From: Hyphomicrobiales bacterium
GTDB taxonomy: Bacteria; Pseudomonadota; Alphaproteobacteria; Rhizobiales; Beijerinckiaceae
DNA: 64,000 bases
Assembly: GCA_019247605.1 (NCBI GenBank)
Contig: JAFBAS010000048.1
Location: 2,843-66,842 of the forward strand
Direction of reading: 5' to 3'
Shown: piece by piece, positions 1 to 64,000 of the stretch
How the letters are laid out: every line of letters starts with the position of its first letter
Numbering within the stretch: position 1 is the first letter of the stretch
The notes under the pieces: model-generated
What the model was told of the DNA's origin: nothing
Seen by the model: only the letters and a program-made list of their open reading frames with translations
The model's database searches: none
Translations under genes and position numbers: made by a program

Positions 1-2
1 CC

Positions 3-92
3 GAAGCCAAGGTGTTCGTCGACTATGACGGGCGCCTCGCCTCACGCGTGCAGGAGCACTCCGTCTCGGGCGGGTTGAAGATACGGTTTTGA
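3..92 (+). CDS. 3' end of an outer-membrane beta-barrel protein (autotransporter-like), truncated by the window start
   Basis: Frame 3 reads EAKVFVDYDGRLASRVQEHSVSGGLKIRF-stop: alternating hydrophobic pattern and terminal Phe typical of autotransporter barrels. Confidence 0.65.
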   Translation, partial: EAKVFVDYDGRLASRVQEHSVSGGLKIRF

Positions 93-124
93 TCAAGGCG
101 CCGGCGGAAGGAGGTGCAAACTCT

Positions 125-209
125 CCGCTCATCCCCGCGAAGGCGGGGACCCAGATTCTCATAGGCCTACCTTGCAAGTCTAGTTTCCCGCCTTCGCGGG
201 AATGAGCGG
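125..209. repeat. REP-like inverted doublet (CATYCCCGCGAAGGCGGG family)
   Basis: ccgctcatccccgcgaaggcggggaccca at 125-153 and near-perfect inverted copy tagtttcccgccttcgcgggaatgagcgg at 181-209; each unit is itself palindromic. Confidence 0.8.
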
Positions 210-292
210 GGGTGAGGCGGGTAGGTCTGCGCTAGCACAAATCCGTGCCCTTACCGCCCCGCCAACTTTGGGCTTGCAAAATGGTAGGCGGT

Positions 293-332
293 CCCTCTCC
301 CGCACAATTGCTTTGCAATTGCGGGGAGAGGG
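293..332. repeat. Second palindromic repeat (CCCTCTCCC...GGGAGAGGG type)
   Basis: ccctctcccgcacaattgctttgcaattgcggggagaggg forms a long hairpin; end motifs resemble rhizobial intergenic repeats. Confidence 0.6.
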
Positions 333-426
333 AGGGACGCGTCGCTTTCTTCTCCACCTCCGGTAAGCGCACTCAATCTCCTTGACGCGACCGGGGAGGT
401 TGCGGGCACAATGAAGGCCCCAACGC

Positions 427-1758
427 TTGGAGGCTCCGGTGCTAGGAACTGATGCGACGCATGATCCGGCACGTCGGAGCTTCGTCGAAGCGGCCAATCT
501 CGCCCGCGCCGATTTTCCCTTGCAGAACCTGCCCTTCGGCATCTTCAAACGGGCGAGTGACGCGACCGGCAGAGGAGGGGTGGCGATCGGCGACCAAATT
601 CTCGATCTTGCCGCCGCTCAAGAGGCCGGGCTTTTTGCAGGAGCCGTCGAGAAGACGGCAAACGCGGCCAAAGGCCCCACCCTCAATGCGCTGATGGCGC
701 TCGGCAACCATGCGGCTTCCGCCTTGCGGGCGCGCTTGTGCAACCTCCTCGACGCAAAGAACCCTGAGCGCCGCAAAATCGAGCCCCTGCTCGTGCCGAT
801 GAGCGAAGTGTCGATGCAAATGCCGGTCGCAGTGGGAAATTTCACCGACTTCCTCACGTCGAGCTTCCACAGCGAGCGGCTCTCGCCATCGGGCAAAGTG
901 CCGCCAAGCTTCAAGGCCATGCCGATCGCCTATCACAGCCGGGCGAGCTCGGTGAGGGTATCGGGCGAAACCGTCACCCGGCCGCATGGCCAATGGCTCG
1001 ATCAAGACAACATCATGCGTTTTGGACCGACACGCGCCCTCGACTACGAGCTCGAGGTCGGCGCCTTCGTCGGCATCGGCAATGAGCTCGGCCAGCCCAT
1101 CCCGATCGAGGAGGCACGCACGCACATCTTCGGCTATTGCCTGCTCGACGATTGGTCGGCGCGCGACATCCAGCGCGGCGAAAGCGTGCCGCTCGGCCCG
1201 TTCCTCGCGAAAAGCCTGTCGACCAGCATTTCGCCCTGGGTGATCACCGAGGCGGCGATGCGCCCCTTTCGGACGCCTGCCTTCGCGCGACCTGAGGGCG
1301 ATCCGGCGCCTCCTTCCTATCTCGATTCACCGCGCGAGCGCGAGAATGGCGGCTTCGATCTCAAATTGCGCGCCTTGCTGCGCACGAGACGAATGCGCGA
1401 GGCCGGACAAGGAGGGGAGCCGATCACCAATACCAATTTCAAGCATATGTATTGGACCTTCGCGCAAATGCTCACCCATCACGCGAGCAATGGCTGCAAT
1501 CTGATGCCGGGCGACATTTTCGCGAGCGGAACGACATCGGGCCCCGCCGAGGAAAGCCGCGCCTGCCTTGCCGAGATCACGGCGCGCGGCAGCAAACCGA
1601 TCACGCTCTCGAATGGCGAGACGCGAGCATGGCTCGAGGACGGCGACGAGGTGATCTTCCGCGCAAGAGCCGAGCGCGAGGGTTTCACTCCGATCGGCTT
1701 TGGCGAGTGCCGAGGGGTGATCGGACCGGCCGTGAATTTTCCCGCGGCGGCACGCTGA
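427..1758 (+). CDS. fahA: Fumarylacetoacetase
   Basis: FPLQNLPFGIF N-terminus, LDYELE, DWSARDIQ, HHASNGCNLMPGD motifs. Confidence 0.88.
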   Translation: MEAPVLGTDATHDPARRSFVEAANLARADFPLQNLPFGIFKRASDATGRGGVAIGDQILDLAAAQEAGLFAGAVEKTANAAKGPTLNALMALGNHAASALRARLCNLLDAKNPERRKIEPLLVPMSEVSMQMPVAVGNFTDFLTSSFHSERLSPSGKVPPSFKAMPIAYHSRASSVRVSGETVTRPHGQWLDQDNIMRFGPTRALDYELEVGAFVGIGNELGQPIPIEEARTHIFGYCLLDDWSARDIQRGESVPLGPFLAKSLSTSISPWVITEAAMRPFRTPAFARPEGDPAPPSYLDSPRERENGGFDLKLRALLRTRRMREAGQGGEPITNTNFKHMYWTFAQMLTHHASNGCNLMPGDIFASGTTSGPAEESRACLAEITARGSKPITLSNGETRAWLEDGDEVIFRARAEREGFTPIGFGECRGVIGPAVNFPAAAR

Positions 1759-1796
1759 AACCTGCACCCCATCGAGCCTTGAGCCCAGAGGAAGCC

Positions 1797-2585
1797 ATGC
1801 CGCGCCGCTTCATCGACATCTCTGTTCCGCTCAAAAGCGGGATCGCGAGCGATCCGCCGCAGATGGCGCCCCGGATCGAATATCTCGATCATCATGAGAC
1901 CGCGCCCGGCCTTGCCGAATTTTTCGGCGTGCCGCTCGAAGCCCTGCCCAACGGGGAGTATTGCGCCATCGAACGCTGCGCGATCTCCACGCATAACGGC
2001 ACGCATCTCGACGCGCCCTACCACTTCTTCTCCTCGATGAACCACCGGCTGAAGCCGGGGGGAGATGCCTCGATGCGCATCGACGAGGTACCGCTCGAAT
2101 GGTGCTTCCAGCCAGGCGTGAAGCTCGACTTTCGTCATTTCGATGATGGCTATGTCGCGACCCCGTCCGACGTGGAAGCGGAGCTCGAGCGCATCGGCCA
2201 CGAATTGCGCCCACTCGAGATCGTTGTCGTCAACACGCGAGCCGGCGCCCGCTACGGCGAGGACGACTATGTCGATGCAGGTTGTGGAATGGGAAAGGCC
2301 GCGACCTTATGGATGCTCGAGCGCGGCGTGCGGCTCGTCGGCACCGACGGCTGGAGCTGGGACGCGCCCTTCTCTCATACACGACGCAAGGTGGAGGCGA
2401 CGGGCGATGCTTCCCTGATCTGGGAAGGCCATCGCGCAGGTCGCGAGATCGGCTATTCACATCTCGAAAAGCTCGCCAATCTCGAGGCCTTGCCGGCGGA
2501 CGGCTTCGAGATCGTGTGCTTTCCCGTGAAAGTGCATCGCGGCTCGGCCGGATGGACGCGAGCGGTCGCGATCCTTCCGGAATAG
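1797..2585 (+). CDS. Cyclase family metal-dependent hydrolase (KynB-like)
   Basis: HNGTHLDAPYH (HxGTHxDxPxH) motif, GTDGWSWD, HLEKL; ATG at 1797 after a purine-rich RBS-like stretch. Confidence 0.88.
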   Translation: MPRRFIDISVPLKSGIASDPPQMAPRIEYLDHHETAPGLAEFFGVPLEALPNGEYCAIERCAISTHNGTHLDAPYHFFSSMNHRLKPGGDASMRIDEVPLEWCFQPGVKLDFRHFDDGYVATPSDVEAELERIGHELRPLEIVVVNTRAGARYGEDDYVDAGCGMGKAATLWMLERGVRLVGTDGWSWDAPFSHTRRKVEATGDASLIWEGHRAGREIGYSHLEKLANLEALPADGFEIVCFPVKVHRGSAGWTRAVAILPE

Positions 2586-2587
2586 GA

Positions 2588-3580
2588 TCAGCGATAGACG
2601 GCCTTCATCGCGGCCTCGGGATAGCGCATGCCGAAAGCCGAGCCAACGGCCACCAACCCTGATATTTCATCGGCCTCCCGCGGGGAGAGCCGTACCGACA
2701 GGGCTCCGAGATTCTCATCGAGCCGCTCTTTGCGTTTGGTGCCGGGGATCGGCACGATGTCCGGCCCCCGCGCGAGCAGCCAAGCAATGGCGAGCTGGCC
2801 GAGCGTGCAGCCTTTCTTGGCCGCGATCGTGCGCAAGGGCAAAAGGAGATCGAGATTGCGCTCGAGATTGTCCTTTGCAAAGCGCGGGTGCCGCCGATGA
2901 GGGTCGTCGGCCTTCATGTCGCTTGCGCTCGCGAGCTTCCCGGTCAAGAGGCTTCGCCCCAAGGGAGAATAAGCCACGAAGCTGATGCCGAGCTCGCGCG
3001 TGGTGCGCAGCGTTTCTTCTGCCTCGACGCGGTAGAGAAGCGAAAACTCCAATTGCACGGCGGCGATCTTGTGCACCTTGTGCGCGCGACGGATCGTTTC
3101 GGGGCGCGCTTCGCTCAAGCCCAAGGCGCGCACCTTGCCCTCTCGTACGAGCTCAGCCATGGCGCCGACCGTTTCTTCGATCGGCACGTCGGGGTCGACG
3201 CGATGCTGGTAATAGAGGTCGATGACCTGCGTGCCGAGGCGCTTCAGGCTCGCTTCGCATGCCTGCTTCACATAGGCCGGACGGCCGTCAACGCCATTAG
3301 CGCCGCCTTCCTGGCGCGTCTGGCCGAATTTCGTGGCGAGCACGATTTCGGATCGCCGGTTACCGAGGGCTTGACCGAGCAGCGTCTCGTTATGGCCCCA
3401 GCCATACATGTCGGACGAGTCGAAAAAGGTGACGCCGCGGTCGAGCGCGGCGTGGATCACATCGGTCGCCGCCTTGTCATCGCTCGGCCCGTAAGCTCCG
3501 GAGAAGGACATGCAGCCAAGTCCAAGCGCCGAAACGCTCAAGCCGCTCGCGCCGAGTTGTCTGCGAGGCAAGGTCGTCAT
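2588..3580 (-). CDS. Aldo/keto reductase
   Basis: LGLGCMS, FDSSDMYG, LATKFG, DLYYQHRVDP, IPGTK motifs. Confidence 0.92.
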   Translation of the reverse strand: MTTLPRRQLGASGLSVSALGLGCMSFSGAYGPSDDKAATDVIHAALDRGVTFFDSSDMYGWGHNETLLGQALGNRRSEIVLATKFGQTRQEGGANGVDGRPAYVKQACEASLKRLGTQVIDLYYQHRVDPDVPIEETVGAMAELVREGKVRALGLSEARPETIRRAHKVHKIAAVQLEFSLLYRVEAEETLRTTRELGISFVAYSPLGRSLLTGKLASASDMKADDPHRRHPRFAKDNLERNLDLLLPLRTIAAKKGCTLGQLAIAWLLARGPDIVPIPGTKRKERLDENLGALSVRLSPREADEISGLVAVGSAFGMRYPEAAMKAVYR

Positions 3581-3822
3581 CCTGTAAGCTCCAATCGCAT
3601 CGCCCGGCCGTTTCCTTCAGGACCCGTGGCTATCGGGCCGGCTTCTTGCCCGTCCTCTGGATGCAGTCAACGGAAAAGAGCGCAGGGCGCCGCGCTAGCG
3701 GATGTCGAGGAGCGGCGGCGCGATTCGCTCGGTTGCAGAAACAGGCAGCAAAGACTCGGCATACAGGGTTGGCTAAGCTGCCGTTTTGACCATCACTCCC
3801 TCGAACTCGAGATGAGCCTTGC

Positions 3823-5298
3823 ATGAAATTCGGTGAATTCCCCAAGCTGGCATCCTTCGGCAGCGTTGCAGCTTTTCGCGCCCATCTCGACGCGCTTGGC
3901 CTCGATATGCCTTGTGACGATATCGTCGCGAGCGGAGCCACTTGCGTTTTCGCCGCGCCCATCGAGGTCGCCGGCATGAAGATCGGCAATCGCCTCGCGC
4001 TCAACCCGATGGAGGGCTGGGATGGTGAGCCGGATGGGCGCCCGAGCGAAAATACGATCCGACGCTGGCGGCGCTTCGGCGCGAGCGGTGGCAAGCTCGT
4101 GTGGGGAGGCGAGGCTGTCGCGGTGCGGCCTGATGGACGCGCCAATCCCAACCAGCTCGTGATGTCGGCCTCGACCCAGGCTGAGATCGCTCGCCTTCGC
4201 GAAGCTCTGGTCGAGGCCCACCGCGAAGCAATGGGCAGCGATGAGGGCCTCGTGATCGGCTTGCAGCTCACTCATTCCGGACGTTTCTGCAAGCCGAACG
4301 ATCATAAGAAGTTCGAGCCGTTCGTGGCGTACCGGCACCCCCTGCTCGACCGAAAATTCGGATACCCCGCCGATCGGCCGGTGATGAGCGACGACGAGAT
4401 TCGCCGCCTCGTCGAGGACTTCGTGATCGCAGCGAAACGGGCGCAAGAAGCAGGCTTCGATTTCGTCGACATCAAGCATTGCCACGGCTATCTCGCCCAT
4501 GAGTTCCTCAGTGCGCATACGAGGCCAGGTCCCTATGGCGGCAGCTTGGAGAATCGCACCCGCTTCCTGCGCGAGGTCGTCGCTGGCGTGAGGTCTCGAG
4601 CGCCCGGCCTCGGCATCGGCGTGAGGTTGAGCGCGGCCGATCTCGTGCCCTTCCGCCCCGACCCTGCTCGATCGAAGCCCGGAGCACTCGGACCCGGCAT
4701 CCCCGAGGATTTCTCGTCGCTTCTGCCTTACGTCTATGCTTTCGGAGCCGCGCCGCACAATCCGACTGAGATCGATCTTGCGGAGCCCTTCGCTCTTTTC
4801 GGTATCCTGCGCGGCCTCGATATCCGCTTCGTGAACGTGACGCTCGCGAGCCCTTATTACAACCCGCATGTTACCCGACCCGCCCTTTACCCGCCCTCGG
4901 ACGGCTATTTTCCGCCTGAAGACCCGCTCGTCGGTGTCATGCGCCATCTCTACGTCGTGAGGCGTCTGAAAGAGGCCCATCCCGACTTTTGCCTGATGGG
5001 CTCCGGCTACACCTATTTGCAGGAGTTTTTGCCGAATGTTGCCCAGGCGGTGTTGCGCCTCAATTGGACCGATTTCGTCGGTCTCGGCCGCATGCTGCTC
5101 GCTTATCCGGAGCTCGTCCGCGACCTTCTCGAAGGCAAGTCGATGCAAAAGAAGCGGCTTTGCCGAAGCTTCAGCGACTGTACCACAGCTCCGAGGAACG
5201 GCCTCGTCTCGGGCTGCTATCCCCTCGACGCCCATTACAAAAAATCAGAAGAATTCAAACGATTGGCCGCTCTCAAGAAGCCCGCGAAGACGGCGTAA
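3823..5298 (+). CDS. NADH:flavin oxidoreductase (Old Yellow Enzyme family)
   Basis: NRLALNPMEG, GLQLTHSGR, AQEAGFDFVDIKHCHGYL, SLENRTRF, GLGRM motifs. Confidence 0.88.
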   Translation: MKFGEFPKLASFGSVAAFRAHLDALGLDMPCDDIVASGATCVFAAPIEVAGMKIGNRLALNPMEGWDGEPDGRPSENTIRRWRRFGASGGKLVWGGEAVAVRPDGRANPNQLVMSASTQAEIARLREALVEAHREAMGSDEGLVIGLQLTHSGRFCKPNDHKKFEPFVAYRHPLLDRKFGYPADRPVMSDDEIRRLVEDFVIAAKRAQEAGFDFVDIKHCHGYLAHEFLSAHTRPGPYGGSLENRTRFLREVVAGVRSRAPGLGIGVRLSAADLVPFRPDPARSKPGALGPGIPEDFSSLLPYVYAFGAAPHNPTEIDLAEPFALFGILRGLDIRFVNVTLASPYYNPHVTRPALYPPSDGYFPPEDPLVGVMRHLYVVRRLKEAHPDFCLMGSGYTYLQEFLPNVAQAVLRLNWTDFVGLGRMLLAYPELVRDLLEGKSMQKKRLCRSFSDCTTAPRNGLVSGCYPLDAHYKKSEEFKRLAALKKPAKTA

Positions 5299-5638
5299 GC
5301 CAATTTCGCGCGACGGGCGCGCGCATAGGACGCAAGCTTCGCGTTTTGCATCCGGGCACGCGCTGGCCTAAAAGGCTGCACGCAAAAAGATCAACGGGAG
5401 CTTGCTTCAGCATTGGGAAGCACGCCTTCGCGTTGTCGTCTGTCTCGAGGCAAGCCGGGCTTCGCGCTCGGAGATGTTTTTTCAAGAAGCACGACCTATT
5501 TGAGAGGCGTTTGAAGGTGAGGTTTCACGGGGCACAGAAGCCTGAGGCGATGAAAGTTTCGCCATGCGCGAACACGAGCGCCGGAGATTTGTGTCGGCGC
5601 AAAGAAACCCCCTTGCAAAATCATCGGGCCGAAACTGA

Positions 5639-8600
5639 ATGGTGAACTTCTTCCTCGAGCGGCCGATCTTCGCCTCCGCGATCGCCATCATCATGGTGCT
5701 CGCGGGCGCGGTCTGCTATCGTCTTTTGCCCGTCTCGCAATTCCCGGAAATCACCCCGCCGCAAGTCGTGGTGAGCGCGCATTACCCCGGTGCAAGCGCG
5801 CAAGTCGTGTCGGACACGGTGACCACGCCTCTCGAGCAGCAGATCAACGGTGTCGCCGGCATGACCTACATGTCGTCGGTGAGCGCCAATGACGGCTCAT
5901 CGACGATCACCATCACCTTCGATGTCGGGTATCCGCTCAATGTCGCGGCCGTCGATGTGCAAAACCGCGTCTCGCAAGCTTCCTCCTCGCTTCCCGGCAT
6001 CGTCAATCAGGGCGGCGTCACGATCACCAAACAGAACCCGAACTTCGTCCTGATCGTCAATCTCTTCTCTCCCGACGATTCCGTCGATGCCGTGGCGTTG
6101 AGCAACTACGCCTATCTGCAGATCGCCGACCCGCTGAAACGCCTTCCAGGTGTCGGTGATGTCGTGATCTTCGGCGAGCGGCGCTATTCGATGCGCATCT
6201 GGCTCAACCCTGATCGCATGGCCGAGCTCGGCGTCACCGCCGTCGACGTGCAAAACGCAATCGCCGAGCAGAACGTGCAGGTCGCGGCGGGCAAGATCGG
6301 CGAGGAGCCGGCACCTCCCGGCACTCCCTTTGAAGTGCAGGTGAACGCGGTCGGGCGCTTGAGCGATCCGGCACAGTTCGGCGACATCATCTTGCGCGCG
6401 GCTCCCAACAGAGGAGCGGTCGTGCATCTTCGCGACGTGGCGCGCATCGAGCTCGGCGCGCTGCAATACGCCTCATCGGCCTTTCTCGACGACAAGCCGA
6501 CGATAGTTCTCGGCGTCTTTCAGATGCCCGGATCGAACGCGCTCGAGTTGCAGCAGCACGTTCAAGACAAGATGGTGGAACTTGCGAAGCGGTTCCCCAA
6601 GGGCATCGATTATGCGATGCGCTACGACACGACGCGCTTCGTCTCGGCTTCCATGCGCGATGTGCTCTTCACGCTCACGGAAGCCTTGCTCCTCGTCATC
6701 GCCGTCGTATTCGTATTCCTTCAGAGCTGGCGAACGACGATCATCCCAAGCGTCGCCATACCGGTTTCGCTCGTCGCCACGCTTGTGGTGATGAAGGTTC
6801 TCGGCTTTTCGCTCAACACATTGAGTCTTCTCGGCATGGTGCTGGCGATCGGGCTCGTGGTCGACGACGCCATCGTGGTCGTTGAGAACGTCGAGCGCCA
6901 GCTCGAGGCGGGGCTTGCACCGCTCGCCGCCGCACGCAAGGCCATGACGGAGGTGATCGGGCCGATCATCGCCACCACCGCCGTATTGATGGCAGTGTTC
7001 ATCCCGGTTGCTTTCCTTCCGGGGGTCACGGGCCGCCTCTACAACCAATTCGCCCTGACGATCGCCATATCGGTCGGCATCTCGGCCTTCAACTCGCTCA
7101 CCTTGAGCCCGGCCCTTTGCGCGGCTTTCTTGCGCGAACGCGAGCCTCCGCGCTTCGTGCTGTTTCGCTGGTTCAATGCCGGTTTCACCTGGCTTGCGCA
7201 CTCCTATGCGCGCAGCGTCCGTTTCCTCATCCGCATCCGCTGGGCGATGCTCGCGCTCTTCGCCGCCGGCATCGCTGCCACCTACCTCGTCTCGCTCCGC
7301 ATCCCCTCGACTTTCCTGCCCGTCGAGGACCAGGGGTATTTTTTTGTGGTGATCCAGCTCCCGGACGGCGCCTCGCTGCAACGCACGGATGCGGTGGCCA
7401 AGCAAGTGCGCGAGACCTTGCTGCGAACGCCGGGCGTCCAGGATGTCGTATCGATCAGCGGTTTCAACTTCCTCACCTTCGCCAATCAATCGAATGCCGG
7501 CGTCGAATTCGCGATCCTCAAGCCTTGGGATGAACGCGGGCCTGAGCAGACGGCTTCGCGCCTCGTCGGTTCCGTGCGCCCGGCACTCCTGCAAATCCCG
7601 GACGCTTTCGCGCTCTCATTCGATCCGCCGTCGATCCCGGGACTTGGCGCGACAGGCGGCTTCGAGTTCCAGCTCGAGGACCTCACGGGGCGCGGCAGCG
7701 TTGCGCTCAACGATGTGGCACAGGCTCTGCTCGTGGAAGCCCGCAAGCAGAAAGAGCTGAACGCACAGCAGTTGTTCACCTCTTTCAGCACATCGACACC
7801 GCAACTCAACTACGATCTCGACCGCACCAAGGCGAAGCTTCTGGGCTTGAATCTGCCCGATGTCTTCAACACGCTGCAGATCTTTTTCGGCTCGCTTTAC
7901 GTGAACGACTTCAATCTTTTTGGGCGCACCTTCCGCGTGACGCTCCAGGCCGACAAGAATGCCCGCGCCGAAGCCTCCGATCTCTCGCGGCTCTATGTGC
8001 GCAACGCCTCGGGCGGCATGGTGCCTCTCAGCACCCTCGGTGCGCTCAAGCCGATCGTCGGGCCCGAGACCGTGCCCCATTACAACAATTACGCCTCGGC
8101 CCTGATCAATGGGGGCGCGGCACAAGGCTATTCCTCGGGCCAAGCGATCGCGGCGATGGAACGTGTCGCCGCGACGGTGCTGCCCGCCGATTTCGGCTTC
8201 GAATGGACAGGCATCACTTACCAGGAGCTCAAGGCGGGCTCGGTCGCGACCCTCGTCTTCGGGCTCGCCCTCGTTTTCGTGTTCCTCATCCTTGCGGCCC
8301 AATATGAGAGCTGGACCATGCCTTTCATGGTTCTTCTCACGGTGCCGCTTGCCCTTTTCGGTGCGATCTCGGGCTTGTTTTTGCGCAACATCCAGATCGA
8401 CGTGTATTCGCAGATCGGCTTCGTGATGCTCATCGGCCTCTCCGCCAAGAACGCGATTCTGATCGTCGAATTCGCGAGACGCCGACGCGAAGAGGGCTTG
8501 AGCATCGTGGAGGCTGCGATGGAGGCGGCGCGCCTTCGGCTTCGTCCGATTCTCATGACCGCCTTCGCCTTCATTCTCGGCGTCGTGCCGTTGATGTTCG

Positions 8601-8803
8601 CGCATGGCGCTGGTGCGGCAGGGCGCCAATCGATCGGCACCACCGTGTTCAGCGGCATGCTGGCCGCCACGGCTCTCACGCTTGTCTTCGTGCCGATTTT
8701 CTACGCCCTGATTGAGCGCTTGCGCGAAGGGCGCGAGGTTGAGAAGGCCGCGCCCGCGCCCGTGCCCTATCGCTTCGATCCCGAAGCCAAGGCCGCGGAA
8801 TAG
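5639..8803 (+). CDS. RND efflux permease (HAE1/AcrB-like)
   Basis: 1054 aa; FFLERPIFA N-terminus, GLVVDDAIVVVENVER, GLSAKNAILIVEFA, RLRPILMT. Confidence 0.95.
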   Translation: MVNFFLERPIFASAIAIIMVLAGAVCYRLLPVSQFPEITPPQVVVSAHYPGASAQVVSDTVTTPLEQQINGVAGMTYMSSVSANDGSSTITITFDVGYPLNVAAVDVQNRVSQASSSLPGIVNQGGVTITKQNPNFVLIVNLFSPDDSVDAVALSNYAYLQIADPLKRLPGVGDVVIFGERRYSMRIWLNPDRMAELGVTAVDVQNAIAEQNVQVAAGKIGEEPAPPGTPFEVQVNAVGRLSDPAQFGDIILRAAPNRGAVVHLRDVARIELGALQYASSAFLDDKPTIVLGVFQMPGSNALELQQHVQDKMVELAKRFPKGIDYAMRYDTTRFVSASMRDVLFTLTEALLLVIAVVFVFLQSWRTTIIPSVAIPVSLVATLVVMKVLGFSLNTLSLLGMVLAIGLVVDDAIVVVENVERQLEAGLAPLAAARKAMTEVIGPIIATTAVLMAVFIPVAFLPGVTGRLYNQFALTIAISVGISAFNSLTLSPALCAAFLREREPPRFVLFRWFNAGFTWLAHSYARSVRFLIRIRWAMLALFAAGIAATYLVSLRIPSTFLPVEDQGYFFVVIQLPDGASLQRTDAVAKQVRETLLRTPGVQDVVSISGFNFLTFANQSNAGVEFAILKPWDERGPEQTASRLVGSVRPALLQIPDAFALSFDPPSIPGLGATGGFEFQLEDLTGRGSVALNDVAQALLVEARKQKELNAQQLFTSFSTSTPQLNYDLDRTKAKLLGLNLPDVFNTLQIFFGSLYVNDFNLFGRTFRVTLQADKNARAEASDLSRLYVRNASGGMVPLSTLGALKPIVGPETVPHYNNYASALINGGAAQGYSSGQAIAAMERVAATVLPADFGFEWTGITYQELKAGSVATLVFGLALVFVFLILAAQYESWTMPFMVLLTVPLALFGAISGLFLRNIQIDVYSQIGFVMLIGLSAKNAILIVEFARRRREEGLSIVEAAMEAARLRLRPILMTAFAFILGVVPLMFAHGAGAAGRQSIGTTVFSGMLAATALTLVFVPIFYALIERLREGREVEKAAPAPVPYRFDPEAKAAE

Positions 8804-8820
8804 AACGAGAGAGCGACACG

Positions 8821-9978
8821 ATGCGCGGCTGGAAAATCGCCCTCACCACGATTGTGCTGCTCGCGGCGGGCACCGCGACGGCAATTTATTTCCGCGGCTA
8901 CGATTTGGGAATGGGAGCATTCAGTGCTCCGGCCCAGGCGCCCGCGCAGCATGCCTTTGTCATGCCGGTGCCGGTCACGCCCGTCGTCAAGAAGACCGTG
9001 CCGATCGATCTCGAGTATTCGGCGCGAACGGAGTCGATCCGGAACATCCCGTTGCAGGCACGCGTCACCGGCTACATCGCGGCGCAGCTCGCGCCGGACG
9101 GCGCGGATGTGAAGGAAGGCGACCTCCTCTACCGGATCGATCCGCGTGATTTGCAGGCTGCACTCGACCAGGCGACGGCGCAACAGCAGCGCGACACCGC
9201 GGCGCTCGAATATGCGCGCGCCAATTACAATCGGGGCGATGAGCTCGTGAAAAGCGGCTTCGTCGCCAAGGACACGCTCGAACAGCGCGAGAGCGCGCTG
9301 CGTCAGGCGCAAGCCGCCGTCACCATGGATCAGGCCTTGATCCGCACCGCCCAGCTCAACCTCGGCTACGCGGAGATCCGCGCACCGTTCTCAGGCCGCA
9401 TTGGGCGAAACCAGGCGCCGATCGGGACGCTAGTCAGCGTGGCGGGCACAACCCTCAACACGCTCGTCCAGCTCGACCCGATCTACGTCACCTTCAACCC
9501 GAGCGAAGCCGACCTGCCCGACATCCAGAAGGCCTATGCGGCCGGCAAGGTCGAGGTGGAGGTTCTGGTTCCGGCCGAGTCCGCGGCGCACCACAAGGGT
9601 GAGCTTACCTTCATCGACAACATCGTTGACCGCGCGACTGGCACGATTACAGCACGCGCCACGATCGCCAATGGAGACTTCGCGCTTCTTCCCGGCCAAT
9701 ATGTGCATGCGCGGCTGCACCTCAAGGACGAGCCCGACGCGCTTCTCGTGCCGCAGACGGCGCTCGGCTCGAGCCAGCTCGGCAAATATGTCTATGTGGT
9801 GGGCGCGGACAACAAGGCCGAGCAGCGCCTCGTGACGCTCGGCCCAACTGCCGGCGATCTCGTCGTGGTGACGAAGGGCGTGAGCGAGGGCGACCGGATC
9901 ATCACCGGCAATCTCCAGAAGATCGGCCCTGGAGCACCGGTCCAGCCCCTCCCCGCAAAAGCACAATCGGGGACATGA
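8821..9978 (+). CDS. RND periplasmic adaptor (membrane fusion protein)
   Basis: N-terminal TM, ARVTGYI, G..VKEGDLLYRID, IRAPFSGRIG, FIDNIVDRATGTI. Confidence 0.93.
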   Translation: MRGWKIALTTIVLLAAGTATAIYFRGYDLGMGAFSAPAQAPAQHAFVMPVPVTPVVKKTVPIDLEYSARTESIRNIPLQARVTGYIAAQLAPDGADVKEGDLLYRIDPRDLQAALDQATAQQQRDTAALEYARANYNRGDELVKSGFVAKDTLEQRESALRQAQAAVTMDQALIRTAQLNLGYAEIRAPFSGRIGRNQAPIGTLVSVAGTTLNTLVQLDPIYVTFNPSEADLPDIQKAYAAGKVEVEVLVPAESAAHHKGELTFIDNIVDRATGTITARATIANGDFALLPGQYVHARLHLKDEPDALLVPQTALGSSQLGKYVYVVGADNKAEQRLVTLGPTAGDLVVVTKGVSEGDRIITGNLQKIGPGAPVQPLPAKAQSGT

Positions 9979-9994
9979 GGGCGGGAGTCGGTAG

Positions 9995-10344
9995 TCAAAA
10001 GGCAATCCTGGTCTCGATCACGTCATAGTCCGCGCGCACTTCGTCACTCGGCGCATCGAGCAGCCCTGCCGCTTTCAAGGCCCGCCCATCCGCGTGAACA
10101 TTGCTGTAGTCGCGCCCGAGCGCCTTGGCCAACGCCCGAATGCTGGTGACCTTGTGCTATGAACATGGCGCAATAGCTCGATCCGTTTACAAGTTAGAAC
10201 GCGGGTGAGAGCATCCCAGCTTTCGAAAGACAATCTACGCTCATGGAAGCTCTCGCCTCTTTCAGCGCGATGCCAGGCATCGATGAATCGGTGCGAAGCA
10301 TGCTTTTCCGTTGCACCGCCGACAGTGATTTTCACAGTGTTCAC
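9995..10344 (-). pseudogene. Frameshifted HVO_A0114-like HTH antitoxin/regulator
   Basis: ORF 10075-10344 (...VLTCKRIELLRHVH) continues after a 1-nt frameshift near 10157 as HKVTSIRALAKALGRDYSNVHAD..ALKAAGLLD...ADYDVIETRIAF-stop at 9995. Confidence 0.75.
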
Positions 10345-10388
10345 TTCTCGTTACCTCGCAATATGTGAACGTCCGACCAGAATTCATT
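10341..10388 (-). pseudogene. C-terminal remnant of the cognate toxin (DUF6516/TumE-like)
   Basis: NEFWSDVHILRGNEK-stop; the TGA overlaps the antitoxin GTG (GTGA); resembles the FWxDV C-terminus of DUF6516 proteins. Confidence 0.45.
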
Positions 10389-10390
10389 TT

Positions 10391-10975
10391 TCAATAAGGC
10401 GTTCCTTCCTTTCGCTTGCTCGCGAGCGCCTCGGCATACCATTCGAACTCCGCGAGGAAACGGGTCGCGGCTTTGTCGATCCAGGCTTCCTTCGAATGTC
10501 CCTCCTCGGTCAGGGTGCTGCCGATTGTCGGAATGGAAAGCACCGACGGCAGGCTCGGCATGCCGAGCTCCGCGAGGATGGTTCTGAGCGCCACGGCGGC
10601 GCGCACGCCGGCGAAGCGCCCGGCCGAATAGGAGACGATCGTCGAGGGTCGCCAGAAATACTCCTCGAGAAAATGGTCGAGCAGGTTCTTGAGGGCCGGC
10701 TGCACGGATTGGTTGTACTCGCCCGACACGATCACAAAACCGTCAGCGCGCCGATAAAGCGCGGCGAGCTCCTCGAGAACCTTCGGTGCCTTCCCTTTCG
10801 GGTATTCCTTATACATCCGATCGAGCAGAGGGAGCTTCTTCTCCGCAGGATCGACCAGCACGGGCTCGTGTCCCCGCGCCTCGAGCATTCTGATGACATA
10901 TCGCGCAGCCTTGATGCCTTGGCGGTCCGAGCGGACCGATCCGAGAAGAACGGGGAGCATGAGACCCATAGTCAT
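10391..10975 (-). CDS. NADPH-dependent FMN reductase (flavodoxin-like)
   Basis: VLLGSVR, ADGFVIVSGEYNQS..PALKNLLD, SYSAGRFAGVRA. Confidence 0.9.
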   Translation of the reverse strand: MTMGLMLPVLLGSVRSDRQGIKAARYVIRMLEARGHEPVLVDPAEKKLPLLDRMYKEYPKGKAPKVLEELAALYRRADGFVIVSGEYNQSVQPALKNLLDHFLEEYFWRPSTIVSYSAGRFAGVRAAVALRTILAELGMPSLPSVLSIPTIGSTLTEEGHSKEAWIDKAATRFLAEFEWYAEALASKRKEGTPY

Positions 10976-11107
10976 CTCCTCTGCCTGAAGAGGCGGGTCT
11001 TGCTTTTATAGCGCTTTCGATGCTTGAGCGCTTCCGGAGAACGGGAGCGTCGCTCCGGCAAGATCGTCCCGCGCGTTCTCCTTGTCCCAAGACGGAGAAT
11101 TCCGAAA

Positions 11108-11869
11108 ATGATCGACCCCACTTCGCTCGCCGACAAGGCGGCGCTCGTCATCGGTGGCTCCGGCGGCATCGGTGCGGCGACCGCGGAACTCTTCGCGCGG
11201 GCGGGAGCGCGGGTCGCGATCACGCACCGTCCCGGAAGCGAAAAGGAAGCCGTCGCGAAGGCGATCCTCGCCAAGCTCCCAGGGAAGGGGCATGCGGCCT
11301 TTCCCGCGGATGTGGCGGATACCGCATCGCTCATTGCATTGCGCGAGGCGATCGAAAGCCGTTTCTCGCGCCTCGATGTCCTGGTGAACACTTCAGGGTT
11401 CACCAAGCCCGTGCCGCATGGCGATCTCGATGCGCTCGATGATGAATTCATCGACCGGATGTTCGCGGTCAATTGGCGCGGCCAATTCGCTGCGATCCGC
11501 ACCTTCGCGACTCTCTTGAGGGCCTCGGGCGATGGCCTCATTGTGTCCGTGTCCTCAGTCGCGGGAAGCTCTGGAAACGGCTCGAATATCGCCTATGGGG
11601 CCGCGAAGGCGGGCATCGATGTCATGACGAAATCACTCGCGCGTGTTCTTGCCCCGCAAGTAAGAGTCGTCGGGGTCGCACCGGGCGCCGTGGACACGAG
11701 CTTTGTGCCCGGCCGCGGCGCGGAATTCAACGCCAAGGCTGCTGCCGCCACGCCTCTCAGGCGCATAGCAAGCGCGAAAGATGTCGCGGCGACGGTGCTC
11801 GCCTGCGCCACCCATCTCACTTTCGTCACCGGCACGACCATTCGCGTCGACGGCGGGCGCTCCCTTTGA
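11108..11869 (+). CDS. Short-chain dehydrogenase/reductase
   Basis: GGSGGIG, LDVLVNTSG, YGAAK (YxxxK), VAPGAVDT; ATG at 11108. Confidence 0.9.
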   Translation: MIDPTSLADKAALVIGGSGGIGAATAELFARAGARVAITHRPGSEKEAVAKAILAKLPGKGHAAFPADVADTASLIALREAIESRFSRLDVLVNTSGFTKPVPHGDLDALDDEFIDRMFAVNWRGQFAAIRTFATLLRASGDGLIVSVSSVAGSSGNGSNIAYGAAKAGIDVMTKSLARVLAPQVRVVGVAPGAVDTSFVPGRGAEFNAKAAAATPLRRIASAKDVAATVLACATHLTFVTGTTIRVDGGRSL

Positions 11870-11976
11870 GTGAACTCGATGCGCCGGCAGCCCAGCGCGG
11901 CAATTCACCTCGTGCTCGTCAACTGATAAGACCGACCCGGCGGCAAGATCGCCTGCCGTGTTCTCGAGAATGTCTT

Positions 11977-12804
11977 ATGAATCAAGTCCAAAGCGTGAGG
12001 GGTACGGCCTCACTACAATTCGAGCCAGCGCTCGTCAGGGTCGAAGGCGTAACCCTTCAGTACAAGACGCCGGACCATCTCGTCACCGCGACCTATCGCG
12101 TGAGCCTCGATATTTTCAAGACGGACCGGCTCGTGCTGCTCGGGCCTTCAGGCTGCGGGAAATCGACGCTACTCAAGGCCATTGCAGGGTTCCTCAAGCC
12201 GGTGGAAGGCTCGATCACCCTCAAGGGCAAGCCGATCGACGCGCCCGGGCCGGATCGCATGATGGTGTTCCAGGAATTCGATCAGCTTCTCCCGTGGAAG
12301 ACGGTGAGAGCCAATGTCGCCTTTCCGATGAGCGTCAATGGCGTCGCACACGACGAGGTGAGAGCGCGGGCAAACGAGGCGATCGCCAAGGTCAATCTGA
12401 CGAAATTCGCCGACGCCTATCCGCATATGCTGTCGGGCGGCATGAAGCAGCGCGTCGCAATCGCGCGGGCCATGGCGATGAGGCCCGATGTGCTTCTCAT
12501 GGACGAGCCTTACGCGGCGCTCGACGCGCTCACCCGGCGCAAGATGCAAGATGAGCTTTTGCAGCTCTGGCAAGATGTGCGTTTCACTCTCGTCTTCGTC
12601 ACCCATTCGATCGAGGAGGCCGTTGTGATCGGCTCGCGCATCGTGGTGCTGTCCCCGCACCCCGGACAGGTACGCGCCGAGCTCAACAGCGGCTTTGCAC
12701 AAAGCGACCGGGACGCGCCTCGTTTCCAGCAATTGACGACACGCATCTCGCACATGCTTTTCGATGCGGAAGCGGTCTCGCCGGAGAAGGGCCCGAAGCC
12801 ATGA
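11977..12804 (+). CDS. NitT/TauT/SsuB-type ABC ATP-binding protein
   Basis: [32 protein letters not shown]. Confidence 0.92.
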   Translation: MNQVQSVRGTASLQFEPALVRVEGVTLQYKTPDHLVTATYRVSLDIFKTDRLVLLGPSGCGKSTLLKAIAGFLKPVEGSITLKGKPIDAPGPDRMMVFQEFDQLLPWKTVRANVAFPMSVNGVAHDEVRARANEAIAKVNLTKFADAYPHMLSGGMKQRVAIARAMAMRPDVLLMDEPYAALDALTRRKMQDELLQLWQDVRFTLVFVTHSIEEAVVIGSRIVVLSPHPGQVRAELNSGFAQSDRDAPRFQQLTTRISHMLFDAEAVSPEKGPKP

Positions 12805-13685
12805 GCGACACCGGCAGCAGCCTTGTGCCGACGCGCCCTGAATTCGAGCGGCAGGTGTCGGCGCCCATCGGACTCGGCGACGTGGCAAAGCCGCTGTCCT
12901 TTGTCGAAAGGCTCGGCGCCAATTCCGCTTTTCGTCGCGGCATCATTCTTGTCGCTCTTGCGCTCGCATGGGAGCTTTACGCGCGCTGGCTCGCGAGCCC
13001 CCTCACCTTCCCGACCTTTCTGGAAACGCTCGCGGCGCTGCGCGACGGGATCGTCTCCGGCGTCATTCCGCAGCGGCTTTCCGTGACGCTCGAGACGCTC
13101 GTTGTCGGCTACGCCATCGGGCTTGTGATCGCGGCGCTGTTCACCACGGCCGCGGTGACGACGAGGTTCGGCACGGACCTCCTCTCGACTTTCACGGCGA
13201 TGTTCAACCCGCTGCCCGCGATCGCGCTTTTGCCGCTTGCGCTTCTATGGTTCGGGCTCGGGCGTCCTTCGCTCATCTTCGTGATCGTGCATTCGGTGCT
13301 GTGGGCGGTCGCGCTCAACATGCATTCGGGATTCCTCTCGGTCTCGGAGACCTTGCGCATGGCCGGGCGCACCTTCGGCCTGCGTGGGATGGGATTTGTT
13401 TTCAGAATCCTCATTCCCGCGGCCTTTCCGGCGATCCTCGCAGGCCTCAAGATCGGCTGGGCCTTCGCCTGGCGCACGCTCATCGCCGCCGAACTCGTCT
13501 TTGGCGTTTCCTCAGGTCAGGGCGGGCTCGGCTGGTTCATTTTCGAGAACCGCAACACGCTCGACACCGCCTCGGTGTTCGCCGGGCTCCTTACGGTGAT
13601 GGCGGTCGGCCTCGTGGTCGAAGGCGTGATCTTCCGCTTCCTGGAGGCGCGCACCATCCGTCGCTGGGGCATGCAGAACGGATGA
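12801..13685 (+). CDS. NitT/TauT/SsuC-type ABC permease
   Basis: Six TM segments, PLPAIALLPL, AWRTLIAAEL; ATGA overlap with the ATPase. Confidence 0.92.
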   Translation: MSDTGSSLVPTRPEFERQVSAPIGLGDVAKPLSFVERLGANSAFRRGIILVALALAWELYARWLASPLTFPTFLETLAALRDGIVSGVIPQRLSVTLETLVVGYAIGLVIAALFTTAAVTTRFGTDLLSTFTAMFNPLPAIALLPLALLWFGLGRPSLIFVIVHSVLWAVALNMHSGFLSVSETLRMAGRTFGLRGMGFVFRILIPAAFPAILAGLKIGWAFAWRTLIAAELVFGVSSGQGGLGWFIFENRNTLDTASVFAGLLTVMAVGLVVEGVIFRFLEARTIRRWGMQNG

Positions 13686-13757
13686 AGGCCCGGATGCCAA
13701 ATTCACCGCCGCCGGTCCTCGACGCAGAGGTGACCCGTCACGGACGCAATCCGCCCC

Positions 13758-14183
13758 TCACGCTTCGGCGTCAGGAATGACGGCTATCGCATCGACCTCG
13801 ACCAGCCATTCGGGGCGCGCCAAAGCGGAGACGACGATCCCGGTCGAGACCGGATGCACGCCTTTCAGCCATTTGCCGACGGCGCGATAGACCGGCTCGC
13901 GATAGCGTGGGTCGATGATGTAGATCGTGATCTTGCAAATGTGCTCGAGTTTCGCTCCCCCCTCTTCGAGCAGCATCTTGATGTTCGCCATCGCCTTCTC
14001 GGCTTGCCCGGCCGGGTCGCCGATCGCGACGCTCTTCGCCGTGTCGAGGTCCTGTCCGACCTGACCGCGCACGAACACCATCGTGCCGCGTGCGACGACC
14101 GCCTGACAAAGATCGTTGTCGAGCTTCTGTTCGGGGTAGGTATCACGCGTATTGAACTTACGGATGCGCTTATGTGTCGTCAT
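13758..14183 (-). CDS. RidA/YjgF family protein
   Basis: MTTHKRIRKFNTRDTYPEQKLDNDLCQAV, VRGQVGQD, LARPEWLVEVDAIAVI. Confidence 0.9.
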   Translation of the reverse strand: MTTHKRIRKFNTRDTYPEQKLDNDLCQAVVARGTMVFVRGQVGQDLDTAKSVAIGDPAGQAEKAMANIKMLLEEGGAKLEHICKITIYIIDPRYREPVYRAVGKWLKGVHPVSTGIVVSALARPEWLVEVDAIAVIPDAEA

Positions 14184-14361
14184 GAGGCCGTTCCGCCGCG
14201 CTCGCCGGCTGGGTCTTGCATTCGATGCGTTTCCTTTCGTCTCGATAACCGATAAAGCGCGTTTGCGCGAGCACCCTTCGCAGGACCGACAAAGCGCGGG
14301 GGCAATCACGTCGCGCCCTTACGATCTCCGCTCTGGATTGACGCGTGCGTCTGCGCGAAAC

Positions 14362-14634
14362 TCAATAGCCCTTGATCCGCACGCCTCCATAGTGGCGCGC
14401 ACATCGCTCGATCTGTGCTTCCCTGATGGATTTCGTCCCCCTCGGACATGTGCCCGTCGGGCAGAATTTGGCCCGAACCTCGTGGCGGCAGATATTGTAA
14501 TAGCTGTTGGCGCCATAACCGGCGCCGCCATATCCGCCGCCACCTCCTGTTCCGCCTCCGCCGCCTTCGGCGAGGCAAGGTGAGCTCAACGCGACGATCG
14601 CCGAGGCGAGAAGCCAGAGGGTTGGTTTCGACAT
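14362..14634 (-). CDS. Small secreted glycine- and cysteine-rich hypothetical protein (90 aa)
   Basis: GGAGG 6 nt before ATG 14634; signal peptide MSKPTLWLLASAIVALSSPCLA; Gly-rich tract; C-x8-C-x4-C-x14-C. Confidence 0.7.
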   Translation of the reverse strand: MSKPTLWLLASAIVALSSPCLAEGGGGGTGGGGGYGGAGYGANSYYNICRHEVRAKFCPTGTCPRGTKSIREAQIERCARHYGGVRIKGY

Positions 14635-14724
14635 TGGCAACCTCCATGCTTGGAATGTGACGAGATTGGCATGTTTCCGGCCGCAGGATAATCTCCATTT
14701 TACTTCAGGAAACTTGGCGGACGC

Positions 14725-15402
14725 ATGACCTTCTCGATCCTTGGATTTTGCCCGCGAAGCGGCATGTTGGGGATGGCGGTGTCCTCATCGAGCCCCGCCG
14801 TCGCCGCCCGTTGCGCCCATGCGCGAGCGCGCGTGGGCGTGGTCGCGACGCAAAACATAACCGACCCGTCGCTCGGGCCAAAAGGTCTCGACCTCCTCGA
14901 GGCAGAGAGCGATATCGAGCACGCGCTCGAACACCTCAAGGCGCAAACTCCTCATATCGAATATCGCCAGCTCGTGATCCTCGATCGAAACGGCAAGAGC
15001 GCGGGCTTTTCCGGAACGAAGACGCTCGGCACCCATGCACTCGTGCTTGGGCGCAATGGCGCCGCGGCGGGAAATCTTCTCCAGAACATCGAGGTGCCGT
15101 CACGTATGCTGGCGTGTTTCGAGGAGAAGGAGACGCTCGACCTCGGCGACCGGCTCGTCGATGCGTTGATGGCGGGCCTGAGCGCCGGCGGAGAAGCAGG
15201 GCCGGTGCATTCGGCCGGGCTTCTCATGGTACGCGACGTGCCCTGGCCGGTCGCCGATCTGCGCGTCGATTGGCATGACGAAGATCCGATCGGCGAGCTC
15301 GCCAAGCTGTGGAAGCGCTACAAGCCGCAAATGGACGATTACGTGACGCGCGCACTCGATCCCGATCAAGCGCCGTCCTATGGAGTGCCCGGAGAGAAAT
15401 AG
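14725..15402 (+). CDS. DUF1028 family protein (Ntn-hydrolase-like)
   Basis: MTFSI N-terminus, GVVATQN, AAGNLL, GGEAGPVHSAGL, DLRVDW..DPI.EL. Confidence 0.9.
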   Translation: MTFSILGFCPRSGMLGMAVSSSSPAVAARCAHARARVGVVATQNITDPSLGPKGLDLLEAESDIEHALEHLKAQTPHIEYRQLVILDRNGKSAGFSGTKTLGTHALVLGRNGAAAGNLLQNIEVPSRMLACFEEKETLDLGDRLVDALMAGLSAGGEAGPVHSAGLLMVRDVPWPVADLRVDWHDEDPIGELAKLWKRYKPQMDDYVTRALDPDQAPSYGVPGEK

Positions 15403-15425
15403 CCGAAGGCGAAACTCGAACCCGC

Positions 15426-17009
15426 CTATCCGGGCAGTACGCGAAAGAGCGGCTCGCGCCCGAGAAGCCTGCCCAAGGTTTTCATGCGGCTCATCAGGCG
15501 CTCCCCGGCGAGGGGGCCGAGCGCCGCGGGAAGGGTGAGTACGAGCCGGCCGCCTTCGAGCACCAGGGGTGTACGACCGAGCACTCCCGACATGCCGGCC
15601 GCGATCAGGGAGGCGACGCGGAACGCCGCGCCTAGGACGCGGGCCCGGTCAAGCCCACGTGCGCTCGCGAGCTCGCGAATGCTCGGCGTGCTGCGCGCAT
15701 CGGCCGAGAAGCCAGCATGACGGAAATAAACGGCAAGCGCGAGATAGGCGCGGCTTGGATGATCGACGCCGAAAAAGGGAGCGTGGGCAACTGTGTTCAA
15801 GCTTTGCTCACCACGGTAATCCGGATGTGCGCTCCACCCGATGTCGCTCAGTAGGCAAGCCGCGTGGCGCAAACGCGCTTCGCCCTGTGTTTCGTCGAAG
15901 GGCAAGGTCGCGAAGAATTCATCGCTCCAGGAAATCAGGTCGCCGGCATGTGCGGGGTCGCGCGCACGCGCTTGGTTCATCTCGCTTGCAGCCACGATGA
16001 GCGGGTCGGCGCGCCGCTCGGCCTCGGTCAGCTGCTCGTAGACGAGCCCTTCGCGCACGCCCGTTGCCGAGATCACGACTTCCTTGGGCTTGCCGATCCG
16101 GATGATCTCGTCGAGCACCAGAGCGCCGTAGGCGAGAAGCGGGCGGCGCGCCACATTGACCGCCGCGATCGAATCCAGCGTGTCGGCGTTCACGCGCTCG
16201 ACGAGCTTCACGAACTCGACTGCGTCACGCACCGGGATGACGTAGCCGTGCATCACTTGAAGCGGGTAAGCGCGCTGCCCGATGTGCAGTCGCGCCAGCG
16301 CCCGGAATGTGCCGCCGACCGCATAGAAGGGGCGCCCCTTCACGAGACGCATGACCGCACAGGATTCGAGGGTCTCCCGCACGATCTTCTCGGCCTTCTT
16401 GAGCGAACCGCCCGCTTCGTCCATCAGCGCCAATCCGCCAAGCTTGAGCGAAGTGCCTTCCCCGATCTTCTCTTTCTTGAGCGAGACCAGCTCGAGCGAG
16501 CCGCCCCCGAGATCGCCCGCGACGCCATCCGGTTCGTGCAAGCCGCACACGACGCCCAGAGCGGAAAGCTCCGCCTCGCGTTCGCCCGAGAGAAGCTCGG
16601 GTTTCGCTTCCACGAGGTCCTGCACGCGCGAAAGGAAATCCGAGCCGTTCTGCGCATCGCGGGCCGCCGCCGTCGCGACGACACGCATATGCTTCACATT
16701 CATTTCGGCGCAGAGGACGCGAAAGCGCCCGATCGAGGCAAGCGCCTTATCGACGGAATCATCGGCAAGGCGACCGGTCGAGCGAACGGCGCGGCCCAAC
16801 CCGCACAAGGCCTTCTCGTTGAACTGAACGAGAGGCGCGCGCGAGACCTTGTCGAAGACGACGAGGCGCACGGAATTCGAGCCGATATCGACGACCGCAA
16901 AACGTTCCGCGGGCGGCAAGCGCCCGGGGAAGGGGATCGGCAGGCGCTCAGCGCTTTCCGGTCTTCTCAAAGAGGCGCTTGGGCCCTGATTCACGTAACG
17001 ATCGTCCAC
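15426..17009 (-). CDS. ppx: Exopolyphosphatase Ppx/GppA
   Basis: [34 protein letters not shown]-like C-terminal part; start codon uncertain. Confidence 0.93.
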
Positions 17010-19290
17010 GTCCTGAAAGGCTCGGATTGGTCATGAAGTAGTGGTGCGCATTGAACGGAGCTTCACCCGGCTTTGGCACGATGCGCACGCTCGTCCCTTC
17101 AGGCGTGAACCGCCAGCTCTGCTGGTTGTCGCGCAGATTGGCCACCATGATTTGATCGAGGATCTGCTCATGCACCGTCGGGTTGTCGATCGGCAGCATC
17201 GCCTCGACGCGACGATCGAGGTTGCGCGTCATGAGATCGGCCGACGAGATGTAGACATGGGCTTTTTCATGGGGAAGTCCATGGCCTCCGCCGAAGCAGT
17301 AAATGCGGCCGTGCTCGAGAAAGCGCCCGACGATCGACTTCACACGAATGTTCTCGGAAAGACCCGGCACGCCGGGCCTCAAGCAGCAAATTCCGCGCAC
17401 GATGAGCTCTATGCGGACCCCCGCCTGACTCGCCCGATAGAGCGCATCGATCACCTGCGGATCCACGAGTGAATTGCATTTGCCCCAAATGGCGGCTGGC
17501 CGGCCCGCTTTGGCGTGCGCAATCTCTTCGTTGATATGCTCGAAAAGGCGCTTCCTCAGCGTCCCTGGAGATACGCTCATGCGCTCGAGCTCGCCGGGCT
17601 CAGCATAACCGGTGATGAAGTTGAAGATGCGCGCCACATCGCGAGCGATCACGGGATTGGCGGTAAAATAGGAAAGATCGGTGTAGATTTTCGCGGTCGC
17701 GGGATGGTAATTGCCGGTCGCGACATGGCAATAGCTCGTCAACTGGCCGCCTTCGCGGCGCACGACCTGCGAAAGCTTGGCATGCGTCTTCAGCTCGACG
17801 AATCCGAACACGACCTGCGCGCCGGCGCGCTCGAGATCGCGCGCCCAACGAATGTTGGCCTCTTCGTCGAAGCGCGCCTTGAGCTCGACGAGCGCCGTCA
17901 CCGATTTGCCGGCCTCGGCGGCTTCCGCGAGCGTCTTGACGATCGGGGAATCCGATGAGGTTCGATAAAGCGTCTGCTTGATCGCGATGACGTTGGGATC
18001 GCGCGCCGCCTGCTGCAGGAATTGCACCACGACATCGAAGGATTCGTAGGGGTGGTGAACCACGAAATCCTTCTCGCGGATGGCGGCGAAGCAATCGCCG
18101 CCATGTTCGCGCACGCGCTCGGGAAAACGCGGAGTGTACGGCTTGAATTTGAGGTCCGGACGGTCATCTCCGATGAGTTGGGAGAGCTCGTTCAAGGCGA
18201 GCATGCCCTCCACGACGAAGGTCTCCTCGGCGGTCACGTCGAGTTCCTCGGCAAGGAAGCTTCGCAGCCCCTCGGGCATGCGCGCCTCGACCTCGAGCCG
18301 GATCACGTCGCCACGCCGGCGCCGCTTGAGCAGCGTCTCGAACATGCGAAGCAAATCCTCCGCCTCTTCCTCGATCTCGAGATCGCTGTCACGAATGACG
18401 CGAAAACCGCCAAGCCCCTTCACAACGTGGCCGGGAAAGAGCTTGTGGACGAAAGCACCGATGATCTGTTCGAGCGCGACGAAACGCGTCTGGCCCGTCT
18501 GGGAAAGGTCGGGAAGGCGCACGAATCGCGCGATTTTTTGGGGGACCCGCACGAGCGCGTTGAGCGGGCGCCCGTCCGCCTGCCGCACGAGATTGACCCC
18601 GAGCGAGAAGGCAAGGTTGGGGATGAAAGGAAAGGGATGGGCCGGATCGATGGCGAGCGGCGTGAGCACCGGGAAGATATGTTCGAGAAAATGACCTTCG
18701 AGCCAATTGCGCTCGAGCGGCGAAAGCTCGGACGCGTTGAGGATGAGGATGCCCTCCTCGGCCATTTCGGCGCGCAATTCACGCAAGCGCTGTTGCTGAT
18801 CACTCGCGAGCGTCGCCACCTCGACGCCGATCTTTTCGAGCTGTTCGGCAGGATCCATTCCGTCCTGGGAGCGCAGCACGACCTTGGCGTGGAGCTGCTC
18901 GCGCAGGCCTGAGACCCGCACCATGAAGAACTCGTCGAGATTGTTCGCCGAGATCGAGAGAAAACGAAGCTGCTCGAGAAGCGGGTGGTCGCGGTTCGAG
19001 GCCTCTTCCATGACGCGGCGATTGAAACGCAGCCAGGACAATTCGCGATTGACGAAGCGCTCAGGCGACTTGGAGAGATCAGGTGACTTGGAGAGATCAG
19101 GTGACTTGGAGAGATCAGGCGACTTGGCGAGATCAGGCGACTTGGAGAGATCAGGTGATTTGGAGAGATCGGACACATGGGCCGATGGGGAAGCTTTGGA
19201 GGCAACTTCCTTCGGCTGCGCCATCCGTTCCACGCCATCCTCCGGCCGCGTTCGTTCGAGCGGTTTTGCGACTGTGACGAGCTTCGCCAC
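16948..19290 (-). CDS. ppk1: Polyphosphate kinase 1
   Basis: [61 protein letters not shown]. Confidence 0.96.
19061..19168. repeat. 6 x 18-bp tandem repeat inside ppk1 (encodes LSKSPD x6)
   Basis: Units tcaggYgaYttggMgaga start at 19061, 19079, 19097, 19115, 19133 and 19151. Confidence 0.97.
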
Positions 19291-19589
19291 TTGCCTCTCC
19301 CGTTCTCTGTTTGGACTTGCCTATTGTCGACCTCTTTGATGACCTTACTGCGGCGAGGATGCAACAGGGCCTCGGCGACTTCACCGAACAGGGTTATTAT
19401 CAAGATTTCGAGAAGGGGCCATCAAAATTCGAGCCAATCACGCCGGAAGCCCTTATATGTGCGCCGTCGCGTTCGGGGCCGAGGGAGCGCCGAGTGCTTT
19501 GAAGGCCCCCGAAAAGCTATCGAACCGGAATATTTTTCCGAAAACCGCAATCTCCTGGACGCGTTTGCGCGTCAAAAGGGCCACCGACT

Positions 19590-20642
19590 TTGCCGAAACC
19601 CGCCTCCCTTGTCGCTGTTGCGACTGCCGTGCCGCCTCACCTCATGGTGCAAAAGGAGGTGGCTGCGCTTGCCGAGACCGTTTTCGCCGCGCGCTATCCC
19701 TCATTCGATCGGCTGGCGCGGGTCTTCGAAAGCTCGGGGATCAGGACGCGCTATGCCGTGCGGCCAGCGGATTGGTACCTTTCCGAGCCCGGTTGGCCCG
19801 AGCGGACCGCCGCTTACCTTGAAGGCGCGGACGCGCTTTTCGCGCGTGTGGCGAGAGAAGCGCTCGGGACGGCGGGTCTGAAGGCGGGGGAAATCGACAC
19901 CGTCGTGACCGTCTCGTCGACCGGCATCGCGACACCAAGCCTCGAGGCGCGTGCCTTGGGCCGCATGGGATTTCGCAGGGACGTGATGCGAGTTCCAGTG
20001 TTCGGGCTCGGTTGCGCCGGGGGCGTTTCCGGATTTTCGGTGGCCGCGCGCTTGGCGCAGGCGCGCCCTGGGACCAACGTCCTCCTCGTCGTGATCGAGC
20101 TGTGCACGCTCGCCTCTCGGCCTGATAGCCTCACCAAGGCCAATATCGTCGCGACCGCGCTATTCGGGGACGGAGCCGCGGCCTGCGTATTGCGCGCGGG
20201 AGAGGGTGGCCTCGCCGAGATCGAGTGCGGGGGCGAATACACCTGGCCCGAAACGCTCGACCTCATGGGTTGGGACGTGGACCCGCAAGGTTTTGGCGTG
20301 ATCTTCGCGCGCGCCATTCCGCCATTCGTGGAAGCAAATCTGCGCGTCGCCGTGGATGACGTGCTCCACAGACAAAGCCTTGCGCTCAACGATGTCGACC
20401 GCTTCGTCTGCCATCCCGGTGGCGCCAAGGTCGTCACGGCACTCGAGCGCGCGCTTTCGCTCCCGCAAGGCTCGCTCGATCATGAGCGCGAAGTCCTCGC
20501 CGATTACGGCAACATGTCCGCTCCGACCGTGTTCTTCGTGCTCGAGCGCGTTTTGAAACAGGGCTTGCCGGGGCGCGCCGTTCTCAGTGCGCTCGGGCCT
20601 GGCTTCACCGCAAGCCTCGTCTCGTTGAAGAGAGCCGCGTGA
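19590..20642 (+). CDS. Type III polyketide synthase (SrsA/BpsA-like)
   Basis: Catalytic triad Cys (GLGCAGG), His (CHPGG), Asn (GNMS); LFGDGAAA; TTG start. Confidence 0.93.
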   Translation: MPKPASLVAVATAVPPHLMVQKEVAALAETVFAARYPSFDRLARVFESSGIRTRYAVRPADWYLSEPGWPERTAAYLEGADALFARVAREALGTAGLKAGEIDTVVTVSSTGIATPSLEARALGRMGFRRDVMRVPVFGLGCAGGVSGFSVAARLAQARPGTNVLLVVIELCTLASRPDSLTKANIVATALFGDGAAACVLRAGEGGLAEIECGGEYTWPETLDLMGWDVDPQGFGVIFARAIPPFVEANLRVAVDDVLHRQSLALNDVDRFVCHPGGAKVVTALERALSLPQGSLDHEREVLADYGNMSAPTVFFVLERVLKQGLPGRAVLSALGPGFTASLVSLKRAA

Positions 20643-21142
20643 CGGGGGCGCCGATCCTCCTCGGCTTCGTCACGCTGCAGCGCGGCGCGGAACTCATCCT
20701 CGCAAAGCACAACACGAAGCGTCTCTTGGCCGAGGGCGCGATCGAAGCCGCGCCGGCGCATTATTCGATCATCGTGGCTTTGCACACAACTTGGCTTCTC
20801 GGCCTCTGGACTCTCGCTTTCGACGAGTATGTACGCATCGGATGGCTTCTCGCCTTCGTGGTGTTGCAGCTCTTGCGCATCTGGGTGATCGCGACGCTTC
20901 GCGGACGCTGGACAACGCGCATCATCGTCGCGCCCGGAGCCACCCTTGTGCGCCGTGGACCCTATCGGTTTTTCGCACATCCGAACTATTTGGTCGTGGC
21001 GGGTGAGATCGCGGTCCTGCCGCTCGCGCTCGGGCTTGCCTGGTATGCGCTGGCCTTCTCGCTTGCAAATGCCACGGTGCTCGCGATCCGCATTCGCGCC
21101 GAAAATGCAGCTTTGCGCATGTCGTCCCACCCATCTTCGTGA
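20639..21142 (+). CDS. Isoprenylcysteine carboxyl methyltransferase family protein (SrsB/BpsB-like)
   Basis: QRGAEL, LRGRWTTRI, GPYRFFAHPNYLVV, RIRAENAAL; GTGA overlap with the PKS. Confidence 0.9.
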   Translation: MTGAPILLGFVTLQRGAELILAKHNTKRLLAEGAIEAAPAHYSIIVALHTTWLLGLWTLAFDEYVRIGWLLAFVVLQLLRIWVIATLRGRWTTRIIVAPGATLVRRGPYRFFAHPNYLVVAGEIAVLPLALGLAWYALAFSLANATVLAIRIRAENAALRMSSHPSS

Positions 21143-21163
21143 CGCGGTGACGCTTCGTGCCGG

Positions 21164-21733
21164 TTACGGCTCGAGCTCGGCATCCCAATAAAGATAATCC
21201 ATCCAGCTCTCGTGGAGATAGTTCGGCGGGAAGTGCCGGCCGTTCTGATGGAGATCATGGACCGTCGGCTGGTACGGTTTTTGGCGCGGCCGCATGCCCG
21301 ATTCGCCAGGCAGCCAATCCCCTTTGAGAAGATTGCACGGCGCGCAAGCGGCGACCACATTCGACCAAACCGTCTGTCCGCCTTTGGAGCGCGGTACCAC
21401 GTGGTCGAAGGTCAAATCCTCCCGGGCGCCACAATATTGGCAGGTGAACCGGTCGCGCAGGAATACGTTGAAGCGCGTGAAGGCAGGATGGCGCGGCGGC
21501 TTCACATAGGTCTTGAGCGAAACGACCGAGGGAAGGCGCATCTCGAAGCTCGGCGAGCGCACGCGCCGATCATATTCGGAAACGATGTTCACCCGTTCCA
21601 TGAAGACCGCTTTGATCGCGTCCTGCCAGCACCAGAGCGACAGTGGGTAATAGCTCAGCGGCCGGTAATCGGCGTTGAGCACCAGTGCCGGACACGCTTC
21701 CGGCGAAACGGGAGGCGCCACATGGATCGTCAA
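21164..21733 (-). CDS. HNH endonuclease (conserved alphaproteobacterial type)
   Basis: LVLNADYRPL, RDRFTCQYCG, TFDHVVPRSKGG..W.NVVAAC..CN. Confidence 0.92.
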   Translation of the reverse strand: MTIHVAPPVSPEACPALVLNADYRPLSYYPLSLWCWQDAIKAVFMERVNIVSEYDRRVRSPSFEMRLPSVVSLKTYVKPPRHPAFTRFNVFLRDRFTCQYCGAREDLTFDHVVPRSKGGQTVWSNVVAACAPCNLLKGDWLPGESGMRPRQKPYQPTVHDLHQNGRHFPPNYLHESWMDYLYWDAELEP

Positions 21734-21883
21734 GCCACGCTCTCCGAGCGAACGGGGCAGATTCGCCCCAAGCTCCTTAATCTAGCGGCACAATGACAGC
21801 CTTGTGAAGGCGCAAGAGCGAAATAACGGTGCGATGTTGCTGGAACAAAGGCGCTTTCAGCGAGCGCCGAGGATGGTCGACGT

Positions 21884-21899
21884 GATCACGAAACCGTGA
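21884..21899. promoter_or_regulatory. Palindromic motif GATCACG-aaac-CGTGA, identical to 50801-50816
   Basis: 16-bp exact match to an intergenic site at 50801; both lie about 140-150 bp upstream of a minus-strand gene. Confidence 0.3.
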
Positions 21900-21902
21900 A
21901 GT

Positions 21903-22781
21903 TCAACGCGTCGGGACCGGTTTTTCACCGCGGTAATCGTAAAAGCCGCGCTTAACCTTCTTGCCCACCCAGCCGGCCTCGACATATTTGACGAGTAGCG
22001 GGCATGGCCGATATTTCGAGTCCGCAAGTCCTTCGTATAGCACCTGCATGATCGACAAGCAGGTGTCGAGGCCGATGAAATCCGCGAGCTGCAACGGCCC
22101 CATCGGGTGATTTGCGCCAAGCCGCATGGCGGTGTCGATGGCATCGACCGAGCCCACACCCTCATAAAGCGTGTAGATCGCCTCATTGATCATGGGCAAA
22201 AGGATGCGGTTCACGATGAAAGCGGGAAAATCTTCCGCCACCGTCACCGTCTTTCCGAGCTTGGCGCAAAACTCCCGCGCCGCCTCGAACGTCTCGTCGC
22301 TCGTCGCGATGCCCCGGATCAGCTCGACAAGCTGCATTACGGGGACCGGATTCATAAAATGAATACCAATGAACCGTTCCGGGTTGCCGGTGACTGCCGC
22401 AAGCCGGGTGATCGAGATCGACGAGGTGTTCGACCCGACAATCGCATCGGGCCTCAGATGCGGCTTGAGGCTCTCGAATATCTGTCGCTTCAACGGTTCG
22501 CTCTCCGCCGCTGCCTCGATGATGAGGTCGCAATCGGCCATGGCCTCGAGGTTCTTGGCGGGTGCGATGCGCTTCAGCGCGGTTTTGCGATCGGGTTCGG
22601 TGATCGCGCCCTTGGCGATCTGGCGGGCCATATTGCCGTTAATGGTGGCGAGCGCGCTCTCGACGCGTTCGAGCGTCACATCGTTGACGACCACATCATA
22701 CCCGGCAAGCGCCGCCACATGGGCGATGCCCGCGCCCATCTGCCCCGCGCCGATTATGCCGACCGTCCTGATATCAACCAT
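21903..22781 (-). CDS. hbd: 3-hydroxybutyryl-CoA dehydrogenase
   Basis: GAGQMGAGIA, SNTSSISIT, GIHFMNPVPVM, GANHPMGPLQLADFIGLD. Confidence 0.93.
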   Translation of the reverse strand: MVDIRTVGIIGAGQMGAGIAHVAALAGYDVVVNDVTLERVESALATINGNMARQIAKGAITEPDRKTALKRIAPAKNLEAMADCDLIIEAAAESEPLKRQIFESLKPHLRPDAIVGSNTSSISITRLAAVTGNPERFIGIHFMNPVPVMQLVELIRGIATSDETFEAAREFCAKLGKTVTVAEDFPAFIVNRILLPMINEAIYTLYEGVGSVDAIDTAMRLGANHPMGPLQLADFIGLDTCLSIMQVLYEGLADSKYRPCPLLVKYVEAGWVGKKVKRGFYDYRGEKPVPTR

Positions 22782-22895
22782 TCCGAATTACTCGCTATCC
22801 CATCATCGGCAAAAAGGGAACCTGTTTTTGCCCAGAGAACCTGCACAAGGCCTTGAGCTTACGCGCGAAGTTGCGTTTGCCAATTGCCTTTTCTC

Positions 22896-23843
22896 CTATT
22901 TGCCCAATTTACCGAGCTCGGCCGCGAACTCGGGAACGGCCGCGAAGAGGTCGGCGACGAGCCCGTAATCGGCCACCTGAAAGATCGGCGCCTCCTCATC
23001 CTTATTGATCGCGACGATCACCTTCGAATCCTTCATACCGGCGAGATGCTGGATCGCTCCCGAGATGCCGACCGCGACATAGAGATCGGGTGCAACGACC
23101 TTCCCGGTCTGACCGACCTGCCAGTCATTCGGTGCGTAGCCCGCATCGACCGCGGCGCGCGAGGCACCCATTGCAGCGCCGAGCTTGTCGGCAAGCGGAG
23201 TGATGACTTCGCGGAATTTCTCGGCAGAACCCAGCGCGCGCCCGCCCGAAACGATGATCTTGGCGGACGCGAGTTCCGGTCGATCCAGTTTTGCGACCTC
23301 CTCGCCCTTGAAGGTCGAGAGCCCGGGATCGGCTGGCGAGGTGATGGTTTCGATCGGAGCCACGGCGCTCCCATCACCCGTGGGCGCAAAGGCGGCCGTG
23401 CGAACCGTGATCACTTTTTTCGCATCGGTCGCCTGCACCGTCTGGATCGCATTGCCGGCATAGATCGGGCGCTCGAAAGTGTCGGCCGAGACCACGTTGA
23501 TGATGTCGGAGACCTGCATCACGTCGAGGAGGGCGGCGAGGCGTGGCATGACGTTCTTGCCGGTCGTGGTCGAGGCGGCGAGTATTGCGTCATAGCCGGG
23601 AGCAAGCGCGTGGAGCAGCGCCGCAAGGGGCTCTGCGAGACGGTGCTCATGGACGGGGGCCTCGGCGAGAAGCACCTTCTCCACGCCATCGAGCTTTGCC
23701 GCCTCCTCGGCGACGGCGCGGCAATTGAAGCCCGCGACCAGGATGTGGACCGGCGCACCGAGCGCCTTCGCCGGCGTGAGCGCCCTGCGCGTTGCTTCGT
23801 TGAGCGCCTTGTTGTCGTGTTTGGCGAAAAGAAGCGTCGTCAT
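22896..23843 (-). CDS. etfA: Electron transfer flavoprotein alpha subunit
   Basis: [40 protein letters not shown]. Confidence 0.96.
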
Positions 23844-23844
23844 C

Positions 23845-24594
23845 TCATATCACCCCGGCTTCGTCCTTGAGCTTCGCCACGAGCTCGGCCACCGACTTCA
23901 CCTTCGCACCCGCTTTGCGGCCGGCCGGCTCGACCGTCTTCAGCACCTTGAGGCGAGGCGCGGGATCGACCCCGAGCGCTTCCGGCGTCGTCTCGTCGAT
24001 CGGCTTCTTCTTGGCTTTCATGATGTTCGGCAAAGACGCATAGCGCGGCTCGTTGAGGCGCAGATCCGTCGTGATGATCGCCGGCATCTTCAGCGTCAAC
24101 GTCTGCAGGCCGCCATCCACCTCACGCGTTACGTCCATCGAGCCATTCCCGATCACGAGCTTGGAGGCGAAAGTGCCCTGCGGCCAGCCGAGCAGCGCGG
24201 CGAGCATCTGCCCCGTCTGGTTGCAATCATCGTCGATCGCCTGTTTGCCCAGGATGACGAGCCCTGGCTCCTCCTTGACGATGACCGCCTTGAGAAGCTT
24301 GGCGACGGCGAGCGGCTCCGGCGGCTGGTCGGTCTTCACCAAGATGCCGCGATCGGCTCCCATGGCGAGGCCGGCCCTGATCGTTTCGGCGGATTGGGCA
24401 GGACCGATCGACACGCAGATCACCTCGGTCGCCTTCCCCGCCTCCTTGAGACGCAGCGCCTCCTCGACGGCGATCTCGTCGAAAGGGTTCATCGACATTT
24501 TCACATTGGCGAGCTCGACGCCGGTCCCATCCGGCTTGACGCGGATCTTCACGTTGAAGTCGACGACCCGCTTCACGGGGACCAAAATTTTCAT
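23845..24594 (-). CDS. etfB: Electron transfer flavoprotein beta subunit
   Basis: [51 protein letters not shown]. Confidence 0.96.
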
Positions 24595-24765
24595 GAGCTT
24601 CGACTTTCCACTGCAAACCTCTAGCGCGGTCGCGACAAGCGCCGTTTGCTCCCTCGTTTTCGTTTCGCGAGCGTCCGTTTTCGCGCGCCACGATACCGGT
24701 AAATCGCGGTGATCGAGTGCTGTCAACGCCCGACAGGGTTGAAGACGCAGCGCGCGGATGATGGT

Positions 24766-25347
24766 TCAACGATTTTGCCCGGGAATCCAAAGCACGTCGT
24801 TGGCGCCGCGCCCGTTTGCAAAGCGTGCGGCAACGAAGAGGAAATCCGACAGGCGATTGATGAATTTGATTGCGTCCTCACCGACGCTCTCGCCTTTCTT
24901 TTGCGCCAGCGCCACGATGAGGCGCTCGGCCCGCCGGCATACGGTTCGTGCCAGATGTAGCGCGGCGGCCGCGGGCGAGCCGCCGGGCAACACGAAGGAG
25001 GTGAGCGGGGCCAAATGCGCATTCAAGGTGTCGATCTCGGTTTCGAGCCGATCGACCTGGGTCGCAAGGATGCGCAAGGAAACCTGGCCCGGCTTGCTTT
25101 GCGGCTTCTGCGGCGAAGCGAGATCGGCCCCGAGATCGAAAAGGTCGTTCTGGATGCGCGCCAGCATGGCATCGAGGGTCGCGTCGTTTTTCGTATGAAG
25201 GCGCGCGAGACCAACGCAGGCATTTGTCTCATCGACCGTGCCGAAGGCCTCGACACGCAAATCGCTCTTCAAGCGCGGCGCACCCGTCGCAAGGCGCGTT
25301 TTTCCCTTGTCTCCGGCGCGTGTGTAGATGCGATTGAGCACCACCAT
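24766..25347 (-). CDS. PduO-type cob(I)alamin adenosyltransferase
   Basis: RIYTRAGDKGKT, IQNDLFDLGADL, FVLPGG, RTVCRRAER, NRLSDFLF. Confidence 0.92.
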   Translation of the reverse strand: MVVLNRIYTRAGDKGKTRLATGAPRLKSDLRVEAFGTVDETNACVGLARLHTKNDATLDAMLARIQNDLFDLGADLASPQKPQSKPGQVSLRILATQVDRLETEIDTLNAHLAPLTSFVLPGGSPAAAALHLARTVCRRAERLIVALAQKKGESVGEDAIKFINRLSDFLFVAARFANGRGANDVLWIPGQNR

Positions 25348-25582
25348 CCGGTCACGGTCTCCAAGATGATCCAAGAATGACCCGGAAAAGTCGATGCCAC
25401 TTTCCACAAAGATCATCGCACCATGTTGCAAAGGGCCCGTTATGCAAACGCCCAGTTGTTGAAAATGGCAAGGCGTGACCGCTTGCGCGAACCGCACGCG
25501 CCTGTCATTCGCGTTTCATCTTTCGGCGAAGGTCAAACTCGCGCAACGTTTCAGCCGGCGCCCTGCGACGCGTGCCGCTGCC

Positions 25583-26194
25583 TTAAAAAGTGTAGCCGAT
25601 GCGCGCACCGTAATTCGTGAGGCCACGATTTTGCGAGCACAGGCCGGCGTTCGACATGTGCTCGATCGTGGCCATCAGGCTCCAATTCTCGGTAAATCTG
25701 TAGCCCACCGAGCCGGATTCGCGGAAAGATACGTTGCATCCAAGCGCGCTGTGTCCAGGCGGCACGAAGTTACCGGTCTTGCCGTTGTTGACCGAGCCTC
25801 CGAAGCTGCCTTCCACGAAGATCGCCTTGGTGATGTCGTAAGTCCAAGTGAGGCCGGCATAGGCTTGGCTCGTCTTGCCCGCGAAATTTATCGTGGCGCC
25901 GATGCTCGGGCGCGGCAAAAGAAAGTCCCAGGCGCTTCCCGGCAGGCTGAACGGCTTGGCAAAGAGAATTTCGCCGTTGAGATCGGCACTGCCTTGTTCC
26001 GGGCTCGTCGGATCATGCGCGAAAGTGCCGAGCCGCACCTCCGAAAGAAAGAAAAACTGCGATTGCGATTGGGGCGCCGGAATGGGCTGGGGCACGAAGG
26101 TGGTCGGATAGCCGAGGTCCGCCGCACCCGCTGAGTCGGCGGCAAAAAGCCAGGCAACGGCAAAAATCCCCGCAAGCCCCGTCCTCAGCCGCAT
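25583..26194 (-). CDS. Acyloxyacyl hydrolase / lipid A deacylase (PagL-like outer-membrane protein)
   Basis: Signal peptide, IEHMSNAG (HxSNA), terminal YTF. Confidence 0.8.
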   Translation of the reverse strand: MRLRTGLAGIFAVAWLFAADSAGAADLGYPTTFVPQPIPAPQSQSQFFFLSEVRLGTFAHDPTSPEQGSADLNGEILFAKPFSLPGSAWDFLLPRPSIGATINFAGKTSQAYAGLTWTYDITKAIFVEGSFGGSVNNGKTGNFVPPGHSALGCNVSFRESGSVGYRFTENWSLMATIEHMSNAGLCSQNRGLTNYGARIGYTF

Positions 26195-26387
26195 CGCCAC
26201 TCCTGCTCGTCCAGACTCAGGTCGCGCACCGTTTGCGACGCCCTTCACCGTTTGTCGCCGCGATGCGGCGTCGCGTCAACGCCTATACCGGGCGCTTCCC
26301 TCGACTGCAACTCGAAGCACTCTTGAATCAAATTCTTGGTTACGGGCGCGGCTCGAGAACGGATGCGCTCCAATTGCCGATCGCGCC

Positions 26388-26576
26388 TCAATGGCCTCGC
26401 CACCACAAGACAAGCACGATCAGCACGATCGCGACCGCCTGCAGAACCACGCGCAGGCGCATCAAATTCTGCGAGCGGTTTGCGCTCCCTCCCCGCAACA
26501 TATTGGCGAGACCCAGCAAAAGCACGACGGCTACGGCCGCGATCGCAACTGTGACGATGAAGGAATCAGGACTCAT
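26388..26576 (-). CDS. Twin-transmembrane-helix small protein (HIG1-like, 62 aa)
   Basis: TM - GGSANRSQNLMRLRVVLQAVAI - TM pattern. Confidence 0.85.
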   Translation of the reverse strand: MSPDSFIVTVAIAAVAVVLLLGLANMLRGGSANRSQNLMRLRVVLQAVAIVLIVLVLWWRGH

Positions 26577-26717
26577 GCTTCGACTCCGCCTGAATCGCGA
26601 ATCGAGAAGCTCTCGACGCGCGGGCTCAAGCCTAGCACCCCGGCCGGACGCCATGCACCCCGCCGAATTCGCCGACTGTGTTTTTGAAAAGGCACGCGGC
26701 TCACGAAAGCGATCGCG

Positions 26718-28019
26718 ATGGCACGCGAATTCCGCCGCGAAGCAATAACATTTGTGATAAAAAAGAGCGCCACTGATTCGCTGCCTCTGTTTGCAACCAA
26801 CTTCGAATGCCAGTCTTTCGCCGGAGCAGCGGGATTGCCGACCGAGCCGGATGACCTGCACAAGCCGCTCGGGCTCGCCGATGACCCTAACCGAGCCGGC
26901 TTTTCGCCTCGCCTGCGCGCGTTTGCCGCAGCCGCTTCGATCGGGGCCGGCATCGCTGCGCTCACCTTTCTTGGTGGTGCGGCAGATCACGCGGGCGAAC
27001 CCTTTGCCACGGCGAGCATCGAGCCGGCGCCGCCCCCGAGCGTGAGCGCCGGAGATACCGGAGACAAGGGCGGCGAGGGAGAACGCCCGGCCGAAACGGC
27101 GATGGCTTCTCAGGTCGAAGCCGATAGCGGCGTCGAAGTCGTGCGGCCCGACGGAACGGCCTCTCCCGGAGCGATGGTGATTCGCGTTCCAGACCCTCCT
27201 GGCACCGCCAAGCTCGCCGCCGCGCCGGATCCGCGTCTCGTGGAACGAAGTGATTTCGGCCCGCTGCCGCGCATCGGTGCGGATGGTGCACGCCCCGCAC
27301 AAGTCTACGCGCGCCCAGCGCCACCCGCCGCAAAAGGGCGTCCCCGCATCGCGCTCGTGATCGGTGGACTTGGACTCAACGATCAGACGACAAACCGTGC
27401 CATCACGAAGCTTCCAGGTGAAGTCTCGCTCGCCTTTGCGCCTTACGGCACCAATCTCAAGGCGCAGGCCGCCAAGGCGCGCGAAGCCGGCCATGAGATC
27501 CTTCTACAGATGCCCATGGAGCCATTCGATTACGCGCAGAACAACCCCGGGCCACAGACGCTCACGATCGATGCCGGCAGCGCCCGGAATATCGAGCGCC
27601 TGCACTGGGCGTTGGCGCGGGCCGCCGGTTTTGTCGGGATCGAGAATTTCCTCGGAGGACGGTTCACCGCTGACGAGGCGGCACTTTCGCCGGTGCTCAA
27701 GGATCTCGCCGAACGCGGGCTTATCTTCGTCGATGATGGCTCCTCGGCGCGTTCGATCACCGCGATCGTGGGACCTTCACTCAACCTTTCGGTCCGGCGA
27801 GCCGATGTCGTCATCGACGCCGCGCCCGATGGTGCGAAAATCGATGATGCCTTGCAGCGGCTCGAGAGCTTGGCACGCGAAAACGGGCTTGCCACAGCCT
27901 CGGGAAGCGCACTCGCGGTTACCCTCGACCATTTGTCGCACTGGGCCGAAAGCCTTTCGTCGCGCGGCATCGACCTCGTTCCCGTGACCTCGACCCTCAA
28001 ACTCAAGGGTCGCGGCTGA
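26718..28019 (+). CDS. Divergent polysaccharide deacetylase (YibQ family)
   Basis: RIALVIGGLG, SLAFAPYG, GHEILLQMPMEPFDY, FVDDGSS; start uncertain (possibly near 26835). Confidence 0.88.
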   Translation: MAREFRREAITFVIKKSATDSLPLFATNFECQSFAGAAGLPTEPDDLHKPLGLADDPNRAGFSPRLRAFAAAASIGAGIAALTFLGGAADHAGEPFATASIEPAPPPSVSAGDTGDKGGEGERPAETAMASQVEADSGVEVVRPDGTASPGAMVIRVPDPPGTAKLAAAPDPRLVERSDFGPLPRIGADGARPAQVYARPAPPAAKGRPRIALVIGGLGLNDQTTNRAITKLPGEVSLAFAPYGTNLKAQAAKAREAGHEILLQMPMEPFDYAQNNPGPQTLTIDAGSARNIERLHWALARAAGFVGIENFLGGRFTADEAALSPVLKDLAERGLIFVDDGSSARSITAIVGPSLNLSVRRADVVIDAAPDGAKIDDALQRLESLARENGLATASGSALAVTLDHLSHWAESLSSRGIDLVPVTSTLKLKGRG

Positions 28020-28109
28020 AGAAGGGGAGGTAAGCGCCTCCCAGACTTGACAAGCGGGGCTCTCGAACGCGACTCTTGCCGCATGGCTCGCGGTGTTCCC
28101 GGCGTAATC

Positions 28110-28622
28110 ATGGACCAGGCCACGCTGCCTTATCGGCGATGTGTCGGCATCGCGCTCTTCAACCGCGCGGGCAAAGTGTTCGTGGCCCGCAGGCGAGGCG
28201 AAGCGGGTCCCGAGCATGTCAGGGGGCCTTATCGCTGGCAAATGCCTCAAGGAGGGATCGACCCCGGCGAAGAGCCATTGGCGGCCGCAATTCGCGAGCT
28301 TTTCGAGGAAACCAATGTGCGCAACGCGACCCTGCTCGCGGAAGCACCCGAATGGTTCACCTACGATTTGCCCCGTGAAATGCTGCAACGCGCCTGGCGT
28401 GGCGGCTATCGCGGGCAGACGCAGCGCTGGTTTGCCTTTCGTTTCACCGGCGAGGACGAAGAGATCGATGTACGCCATCCGGGAGGCGGCGACCATCCTT
28501 CCGAATTCGACGAATGGCGCTGGGAAGATTTCGCGCTCACCCCCGAGCTCATCATCCCCTTCAAGCGCCCGGTTTACGAGCAGGTGGTCAACGCCTTCGG
28601 TCATGTCGCCGTGGCTCAGTGA
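28110..28622 (+). CDS. rppH: RNA pyrophosphohydrolase (Nudix)
   Basis: [18 protein letters not shown]...[10 protein letters not shown] Nudix box, [20 protein letters not shown]. Confidence 0.93.
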
Positions 28623-28721
28623 GCCCTCGGATGTCGGCGCATCGAAGCTCCGATGCGGCGCCAAACCCGACTTCGGAGCGCCGAGCAGGCCTTTCACCTC
28701 GGGCTCGGCGAAAGGCCGAGC

Positions 28722-31157
28722 TCAGCGGATCAGGATCGCCCTGAAATCATTCACATTGGTGAGCGTGGGCCCGCTGACGACCAATCTCTCGAGCTCGGCG
28801 AAGAAGCCATAGGAGTCATGCCGGGCGAGATGCTCGCCGGCATCGATACCTTTTTGCTTGGATTGCGCGAGCACTCCCGCATCGATCCAGGCGCCTGCGT
28901 TATCCTGCGTGCCGTCGATCCCGTCAGTGTCGCATGCGATGGCGCAGACGCCTTCGAGCCCGCCGAGCCGCAGCGCGAGCGCGAGCAGGAACTCCGTGTT
29001 CCGCCCGCCGCGCGGGCCGTATGTTGCCTTTTCGCTGTTTGTATTCGAGGTGCCCGAGGCGGGCTTCACGGTCACCGTCGTCTCGCCGCCAGACAGCAGG
29101 ACGCAAGGTTTGCGTGCCGGCTCGCCGTGGCGCACGACGCTTTCCGCCAAACCCGCCATGACGGTCGCGACCGCGCGGGCCTCCCCTTCGATGGCATCTC
29201 CGAGGATGAGCGGCGTGACCCCGTGACGGCGCGCCACGGCAGCGGCGGCATCGAGCGCCATCTTGGGCGTCGCAAGCATGACGATCTCGTGACCGGGAAA
29301 ACTCTCGTTCGGCGCTGAATTCGCCAAGATGGCGCGTTCGAGCTTGGGCGAAATCTCGATACCGTAGCGCTTGAGAATGGCGAGCGCCGCGTCCGGCTGA
29401 GCCCCGCCGGGCACCGTCGGTCCCGAACCGATGATCGATGGATCGTCCCCGGGCACGTCGGAGATGAGGTAAGTCACCAAGCGGGCGCTTCTCGCTGCTG
29501 CCGCGAGCCTTCCCCCTTTGATCGCGGAAAGCGCTTTCCTTACCGTGTTCATCTCGTCGATGGGCGCACCCGATTGGAGAAGCGCGAGATTGAGCGCACG
29601 CTTCTCCTCGAGCGTGATACCGGAGGCCGGCAAGGTGAGCAGCGCCGAAGCGCCTCCCGACATAAGGCAGATGACGAGATCGTCTGGTTTCGCGGATCGA
29701 GCAAGCGCAAGAATGCGCGCGGCGGCACGCTCGCCAGCCGCGTCCGGCACGGGATGCGCCGCTTCGACCACCTCGACATGGCGGGTCGGCGCGCCATGTC
29801 CGTAGCGTGTCACCACGAGTCCCTCGCAAGGATGCGGCCAGGCGTTCTCGAATGCACGAGCCATGCTCGCCGCGGCCTTGCCGGCGCCGATCACGATGGT
29901 TCGGCCCTTGGGTGGCGCCGGAAGACGGCCTTCGAATTGCCCGTCCGGGCGCGCGGCGGCGAGGGCCGCCTTGAACAAGTCGAGGAGGATGGCATCGTCG
30001 CTCGGCTCGCGCCCGCCCAATAGCGGCCATTCACCAGCGGTTACCTGGGACACCCCAATCTCGCGCTCAGCGAGCGCGGGTGCCACGCGAGCCGCGCCCT
30101 TCCTGTCGCGAAAATCCCCGACGACGGGCACCGGAAGCGCCGGGATGGTCTCGCCCGCTTCATTCTCGAGCCGGTAGTCGAAAATTCGACGCTCGACGAA
30201 ATGGGGAGCCTCCACGCAGTCACGCAAATCCCCGAGCAGAGTGCAGCAGCAATCTTGCGCGTCAAAGATCTTGCGCCATTGCTGCGACGGGCGAGCCGCG
30301 ATGATTTCCCGCACGCGGCGCAACGTTCCCTCCGGGTCGGGACCATCCTCGCGCCATTTCGCCTCGAGCCCGATTGCTTCGCAAAATCCTGCCCAGAATT
30401 TCTGCTCGAGCGCGCCGACCGCGAGCATCTTGCCATCAGCCGTCGCGTAGAGATTATAGCGCGGGCTTTTCCCCATCAGCCTGCCCTCGCCATTGCCGAG
30501 CCAATGGCCGGCAGCAAAGCCTTCGGCAAGTGCGAGCGGCATGAAGGTGAAGAGATTCTCCGTCATGGCGATGTCGAGATGAGAACCGTTGCCGCTCGCC
30601 TCGCGCGCGCGCAGCGCCAGGAGAATGTTCATCACGGCGGGATAGCTGCCTCCACCGATGTCGGCGATGAGAGCGGGTGGCACGACTGGAGCCTGGGCTG
30701 TCCCGAAGGAGAGCGAGAGCAAACCGGCATCGGCGAGATAGTTGATGTCGTGGCCGGCGCGATCACGGTTCGGGCCGTCCTGGCCGTAGCCGGTGATCGA
30801 GCAATAGACGAGGCGAGGATTGAGAGCGCGAAGCTTCTCATGACCGAGCCCGAGCCGGTCCATGACGCCGGGACGAAACTGCTCGACCAGCACATCGGCA
30901 CATCGCGCAAGCTCGAGCACGCGCGAAACGTCGGCCGCTTTCGTGAGATCGGCAACGAGGCTCTTCTTGCCTCGGTTGAGGAGAGCGAAGAGCGCGCTTT
31001 CCCGCCCGAAGCGCGGCGCATAGCTTCGCATCTCCTCGCCCCCGGGCTTCTCGACCTTGGTCACCTCGGCGCCCGACTCGGAGAGGATCAACGTCGCAAG
31101 CGGGCCGGGAAGGAGTGTCGAGAAATCAAGCACCTTGATCCCGGCAAGCGGCTGCAT
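28722..31157 (-). CDS. Fusion: class III CoA-transferase/AMACR-like domain + MOFRL glycerate kinase
   Basis: 811 aa from ATG 31157 (GGAGG RBS). N-half: LDFSTLLPGP, LNRGKKS, EQFRPGVMDRLGLG, GHDINY. C-half: GAGKAAASM, SGGASAL, ISDVPGD, SGGETTV, GGRNTE, DTDGIDG, TLTNVND. Confidence 0.88.
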   Translation of the reverse strand: MQPLAGIKVLDFSTLLPGPLATLILSESGAEVTKVEKPGGEEMRSYAPRFGRESALFALLNRGKKSLVADLTKAADVSRVLELARCADVLVEQFRPGVMDRLGLGHEKLRALNPRLVYCSITGYGQDGPNRDRAGHDINYLADAGLLSLSFGTAQAPVVPPALIADIGGGSYPAVMNILLALRAREASGNGSHLDIAMTENLFTFMPLALAEGFAAGHWLGNGEGRLMGKSPRYNLYATADGKMLAVGALEQKFWAGFCEAIGLEAKWREDGPDPEGTLRRVREIIAARPSQQWRKIFDAQDCCCTLLGDLRDCVEAPHFVERRIFDYRLENEAGETIPALPVPVVGDFRDRKGAARVAPALAEREIGVSQVTAGEWPLLGGREPSDDAILLDLFKAALAAARPDGQFEGRLPAPPKGRTIVIGAGKAAASMARAFENAWPHPCEGLVVTRYGHGAPTRHVEVVEAAHPVPDAAGERAAARILALARSAKPDDLVICLMSGGASALLTLPASGITLEEKRALNLALLQSGAPIDEMNTVRKALSAIKGGRLAAAARSARLVTYLISDVPGDDPSIIGSGPTVPGGAQPDAALAILKRYGIEISPKLERAILANSAPNESFPGHEIVMLATPKMALDAAAAVARRHGVTPLILGDAIEGEARAVATVMAGLAESVVRHGEPARKPCVLLSGGETTVTVKPASGTSNTNSEKATYGPRGGRNTEFLLALALRLGGLEGVCAIACDTDGIDGTQDNAGAWIDAGVLAQSKQKGIDAGEHLARHDSYGFFAELERLVVSGPTLTNVNDFRAILIR

Positions 31158-31575
31158 TTTTTCCTCCCTCACGCCGCTCGATGTCCGTCTGGTTTCGGAA
31201 TTGCCCTACGGATCGCAACGGCCTTGCCAAGGAGAGGCATAATGGGATGAAAAGCGTTGGTCCATGGGCGGCGAGGCGCGGAGGTGCGCGCCCTCCTCTC
31301 CGGCATGCGAGGCTCCCGCTTCGGGTGATTTTTCCGGGCCGGGGAGCCGCTTCGGTGAGATGGAGATTGGCCCTTCCAAACGCGCGAACGGTTTGCGCGC
31401 TGCTCCCTTTGTGGTCGAGCACGTGCTCTGCGTGGATGGAGGCTCCACGGTCTTGAAAGCTGAGCTTGTAGCAAGAGTTGCTGCGCTCGCCCGTCCATCC
31501 CTTTTCCGTCGATCGAGCCTTCGGCATGTGGGTTGGCGATCGAACCTTCTCCCCTTGTCTTGCGTTCTGGCAGTC

Positions 31576-31893
31576 ATGACGAAATCAAACCGGCGACCGC
31601 CCTGGGAACGTCCCAATCCGAGCAAGAGAAGCGGAAAGGCGCACACCAAGCTCTCGACCGCCGAAAAGGAAGAGGCCAAGAGCCGAGCGAAGCGCGCCGG
31701 ACGACGCTATCCGAATCTTGTGGACAACATGCAGGTCGCCGCCGAGCGCAATGAAAAAAGTGACGGCGGGCATCCGTTGCACCGCACGCAGCCCTCGGAG
31801 CATCCTCCGACAAATTATTCTCGGCTACGGATTAGAGCAGGCCTGAACCCGACCTCATACCAACTTATTAAAGCGGTGGAATTCGCACCGTAA
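31576..31893 (+). CDS. Small basic hypothetical protein with YPNLVDNM motif
   Basis: MTKSNRRPPWERPNP...AKSRAKRAGRRYPNLVDNM resembles a conserved uncharacterised bacterial protein; 3' extension overlaps the next gene's end. Confidence 0.6.
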   Translation: MTKSNRRPPWERPNPSKRSGKAHTKLSTAEKEEAKSRAKRAGRRYPNLVDNMQVAAERNEKSDGGHPLHRTQPSEHPPTNYSRLRIRAGLNPTSYQLIKAVEFAP

Positions 31894-33601
31894 GCACTGC
31901 GCAACGACCACCATCGAGCGCCGCGAGGCAGCGATCGATCGCATCGGGCACATCCTGCGGCAAGCGAACGCACTCCCCATAAGCGCCGAAGGCGCGTCCC
32001 ACATCCTCGAAGCGCCGCTCTTCCCCCTGTCGACCGCTATCGAGCCGGGAGAGGAACTTGTCGCTCGAAGCCGCCGCCCCCCTCGGATAAACCCGCATCA
32101 CCGAGGACTTCACCGCCTGCCAACCCCGATTGTCGAGAACGATCGTGAAGATCGGAAGCGCGTATTGCTGAGCCGTCGCGTAGACGGAGTCGGGCGCCGA
32201 AAAATGGAAGGAGCCGTCCCCGACGATCTGCACAACCCGGCGCTCAGGGCGCGCAAGCTTGATGCCGAGCGCCATGCCGCCGCTGTAGCCAAGACCGGCC
32301 CCGCCGAGACCGACATAGCTGCGCGGCTTGGTGCGCAGGATTTGGTCCTGCACGGCAAGCGTGTTGCGGATCGCTTCGTTGAGCACGATGTCGTCTTGCG
32401 AGAGCTTCGCGCTCAGGCACGCGCAAAGATAATCGGGCGAGATCGCGTCGGCTCCGCCAGTTTTCGCGGCCACGGCTTGCGCCTTTCGCTGGCGCGCTTC
32501 GTCTGCCTTCGCGAACCCGCCGACGCGCTTTGCAACCTTGCTTCGGTAGCCATCGTCGGCAAGCGCTCGTACGGCCTCGAGCACCTGATGAAGCACGATC
32601 GCGCAATCGCCTTCGACGCGCATGTCAGCGGCGAACCCCCACATCGGCAAATCGGCCTTGAGCGCGTCGATGTCGATTTGGATCCACCTCATCGCCCCGG
32701 CGAGAGGCGCAAATTTGGGAAGGAAAGGGACATCGACGTCGAGCAGGAGCCCGAGATCCGCCCCTTCCATGACGGCGACAGGATCGAAACCCGCAAAGCA
32801 CGGCGAATCATGGGGAATGCAAAGCTCGTGTGCGTTGTATTCCACGACCCGAATGCCGCATTCCCGAGCGAGAGCATCGAGGTGCGTAACCGCCTCGGGC
32901 TTGCGGCCCAGGTAAGCGGTAATTACGACCGGGTTCTCTGCTGCCATGAGCGCCTCGGCGATGGCCACGGCACGCGCAGGCTCGACGCCGCCACGCCGTA
33001 CCGGCCCGTATTTCGCCTCGGCAAAGCCGCCCGGATGGGGGTCTTCGATCGTTTCGGCCAACGTCTCGCGCGGCAGCATCATGAAGACGGGACCTTGCGG
33101 ATCGCTCTGCATGAAGGTGTGGCCGCGCCGCAGCGCTTCCTTGGCGACGACGCCGGACGGGAGGGAGTATTCCCATTTGACGAAAGGACGAACGATGCTC
33201 GCCATGTCGAAGGGGTCCTGCACGAAATGCACATAGGCATCGCGGGACCCGGGCAGCTCTCCGCGCATGGTATAGGGAGCGCGGCCGGCGAGCAGCATTA
33301 CCGGCAGGCGATAGCGCAAGAGGTTGCCGAGCGCCATCGAGGAATTCGCCGTGCCGGCATCGACATGCACGAGCACGGCTTGGCCTCGCCCCGTGGCGAG
33401 CGCATACCCGCCAGCCATGTGCACGGCGACGGTCTCATGCGGGCACAAGATGACGCGGGGATGCGGGCGACCCTCCTCTTCCCAACGTGCGAGCTCCTCG
33501 ATGATCGAGACGTGATCCGTGCCGAGATTGCCGAAGATGTACTCGATGCCGAGGTCGCAAAGGCCTTCGAGAAAGAAATGCGCCGCGGTTCGCTCACTCA
33601 T
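31868..33601 (-). CDS. Thiamine-diphosphate-dependent enzyme (ALS/benzoylformate decarboxylase-like)
   Basis: FGNLGTDH, CPHETVAVHMA, HVDAGTAN, GDGS...LDN ThDP motif. Confidence 0.9.
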   Translation of the reverse strand: MSERTAAHFFLEGLCDLGIEYIFGNLGTDHVSIIEELARWEEEGRPHPRVILCPHETVAVHMAGGYALATGRGQAVLVHVDAGTANSSMALGNLLRYRLPVMLLAGRAPYTMRGELPGSRDAYVHFVQDPFDMASIVRPFVKWEYSLPSGVVAKEALRRGHTFMQSDPQGPVFMMLPRETLAETIEDPHPGGFAEAKYGPVRRGGVEPARAVAIAEALMAAENPVVITAYLGRKPEAVTHLDALARECGIRVVEYNAHELCIPHDSPCFAGFDPVAVMEGADLGLLLDVDVPFLPKFAPLAGAMRWIQIDIDALKADLPMWGFAADMRVEGDCAIVLHQVLEAVRALADDGYRSKVAKRVGGFAKADEARQRKAQAVAAKTGGADAISPDYLCACLSAKLSQDDIVLNEAIRNTLAVQDQILRTKPRSYVGLGGAGLGYSGGMALGIKLARPERRVVQIVGDGSFHFSAPDSVYATAQQYALPIFTIVLDNRGWQAVKSSVMRVYPRGAAASSDKFLSRLDSGRQGEERRFEDVGRAFGAYGECVRLPQDVPDAIDRCLAALDGGRCAVLTVRIPPL

Positions 33602-33643
33602 GAATGCCTCTGATGATCGCGGTCGGCCGCCGGATTTCGCGGT

Positions 33644-34888
33644 TCACGCTCCTGTGCGTCGCGCGGACGCCGGTGTCTTGGCCGAAACCTCCATCGAGGT
33701 GAGAAGGCGAGGTGCCGTCTCCCTTACCCTGAGGATCGAACCGGCGACCATAATTTGCGCGACCGCGGCCAAGCCGAGAACCGGGCCGAACCCGATCTGA
33801 TCCGAGAGTACACCCCCGATCAGCGGCATGAGTGTGGTGCCGATGAGCACGCCGAAGAAATTGGTCATGCCGAGCGCTGCGCCGCGGATGTCATCCGAGA
33901 CCATCTCGCTCACGCAAGTGGCGAGCACGATCGGCAAGAGGCCAAATCCGCAAAACCCGCATATGCCGGCGAGGATGCGCATCGACCAGATTTCGTAGCC
34001 GCCGAGGATATAGAGCGCGAGCGCCGCTGCGCTCACGCCCGCGCTCACGAATGCCGCGGGCCGCCTGCCGAAATGCTCGGATGCGAAAGGAATGAGGATT
34101 TGACCGGCCGCGCCGGAAAAACCCCAGATCGACGCAATGATGCCGACCTCCGCAAAGCTGAATCCGCGTATCTTCGTCAGGAAGAGCGGGTTGAAGCCGA
34201 CGAAAATCTGAAGCCAGGTGAGCGCGGCACAACCGGCGATCGTGACGGCGATGATCGAAGGGTCTTTCAACAGGCCGAGCGCGCGCCGCCAATCGGCCTG
34301 CGTCTCGTGCTTTTGCGGTTCGCGCATGAATGCGAAAAGAGCGACGAGGATGACGAGCGTCACCGCGCCAATGACCGGGAAGACGAGGCGCCAGCCCCAA
34401 AGCGAGGTGAGCCAGGTGATGATGTAGCTGCCGACCCCAACGCCGATGAGGGTGTAGCCGACCGTGAACACACCCTGATTGATGCCTCTTCGGGAGGGCG
34501 CGGATTCCTCGTTGATGGTCGCTTGCCCGACCGCCCAACCCACGCCATCGCCAATGCCGAGAAGGTCCCGAACGATGAACATGGAAAGGAAATCCCACGC
34601 GCCGCCCATGGCGCCCGTCATGAGACCGACGAAGCCGACGGCAGGCAGGAGGACACGCCGGCGCCCATGGCGATCGGAGAGAAAGCCCCCGATCCAGCTC
34701 GAGATTGCCCAGGTGATCGATGTGCCGGAGATGAGAAGCCCGACTTGCCACCCCACAAGGTGAAACTCGGGCACGATCAAGGGAAAGATCAAGCCGATGC
34801 TGAAACGATTGAGGCCGACGCAACCCCAAAAGAGCGCAAGCAAGGCCACGATCGTGAGCTCGTAACGGGCGAGCTTACCCACCGGCAT
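33644..34888 (-). CDS. MFS transporter
   Basis: About 12 TM segments; GFLSDRHGRR motif A; SEHFGRR repeat. Confidence 0.92.
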   Translation of the reverse strand: MPVGKLARYELTIVALLALFWGCVGLNRFSIGLIFPLIVPEFHLVGWQVGLLISGTSITWAISSWIGGFLSDRHGRRRVLLPAVGFVGLMTGAMGGAWDFLSMFIVRDLLGIGDGVGWAVGQATINEESAPSRRGINQGVFTVGYTLIGVGVGSYIITWLTSLWGWRLVFPVIGAVTLVILVALFAFMREPQKHETQADWRRALGLLKDPSIIAVTIAGCAALTWLQIFVGFNPLFLTKIRGFSFAEVGIIASIWGFSGAAGQILIPFASEHFGRRPAAFVSAGVSAAALALYILGGYEIWSMRILAGICGFCGFGLLPIVLATCVSEMVSDDIRGAALGMTNFFGVLIGTTLMPLIGGVLSDQIGFGPVLGLAAVAQIMVAGSILRVRETAPRLLTSMEVSAKTPASARRTGA

Positions 34889-35156
34889 CGCTCAAATCCT
34901 CTCTTCCGGTGAACCTGCGCCTCGTTGCGAGAGCCGAATTAGCATTGCTTATCGTCTCGTCGGATTCAGGATCAAATCGCCTCCGTTTCGACGTGCGCGG
35001 GGCGTCGATCCTCAAGCCGATCGATCTTCCGGCGCGCGAAATTGACACAAGGTCGGTGAGGGGTAAAGGTCGGGGGCGCAAGGGGATCGCCCCCATGAGC
35101 AAGTCACCGGTCATGACGCGCTGCGCGAATTAGGCCTGAAGGGCAGCAAGCGAGAG

Positions 35157-36419
35157 ATGAAATCGGAAATCGGCCCGCTTGCGATCGTCGGGGGAGGAAT
35201 TTGCGGCCTCAAGCTCGCGCTCGATCTTGCCGAGCGAGGCATAGAGTGCAACGTCTACGAGCGTGCGCCGCGGATCAAGGAGCTCGGCGTCGGCATCACG
35301 GTGCTGCCGCACGGCATGCGGGAATTTGCGGCGCTCGGCCTTTCCGAAAAGCTCTTGGCCCGGGGCATCGAGAATCGCGAAAGCTGCTTCTTCAACCGCT
35401 TCGGACAGCTCATCTACAAAGAGCCGCGCGGCAAATTCGCGGGAAATGCCTTCGCGGAAGTCGGCCTGCATCGCGGACACCTCCACAAAACGCTTTTCGA
35501 TGCCGCGTGCCAGCGCCTTGGGCCGGACCGCATTCTCACGGACCGCGATTGCCTCGCAGTCGAACAGGACGACGAGGGCGTCACGCTTCACTTCCGCGAG
35601 ACCTCGACCGGGCGCGCGCTCGAGCCGATGCGCGCCTGCGCCCTGATTGCATGCGACGGCGTGAACTCGACCGTGCGCAAGAGCTTCTACCCCGATGAAA
35701 GCCTCGCCTTTGCGGGGATCAACACCTGGCGCGGCGTCACGCGCCACAAGCCGATCCTCGGCGGGCGCACCTATATGCGGATCGGCTCGATCCTTACGGG
35801 CAAGATCGTCATCTACCCCATCGTCGATGATGTCGACGGCTCGGGCAATCAGCTCATCAATTGGACGACCGAGATCAAGAGCTCGAGCTTCGAGAAGAAC
35901 GACTGGAACACGCCCGGCAAACTCGACGATTTCATCCATCTCTACGAGAGCTTCCGTTTCGATTGGCTCGACGTCCCGGACATGATCCGCCGCTCGGACG
36001 TGCTTCTCGAATACCCGATGGTCGACAAGGATCCGGTTGCACGATGGAGCTTCGGGCGCGTGACGTTCGCGGGCGACGCGGCGCACCCGATGTACCCACG
36101 CGGCTCGAACGGATCGGCGCAAGCCGTGATCGATGCGCGCGTCCTTGCCGATGGCTTGGCCCGCGATCCGGATCCGGTGACCGCGTTCAAGGCTTACGAG
36201 GCGGAGCGAAGCGAGGCGACCGCGAAAGTGGTGCGCACCAACCGCGAGCACCCGCCGGATTTCATCAACATCAAGGTCGAGGAGCTCGTGGGTGACCGAC
36301 CCTTCGTCAACCTCGACGACTACATCACCCAAGACGAGCTGCGGGCGCTCTCGGAGAATTACAAACGGATCGCCGGATTTTCGGTCAGCGACCCGCGTGA
36401 GATACGCGCCAATGACTGA
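35157..36419 (+). CDS. Group A flavin-dependent monooxygenase
   Basis: GGGICG, ELGVGI, IACDGVNS, GDAAHPMYPRGSNG fingerprints. Confidence 0.92.
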   Translation: MKSEIGPLAIVGGGICGLKLALDLAERGIECNVYERAPRIKELGVGITVLPHGMREFAALGLSEKLLARGIENRESCFFNRFGQLIYKEPRGKFAGNAFAEVGLHRGHLHKTLFDAACQRLGPDRILTDRDCLAVEQDDEGVTLHFRETSTGRALEPMRACALIACDGVNSTVRKSFYPDESLAFAGINTWRGVTRHKPILGGRTYMRIGSILTGKIVIYPIVDDVDGSGNQLINWTTEIKSSSFEKNDWNTPGKLDDFIHLYESFRFDWLDVPDMIRRSDVLLEYPMVDKDPVARWSFGRVTFAGDAAHPMYPRGSNGSAQAVIDARVLADGLARDPDPVTAFKAYEAERSEATAKVVRTNREHPPDFINIKVEELVGDRPFVNLDDYITQDELRALSENYKRIAGFSVSDPREIRAND

Positions 36420-36456
36420 GATGTTGAGACAAACGCTTTGGCCAAGCCTCGCCGAA

Positions 36457-37233
36457 TCAACTCGCGTAATCCGGTTCCTCCTTGTCGAGGATGCGCCGCC
36501 AGGCGTCGAGATGGAGGCGCGCGTCGTAACGCTCGCTCCAAGCGCCGTTGTGGCGGCGGCGCAAGCGCTCCGGCAACGCGCGCAGGCTTTGCCCCGTCGA
36601 CATCGCGGTGACCTGATACATCGCGGTGCGCTCGGCGATGAACAGCTCATCGAAGGCATCATGCACGGTCGGGCCGACCACCGTGACGCCATGGCTTGCC
36701 ATGATCATGATCGTCTTCTCGCCCATGAGATCGGCGATCCGGTCGCCCTCGGAATTGTCGTCGACCGGCTCGTCGCCTTTCGTGTCGATCACGACGCGAT
36801 CGTTGAGCGCGAGGTTGTTGTGATGCGCCAAGGCGAATTCGGGCGTCTCGAGCATCGAGAGCGCGGTGAGATACTGCGGATGCACATGCAGCACGCAGGC
36901 TGCCGCCTTGTTGCGCAAATGGATGCGGGCGTGGATGTGGAAAGCGACCTTGCGAAGCTCGCCTGTCCCGCGCACCACGCGCCCATCGAGATCGCAGACG
37001 ATGAGGCTCGACGCGGTGAGCTCCTCGAAGCGAAAGCCGCGCGGATTGATGATGAAGAGCGGCGGATCGCCAGGCCGCGCTTGCGGCAGCATTAGCGAGT
37101 TGTGGTTGCCGATCTGCTCGTTCCAGCCATGGCGCGCGCTGATGCGAAAGACGGCCGCCATGTCGCAGCGAAGCCGCCACTCCTGCGTTTCGGCTTCCGT
37201 CGAGGACAGGGATTTGACGATGGCGGACATCAC
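36457..37233 (-). CDS. Class II aldolase/adducin family protein
   Basis: LRCDMAAVFR, INPRGFRFEELTASSL, HIHARIH, LHVHP, MASHGVTVVG. Confidence 0.88.
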   Translation of the reverse strand: MMSAIVKSLSSTEAETQEWRLRCDMAAVFRISARHGWNEQIGNHNSLMLPQARPGDPPLFIINPRGFRFEELTASSLIVCDLDGRVVRGTGELRKVAFHIHARIHLRNKAAACVLHVHPQYLTALSMLETPEFALAHHNNLALNDRVVIDTKGDEPVDDNSEGDRIADLMGEKTIMIMASHGVTVVGPTVHDAFDELFIAERTAMYQVTAMSTGQSLRALPERLRRRHNGAWSERYDARLHLDAWRRILDKEEPDYAS

Positions 37234-39518
37234 GACCTCGCTGAAGCGGTGGGCTCTAACGAGGCATCATGGGCTGGCACATCCGCCTTGCCAAGGTTTC
37301 TCGCATCCTTTTCGTTGGGATTTGCCGCGCTGAACCGGCGAACCACATTCTCGAGAAGGCGCGACACGGGCCCCTCGAATCCCTTGCGCCACAAGCTTCC
37401 ACAAAAGGTGATCGAGCCGACGGAGAAGACGGCCCCGCCCGAGGGTGTGTCGAAATAGACGATCTCGGCCCGTTTGAGCTCGTTTGGCGGCTCGCCGGAG
37501 ACGGTGTGGAGATGCGACAAGAGCTCTTCGGGCACCGTGACGAAGGAGGCAGGCGGGTCCTGCGAGCGCGCGAGGATCACCGCATTTTCAGGCGTGCCGA
37601 GGCGCTTGTCGGCGCGGTCCATCTCGAAGCCCGCAGCACCTCCGCCCGAGAGGCCGTAATCCCCGATGATCTCTTCCTCGATGCCTTCGAAGATCCAGGC
37701 ATGCGCCGGATCGCGCGAGGCTGGCAAGCGCCGATAGTGCGTGCCTTCGAAAAGCCCCTGCCCCGAAAAGCCCACACCCGCGAGCATTTGCGGCGGGCGC
37801 CGATTGCGCCGCCACAAACCGCCGAACTCGCCGTCGAGCGCGTGGTAATATTCGCCCGGATCGGCAGCCCAAGCCCGAATGCCACCTTCGGCCCGGCGAA
37901 TCTCGATCACATGCGGCATCGCTTGCGTGCGGGCGATGCGCCAGTAGAACCCGTTGCCGCCGAGATAGGCGAGCCTGCCTCCAGAGCGCGTGTAGTTCTG
38001 CAGTGCGTCCAGCGTGCGCAGCGTGTGGTATTCGGGATGCGACCCCGTCAGCACGCAGCGGTAAGGCGCGATGAGCTTTTCGCCTTCGTCATCGAGGTCC
38101 TCATCCGTGACGACATCGAAGTGAAAGCCTTTCTCCTCGAGCCAGGCGAGGATATGCGTATCGGCGGGGAAATGACGCAGCCCCGAGCCCCGCGCATCGT
38201 TGAAGGTGAGGAAGCCCGGCCGCATGGTGAGGATCGGTCTTCGTCGTGAAGAGAAACCGATCCCGGACCCATCGGCGTGGCGGTTATATGTGGAGGTGCC
38301 ATAAATGGGGTGCTGGTCCGGGTTGTGCGGATAAGCGCCCCAATCGGCGACGCGCCGCTGATACGCCTCATCCGCATTGCCACGCGCATGATTGGCGTAA
38401 GCCTGATAGGTGAAGGTGGAGGCCAGGAACGCGATCGGGGCGAAGGGCCCCTCCCGAGGCGGCAAGACATAGAAGGGTAGCCAATCCTCGCCCGCGTCGC
38501 ACACGAGATGAAATGCGTAAGCGCCGCTCTTGAGGCCCGCTGGAACGGTCCAGGTGAAGCTCGGCTCCCAGCCGCAATCTTCGAGATCATCGTCGTGGAA
38601 GTGGATGGCGCCATAATCGCCGGGCGCGTGTCGCCAGCACATCTCGTGACCGCTCCATCGCGCACCGACAACGGCGCGCGTCGGCAGATTGACGAGCCGG
38701 CCATGGCACCCCTGCGGCCCGACATCGGTGATCTGCTGCGAGTCGATACCGAGCGAGAAATCCCACCCGGCGAGAAGCTCGGCGCCAAGCTCCTTCATCG
38801 GAGCCAATGGGCGAGCAAAGCCCTCGACAAAACCACCCAGGATGGCCGGATCCTCGATCTTGCCGGTGAAATGACGAAAAGGCGCCTCTGCGCGCTCAGC
38901 CGCAATGAGCACAATGCCTTTCGAAGGGAAGGCGAACTCGCGTTCCTGCGCTCTTGCGAGGGCGGGCGAGGTCTGATTGACGCCCTGTTGCCCGAGGACC
39001 ACGCGTCCCGTGGGAGGATCGAGGGCGAGCCACAAGCGATACCATTGCCCTTCCCTGATCGGTGTCTCGACACACAGCCGGAGCGTGCGTTTATCGCTCG
39101 TGGTCAATCGCGCCTCGGCGCCGCTTCGGCCGACCGACAGCACGAGCGCGCCCACCTCGCCTTCCATCGCAAGGACAGCCTTGGCCTCGGCATCGCGAGA
39201 TAGCGGCGCGCGAAGCTGCACGAGCGCGCTCAAGATGAGAGGATGACGAGGATCGCGCTCGGGACCTTTTTCGATCAAGGCATAGGACCCGAGGCTGACT
39301 GGCTGGGGCCAACCATCGAAGCTTGCCGCGAAGACACTCGACAAATCCTCAAACCGCATTCCCGGACCGGCCGGATTCGGATCACCGCTGATGACGCGCA
39401 AGAGCCGCGCTTCGTAAGTGGCATGCTCGCGCAGGCTCACATGAGCGATGAATTCCTCGCCGGGTCGGTGTGAGAAGCGATCGAGATATCCGGTGATCGG
39501 GAGGACGGCGGTGTTCAT
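37230..39518 (-). CDS. N,N-dimethylformamidase large (beta) subunit family protein
   Basis: TFTYQAYANH, STYNRHADGSG, LTGSHPEY, YLGGNGFYW, VFSVGSITFCGSL; ATG at 39518. Confidence 0.9.
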   Translation of the reverse strand: MNTAVLPITGYLDRFSHRPGEEFIAHVSLREHATYEARLLRVISGDPNPAGPGMRFEDLSSVFAASFDGWPQPVSLGSYALIEKGPERDPRHPLILSALVQLRAPLSRDAEAKAVLAMEGEVGALVLSVGRSGAEARLTTSDKRTLRLCVETPIREGQWYRLWLALDPPTGRVVLGQQGVNQTSPALARAQEREFAFPSKGIVLIAAERAEAPFRHFTGKIEDPAILGGFVEGFARPLAPMKELGAELLAGWDFSLGIDSQQITDVGPQGCHGRLVNLPTRAVVGARWSGHEMCWRHAPGDYGAIHFHDDDLEDCGWEPSFTWTVPAGLKSGAYAFHLVCDAGEDWLPFYVLPPREGPFAPIAFLASTFTYQAYANHARGNADEAYQRRVADWGAYPHNPDQHPIYGTSTYNRHADGSGIGFSSRRRPILTMRPGFLTFNDARGSGLRHFPADTHILAWLEEKGFHFDVVTDEDLDDEGEKLIAPYRCVLTGSHPEYHTLRTLDALQNYTRSGGRLAYLGGNGFYWRIARTQAMPHVIEIRRAEGGIRAWAADPGEYYHALDGEFGGLWRRNRRPPQMLAGVGFSGQGLFEGTHYRRLPASRDPAHAWIFEGIEEEIIGDYGLSGGGAAGFEMDRADKRLGTPENAVILARSQDPPASFVTVPEELLSHLHTVSGEPPNELKRAEIVYFDTPSGGAVFSVGSITFCGSLWRKGFEGPVSRLLENVVRRFSAANPNEKDARNLGKADVPAHDASLEPTASARS

Positions 39519-39678
39519 CTGGCGCTCTTCGATGGGCTGGGCATGGCAATCGGCGCGAACGGGGTGCTTCATCGCTGGTCGAAAGCTTTAGGCGAGAGTG
39601 CGGTCGCACGCAAAACTTGACCGCGGGCGGGCGTGTCCTTCAGACTTCGCCTCGACTCCAAAACCCGAAGCGCTGGAG

Positions 39679-41253
39679 ATGACCATGGCAGCAAGGCTTT
39701 TGACGCCGATCGTCCTCTTGGCAGGCCTCACGGTTGGGGTCCCTTCCCAGGCCGCTCCATTCAAATGCCCCCATGTCGGTGGCGACTTCGTTTTCGGCCA
39801 GGAGGCGAACGTCAACAGCCTCGACCAGATGACTTCCTCGACGATCTCCACGCGCAATGTCGCGATGAACATCTTCGAGACGCTGATGACGCGCGACGAG
39901 AACAACCGCCCGATCCTCGACCTCGCCGCCTCAATGGAGGAATCCCCGGACCATTTGACCTACGCGTTCAAGCTTCGCGAGGGGATCAAATTTCATAACG
40001 GAAAGCCGCTGACCTCGGCCGATGTCGCTGCCTCTTTCGAGCGCTACAACAAGGTCGGCTTGATCCGTTCCATGCTCGCGAATGTCGATCATTGGGACGC
40101 GCCCGATCCGCAAAGCTTCGTCGTGCATATGAAAAAGGCACAGCCGACCTTCATCGATCAATTGAGCTCGTTCAGCGTGCCGATCGTCATCTTTCCGGCC
40201 GAGGAAAAGGACACGCCGCCCCAACAGCTCAAGGCGATCGGGACCGGCCCCTGGGAGCTCGTCGAGTTCGTGCCGGGGAGCTTCGTCAAGCTGAAGCGCT
40301 ACGAAGGATATGCGCCGAACGCGAGCTTCGAGGATCGCACCGGGTTTGGCGGCTACAAGCAGGCCTGTTTCGACACGGTGATCTTTCGCATCGTCACCGA
40401 GCCGGGAGCACGCGTCGCAGGCCTGAAGACAGGTGAGCTCAGCGCGGTCGAGGACGTGCCCACAAAGGCCATTGCCGATCTGAAGAGCGACAAGAACATT
40501 ACGCTCCTGCCCTTGAACAATTGGTGGATCCAGATCGCGCTGCCGAACGCTTCGAGGCCGCCGACCGACAACCTCGACTTCCGCAAGGCGGTGCAATCCG
40601 CGCTCGACATGGACGAAATCATGGATGCGGCGTCCGACGGCAATTACAAGCTCAATGTCGGCTTCCAATATCCCAACCAGCCGACCTATACCGACGCCGG
40701 CAAGGAGACCTACAACCTGCATGATGAGGCGCTCGCCAAAAAATATTTGGAGAAATCCGGCTACAAGGGCGAAACGGTCGTTCTTCTCACCAATCAGGAC
40801 TACGCGCCGATGTACAATTCGGCACTCGTCATGCAGCAGCAATTGCAGGCGATCGGCATCAAGGCCGAGCTCAAGGTCACGGACTGGCCGACCTCGGTGA
40901 ACATGGCTCTCAAGCCCGACACGGGCTGGAACTTCTTCTACACGGGCTGGGGCACGCAGCCGGCACTCGGGCCTCTCGACACGATGGCATTCCTCGCGCC
41001 CCCGTCTTCGCTCTACATGCCGAAGGACGGCAAGGACGATCCCGATCTTGTCGCCGACTGGAACGACATGAACGCCAAACCCACCGCCGAAGCACGCCAA
41101 GAAGCCTTCGCGCGCACTCAAAAACTCGTGCTCGAGCGCGTTTATGCCTTGCCTTTCGGCTCGTTCACCAAGGTCCAGGCGACGCGCGCCAATGTGCAAG
41201 GCTTCAAGCCGTTCCGTATTCCGCGCATGTCGAATGTATGGTTCTCGAATTGA
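39679..41253 (+). CDS. Peptide/nickel ABC substrate-binding protein (family 5)
   Basis: Signal peptide, FETLMTRD, KLREGIKFHNG.PLTSADV, IGTGPW. Confidence 0.92.
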   Translation: MTMAARLLTPIVLLAGLTVGVPSQAAPFKCPHVGGDFVFGQEANVNSLDQMTSSTISTRNVAMNIFETLMTRDENNRPILDLAASMEESPDHLTYAFKLREGIKFHNGKPLTSADVAASFERYNKVGLIRSMLANVDHWDAPDPQSFVVHMKKAQPTFIDQLSSFSVPIVIFPAEEKDTPPQQLKAIGTGPWELVEFVPGSFVKLKRYEGYAPNASFEDRTGFGGYKQACFDTVIFRIVTEPGARVAGLKTGELSAVEDVPTKAIADLKSDKNITLLPLNNWWIQIALPNASRPPTDNLDFRKAVQSALDMDEIMDAASDGNYKLNVGFQYPNQPTYTDAGKETYNLHDEALAKKYLEKSGYKGETVVLLTNQDYAPMYNSALVMQQQLQAIGIKAELKVTDWPTSVNMALKPDTGWNFFYTGWGTQPALGPLDTMAFLAPPSSLYMPKDGKDDPDLVADWNDMNAKPTAEARQEAFARTQKLVLERVYALPFGSFTKVQATRANVQGFKPFRIPRMSNVWFSN

Positions 41254-41381
41254 GCCGATCGGCGTCCGTGGAACGCCGCTTTGCGTGAAGGAATGAGCGG
41301 CGGGCGAAGACCGCTGGGGCCGCCGCTCAGGCGCACGCCCTTGAAGAGCGATCATGGCGCATCAGGCAAACGAGGTCGGCC

Positions 41382-42332
41382 GTGACACGCCTCGTCCTGC
41401 GGCGCTTCGCGAGCGCCTTGCCCATCCTCTTGATGGTGAGCCTCATCACCTTCGCGCTGATGCGCCTTGTCCCCGGCGACCCTTCGGCCGTTATCGCAGG
41501 CTTGAGCGCCACGCCCGAGCAGATCGCCGCGATCCGTGCCGATCTCGGGCTCGACCAACCATGGCCGGTCCAGCTCTGGCGCTGGTACGCCGGGCTGTTG
41601 CATGGCGATCTCGGGCGATCGCTCCTCCTCGGTCAGCCGGTCGTCGAAGCGACTTTCCTGCGCCTGCCGGTGACCTTGGCGCTCTCCGCCTATGCGCTCG
41701 TCATCACGCTGCTCTTCGGCCTCATCGCGGGAATCATCGCCGCGCTTCGGCAAAACTCATGGGTGGACCAGGCGGCGATGCTGGCCGCCATGTTGGGAAT
41801 TTCCGTGCCGAGCTTCTGGCTCGGGCTGTTGATGATCCTCTTGTTTGCCGTCAATCTCCATTGGCTGCCGACCGGCGGCTATATCGCTTTCACCGACGAC
41901 CCGCTCGGCTGGTTGAGAACCTCGACGATGCCGGCGATATCGCTCGCGCTCCTGCAAGCTGGCTTGCTCGCCCGCATCACCCGCTCGACGATGCTCGAGG
42001 TGCTCCGCCAGGATTACATCCGCACCGCCCGCGCCAAGGGGCTCCCGCGCCATCTCGTCATTTTCAAGCATGCGCTCACCAACGCGCTGATCCCGATAAC
42101 GACGGTGATCGGGATCACGGTGAGCCTTCTCATCTCTGCTTCCGTCGTCACCGAAACCTTATTTTCGATCCCCGGCATCGGCCAATTGCTCACGCAGGCC
42201 GTGCTCAATCGCGACTATCCGATGGTGCAAGGCGGGCTGCTGATCGTCACAGCCCTGCTGGTGCTCGTGAACCTCATTGTGGATATCGGTTACGCGCTCC
42301 TCGATCCGCGAGTTCGGTATGACACCGCTTGA
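41382..42332 (+). CDS. Peptide ABC permease (DppB-like)
   Basis: RLVPGDP, LGLDQP, RSTMLEVLRQDYIRTARAKG, ETLFSIPGIG, RDYPMVQG. Confidence 0.94.
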   Translation: MTRLVLRRFASALPILLMVSLITFALMRLVPGDPSAVIAGLSATPEQIAAIRADLGLDQPWPVQLWRWYAGLLHGDLGRSLLLGQPVVEATFLRLPVTLALSAYALVITLLFGLIAGIIAALRQNSWVDQAAMLAAMLGISVPSFWLGLLMILLFAVNLHWLPTGGYIAFTDDPLGWLRTSTMPAISLALLQAGLLARITRSTMLEVLRQDYIRTARAKGLPRHLVIFKHALTNALIPITTVIGITVSLLISASVVTETLFSIPGIGQLLTQAVLNRDYPMVQGGLLIVTALLVLVNLIVDIGYALLDPRVRYDTA

Positions 42333-43227
42333 GGTTGGCGCCCAGGCGCAAGGCGAGGCGTCCGCCGAGGCGCCGGGAAGCCGCAGACGCCCATTCGTGG
42401 CCACGCTCGGCCGCCTTCTGCGCCATCGGCTCTTCCTCACGGGGCTTTGCCTCTTCGGCATCATCGTCCTAGCCGCGGCCTTCGCGCCAATCATCGCGCC
42501 CGAGGATCCAAACCGGTTGGCCATGCGCTTCAAATTCCTCCCGCCTGGCGCCGAATACCCGTTCGGCACGGATAATTTCGGGCGCAGCCAATGGTCGCGC
42601 GTCATCTACGGCGCGCAGCTCTCGATCGCCATGGGCCTTGCGGTCGTCGCGCTGAATGCCGTCTTCGGCACGCTCATCGGCGCGCTCGCGGGCTATTTTC
42701 GCCGCCTCGACGACCCGATCATGCGCGTCAACGACGCGCTCATGGCATTCCCGGCAATCCTGCTTGCCATCGGCATCACGGCCGTGCTCGGCCCTTCGAC
42801 CATCGATGCGGTGATCGCGCTCGCCATCGCCTATATTCCACGCACCGCCCGCATCGTGCGCGCCTCGGTGATCGTGCTGCGCGAGATGGAGTATGTGCAG
42901 GCGGCGATCGCGGCCGGAGCCGGGCATTGGCGCATTTTGCGCCATCACATCCTGCCGAACGCCATGGCGCCGCTCATCGTGCAGCTGAGCTTTCTGTTCG
43001 CCTATGCGGTCTTGTCCGAGGCGACACTGAGCTTTCTCGGCCTTGGCGCCGTTCCGCCGACCCCGACCTGGGGGAACATCATGGCGCAAGGGCGCCAATA
43101 CATGACGGAGGCGCCCTGGATCATCACCATTCCCGGCGTGGCGCTGATGATCACGGTTCTTGGCCTCAATCTTCTCGGCGACGGCTTGCGCGATGTGCTC
43201 GACCCGCGATTGAGGGTCCAGCCATGA
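42319..43227 (+). CDS. Peptide ABC permease (DppC-like)
   Basis: PFGTDNFGRS, EYVQAAIAAG, HILPNAMAP, SFLGLG.VPP.PTWG. Confidence 0.94.
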   Translation: MTPLEVGAQAQGEASAEAPGSRRRPFVATLGRLLRHRLFLTGLCLFGIIVLAAAFAPIIAPEDPNRLAMRFKFLPPGAEYPFGTDNFGRSQWSRVIYGAQLSIAMGLAVVALNAVFGTLIGALAGYFRRLDDPIMRVNDALMAFPAILLAIGITAVLGPSTIDAVIALAIAYIPRTARIVRASVIVLREMEYVQAAIAAGAGHWRILRHHILPNAMAPLIVQLSFLFAYAVLSEATLSFLGLGAVPPTPTWGNIMAQGRQYMTEAPWIITIPGVALMITVLGLNLLGDGLRDVLDPRLRVQP

Positions 43228-44192
43228 GCCTCCTCAAAGTCGAGGGCCTGACAACCGCGTTCAAGACCAGCCGCGGCGAGATCACTGCGATCGAGGATGT
43301 GAGCTTCACGCTCGGCGAGCGCGAAATCCTCGGCATCGTCGGGGAATCGGGCAGCGGCAAGAGCGTGACGGCGCTCACCATCATGGGCCTTCTGCCGAAC
43401 CCACCGGCTCGCGTCGCCTCGGGCGAGGTGCGCTTCGACGGAAAGGTGCTGACGCGCCTTTCCGACACCCGCATGCAGAAGGTTCGCGGCTCCGGCATCG
43501 CCATGGTGTTCCAGGAGCCGATGACCTCGCTCAATCCGGTGTTCACCATCGGCGAGCAGCTCATGGAGACCTTGCGCGCCCATGAGCGGCTCTCGCCGAG
43601 AGCGCAGCGCGAGCGTGCCGTCGAGATCTTGACGCGCGTCGGCATCCCTTCGGCCGCTCAAAGGCTCGGCGATTATCCCCATCAGCTTTCCGGCGGACAG
43701 CGCCAGCGTGTCATGATCGCCATCGCGCTTTCCTGCCGTCCTCGCCTTCTCATCGCGGATGAACCGACGACGGCGCTCGACGTCACCATCCAGGCGCAGA
43801 TCCTCGATCTCCTGATGGATTTGCGCGACGAGTTCGGCATGGCGATCATGATCATCACGCACAATATGGGGGTGATCGCGCAAACGGCCGACCGTGTCCT
43901 CGTGATGTATGCTGGCCGCATCGTCGAGGAGGCGCCGATCGAGGCTTTGTTCGAGCGGCCGACGCACCCCTATACGCGCGGCCTCCTCGAATGCGTGCCC
44001 TCGCTCGATCAGGACAGAGCGCGGCTTGCCGCCATTCCAGGCACGCTTCCCGACCCGGCGAGACGCCCTCGAGGTTGTCGCTACGCGCCGCGTTGCGCGC
44101 TGCGCATCGAAGCCTGCACGACCGCCATTCCGCCGCTCCTCGGCATCGAAGCTGAGCATGCCGCCGCCTGCATCCGGGCGATCCCGGCATGA
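43224..44192 (+). CDS. Peptide ABC ATPase (DppD-like)
   Basis: [51 protein letters not shown]. Confidence 0.95.
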
Positions 44193-45175
44193 CACCGCTC
44201 GTCGACGCCGTGGCGCTCGAGAAGCACTTCGCCTCGGGCGAGGGTGCTCTTCTCGCACGCCGCGCCGGCAGGCTGCGCGCGGTCGATGGCGTCTCGTTGC
44301 GCATCGCGCATGGCGAGACGCTCGGGCTCGTCGGCGAATCCGGTTGCGGCAAGTCGACGCTGGGCCGCCTGCTCATCCGGCTTACAGAGCCGAGCGCGGG
44401 CGCGATCTTCTTCGAGGGAGAGGAGATCACGCGTCTTTCGACGAAGGCGCTGCGCGAGAAGCGGCGGGCCATGCAGATCATTTTCCAGGACCCGTACGGC
44501 GCCCTCAACCCGCGCATGAGCGTCGAAGACATCATCATGGAGCCGCTCTTGATTCATGGCGCCAAGCGCGACGCGCCAACGCGTCAAAAGGTGAGCGAGA
44601 TGCTCGACCTCGTCGGCCTTCCGAAGCACGCCCGCGATCGCTTTCCCCACGAATTCTCAGGCGGTCAGCGGCAACGAATCGGCATCGCCCGCGCGCTTGT
44701 GCTACGACCGAAGCTCGTCGTTTGCGACGAACCCGTATCCGCGCTCGACGTTTCGGTTCAGGCGCAGATCGTCAATCTCTTGCAGGATCTGCAGAGCGAG
44801 CTTCGCCTCACCTACCTTTTTATCGCCCATGATCTGAGCGTGGTGAAGCACATTTCGAACCGCGTCGCGGTGATGTATCTCGGCAAGCTCGTCGAGATCG
44901 CCGAAAAGCGCGAACTCTACAGGAAACCGCTCCATCCCTATACGCAAGCGCTCATCGCCGCCGTCCCGGTAGCGCATCCCGCCAATCGCGCGAGCGCGCG
45001 GGCCGGCCGCGTCCGCTTGCCGGGCGACGTGCCGAGCGCCCTTCATCCGCCGACGGGGTGCCGCTTCCATACGCGCTGTCCTCATGCCATGGCGATCTGC
45101 CGAGCCGAGGAACCGAAGATCGCCGAGCCTGTGGCGGGCCATCACGTGGCCTGCCATCTCATCGGCCCGAGCTGA
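44189..45175 (+). CDS. Peptide ABC ATPase (DppF-like)
   Basis: [40 protein letters not shown]. Confidence 0.95.
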
Positions 45176-45203
45176 GCTCAGAAGAAACCCGCTGGAGAAA
45201 GTC

Positions 45204-46808
45204 ATGGATGGCAAGCGTCCCACCGTCGCGTCGCTCAACGGCATCGTCGCGGCAGCGCACCCGCACGCGGCGCTCGCCGGCGCGCGCGTCCTCGCCGAGG
45301 GCGGCAACGCCTTCGATGCCGCCGCGGCGACCGCCGCGGCGCTCAACGTCGTGGAGCCCTATATGTCGGGCCTTGCCGGGATGGGCATGGCGACCTGTCG
45401 GATCGCGGCCGAGAAGCGCATCCGCACGCTTGATTTCGTCACGCGAGTTCCGAGCCGTTTTCCTCAAGGGAAGTTCAAGGAGCGTTCGGAGCTCGCTCGT
45501 GGCGCGCAAGGCTGCGGCACGCCCGGCAATCTCGCCGGCTGGTGCGAGCTCGTGCGCGCCCATGGGCGAAAGACGCTCGCCGAAGTCCTGGCGCCCGCGA
45601 TCAAGCTCGCCCGCGACGGTTTCCCGCTCGCCGAATACAATGTTGCGACTATCAACGAGGTGAAAGCCGAGTTTTCCCGCTCGCGCCCGGACCTGCTGCC
45701 CGAATGGGCTTCGCTCTACATGAGCGGCGCGGAGCGCGTGGGGCTGGGCGATGTGCTGCGCCAGCCGGCGCTGGCCGATACGCTCGAGGCGATTTCGTCG
45801 GAAGGACCGAGCTATCTTTACGGAGGCGCGCTCGGCCGTGCACTCGTGGCGAAATCGGAAGCGAGCGGCGGCTGCCTCAGCCTTCACGACCTCGAAGCGG
45901 TCGAAGCACGCTGGCTCGACCCCATCGTCGAGACCTATCGCAGGCTCAAGGTCCACACCCTCCCGCCTCCGGCGGAGTCCTTCCAATATCTGCTCACTCT
46001 GCGCATTCTGGAGGGGGTCGAGCTCGGCAAGCTCGAGCGCAATGGCGTCGATCACCTCGACACGGTTTATCGCGCCATAAGGCTCGCCGCGGGCGTGCGC
46101 ATCGCGGACAACAACCCCGATCCCGAGCGTCTCCATTCGCTCCTCGGCGATGGAAATGTCGACCGGCTGCGCCGGCGAGTGCTCGACGGGAGACCCATTG
46201 AGGGGCCGACCGAGCAATTCGTCGCGCCTCAGCCCGTGTTGATGGCGCATGAGCACACGACGTCGTTCTCTACTGCCGATGGCGAGGGCAACGCTGTGTG
46301 CATCACGCAAAGCCTCGGCTCGCCCTTCGGCTGCGGCGTCGTCGTGCCCGAGCACGGCATCTGCCTCAACAACTTTCTCAACTGGGGGGAAGTCGTCCCG
46401 GGCGGGCGCAATCACCTCGTGCCCAAGGCCGAACTCGCCTTGCCGCTCGCGCCTTCGATCGCGACGCGCGATGGTGACCTCACTCTGGTGCTCGGAACGC
46501 CCGGCAGCTCCGGCATCTGCCAAACCCAAACGCAGCTGATGGTGCAGCATCTCGATTTCGGACTGCCCCTGCAAGACGCGATCGATGCGCCGCGCGCAAG
46601 GCTTTGGGATGGCCGACGCGTGCAGATCGAAGCAAGGCTTCCCGCCGCCACACTCGACGCCCTGCGGGCCAAGGGCCACGAGGTCGAGACGCCACTCCCC
46701 TGGACGATGGCGGTGGGCGGCATGCACGGGATCACGCGCAATGCGAAGACGGGCGCGCTTGCCGGCGCTTGCGATCCGCGCCGCGACGGTTTCGTGGCCG
46801 CGATTTGA
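45204..46808 (+). CDS. ggt: Gamma-glutamyltransferase family protein (Ntn hydrolase)
   Basis: GGNAFDAAAA, VVEPYMSG, autoprocessing HTTSFS, LGTPGSS, DPRRDG terminus. Confidence 0.88.
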   Translation: MDGKRPTVASLNGIVAAAHPHAALAGARVLAEGGNAFDAAAATAAALNVVEPYMSGLAGMGMATCRIAAEKRIRTLDFVTRVPSRFPQGKFKERSELARGAQGCGTPGNLAGWCELVRAHGRKTLAEVLAPAIKLARDGFPLAEYNVATINEVKAEFSRSRPDLLPEWASLYMSGAERVGLGDVLRQPALADTLEAISSEGPSYLYGGALGRALVAKSEASGGCLSLHDLEAVEARWLDPIVETYRRLKVHTLPPPAESFQYLLTLRILEGVELGKLERNGVDHLDTVYRAIRLAAGVRIADNNPDPERLHSLLGDGNVDRLRRRVLDGRPIEGPTEQFVAPQPVLMAHEHTTSFSTADGEGNAVCITQSLGSPFGCGVVVPEHGICLNNFLNWGEVVPGGRNHLVPKAELALPLAPSIATRDGDLTLVLGTPGSSGICQTQTQLMVQHLDFGLPLQDAIDAPRARLWDGRRVQIEARLPAATLDALRAKGHEVETPLPWTMAVGGMHGITRNAKTGALAGACDPRRDGFVAAI

Positions 46809-46879
46809 AAACTCACTATGGACTTAGTGTCGGGGGCGCGCGAAAAATGCGTGCTGTCCTGTTCACGGGAGGAACTGCG

Positions 46880-48448
46880 ATGAAGAAACCTTGGCTTTAC
46901 GCGGCCGCTTGCGCGGTGTCGGCTTTGCTCGCCGCCTCGGGCCCGGTGCGAGCGGACACAACCCTCGTTATCGGCATCGCGGCGGACCCGACCGGCCTCG
47001 ACCCCGAAGCCGTGCTCAACAACACCTCGGGCTTCGTCATGGCCACCATCTATGACGGCCTCACGCGCTACAAGACGGGAACCACCGAGGTCGGCCCTGG
47101 GCTCGCCGAGAAATGGGATATTTCGGCCGATGGCCTCACCTACACTTTCCATCTGCGCAAGGGAGTGAATTTCCAGGACGGCACACCGTTCAACGCCAAG
47201 GCCTATGTGCAAGGCCTCGACCGCCTGCTGAACAAGCAAAGCCCCGATTCGATCTTCAACACCGGGCCGGTCGAGAGCATGATCGATTTCACCTATGAGG
47301 ATGTCGCTTCTTATCGGGCGGTCGACGACGACACGGTCGAGTTCAAGCTGAAGCAACCCTCGGCGGCGTTCCTGGCGAGCCTCGCCATGGTTTGGAACGG
47401 GGTGGTGAGCCCGACGGCGGTTACCAAATATGGCAAGGACTACCGCAATCACCCGGTGGGCTCCGGCCCCTTCATCTTCAAGGAATGGCGCCAGCGCGAT
47501 CAGGTTTCGCTCGATGCCAACCCGAATTATTGGGGTGGCAAGCCCAAGGTCGATCATCTGGTCTTCAAGGAATATCCCGACCCGCAGGCGGCTCTGCTGG
47601 CGCTCAAGCGCGGCGACATCCAGATACTCGGAGATGTGTCGACGCAGCTCGTGCCCGCGATGCGCTCCGACCCGAATATCGAGATCGTGACGCAGCCGGG
47701 TCTTGCGATCAGCGGCGTCGGTCTGCCTTGCGACGTCCCGCCTTTCAACGACAAGCGCGTGCGTCAGGCGTTGAACCACGCGGTTGATTTCGACGCCATC
47801 GACAAATCCCTGTTCCAAGGCCTCGCCGTGCCCATGAGCTCGCCCCTGCCGGAGAGCCAATGGGGCTTCGACAAGTCGATCCAAGGTTACAAATACGACC
47901 CCGACCTGGCGAAAAAGATGCTCGCGGATGCTGGGGTCAAACCGCCGCTCAAGGTCGAGTTTCTCACTTACAACTCGCCGCGCGGGTACAACCCGGCAGG
48001 TCCTGATCTTGCAACTGCCATCCAGGGTTATCTGGGGAAGGTCGGCGTCGAAGCGGATTTGCGCAAGGTCGACATGGGCGCCAATCTGGCAACTATCCGC
48101 TCCGGCAAATACCAGGGCATCTTCATGGTAGGCTGGACCGGGGACAATGGCGACCCGGACAATTTCGTTGGGGAGCTTTTCAACTCGAGCCGTATTCCGG
48201 TGACCAATACGCCCCGCTACAAGAACCCCGAAGTCGACAAGCTTCTCGATCAAGCGGCACGCGAAAGCGATCCGCAGAAGCGCCTCGCGCTCTATAGCGA
48301 CATCCAGAAGAAGATCCTCGACGACGCACCCTGGATTTTCGTGAACTCGGTGTTGCAGGTGCGCGCCATTCGCAAGGAGGTGAAGGGCTTTGTCCTCAAC
48401 CCGACGCAGATGTTCTTCGATATGGAGAAGGTCTCGCTCGAGAAATAA
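46880..48448 (+). CDS. Second family-5 ABC substrate-binding protein
   Basis: Signal peptide, IYDGL, LAEKWDIS.DGLTYTFHLRKGV.F.DG, PVGSGPF, PFNDKRVRQALN. Confidence 0.93.
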   Translation: MKKPWLYAAACAVSALLAASGPVRADTTLVIGIAADPTGLDPEAVLNNTSGFVMATIYDGLTRYKTGTTEVGPGLAEKWDISADGLTYTFHLRKGVNFQDGTPFNAKAYVQGLDRLLNKQSPDSIFNTGPVESMIDFTYEDVASYRAVDDDTVEFKLKQPSAAFLASLAMVWNGVVSPTAVTKYGKDYRNHPVGSGPFIFKEWRQRDQVSLDANPNYWGGKPKVDHLVFKEYPDPQAALLALKRGDIQILGDVSTQLVPAMRSDPNIEIVTQPGLAISGVGLPCDVPPFNDKRVRQALNHAVDFDAIDKSLFQGLAVPMSSPLPESQWGFDKSIQGYKYDPDLAKKMLADAGVKPPLKVEFLTYNSPRGYNPAGPDLATAIQGYLGKVGVEADLRKVDMGANLATIRSGKYQGIFMVGWTGDNGDPDNFVGELFNSSRIPVTNTPRYKNPEVDKLLDQAARESDPQKRLALYSDIQKKILDDAPWIFVNSVLQVRAIRKEVKGFVLNPTQMFFDMEKVSLEK

Positions 48449-48453
48449 GCAAA

Positions 48454-48497
48454 GGCCTCGCCGGCGGCCTGCAATTACGCGGCTCGCCGGCGAGGCC
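48454..48497 (+). terminator. GC-rich hairpin after the SBP gene
   Basis: 13-bp inverted repeat ggcctcgccggcg / cgccggcgaggcc just after the stop; no U-tract. Confidence 0.4.
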
Positions 48498-48668
48498 GAT
48501 CTCGATTGCCCTCGCCTCACCCGGCGCGAGCCCGGATCGCGCGATGAGGTCGCATACCGAGCCGAGCGGTCCGGAACCCGCGATCGACGCCACCGGTCGG
48601 CTGGACAGGCGCGAAACGGCGGGGCACAAGGCCGAGGTCACGCCCCCAGAGGCGCCGCGGAACGCGTC

Positions 48669-49079
48669 ATGAAACAATTCCTTTTGAAATTCTTCACCTG
48701 GTGGAACCGCCAGACCTTCGGCACGCAACTGACCACCTGGCTTCACGGCGAGCGCGTCGGGGAGGACCACCTCGGAAATGTGTATTACCGGACAAGGGGC
48801 GGAAAGATCGACCCTGCGCTCCGCATAGAGCGGCGCTGGGTCATCTATGCCGGAGAGGCCGAAGCTTCGATGATTCCCGAGGGCTGGAACGGCTGGTTGC
48901 GCCACACCGTCAACGTGCCCCCGTCAGAGGAGGCCTACACCCCACGCGAATGGCAAAGGCCGCATCAACCCAATCTCACGGGCACACCCGAGGCCTACCG
49001 TCCGAGGGGGTCCGTGCTGCGGGAAGGCGTTCGCCAGCCGGCCACCGGCGATTACGACGCCTGGACGCCTGGGGAGTGA
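48669..49079 (+). CDS. NADH:ubiquinone oxidoreductase subunit NDUFA12 homologue
   Basis: FFTWW, GEDHLGNVYY, RRWVIY, EASMIPEGWNGWL, PNLTGT, DYDAWTP. Confidence 0.93.
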   Translation: MKQFLLKFFTWWNRQTFGTQLTTWLHGERVGEDHLGNVYYRTRGGKIDPALRIERRWVIYAGEAEASMIPEGWNGWLRHTVNVPPSEEAYTPREWQRPHQPNLTGTPEAYRPRGSVLREGVRQPATGDYDAWTPGE

Positions 49080-49082
49080 CGC

Positions 49083-49388
49083 GTGGCTCAGAAATTCACC
49101 GCCCGCGAACCGGCCGTCGTCTCTGTGCTTTGCGAGGACGCGCGCACGCGCGTGACGCGCTACGACTTCGCTCCCGGTGCCGAGACCGGCTGGCACATCC
49201 ACCACATGCCTTATGTCGTCGTACCGTTGACCGATTGCGAATTTCTGATCGAAAGCGCCGCCGGCGAGGCGCGCGTGACACAGGAGGCAGGCGTGGCCTA
49301 TAGCCGCGATAAGGGAGTCGAACACAATGTCGTCAATGGCGGGAGGACTCCGATGAGTTTCGTCGAAATCGAGATCAAGTCCGCCTGA
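49083..49388 (+). CDS. Cupin domain protein
   Basis: RVTRYDFAPGAETGWHIH..PYVVVP...GVEHNVVN...FVEIEIK. Confidence 0.85.
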   Translation: MAQKFTAREPAVVSVLCEDARTRVTRYDFAPGAETGWHIHHMPYVVVPLTDCEFLIESAAGEARVTQEAGVAYSRDKGVEHNVVNGGRTPMSFVEIEIKSA

Positions 49389-49476
49389 GGCCGCCATCTC
49401 TCCGCCGCCTTCCTGGTGTTATGGGCGTCAGCGCTCCGCCTCCCGCGGGGCCGACCCGGGTTCAGAAAGGTGGCTG

Positions 49477-50139
49477 TTGGCACTTATGACGCCGCGAAAG
49501 ATAACTGCAGCTCTCGGTTTTGGCATGTCGCTTGTGGCACTACCGGCCCAGGCCGACAAGATCGCCAATCCGAGCGCCACTTTCGAAGGGCTTGACAAGA
49601 TCACCGGCCGCATCATCTCTTTCGACGTTGCGGTGGGCGAAACGGTGCAATTCGGGTCCTTGCAGCTCACGGCGCGCGTCTGCTACTCGCGCCCGCCCAC
49701 AGAGGCTGCGAATTCGACAGCCTTCATCGAGGTCAACGAGGTCACTTTCTCGAACGAATATCGGCGCATCTTCACGGGGTGGGTGTTCGGCTCGAGCCCG
49801 GGCCTGCACGCGATCGAGCACCCGATCTATGACATCTGGCTCACCGACTGCAAAGGCGGAAAGGACGTCATCGTCGAAGCCAAGGAAGAAGAGGAAACCG
49901 TCGAGCCCGAGCTCAAGGGCAGCCTCAATAAACCCGCTCCGCCGAAGGAGAAGTCGATCATCGCGCCGAGCGTCGCCACCAACGGCCGAATCGCGCCCCC
50001 GCCCGAGCTCGGAGTTCCGGTGCAAGCGCCTGTCGCCCGACCGACGCGCAGCTTCTTCTCGATTTTCGGAGGCGGCGGCGGGGGCGCGCCGGGCGCGCCT
50101 TTGCCGATCCAGCCGCGACAAAACGATAGCGGACGTTAG
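49477..50139 (+). CDS. DUF2155 domain protein
   Basis: Signal peptide, GLDKITGR, VQFGSL, IFTGWVFGSSPGLHAIEHPIYDIWLTDC. Confidence 0.92.
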   Translation: MALMTPRKITAALGFGMSLVALPAQADKIANPSATFEGLDKITGRIISFDVAVGETVQFGSLQLTARVCYSRPPTEAANSTAFIEVNEVTFSNEYRRIFTGWVFGSSPGLHAIEHPIYDIWLTDCKGGKDVIVEAKEEEETVEPELKGSLNKPAPPKEKSIIAPSVATNGRIAPPPELGVPVQAPVARPTRSFFSIFGGGGGGAPGAPLPIQPRQNDSGR

Positions 50140-50247
50140 ACGGGGCTCGAAAGCGGCTGGTATTCCCGCTTCCAAACATGGGCATTGCGGATGAAAGGCG
50201 ACGAGTTCGGTTGCTCAGCGCGCGGTCTGAGTCTCAGCCGATTCAGC

Positions 50248-50664
50248 TTATTGCAGCGCCCATCTCCCACGCCCGACGCGAACCGGCGCGCCGGAGGTCT
50301 TCGAATTCCTGCTCAGCACCTGCGATACCGAAAGCTGCGGGTTGCTCGAGCGAAATTTGACACCCGCCGCCTTGAGCTGTCTAAAAATTTCCGCATTGCC
50401 CAACGGCCGGTCACTTCGACGAAGAACACTTTTTATCGCCGCTATCAGCGTCCCGCCCGTTTCTTCCGCCTCCGCGCGCGAACCACCGTTCACTTTTTGC
50501 TCGGCTGCTGCGAAAGCCTGGCTCGTCGCTGAGCTTCTGCCCCGTGATTCTTCGTTCAAAACGGCCTCGAGCGCCTCGATGGCCTGATTGAGCTGTACAC
50601 GTTTTGCGTACAGGTCTTGTATGACGCTGGTGTAGGCGACCCTCCGCTCTCGATTCTTCTTCAT
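50248..50664 (-). CDS. Hypothetical protein: N-terminal coiled coil + C-terminal winged HTH (HARE-HTH-like)
   Basis: GAGG RBS; YTSVIQDLYAKRVQLNQAIEALE heptads; LIAAIKSVLRRSDRPL..EI..L...NP..SV...L....VRVGRGRWAL. Confidence 0.72.
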   Translation of the reverse strand: MKKNRERRVAYTSVIQDLYAKRVQLNQAIEALEAVLNEESRGRSSATSQAFAAAEQKVNGGSRAEAEETGGTLIAAIKSVLRRSDRPLGNAEIFRQLKAAGVKFRSSNPQLSVSQVLSRNSKTSGAPVRVGRGRWALQ

Positions 50665-50763
50665 CGCGTGTCCTCAATATTGTGGTATCGGCCGGGATTT
50701 AAAAATTCAGGCGAGCTTCGTCGGCGGATGCCGCCCGAAGAACAACGACAAGTCTCATGAAGG

Positions 50764-50818
50764 GAGATTTCACGAGATTTCATCTTTGCGAAATCTACGC
50801 GATCACGAAACCGTGATC
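50764..50818. promoter_or_regulatory. Operator-like array upstream of the wHTH gene
   Basis: GAGATTTCA at 50764 and 50774 (10-bp spacing), inverted GAAATCT at 50790, perfect palindrome GATCACG-N4-CGTGATC at 50801-50818. Confidence 0.45.
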
Positions 50819-51451
50819 AAGCTAATTTGCAGGCTTACTCCGATTTCGTAGCAACCACCAACATCGGTATCGATGTCGCGCAGCATGACGGCTCACTCAA
50901 ACCATTGTGAAATGGAGGTGTTTTCCTCGTCGTGTCGAGATCTCTCCGGGTGCCGCGACGCCGCGGCGCGTGATCCACAGGAGACCAATTCAAACAGGGG
51001 ACGAAGGCAAGGAAGAATATATTTGGGGTCGAGAAGAGAATCACAAGGAAAAGAAAGGTCCCCGCAAAGTAGCCAGGGATCGGGATCGACTAGGAGCATC
51101 GACAACTAGACAAAGTGCGCTGCGAAATCTATCTGCCGCGCGCTCTACGCTTCGCGTGCCCGAAATGGCGCGCTGTGGCTCCGCCTGGTAGTGCCACCCT
51201 TTCGGCCAAGAGCATGAATTAGAGATTTATCTGTGAGCAAGCGCCATCGCGAGCCGCTTTTTGCGGGGCAAGCGTTCCTTAGGCACTCCGCACGAATTCA
51301 GAGGCTGATGGGCAGGCACACGGTTCGGTCGACGGGTGAGCTTGCCCGATCGGCGGGTCAGTATCGCCCGGATTGGGCAATTTGCATTAGAGCGCCGCCC
51401 TTATAAGGCGCGGATTGAAGGATGCAGCGCTTTGAACGCAGAATTGCGCCG

Positions 51452-52243
51452 TCAGATCGCCGATCTTCGAGGAAGCTGGAGGAGAGACCTTCCAAGAAAC
51501 AGGTTATCCACATTCTCCTGTCGCAGATCGACGAGCGGCGCCCCTAAGGTCAGGAAGTCTTCCCAGAACGTCAAATGGGTCGCCCCGGTCTTTGCGTCCC
51601 GCCCATTCCAACGGCTGGAGCGCTCTATCTGCGCCGCGAAGGGGAGCGGCTTCTTGGCATCCGCGCCTGTGAAAATGTAGAAGGGATCGATTGCCACCCC
51701 CCAAACGCCGCCGAGCGCCATCACCTGGTAGCCGAGGCCTTCATTCTTGAACCATGGCCTGCGCCCACCGCAGCGTTGCACCACGACGTTTCGTGAAACC
51801 TCAACCGATTCGCGCGTGTTGTAGGCGATCGTGCGCGGTTTTCCGTCCTGGCCCTGAAAATACGCGCGCGGCGCGTTGGGATCGCCCTCGATAACCAATC
51901 CCTTGGCCGCAAAGCGCAAAAGATAGCGCTCGAAATGCTTGCGCAACAGCCAGGACAACACGTTGCGTCCCGGCGCGACCGATTCGATCTCGAACCGCGG
52001 GCGCGTGCGGCTCGCGCCAGGATCCATGATCGCCTCGAACAGGGCGACGAGAATCGGCAAGGGCGTGAAGCTCCAGATCTCATCGCCGTTGTGGATGAAG
52101 GTTCCGGCCCGCGCCAAATCCAGACTTTGCGGTTTAAAGCGCAACGCGGTCCGCAGCCGAATGATCGACAATTGTTCCGGCATCGAGACGAAGGGAAGAA
52201 GATTGACGATTTCCGAAGCTTCGACCTGATGCTTGGTTTCCAT
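51452..52243 (-). CDS. Stand-alone APAZ-like domain protein (no effector domain)
   Basis: 263 aa; EIVNLL...PE, IWSF, WLLRKHFE, W.VAIDPFYIFTG.D..P, HLTFWEDFL follow the motif order I recall for DUF4365/TIR/SIR2-APAZ C-terminal halves; in-frame stop 15 codons upstream of the ATG. Confidence 0.6.
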   Translation of the reverse strand: METKHQVEASEIVNLLPFVSMPEQLSIIRLRTALRFKPQSLDLARAGTFIHNGDEIWSFTPLPILVALFEAIMDPGASRTRPRFEIESVAPGRNVLSWLLRKHFERYLLRFAAKGLVIEGDPNAPRAYFQGQDGKPRTIAYNTRESVEVSRNVVVQRCGGRRPWFKNEGLGYQVMALGGVWGVAIDPFYIFTGADAKKPLPFAAQIERSSRWNGRDAKTGATHLTFWEDFLTLGAPLVDLRQENVDNLFLGRSLLQLPRRSAI

Positions 52244-52382
52244 GGCGCTTCCAAACAGCTTCGTGCCTTTTCTGTCTTCGATACGCTAATCTAATAAGCG
52301 ATGCAACTTTAGCTTTGCGAATGCGCGCAAGCCGAATTTGTTGCGCATTTGCCACAAGCATCAAAAACCAACCGTGATTGCT

Positions 52383-52402
52383 TCTAATTCGGGCGAATTA
52401 GA
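52383..52402. promoter_or_regulatory. Perfect 9-bp inverted repeat between the divergent APAZ and porin genes
   Basis: TCTAATTCG-gg-CGAATTAGA in an AT-rich intergenic region. Confidence 0.45.
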
Positions 52403-52600
52403 TTGAACATGCAATCGCCATGAGTATGTTGCGCGTGTGGCAGGAAAGTCCTGTCACCTCCGTCGTCGACCCACTTAATCCTTAGCGGAGCAAGCGGCGA
52501 TAGCGGGTCTGGGTAGGGATGCCAATGAGTGTTTTCTCAGGGAAACGCGGCGGTGAAGCCCGATCCTACGATACTAAGTTCTTCAACCTTGGAGGTCTAA

Positions 52601-54238
52601 ATGAAGCTCGTTAAGAGCCTTCTCCTCGGGTCCGCCGCGGGTCTCGTCGCGGTCGCCGGGGCGCAGGCAGCCGATCTTCCCACAAAGAAGGCGGCACCTG
52701 TGGACTACGTCCGGATCTGTAACGTCTACGGCCCGGGCTTCTTCTACATTCCTGGCACCGACACCTGCATTAAGGTCGGCGGCAAGGCGGAGTTCGACCT
52801 CGAGTGGGATGAGGCTCGCGCCCACTCGGATCCCACCGTCGGTTATAATGCCCTTGCTCGCGTGAACTTGGACGCTCGTACAGCGACCGATTGGGGCTTG
52901 TTGCGCGCTTTCGTGCAGATCGACATCCGTCGCCGCACGGGCGCCTGGTACGGGTCCGGCACATCCGCTCGTCAAGGCTTCGGTGTCGTCTATGGCGGCG
53001 GCGTCAACCCGGGCAATGGGTTCTCGAGCTTCGCCGGCGTGAATACCTTCTCCCCGTCATACGGCGTCCAGCTCGAGTCGAGCTTGAATGCCGATAAGGC
53101 CTTCATCCAATGGGGCGGGTTGACGGCTGGTCGCTTCCAGTCCTTCTTCGACTTCTATGCCGACAACGACAACTTCCATGGCATGGGCGATTCGGATTCG
53201 ACGACGCAAGGCCTCGCCTACACCTACGCGTTCGGGAACGGCTTCTCGGCGACGGTGGCGATCGAAGACGGGGCCGAACGGCGCAACGTGGTCGGCAGCG
53301 TGGGCACGGTTGCTGGTGGTGCCATCTTCCCGAGCTCGTTCGCCGGAGCGGCAGCCACGAACTTCGCTATCACGTTCCCAGCGGCGGGCAATCCGCTCTT
53401 CGCCGCATCTACGGTGAACGGTGGACTAGTGCCGGCATTCGACGCGGGACAGCGCCAAGTTGCGCCCAACGTGGTCGGTGTGTTGCGTGTTGACCAAGCC
53501 TGGGGTTCTGCTCAGTTGTCTGGCGTCTGGGACCATATCAGCACGCAAGGCTCGGTCACGACTATACCGGGTGCTGCCCCTGGCGCCAGCAGCGTCAATG
53601 GGGGTTTCGGCTCGCTGACACAAGAGGGCTGGGCCGTCCAGGGCGGCGTGAAGATCAACCTGCCGATGATCTCAGCCGGCGACGACATCTGGGTCGAGGG
53701 CGCCTACTCGCATGGCGCGACCACCTTCACCAACAGCGGTTATCCGGGCCAGGGATCGGCCACGGCCAACCAGTTCGGCGCGAGCACGCTCAACCTGTAT
53801 GACGGGATCGTCAATCCGGAAGGCAAGCTCAAGCTGACGAATAGCTGGTCGGTGATGGCGGACTACCTCCACTACTGGACCCCGAGCATTCGTGAAGCCT
53901 TCTTCGGCAGCTACTACAGGCAGAGCTACGGCCACGCGATCCGGTCGGCCGCGGGCTTCGCCGAGGGCGCTGCATGCCCGACTTGCGTCGGGACAGTGAC
54001 CACCGCGAGCGGTGCCAACTTCAACCCCTTCTCGCCCTTCTACACGGATGGCGCGCAGTGGCAGGTCGGCACCAACGTCGTCTGGTCGCCGGTCAAGAAC
54101 CTCGATATCGGCGTCGAAGTCATCTACGTGGCGAACGACGACGCGCATCGTCACTTCGATCCGAATCGCGGATATCCGTTCCTTGCGAACGGCGATGCCC
54201 AGTGGCTCAGCCGCTTGAAGATCTCTCGCGCGTTCTGA
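52601..54238 (+). CDS. Alphaproteobacterial porin (Omp2b/RopA family)
   Basis: MKLVKSLLLGSAAGL..AQAADLP.KKAAPVDYVRIC..YG.GFFYIPGTDTCIKVGG; terminal Phe; GGAGG RBS. Confidence 0.95.
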   Translation: MKLVKSLLLGSAAGLVAVAGAQAADLPTKKAAPVDYVRICNVYGPGFFYIPGTDTCIKVGGKAEFDLEWDEARAHSDPTVGYNALARVNLDARTATDWGLLRAFVQIDIRRRTGAWYGSGTSARQGFGVVYGGGVNPGNGFSSFAGVNTFSPSYGVQLESSLNADKAFIQWGGLTAGRFQSFFDFYADNDNFHGMGDSDSTTQGLAYTYAFGNGFSATVAIEDGAERRNVVGSVGTVAGGAIFPSSFAGAAATNFAITFPAAGNPLFAASTVNGGLVPAFDAGQRQVAPNVVGVLRVDQAWGSAQLSGVWDHISTQGSVTTIPGAAPGASSVNGGFGSLTQEGWAVQGGVKINLPMISAGDDIWVEGAYSHGATTFTNSGYPGQGSATANQFGASTLNLYDGIVNPEGKLKLTNSWSVMADYLHYWTPSIREAFFGSYYRQSYGHAIRSAAGFAEGAACPTCVGTVTTASGANFNPFSPFYTDGAQWQVGTNVVWSPVKNLDIGVEVIYVANDDAHRHFDPNRGYPFLANGDAQWLSRLKISRAF

Positions 54239-54255
54239 TCGTCTCAAATACCTGG

Positions 54256-54288
54256 AAAGCCCCGGCCTCGCGCCGGGGCTTTTCTTTT
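54256..54288 (+). terminator. Rho-independent terminator of the porin gene
   Basis: aaagccccggc-ctcgc-gccggggcttt followed by tctttt. Confidence 0.9.
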
Positions 54289-54604
54289 AGACGTGGGCCT
54301 CAAACGAGCGCTTGGTCACACCACCCCGTGTCGCCCCCGACGAGGCTCGCAAGAGCGATGCCCTGGTGGACCCCATGCAATCAAAAAGGGGTCATTCACA
54401 CGGGCCTCACCCGCCCGAGCGGCCGAAGGCCGCGATGGAAGGAAGCCCATAATCCACAAGGTTCCGGAACTCGATTGCTATTCACCACTTGCCAACATCG
54501 GCCAGCGCGTCTGGCGCGGCCATCGGCCCGCGCATCCATGTCGTTAGGAGTGCCGCCATCGACGTGTGGGCATTGGTGTCAGGTCCGGTCCGCCTTACCG
54601 CGCT

Positions 54605-54970
54605 CTAATATTCGCGTCTTCCCTCGATCAGAGGTGCTTCGGAGCAGGTCGTTTGGCAAAAGAAGCAATGGCCATCAGAGCCCGCGCCCTTCGCATTCAA
54701 GAGCTGCAACTGCCATTTTTCGGTGTCGTTGCCGAACTCCATTTCACGCAGCTTTCCGATGTCGGATGAGATCTCGCGCGCAATGAGCGCTACCGCACTC
54801 GCCGAATGCCGATCGATGCGTGCCATCTGGTCCGCGACCTCCGTCAGCAGCATCGTGTTTTGCGCCAATTGGCGCGCTTTGGCGTAGAGATTGGAAAGGA
54901 CGACCGAGGTGGTGAGAAGCAACAGAAGGTTGAAGGTCGAGAAGGCAAGGTAATAGCTGGTCTCCGTCAC
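54605..54970 (-). CDS. Hypothetical membrane-anchored protein (121 aa) with C-terminal Cys cluster
   Basis: GGAG RBS 7 nt before GTG; N-terminal TM, helical middle, HCFFCQTTC. Confidence 0.55.
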   Translation of the reverse strand: MTETSYYLAFSTFNLLLLLTTSVVLSNLYAKARQLAQNTMLLTEVADQMARIDRHSASAVALIAREISSDIGKLREMEFGNDTEKWQLQLLNAKGAGSDGHCFFCQTTCSEAPLIEGRREY

Positions 54971-55566
54971 GTTGAATCTCCCTGGTCATCAAGTCTCGGT
55001 ATTCACGTCTTGAGCTCGGCACGAACGCCGAGCCGTTGTGGTCTCACCGACCGCCAATTGCGCCGGCCACGCACATTGCGCGACCGCGAGAACGTCACGG
55101 CCTTGCCCGCAAACACGCGTTCGGGTTGAATATTCGAAGCCGACCTGCCCCGATACTCGAAACTCTAGACCCCCGCTTATGTCGGTTTATTCCGTTTACT
55201 TGTTGCAATTCGAAGGGTCTGGTTCGAATGTTTCATCTATCCACCAATATTCAAGGTTCCTGTGCCAATTCGGCAACAGAATTCCCTGCCGTCGCCGAAA
55301 GTTGGAGGCCATATCTATTGGGCTCTTGCTTTTCGGCATTCCGATTTTTCCAACCACTTCGTTTGGGGAATAGCACGGAAAATCTTAAATGACCTCCGTT
55401 TTCCGATAAAAATCTCGCGAGTGCCATCCGGCATCTGCGAACCAGGGCGCGGAGGCCGTTCGCTTTGCTCGCTTTCTACGGGAAAAATGCTGAAGGCGAC
55501 GCGCCTTCGGTCTCGGAGCTTGTCGAAAGCCGGGTGAGAGCCGCGCTCGTCTTCTCGCCAAATCAC

Positions 55567-57282
55567 CTATCCCAGGCTCGCGCCGGAGCTTCCCTGCAAT
55601 TCGAGCGGCGGACGGCGATCCCAAACCGCGAATTCCCTTTCGAGCGCCTTGCCGATTCGCAAGATCGTGCCTTCGTCGAAAAGGCGTCCGTGAACGCAGA
55701 TCGCATGCGGAACGATGAATGTCGGTCCCTTCGCTGGCGAGACTTGCCGGGGACGCGTCCGCACGAGCGTCAAGGACCCACGCGTCTCGCTCTGACGAAA
55801 GCCCGAGCGCATCACGAGCGCGGGATGACCGGTGAAGTTGGTGATCGTCAGCATGGGGCCGACAAGGCATGGAGCGATGATGGCATCCACCTTGCTGAAA
55901 GCAGCGTCCATGTCTTGCATCACGCGTCGCCTCAGCCGATCGAGCTGGACGTGATCGACAGCGGAGAGGAAGCGAGCTTTGCGAAAAGCGTTGGGCCAAG
56001 CGGCGGGCTCTTGCCAGGAAAGCTCATCATCGCGGTTTTCGAGCGTAAGCTCTTCAAAGGCAGCTGCCGCCTCGGCGAAGAGGAGGTTCATGAGCGCATC
56101 GTAAGGCAGGTCCGGGCGCTCGAGTGCGGTGAGCTCGAGCCCGATGCGGCGCGCCGCGTCAAGCGCCGCGCGATCGAGATCGTCCGCTTCAGGCAGCTTG
56201 AAATCCTCCGGAAAATATCCGAGGCGAAGTCCCTTTATGGGCGCTGCCGCGTCATACCCGAAGGGCGCCGCGATCGAGGACGGGTCGTCCTTATCGAAGC
56301 CGTTGATCGCCTCGAGAACAAGCGCAGTGTCCTCGACTGTCCGGCACATCGGCCCGATCTTGTCGAGGCTCGAGCAGAGCGCCATCGCCCCTGCCCGTGA
56401 GACACGGCCAAACGTCGGGCGCAGCCCTGTCGTGCCGCAGCGGATCGAGGGAGCGACGATCGAGCCCAGGGTTTCCGTGCCGATCGAAAAGCCAACGAGG
56501 CCGGCGGCCGTCGCGGAACCAGAACCCGCACTCGAGCCACTCGAGCCTTCCTCCAGATTCCACGGATTGCGCGTGCGCCCACCATACCAGATATCGCCGT
56601 AAGCGAGAGCGCCGAGCGTGGTTTTCGCGACGAGCACCGCGCCGGCGTCAGCAAGCTTTCTCACCACTGACGCATCGCTTGCAGGCACACGGCTGCGATA
56701 GGGTTCGGCACCCCATCCGGTGGAGATTCCCTTGGTATCCAGAAGGTCCTTGGCGCCCCAGGGAATTCCATGCAGAGCTCCTAGATAAATGCCATCGCCG
56801 AGAAGCCGGTCGGCGCGCTCGGCTTGCTCACGCGCAAGCTCGGGCGTCGCGGTCGCAATGCATTTCAGCTTTTCGCCGAGCGGCGCGATCCTTTCGAGAT
56901 AGATCTCGGTCAGGCGCACCGAGGTGAGCGTCCCGGCGCGTATCCAGCGCGCCAAATGCGTGACCGGCGCGTAGGCGATATCGATGTCCCGTGAAGGCAA
57001 GGCCGGAGCCGGCTCGTCGCCCGGCCTAAAAATTCCAGGATCGATCGGCTTCCATCCCGGAAGCCTCGGATCGAAACGCGTCGCTGGCGCAAGCGCCTGC
57101 GGCAACCGAACGGCACGCCGCTTGATCGCAAGCTCGACCTGGCCCGCGATATTGTCGACCATCTGCAAGCGCTCGGCATCCGAATAGTCGACGCCGAGCA
57201 GCTTTTCCGCTTGCGCGATGGTTGTGGCATCGACCTTCTGTTGCCCGTTCACGACTGAGTTAGCCTCATTTTGCGGCCCCAT
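55567..57282 (-). CDS. Amidase signature family protein
   Basis: GIPWGAKDL, SSGSSAGS, IGTETLGSIVAPS, GLRPTFGRVSR (Ser-cisSer-Lys triad). Confidence 0.92.
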   Translation of the reverse strand: MGPQNEANSVVNGQQKVDATTIAQAEKLLGVDYSDAERLQMVDNIAGQVELAIKRRAVRLPQALAPATRFDPRLPGWKPIDPGIFRPGDEPAPALPSRDIDIAYAPVTHLARWIRAGTLTSVRLTEIYLERIAPLGEKLKCIATATPELAREQAERADRLLGDGIYLGALHGIPWGAKDLLDTKGISTGWGAEPYRSRVPASDASVVRKLADAGAVLVAKTTLGALAYGDIWYGGRTRNPWNLEEGSSGSSAGSGSATAAGLVGFSIGTETLGSIVAPSIRCGTTGLRPTFGRVSRAGAMALCSSLDKIGPMCRTVEDTALVLEAINGFDKDDPSSIAAPFGYDAAAPIKGLRLGYFPEDFKLPEADDLDRAALDAARRIGLELTALERPDLPYDALMNLLFAEAAAAFEELTLENRDDELSWQEPAAWPNAFRKARFLSAVDHVQLDRLRRRVMQDMDAAFSKVDAIIAPCLVGPMLTITNFTGHPALVMRSGFRQSETRGSLTLVRTRPRQVSPAKGPTFIVPHAICVHGRLFDEGTILRIGKALEREFAVWDRRPPLELQGSSGASLG

Positions 57283-57366
57283 GATCTCGTTGGCACGCGC
57301 GCCTTGCGGTGAAGGGGCAATCCCGAAAAGCCGGATTAGCGCTTCGCAAGCCGTTCGTCGCGTGAT

Positions 57367-58419
57367 TCAAATCGCACCAGCGCCTGCGCGCAGCTTGCGT
57401 TCGAGCGCCTGGCTGTACCTCGACATGAAGAAGCAGGGGCCGAAATAGAGCGCCGCAACGAAGAGATAGGCCTCGAGCGAAAAGCTTCTCCACGCGGGAT
57501 CGCCCAAGGCCTGCTTTGTCGCGAGCAACAAGTCCATCAGGCCAACGATCCCGACAAGCGAAGTATCCTTGAAAAGGGCGATGAGGACATTGACGATCCC
57601 AGGAATGGCGATGCGCAACGCTTGCGGAACGACGACAAGGAGGGTGGCGCGCAACGGGCCAAGTCCGAGCGAACGGGCCGCCTCCTCTTGAGAGGCGGGC
57701 ACTCCTTGTAAGCCGCCGCGAATGGCCTCGGCAAGGTAGGCGGCGCTGAACAGTGCGATCGCGACGAGTGCCCGCGGGAGCTCATCGATGCGCACCTCGC
57801 CGGGCATGAAGAGCGGCAACATGAAGGAGGCCATGAACAAAAGGCTCACCAGCGGCACTGCGCGCATGAGCTCGATGAAAACGATGCACAATGAACGCAC
57901 GAGCTTGAGCCGCGAGCGCCGGCCGAGCGCGAGCCCGATAGCGAGCGGAAAGGCGATCACGATGCCGGTCACCGAAAGGATGAGGGTGAGCGGCAGTCCG
58001 CCCCAACTTGTGCTCTCGACATAGGCGAGGCCGAAAACGCCACCCCACATGAGCACGGCGACCGCCACGGCGCCGAGCACCGCGGCAAGCGCGAGCGAGC
58101 TCAACGAAAGGAAGCGGCCGCAGGCGCTCCCGATCAAACCCACAATGACGAGCACGGCCGCGAGCGGCCGCCAAGCTTCGGCCTGCGGGTAGCGTCCGAA
58201 CAGAATGAGGCGATACTTCTCATGCACGAAGGCCCAGCACGCGCCCCCGCTTTCACGGCACGCGAGGGGCGTCCTCGCCGTGAAGCTCGCATCGAAGAGG
58301 GCCCAACGCAGAAACGGCGGGAGCACGAACCCGAGCAGCGCCAGCACGGCCAGGGTCAAGAGGCTGTTGCCGAGACTTCCGAAGAAGCGCCGCGAGAGAA
58401 TTGTGAGCGCGCTCGTCAC
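57367..58419 (-). CDS. aapM: Amino-acid ABC permease (AapM-like)
   Basis: ACWAFV, WGGLPLTL, FIELMRAVPLV, AEAIRGGLQ, FKDTSLV; GTGA overlap. Confidence 0.88.
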   Translation of the reverse strand: MTSALTILSRRFFGSLGNSLLTLAVLALLGFVLPPFLRWALFDASFTARTPLACRESGGACWAFVHEKYRLILFGRYPQAEAWRPLAAVLVIVGLIGSACGRFLSLSSLALAAVLGAVAVAVLMWGGVFGLAYVESTSWGGLPLTLILSVTGIVIAFPLAIGLALGRRSRLKLVRSLCIVFIELMRAVPLVSLLFMASFMLPLFMPGEVRIDELPRALVAIALFSAAYLAEAIRGGLQGVPASQEEAARSLGLGPLRATLLVVVPQALRIAIPGIVNVLIALFKDTSLVGIVGLMDLLLATKQALGDPAWRSFSLEAYLFVAALYFGPCFFMSRYSQALERKLRAGAGAI

Positions 58420-59576
58420 GTCGGGCCTTCGAGCCGGACGCGGGCATTGTACCAATTCATGAAGGCCGCGATCGACAGGCTCAACGTGAGATAGGCGGCC
58501 ATCACCATCCCGATCACTTCGAGCGCCTGCCCGGTTTGATTGACGATGGTGTTGCCGACCGACATGAGATCCGGATAGCCGATGGCCACGGCGAGCGAGC
58601 TGTTCTTGGCGAGGTTCAGATATTGGCTCGCAAGCGGCGGCACGGCGACACGCAACGCCTGAGGCAGGACGATCAGGCGAAGCCTGTGCTTGAACCGTAA
58701 GCCCAGCGCCGCGGCGGCATCGCTTTGGCCTGGCGCAACCGACCGGATCGCGCCGCGCAAGATTTCAGCGACAAAGGCGCCGTTGTAAAACGAAAGGCCG
58801 AGGAGCAGCGCCGTGAGCTCCGGGGACAGTGTCCCACCGCCGGCAAAGCCGAAGCGCCGCTGCTGCGGCCACCCGAATGGATCGGTGGCGAGCATTCGTG
58901 CAAGGAGAAGCGCGGCCGGCAAGAGCGCGAGCGACCATGCGGGCCAGGAAGCGGAGCGGCTGCCGGTTTGCGCTTGTCGGAATTCCGCAAAGCGAGTCCA
59001 CGCCGCCGCTGCGGCGAATCCCGCGCAAAGGGCAAAAAGGGGCGCGAGAGGCGCCCGCTCGAGCACCGGAAAATGCAGCCCACTCTTTGCAAGATAGAAT
59101 CCGGGGAGAAAGGCGGGCGCCGAGCCGTCCGGCGCCAGAACCTCGTTGAGGATCGCGTACCAGAGATAAAGCTGGAGCAAGAGCGGCACGTTGCGCAGAG
59201 CCTCTACGTAACCGCTTGCCAATGGACCGACGAGTGGATGGCCCGAGAGGCGCCCAAGACCGACGAATACGCCGATCAGCGTCGACAAGACGATTCCGGC
59301 GGAGCTCACAGCCAAGGTGTTCAAGAGACCGACAAGCAGCGCCCTGCCATAGCTCGAACGTCCGTCATAAGGGAGGAAACTCTCACCGATGTCGAAGCCG
59401 GCCTCGCTATGGAGAAAGGCAAATCCCGTGTGGATCGAGCGCGCGCCCAAATTGCCGGCGACATTGAAAACAAGAAAGCCGGCGAGCGCGAGCACAATCC
59501 CAAAAAGCAGAGCCTGCAGCAGGAAATCGCGCAATGGCGCCGAGTTCCTGCTCAGAGGGAGAGCGCGAGGCACCAT
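58416..59576 (-). CDS. aapQ: Amino-acid ABC permease (AapQ-like)
   Basis: GFAFL...AGFDIGE, VGLLNTL, RNVPLLLQL, AEILRGAI, KNSSLAVAIGYPDL. Confidence 0.88.
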   Translation of the reverse strand: MVPRALPLSRNSAPLRDFLLQALLFGIVLALAGFLVFNVAGNLGARSIHTGFAFLHSEAGFDIGESFLPYDGRSSYGRALLVGLLNTLAVSSAGIVLSTLIGVFVGLGRLSGHPLVGPLASGYVEALRNVPLLLQLYLWYAILNEVLAPDGSAPAFLPGFYLAKSGLHFPVLERAPLAPLFALCAGFAAAAAWTRFAEFRQAQTGSRSASWPAWSLALLPAALLLARMLATDPFGWPQQRRFGFAGGGTLSPELTALLLGLSFYNGAFVAEILRGAIRSVAPGQSDAAAALGLRFKHRLRLIVLPQALRVAVPPLASQYLNLAKNSSLAVAIGYPDLMSVGNTIVNQTGQALEVIGMVMAAYLTLSLSIAAFMNWYNARVRLEGPT

Positions 59577-59615
59577 TCGGTCACGCTGCGATCGGTTTGC
59601 GCCCTCTTGCGCGTC

Positions 59616-60650
59616 TCACCTCGCCGGCATGGCGTACATCAGCCCGCCCCGGGTCCACAGATTGTTGAGATTGCGCTCGAGCCTGAGTGGGGTCTTCGGG
59701 CCGAGATTGCGCTCGAACATCTCGCCATAATTGCCGACCTTCTTGATCGCCCGAAACGCGAAGGCCGGATCGACGCCGAGCTTCGCGCCGAGTTCGCCAT
59801 TCACGCCGAGGAGGCGCTGGATCGAGGGATCCGAGCTTGCCTTCATCTGGTCTGCGTTGTCGGCCGTGATGCCTTTCTCCTCGGCCTCGATCAGCGCGTA
59901 AAGGGTCCATTTCACGATGCTGAACCATTCGAGATCGTCGCGTGCAACGAGCGGGCCCAGCGGCTCCTTGGAGATGAGCTCGGGGAGCACCAGGAAGTCA
60001 TCAGGCTTTGGCGCATCGGACGCGCGCACCGACGAAAGATAGGAGACATCCGCGGAAAGCGCTTGGCAGCGCCCGCTGAAGAAGGCCGCGCGAGCCTCGT
60101 TTTGCGAATCGAAGACGACGGGCCTGAAGGCAAGCTTGTTGGCGTGAAAATAATCCGCGAGGTTGAGCTCGCTCGTCGTGCCCGATGCGGTGCACACGGA
60201 GGCGCCGTCGAGCTCGCGCGCGCTCTTCACCCCGAGCGATCGCGGGACGAGAAAACCCTGGCCGTCGTAGAAATAGACGCCGGCGTAAAGAAGGCCGAGC
60301 GAAGCGTCGCGCGTCAGCGTCCAGGTGGCGAGCGTCGCCAAAAGATCGATGTCACCCGATTGAAGCGCCGCGAACCGTTGCTGCGGCGTCAGGGGAACGA
60401 ACTTCACTTTGCCGGCTTCCCCGAGCGCGGCGGCCGCGACAGCGCGGCAGAAATCAGTGGTCAGTCCCGTCCATTCGCCCTTGCTGTCGACGATCGAGAA
60501 GCCGCCGACCCCGGTGCTCACGCCGCAGCTGAGCTCGCCTCGCTGGCGCACCGCATCGAGTGTCTTGCCGGCAAGCGCTGGCGAACACCCCAACAGGCCA
60601 AGTGCCACCAATGCCAGAATTCGTGTCGATGCGCGGTTCAATGGCTTCAT
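59616..60650 (-). CDS. aapJ: General L-amino-acid ABC substrate-binding protein
   Basis: TLDAVRQRG.L.CGV, DFCRAVAAA, TWTLTRDA, ISKEPLGP, GNYGEMFERN, GGLMYA. Confidence 0.9.
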   Translation of the reverse strand: MKPLNRASTRILALVALGLLGCSPALAGKTLDAVRQRGELSCGVSTGVGGFSIVDSKGEWTGLTTDFCRAVAAAALGEAGKVKFVPLTPQQRFAALQSGDIDLLATLATWTLTRDASLGLLYAGVYFYDGQGFLVPRSLGVKSARELDGASVCTASGTTSELNLADYFHANKLAFRPVVFDSQNEARAAFFSGRCQALSADVSYLSSVRASDAPKPDDFLVLPELISKEPLGPLVARDDLEWFSIVKWTLYALIEAEEKGITADNADQMKASSDPSIQRLLGVNGELGAKLGVDPAFAFRAIKKVGNYGEMFERNLGPKTPLRLERNLNNLWTRGGLMYAMPAR

Positions 60651-60735
60651 CTCAGGCTTCCTTACGGGAGTAGGCTCAAAATCCAGCATCGATCGGGTCA
60701 TCGCGAGTTGATTGACGGGTAGAGCTAGGCAAGCA

Positions 60736-61599
60736 TCAAGCAAGGCCGTCTATCATCTCGAGCGCGGCGCGGGCGAGGAGCCCATCGCGTTCGGCCAAGG
60801 TCATGCTGATCTCGAAGTGGTTGAGGCCTGGCGCGATGAGCAACTCGTCAAGCCGGCCCACTGAGGCGAGCGCTTGGGCAAAACTCTTCGCCTGGCGCTG
60901 GAATTCGGGGCTTTCGCGCTCGCCGTAAGCGATCTTGAGTGGGCAGGAGAGGTTGCGCACATGATGGAGGGGGCTGAGCGCCTCAACCTCGGCATCGTCG
61001 AGCTTCAGATAGCTTCCACGGTGGCTGAGCATCACCGGCTCGAGGTCGTAGGAGCCGCTCGCACAAAGCGCGCCACGCACGACCGCGTCGCCATTGCCGC
61101 CCAGCGCGGCCGAGGGCTCTGTCAGCGCCGCGGCGACGAGATGGGCACCCGAGGAATGGCCGAGCATGAAGAGCCTTTGCGGGTCGACCCCGAAGTTCTC
61201 GGCGTGCCTATGCACGAAGGCTGTGGCTCGGCGCACCTGTGCCACCATCTCGGGCAAGCGCACGTGCGGGATACAGGCAAAATTGATCGCAACGAAATGC
61301 ACGCCCGCCTCGACGAAGACTTCGGCGGCGAAAGCCGATTCATCCTTGGTGAGAAGTGTCCAGGCCCCCCCATGCACGAAGACGCAGATCGGTGCTTTCG
61401 GCCGGTCGGTCGGAAAGAAGTCGAGCACCTCGGCCGCGCTCTCGCCATAGGAAACGTTTGCTCGATGGCTCAGGCGCTCGCGCACAGCCGCGCTTTTCGT
61501 GCCGTAGCCGCGGATGATCTCTTCGGCATTCGGCGCCCAGGCGGTTTGCGTGTAAGCGCGATCGAGCTCGGCCTGGTCGTAATCGAGAAAGACGTTCAT
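60736..61599 (-). CDS. Alpha/beta hydrolase (arylformamidase/HSL-like)
   Basis: FVHGGAW, GHSSGAHL (GxSxG), SGSYDL, LSPLHH, LNHF. Confidence 0.88.
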   Translation of the reverse strand: MNVFLDYDQAELDRAYTQTAWAPNAEEIIRGYGTKSAAVRERLSHRANVSYGESAAEVLDFFPTDRPKAPICVFVHGGAWTLLTKDESAFAAEVFVEAGVHFVAINFACIPHVRLPEMVAQVRRATAFVHRHAENFGVDPQRLFMLGHSSGAHLVAAALTEPSAALGGNGDAVVRGALCASGSYDLEPVMLSHRGSYLKLDDAEVEALSPLHHVRNLSCPLKIAYGERESPEFQRQAKSFAQALASVGRLDELLIAPGLNHFEISMTLAERDGLLARAALEMIDGLA

Positions 61600-61652
61600 G
61601 ACTTCGACGACGCAGGCGGCACTGCCGAGCGCCGCCCGTCCTACCGCTTCGC

Positions 61653-61979
61653 CTATTTGACCGACGAGAAGGCGGTCGGCTGCAAAATGAGATTGCTCAG
61701 CGAATTGAGAATCGGTCCATCCTTCTCGGTCTCGGCACGTTTCGTGATCCACTCGGGATCGTTCTGGAAGGCGGTCCACTTCTTCTCGCGCTCCGCGAGC
61801 GATTCCCATTCAAGGAGATAATAGAGGTCATTGTTGGAATCGCCGACCGCGACGGTCCAAAAGCCCGCCTGGCGGATGCCGTGCCTTTCCCAAATCTTGA
61901 GCGTGATGGTCTCGAACCGTTTGAGCAGCGCCGGCAAGCGCCCCGGCGCGCAATGATAGACTCGAAGTTCGTGGATCAT
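61653..61979 (-). CDS. NIPSNAP family protein
   Basis: MIHELRVYHC.PG, LYYLLEWESLAERE..W.AF..DPEW, LQPTAFS. Confidence 0.92.
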   Translation of the reverse strand: MIHELRVYHCAPGRLPALLKRFETITLKIWERHGIRQAGFWTVAVGDSNNDLYYLLEWESLAEREKKWTAFQNDPEWITKRAETEKDGPILNSLSNLILQPTAFSSVK

Positions 61980-62064
61980 CCTTTGAGCTCCTGTATCGGT
62001 CCGCGGCATGCGGCGGAGCTCGTCTCATACGAGATGCGACGCCAAACGTCACGCCTCATCGCCT

Positions 62065-63072
62065 CTAACCGCGAGCTTCCGCCATCGCCTGAGCTGTCAA
62101 GGCGAGCTCCATCGCCTTGAAGCAGCGCGCTTGCGGCATCGCCGTCTCGGTGCGCTCACGGATATCGGCCAAGAGCTGGCGTCCGTAAGGTAGCTCGACA
62201 TCGGCGCAATCGACGCGGCGCACGCCCTGGCGATCGATCAGAAAGAGATGGTCGCCTCCGGGCCTGCCGTCGATATCCACATATTTGCGCAGTTCGAGCG
62301 TGCCTTCGGTCCCGAGAATGACGAGCCGTCCATCACCCCAGACCGGAAGGCCGTCGGGCGTGAACCAGTCGACGCGTGCATATCCCGTCACCTCACCCGC
62401 ACGCATGAGAATCTCGCCGAAATCCTGAAGCTCGGCTTCTTGCGGGTTGCCCCGATTGGCGACGCTCGCCGCGACCACCTCGCCGTCGAGCGCATCGGCG
62501 AAAAACAGGAATTGCTCGCATTGATGGGAGGCGATGTCGGCGAGGATGCCGCCCGTCTTGTGCCGCTCGTAAAACCAGCGCGGACGAGGCAAGTTCTTGA
62601 GCTTGTGGGGACCAAGCCCGTTCGTGTTCACAACCTTGCCGATGGCGCCCGCTGCCACGAGCTCGCCCGCCTTCACGGTCGAGCGCGTCTCGAAGTGCTC
62701 GGAATAGCATACGGAGTAGATGCGCCTCGTCTGCGCCTGCACGCGGCGCACCTCGGTGAGCTGCTCGAGCGAGGTCATGCCGGGCTTGTCGGTCATGTAA
62801 TCCTTGCCGTGAAGCATCACCTCGATGCCGAGCGGGCCGCGATCGCAAGGAACGGCGGCGCTCACGATCATCGCGATGCTTTCATCCTCGAGGAGGCGTC
62901 GCCGGTCAGTTAAGCGCGGCGCCTGCGGATAGCGTTCGCCAAATTGCTTTGCGAGATCATCTTCCGGTGCATGAAAGCCCACGAGCTTCGCCCCGGCGCC
63001 AAGGAGGCAGTCCACCTGACCGTAAATATGCGCGTGGTTGATACCGATCACCGCGAAGCGGGTTTCTGCCAT
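62065..63072 (-). CDS. Gfo/Idh/MocA family oxidoreductase
   Basis: FAVIGINHAHIYGQ, DYMTDKPG, GGILADIASH, WFTPDGLPVWGDGR. Confidence 0.9.
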   Translation of the reverse strand: MAETRFAVIGINHAHIYGQVDCLLGAGAKLVGFHAPEDDLAKQFGERYPQAPRLTDRRRLLEDESIAMIVSAAVPCDRGPLGIEVMLHGKDYMTDKPGMTSLEQLTEVRRVQAQTRRIYSVCYSEHFETRSTVKAGELVAAGAIGKVVNTNGLGPHKLKNLPRPRWFYERHKTGGILADIASHQCEQFLFFADALDGEVVAASVANRGNPQEAELQDFGEILMRAGEVTGYARVDWFTPDGLPVWGDGRLVILGTEGTLELRKYVDIDGRPGGDHLFLIDRQGVRRVDCADVELPYGRQLLADIRERTETAMPQARCFKAMELALTAQAMAEARG

Positions 63073-63244
63073 GGCTGCCCTCACGAAGAGTTTCGCGACA
63101 AGCTGGATTGCCGACGTGAAAGCTGTCAAGAATGTGGGCGCGAGACAGTTTGGCGAAGCCCCGTTCACCGGGCGCCAATCCCATGATGAGTGCCTGATGA
63201 CGGTCGAACCTCGACGCATCGCCGGCCCTTTCGCTCGGGCGGGC

Positions 63245-64000
63245 ATGAGCGCCCGGCGGCGCAGCGAGCGAGCCGAGCTCTGGCGGTATATCGGCTGGCG
63301 GCTCATCCAGCTCGTGATCGTGTTGATCGGGGTGAGCATCGTCGTGTTCTTCACCATGCATGTTTTGCCAGGTGATGTGGCGATGCTCTTGCTCGGGGAT
63401 CGCGGCACGGCCGAGCAATTGGCCAAGCTTCGGCTTCAACTCGGTCTCGATCAGCCGATCATCGTCCAATATCTGCGCTTCGTCCTTGCAGCCTGGCATG
63501 GCGATTTCGGCAGTTCGCTCACGAGCAATCGCGCCGCCTTCACGGATGTGAGCACGGCCTTTCCGGTCACCTTGCAGCTTACGGTCGCGGCGCTCACGCT
63601 TGCCACCCTCGTCGGCGTGCCGACCGGCGTGCTCGCGTCATTGAGGCCCGGGCGCACCTTCGACAACCTGGCGATGACTTTCACGCTCTTCGGCGTCTCC
63701 ATGCCGATCTTCTGGCTCGGGTTGATGCTCCTCCTTCTCTTCGGTGCGACGCTCGATTGGCTGCCGATCGGTGGGCTATTCGCAGTCGGCATGGACGCGC
63801 CGCGTGTCACCGGCATGAGTCTCATCGATGCCGCGCTCACCGGCAGCCCTTCCCTATTCTGGGACGCGCTGCGCCATCTCATCCTGCCCGCTTGCACGCT
63901 CGCGACCGTGCCGCTTGCCTTCATCGCTCGCATCACGCGCGCCGAGATGATGGCAACCACGACGCAGGACCATGTGCGCACGGCGCGCGCCAAGGGGCTT
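63245..64000 (+). CDS. Peptide ABC permease (DppB-like), truncated by the window end
   Basis: MSARRRSERAELWRYIGWRLIQLVIV...VLPGD...LGLDQP...FPVTLQL...ARITRAEM...TARAKG; missed by the ORF track because it has no stop. Confidence 0.9.
   Translation, partial: MSARRRSERAELWRYIGWRLIQLVIVLIGVSIVVFFTMHVLPGDVAMLLLGDRGTAEQLAKLRLQLGLDQPIIVQYLRFVLAAWHGDFGSSLTSNRAAFTDVSTAFPVTLQLTVAALTLATLVGVPTGVLASLRPGRTFDNLAMTFTLFGVSMPIFWLGLMLLLLFGATLDWLPIGGLFAVGMDAPRVTGMSLIDAALTGSPSLFWDALRHLILPACTLATVPLAFIARITRAEMMATTTQDHVRTARAKGL

Follow-up and report, generated by a model that had tools for sequence, protein, structure and literature searches.

Gene content of the locus

The DNA analysed here, a stretch of 64,000 nucleotides that we refer to as the window, carries on its reverse strand a small gene, called standalone APAZ below, which lies between a divergently oriented porin gene and a gene for a HARE-HTH protein (Table 1). 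Its reading frame is intact and starts with an ATG, and a GGAAG Shine-Dalgarno-like motif is located about 6 nt before this start codon and is kept in the orthologues. The original prediction had described the product as an APAZ domain with neither an effector nor an Argonaute (Ago) at its side, and the details on which this relied were recovered in the sequence. The translation contains all of the quoted motifs, arranged as stated (SEIVNLLPFVSMPE, DEIWSF, LSWLLRKHFER, RAYF, WGVAIDPFYIFTGADAKKP and HLTFWEDFL); the in-frame TAG is the 15th triplet upstream of the ATG (cta on the forward strand, 52286-52288), in agreement with a stop-to-stop frame of 277 aa; and the 787 bp downstream of the gene hold no ORF longer than 94 aa, hence none of Ago size.

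Table 1. Features of the standalone APAZ locus, with positions in the window
Feature	Position	Strand	Basis
HARE-HTH protein gene, 138 aa	50248..50664	-	Pfam PF05066, E 4.1e-6
Spacer 3' of the APAZ gene, where the parent operon has its short pAgo	50665..51451	.	alignment, tblastn
Conserved leader of the HARE-HTH gene	50753-50846		alignment
Conserved block of ~100 nt in the spacer	51036-51137		alignment
Standalone APAZ gene, 263 aa + stop	51452..52243	-	ORF call, PADLOC, PDB profile, AlphaFold2, Foldseek, dN/dS, tree
Divergent porin/APAZ intergenic region, conserved among congeners	52244..52600	.	7 type-D loci compared
Inverted repeat, 7 nt with a 6-nt spacer, TTGTTGC-N6-GCAACAA (TTGTGGC in the window)	52338-52357		type-D comparison
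Second inverted repeat, CTAATTCG...CGAATTAG	52384-52407		type-D comparison
Porin_2-family outer-membrane porin gene, 545 aa	52601..54238	+	ORF; 79% identical to the PF02530-bearing L006 gene

The 263-aa protein is a complete APAZ domain

In the immune systems built on short bacterial Argonautes, APAZ is the N-L1-L2-like partner lobe. Neither Pfam nor NCBIfam gave a match to the 263-aa protein, and a single-sequence search of the PDB with it yielded noise only. The PADLOC model PDLC02402 (SIR2-APAZ) matches the protein at E 2.8e-15 over model positions 586-821 of 876, and so do three further PADLOC Aga_*-PNTD1-PNTD2 models (PDLC02418, E 2.2e-13; PDLC02415, E 2.8e-9; PDLC02398, E 1.1e-6). When a profile of the 37-member family was run against the PDB, it hit one solved protein, 9OM4 chain A (E 2.5e-8, residues 171-363), from the SPARHA complex of short pAgo and HNH-APAZ that was solved by cryo-EM (PMC12738770). 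An AlphaFold2 model built on the same family alignment reached a mean pLDDT of 89.6 and a pTM of 0.87, and in a Foldseek comparison of this model with the PDB, which had been proposed as a check, the best 50 matches were all APAZ chains of SPARHA, SPARDA, SPARTA and SPARSA, with E values down to 5e-11, TMq of 0.49-0.67 and 256-283 aligned columns, that is essentially the whole protein. PADLOC models, family profile and fold comparison agree in what had been proposed from the motifs, and they confirm that the protein is a complete and genuine APAZ domain, with a likeness far beyond chance.

No SIR2, TIR, DREN/Mrr or HNH effector is fused to the N terminus of the 263-aa protein. The gene begins at the domain boundary, as had been claimed: the long forms of the family align with it from their residue ~406-414 onward, and the DNA 5' of the standalone ATG has no real similarity to them and holds a stop codon. 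An apparent 68-residue upstream extension of the similarity in L002/L031 was rejected, having few identities and a stop inside.

Single origin from a SIR2-Schlafen-APAZ/pAgo operon

An exhaustive profile search gave about 57 relatives of the standalone APAZ at E<=1e-30. The full-length ones are proteins of 835-862 aa with the APAZ domain at the C terminus (residues ~575-840), while their N-terminal parts match SIR2_2 and the Schlafen-associated HATPase_c_4. This group of nearest relatives corresponds to the 'SIR2_1 fused with Schlafen' APAZ orthogroup og_40 of Ryazansky et al. 2018 (PMC6299218). At two metagenomic loci the long-form gene is followed, with an overlap of ~35 nt, by a gene for a 500-aa protein, a full-length Class I short pAgo (PADLOC PDLC02376, E 1e-131 and 1e-136). 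The Pfam Piwi model misses these cognate short pAgos, so that any claim of 'no Argonaute' needs models of the PADLOC type. One long form is located in a defence island of a Mesorhizobium plasmid, where the annotation reads 'SIR2 family protein' and 'hypothetical protein'. In a scan of one genome per species, comprising 56 loci, a short pAgo lies directly downstream in all 50 long-form loci and a porin adjoins none of them, while the six standalone loci have an adjoining porin in every case and a pAgo in none.

In a maximum-likelihood tree of 88 APAZ domains ('quick' search), the 31 standalone sequences all fall into one clade (SH-aLRT 100) with a stem of 0.8 substitutions per site, nested in the long forms. 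As expected for descent from the SIR2-Schlafen-like-APAZ lineage, this clade lies inside a 46-row clade of that lineage (support 100), whose other rows include full-length SIR2 proteins of 837-862 aa (P0055, P0056, P0064 and G272), a 682-aa long form (G278) and partial sequences. These comparisons show that the standalone clade arose once, when a SIR2-Schlafen-APAZ/pAgo operon was truncated.

The gene is an orphan in Argonaute-free genomes

That no Argonaute stands beside the APAZ gene was borne out, and the observation extends to the whole source genome, a MAG that is 98.85% complete in 191 contigs, and to five congeners that carry the gene. In the source genome no match was obtained with Pfam Piwi, with the PADLOC models pAgo_I PDLC02376 and pAgo PDLC02436 at E<=1, or, at E<=10, with an HMM of four cognate pAgos searched against the ORFs of all six frames, and a tblastn search with the pAgos and SIR2-Schlafen parts of two long forms revealed no pAgo, SIR2 or Schlafen-like remnant. 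Likewise, tblastn with the cognate short pAgos against the spacer downstream of the gene gave no match at E<=1, and the flanks, both in the window and at 9 orthologous loci, contained no pAgo or SIR2 remnants at E<=1. The PDLC02376 model is sensitive, since a pAgo fragment with just 33% identity to the cognate pAgos still scores E 1e-107. The five congeners (G093, G130, G164, G191 and G214) gave no pAgo and only noise of 36-43 residues, and one of them, G093, is 100% complete in 3 contigs. A pAgo fragment was seen in just one congener, G052, which has no APAZ gene; the fragment is a PIWI half truncated at its 5' end, and nothing in its surroundings could be recognised. Both genomes of the family that carry a long form have the pAgo directly downstream. 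In the source genome and the five congeners a pAgo is neither adjacent to the standalone APAZ nor present in the same genome; the gene is a true orphan.

The standalone gene is retained under strong purifying selection

Among 301 Beijerinckiaceae genomes sampled, the standalone gene occurs in seven of the nine genomes of the source genus and in none of the 292 genomes of 52 other genera, and the long form is found in two genomes of other genera. Pairwise dN/dS among the nine genomic copies is 0.07-0.18; for unsaturated pairs the values are 0.076, 0.18 and 0.08 at dS of 0.27, 0.48 and 0.76, respectively. The flanking genes are in the same range (HARE-HTH 0.02-0.26, porin 0.09-0.37). The genomic copies contain no stops and all 31 sequences are intact; in G130 there are two intact copies, 63% identical to each other. 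The marks of a pseudogene, namely a dN/dS near 1, frame disruptions and patchy retention, are not seen. The standalone APAZ is under strong purifying selection. Effector-less and Ago-less homologues with a dN/dS below 1 do recur in this synteny, as the original prediction had asked, and the observation that would have spoken for a simple relic, a full operon at this place in close relatives together with relaxed selection on the present copy, was not made: the relatives have the same standalone gene at the locus, and selection on it is strong.

Conserved sites are remodelled in the standalone clade

Conservation was compared between the 31 standalone sequences and the 29 nearest long-form APAZ domains. 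Thirty-two core positions are conserved in both sets and 34 in the standalone clade only. The standalone clade departs from the long forms at five sites where the latter are 97-100% invariant, all of them within the helices at 202-232: R is replaced by W212, V by G220 and D by H223, while N has become variable at 217 and T at 210. As we read the alignment, the remote HNH-APAZ of 9OM4 has the same residue or a conservative substitution (K, N, V and E) at four of the five. The C-terminal tails differ as well: past profile position 252 the long forms continue for 19.5 aa (median) with 25% D+E, the standalone proteins for 11 aa with 0% D+E; in SPARTA the acidic APAZ tail sits in the Ago/APAZ nucleic-acid cleft (PMC10899771). 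The median pI is 9.75 for the standalone proteins and 9.23 for the Ago-partnered APAZ domains, and the basic character, being common to both, is not specific to the standalone clade. Replacement of conserved sites and loss of the acidic tail may be taken as signs of a changed function. In short-pAgo systems the effector-APAZ subunit pairs with pAgo as a heterodimer and contributes to the lining of the guide/target cleft, a role on which both changes are indirect evidence.

A porin gene is the recurrent neighbour

One neighbour recurs: a Porin_2 gene adjoins the standalone APAZ gene in every resolvable locus, and it does so in three orientations. Porin and APAZ are divergent (type D) in the window, in six congeners and on the P0032 contig; they are in tandem, porin first (type T), at L006/L007, at the second G130 copy and on the P0018, P0027 and P0047 contigs; and they converge on the P0028 contigs. 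The P0024, P0016 and P0011 contigs have an unannotated gene of fitting size and place that runs off the contig end, and the short P0025 contig has cas1-cas2 downstream of APAZ. The source genome holds only two full porin copies and one fragment, too few for the adjacency to result from an abundance of paralogues. The tree of the porins departs from that of APAZ, and porin alleles look to have been exchanged between the two loci; a search for inverted repeats to account for the changes of orientation found none. Within the divergent intergenic region, which may have promoter roles, the two inverted repeats of Table 1 are a candidate operator. No conserved element is common to the type-D and type-T upstream regions, and the tandem loci lack the 52338-52357 repeat.

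Downstream of the gene, the part of the spacer next to APAZ is ~550-1200 bp long and variable among congeners in both length and sequence; an Rfam search at E<=1 over 49.8-52.8 kb gave nothing. Across the family sample, the genomes with the HARE-HTH gene are precisely those with the standalone APAZ, all of them kin, and neither the tandem- nor the convergent-type loci include the HARE-HTH gene. Co-transcription of HARE-HTH with APAZ was considered and rejected, in view of its own conserved leader, the variable spacer before it and its absence from type-T loci. The HARE-HTH protein is a possible candidate partner of the standalone APAZ. In two tandem loci an ECF-like sigma factor is encoded 20-33 nt downstream of APAZ, and elsewhere the downstream neighbours are an MFS transporter or an integrated element. 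As all carriers belong to one genus-level lineage, the adjacency of porin and HARE-HTH could be inherited synteny and not a functional link; the carriers are all uncultured or closely related, and the neighbourhood evidence they give is not independent.

Relation to known APAZ proteins

The S1B SIR2-(Schlafen-like)-APAZ proteins (SPARSA type, PDLC02402) share the APAZ domain with the standalone protein at 36-48% identity over residues ~12-257, but they have in addition the SIR2 domain, the Schlafen/HATPase_c_4-like middle, the acidic C-terminal tail and an adjacent short pAgo, and several positions that are invariant in this group are replaced in the standalone APAZ. The best solved match is the SPARHA HNH-APAZ of Acidithiobacillus caldus (9OM4; profile E 2.5e-8, fold E 5.3e-11, TMq 0.67), with which the protein has an FW..FL helix motif in common at an identity of only 18%. 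In SPARHA the APAZ protein carries an HNH nuclease, forms a heterodimer with pAgo and assembles filaments on target DNA, whereas the standalone APAZ has neither effector nor Ago. Free LheHNH-APAZ has been purified, so an APAZ protein can be stable without pAgo (PMC12738770). The partner of the Archaeoglobus fulgidus Argonaute is likewise described as a separate, effector-less N-L1-L2 protein, yet it forms a functional heterodimer with AfAgo (PMC10954474), while the genome of the standalone APAZ has no Argonaute.

Isolated 'APAZ'-type proteins were already listed in the 2018 census, with 4+6 in groups Ia/Ib, 16 in IIa, 100 in IIb and further ones in group III, and 37% of the APAZ genes in that census were more than 10 genes away from any pAgo (PMC6299218). 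No other domain was recognised there in the isolated proteins, which were counted only, and the cases in the SIR2 groups were read as scattered losses. The standalone clade differs from these in its single origin, its Ago-free state at the level of the genome, its purifying selection and its remodelled conserved sites. Isolated APAZ proteins and pAgo-distant APAZ genes were known (PMC6299218), as was the effector-less AfAgo partner (PMC10954474). A search of the literature on 'PNTD1/PNTD2' and on orphan or standalone APAZ brought up nothing relevant, and we found no description of a genome-level Ago-free APAZ clade of single origin that is kept by selection.

Possible roles of the standalone APAZ

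Four roles had been suggested for the protein by the original prediction: a relic, a trans-acting partner of a distant Ago, a decoy and a domesticated module. Our results favour the last and argue against the first two, and the decoy is possible but unsupported. As a decaying, functionless relic of a broken SPARSA-type operon, the gene would fit its clear descent from such an operon, in which the parts on either side of it were lost, and the variable, non-coding spacer at the former pAgo position. This account is nevertheless very improbable, given that all 31 sequences and all genomic copies are intact, that dN/dS is as low as stated above and within the range of neighbouring genes, that start codon and ribosome-binding motif are conserved and that 34 positions have become newly conserved in the clade; moreover G130 has kept both of its diverged copies intact, and a real relic in the genus, the truncated PIWI half of G052, looks different. 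We consider it highly unlikely, too, that the protein works in trans as the subunit of an Argonaute whose gene lies at another place in the genome or on a replicon missing from the assembly. The distance from pAgo of 37% of APAZ genes in the 2018 census would allow for it (PMC6299218), and a pAgo on a plasmid might have escaped detection in the source genome, which is a MAG in many pieces; but this last consideration does not apply to the complete 3-contig congener, one of five congeners without pAgo, and the four independent pAgo searches of the source genome were empty even at E<=10 with the cognate HMM, PDLC02376 is a sensitive model, and the only congener with a pAgo fragment is one that lacks the APAZ gene.

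An Ago-free APAZ might also act as a decoy or dominant-negative protein, which would bind the short pAgo of an incoming or past resident SIR2-APAZ/pAgo system and block formation of the toxic complex. The complete APAZ fold is retained, the 32 core positions common with the long forms are still conserved, and the parent system is mobile, being found in Acidobacteriota, Alphaproteobacteria, Polyangiaceae and the Mesorhizobium plasmid defence island, as well as in the same bacterial family (Methylocapsa aurea). Against this, the carriers have no pAgo to inhibit, and the gene is chromosomal and vertically inherited at a fixed locus, and it is not carried by a mobile element. In a tblastn search of a phage collection no match was found, the only plasmid match is a long form, and BFVD holds no viral structural relative at E<=0.001. 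Furthermore, the standalone clade has other residues at positions that do not vary among the Ago-partnered forms and are conservatively maintained in HNH-APAZ, and a steady purifying selection (omega ~0.1) across dS>1 would be hard to sustain by sporadic encounters. We therefore regard a decoy function as unlikely.

The reading that we prefer, with a probability of roughly 0.7, is that the standalone APAZ is a domesticated, Ago-independent module derived from SIR2-Schlafen-APAZ, with a putative local action at the porin gene or its transcript. Its ancestor was the C-terminal APAZ of a ~850-aa SIR2/Schlafen-like (HATPase_c_4)/APAZ protein, encoded upstream of a short Argonaute in an S1B SPARSA-type operon. 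In one ancestor of the uncultured Beijerinckiaceae genus of soil bacteria, the coding part for SIR2-Schlafen and the pAgo gene were lost, and the remainder was an ORF starting exactly at the APAZ boundary. A burst of change came next, visible in the long stem branch, the replacement of invariant residues and the loss of the acidic C-terminal tail, and afterwards the protein was kept intact under strong purifying selection in Argonaute-less genomes, which implies that it works without Ago and without the enzymatic head. It probably has a new job that needs no Argonaute. It could serve as a basic module (median pI ~9.7) that binds nucleic acid or a protein partner new to it. With the Porin_2 adjacency maintained through three orientations, a local action on the porin gene or transcript seems most plausible; alternatively, it might act with the transcription-linked neighbours of two locus types, the HARE-HTH protein or the ECF-like sigma factor. 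The more specific proposal, that an exapted Argonaute lobe has become a nucleic-acid-binding local regulator of the porin, or an accessory of the HARE-HTH or sigma-factor neighbours, is speculative and we hold it with low confidence.

APAZ is regarded as an obligate adaptor that places an effector under the control of a short Argonaute. Since the fold has long been kept with neither partner, APAZ appears to have a selectable activity of its own, in binding nucleic acid or protein. If the tentative reading as a porin regulator or an accessory of its neighbours were true, the standalone APAZ would be the first APAZ/N-L1-L2 module outside guide-directed immunity. It also offers a natural, non-toxic minimal APAZ for biochemistry, and a worked example of how the parts of a defence system may be recycled into host genes.

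Conserved elements around the standalone APAZ gene

Within the family sample, the HARE-HTH and APAZ genes have an identical genome distribution, both being carried by seven genomes of the genus, and dN/dS of the HARE-HTH gene is 0.02-0.26. The leader of the latter, a near-invariant stretch of ~100 nt located 5' of the gene, has two hairpin-forming inverted repeats (TCACGGTTTCGTGA; ATCTCGTGAAA...TTCATGAGA). Another block is kept in six congeners while the rest of the spacer is unalignable; a search of Rfam with this block returned no match, and it is a candidate promoter, long 5' UTR element or small RNA. Two operator-like inverted repeats are conserved in the divergent intergenic region between the porin and APAZ genes, and these are absent from the tandem-type loci, where the APAZ gene follows the porin gene.

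Features associated with standalone APAZ genes and related loci
Feature	Location	Strand	Remarks
HARE-HTH protein gene, 138 aa	window 50248-50664	-	leader at 50753-50846
Conserved block, ~100 nt	window 51036-51137	-	GCAGATAGATT..CTTTGTCTAGTTGTCGATGC..TTCCTTGTGATTCT
Operator-like inverted repeat	window 52338-52357		TTGTTGC-N6-GCAACAA; conserved; one mismatch in window copy
Operator-like inverted repeat	window 52384-52407		CTAATTCG..CGAATTAG; conserved
Sigma-70 r2/r4_2 (ECF-like) factor, 243 aa	L006:8810-9541; L041:7810-8538		20-33 nt 3' of APAZ gene
Orphan PIWI half, 261-aa ORF	L025:5726-6511 (G052, same genus)		short-pAgo model match

Detection of short pAgos

The Pfam Piwi model (PF02171) gave no match at E<=0.1 on the 500-aa short pAgos of two metagenomic loci (L008:1030-2535 and L009:2510-4012), which PADLOC matches with E values of 1e-131 to 1e-136; relying on Pfam alone would thus falsely give "no Argonaute". 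The orphan PIWI half matches the short-pAgo model (E 1e-107) at positions 199-455 alone. Neither an APAZ domain nor an effector is recognisable upstream of it, and its carrier, G052, lacks both the APAZ and the HARE-HTH genes.

Neighbouring genes and porin phylogeny

The ECF-like factor of the tandem-type loci is 80% identical between two genomes, and its gene probably forms a single operon with the APAZ gene. On the contig of a basal standalone-clade member (P0025), an 83-aa gene and cas1 lie convergent, immediately 3' of the APAZ gene.

The porin and APAZ trees are discordant for the porins adjoining the two APAZ locus types (L029, L034 (G130), L006 and window 52601-54238). The divergent-type porin of genome G130 is nearest to the tandem-type porin of L006 (dN 0.062), and its tandem-type porin is nearest to the divergent-type porins of the window and of genome G164 (dN 0.07-0.08). 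This discordance with the APAZ tree suggests that porin paralogues have undergone exchange or conversion with one another.
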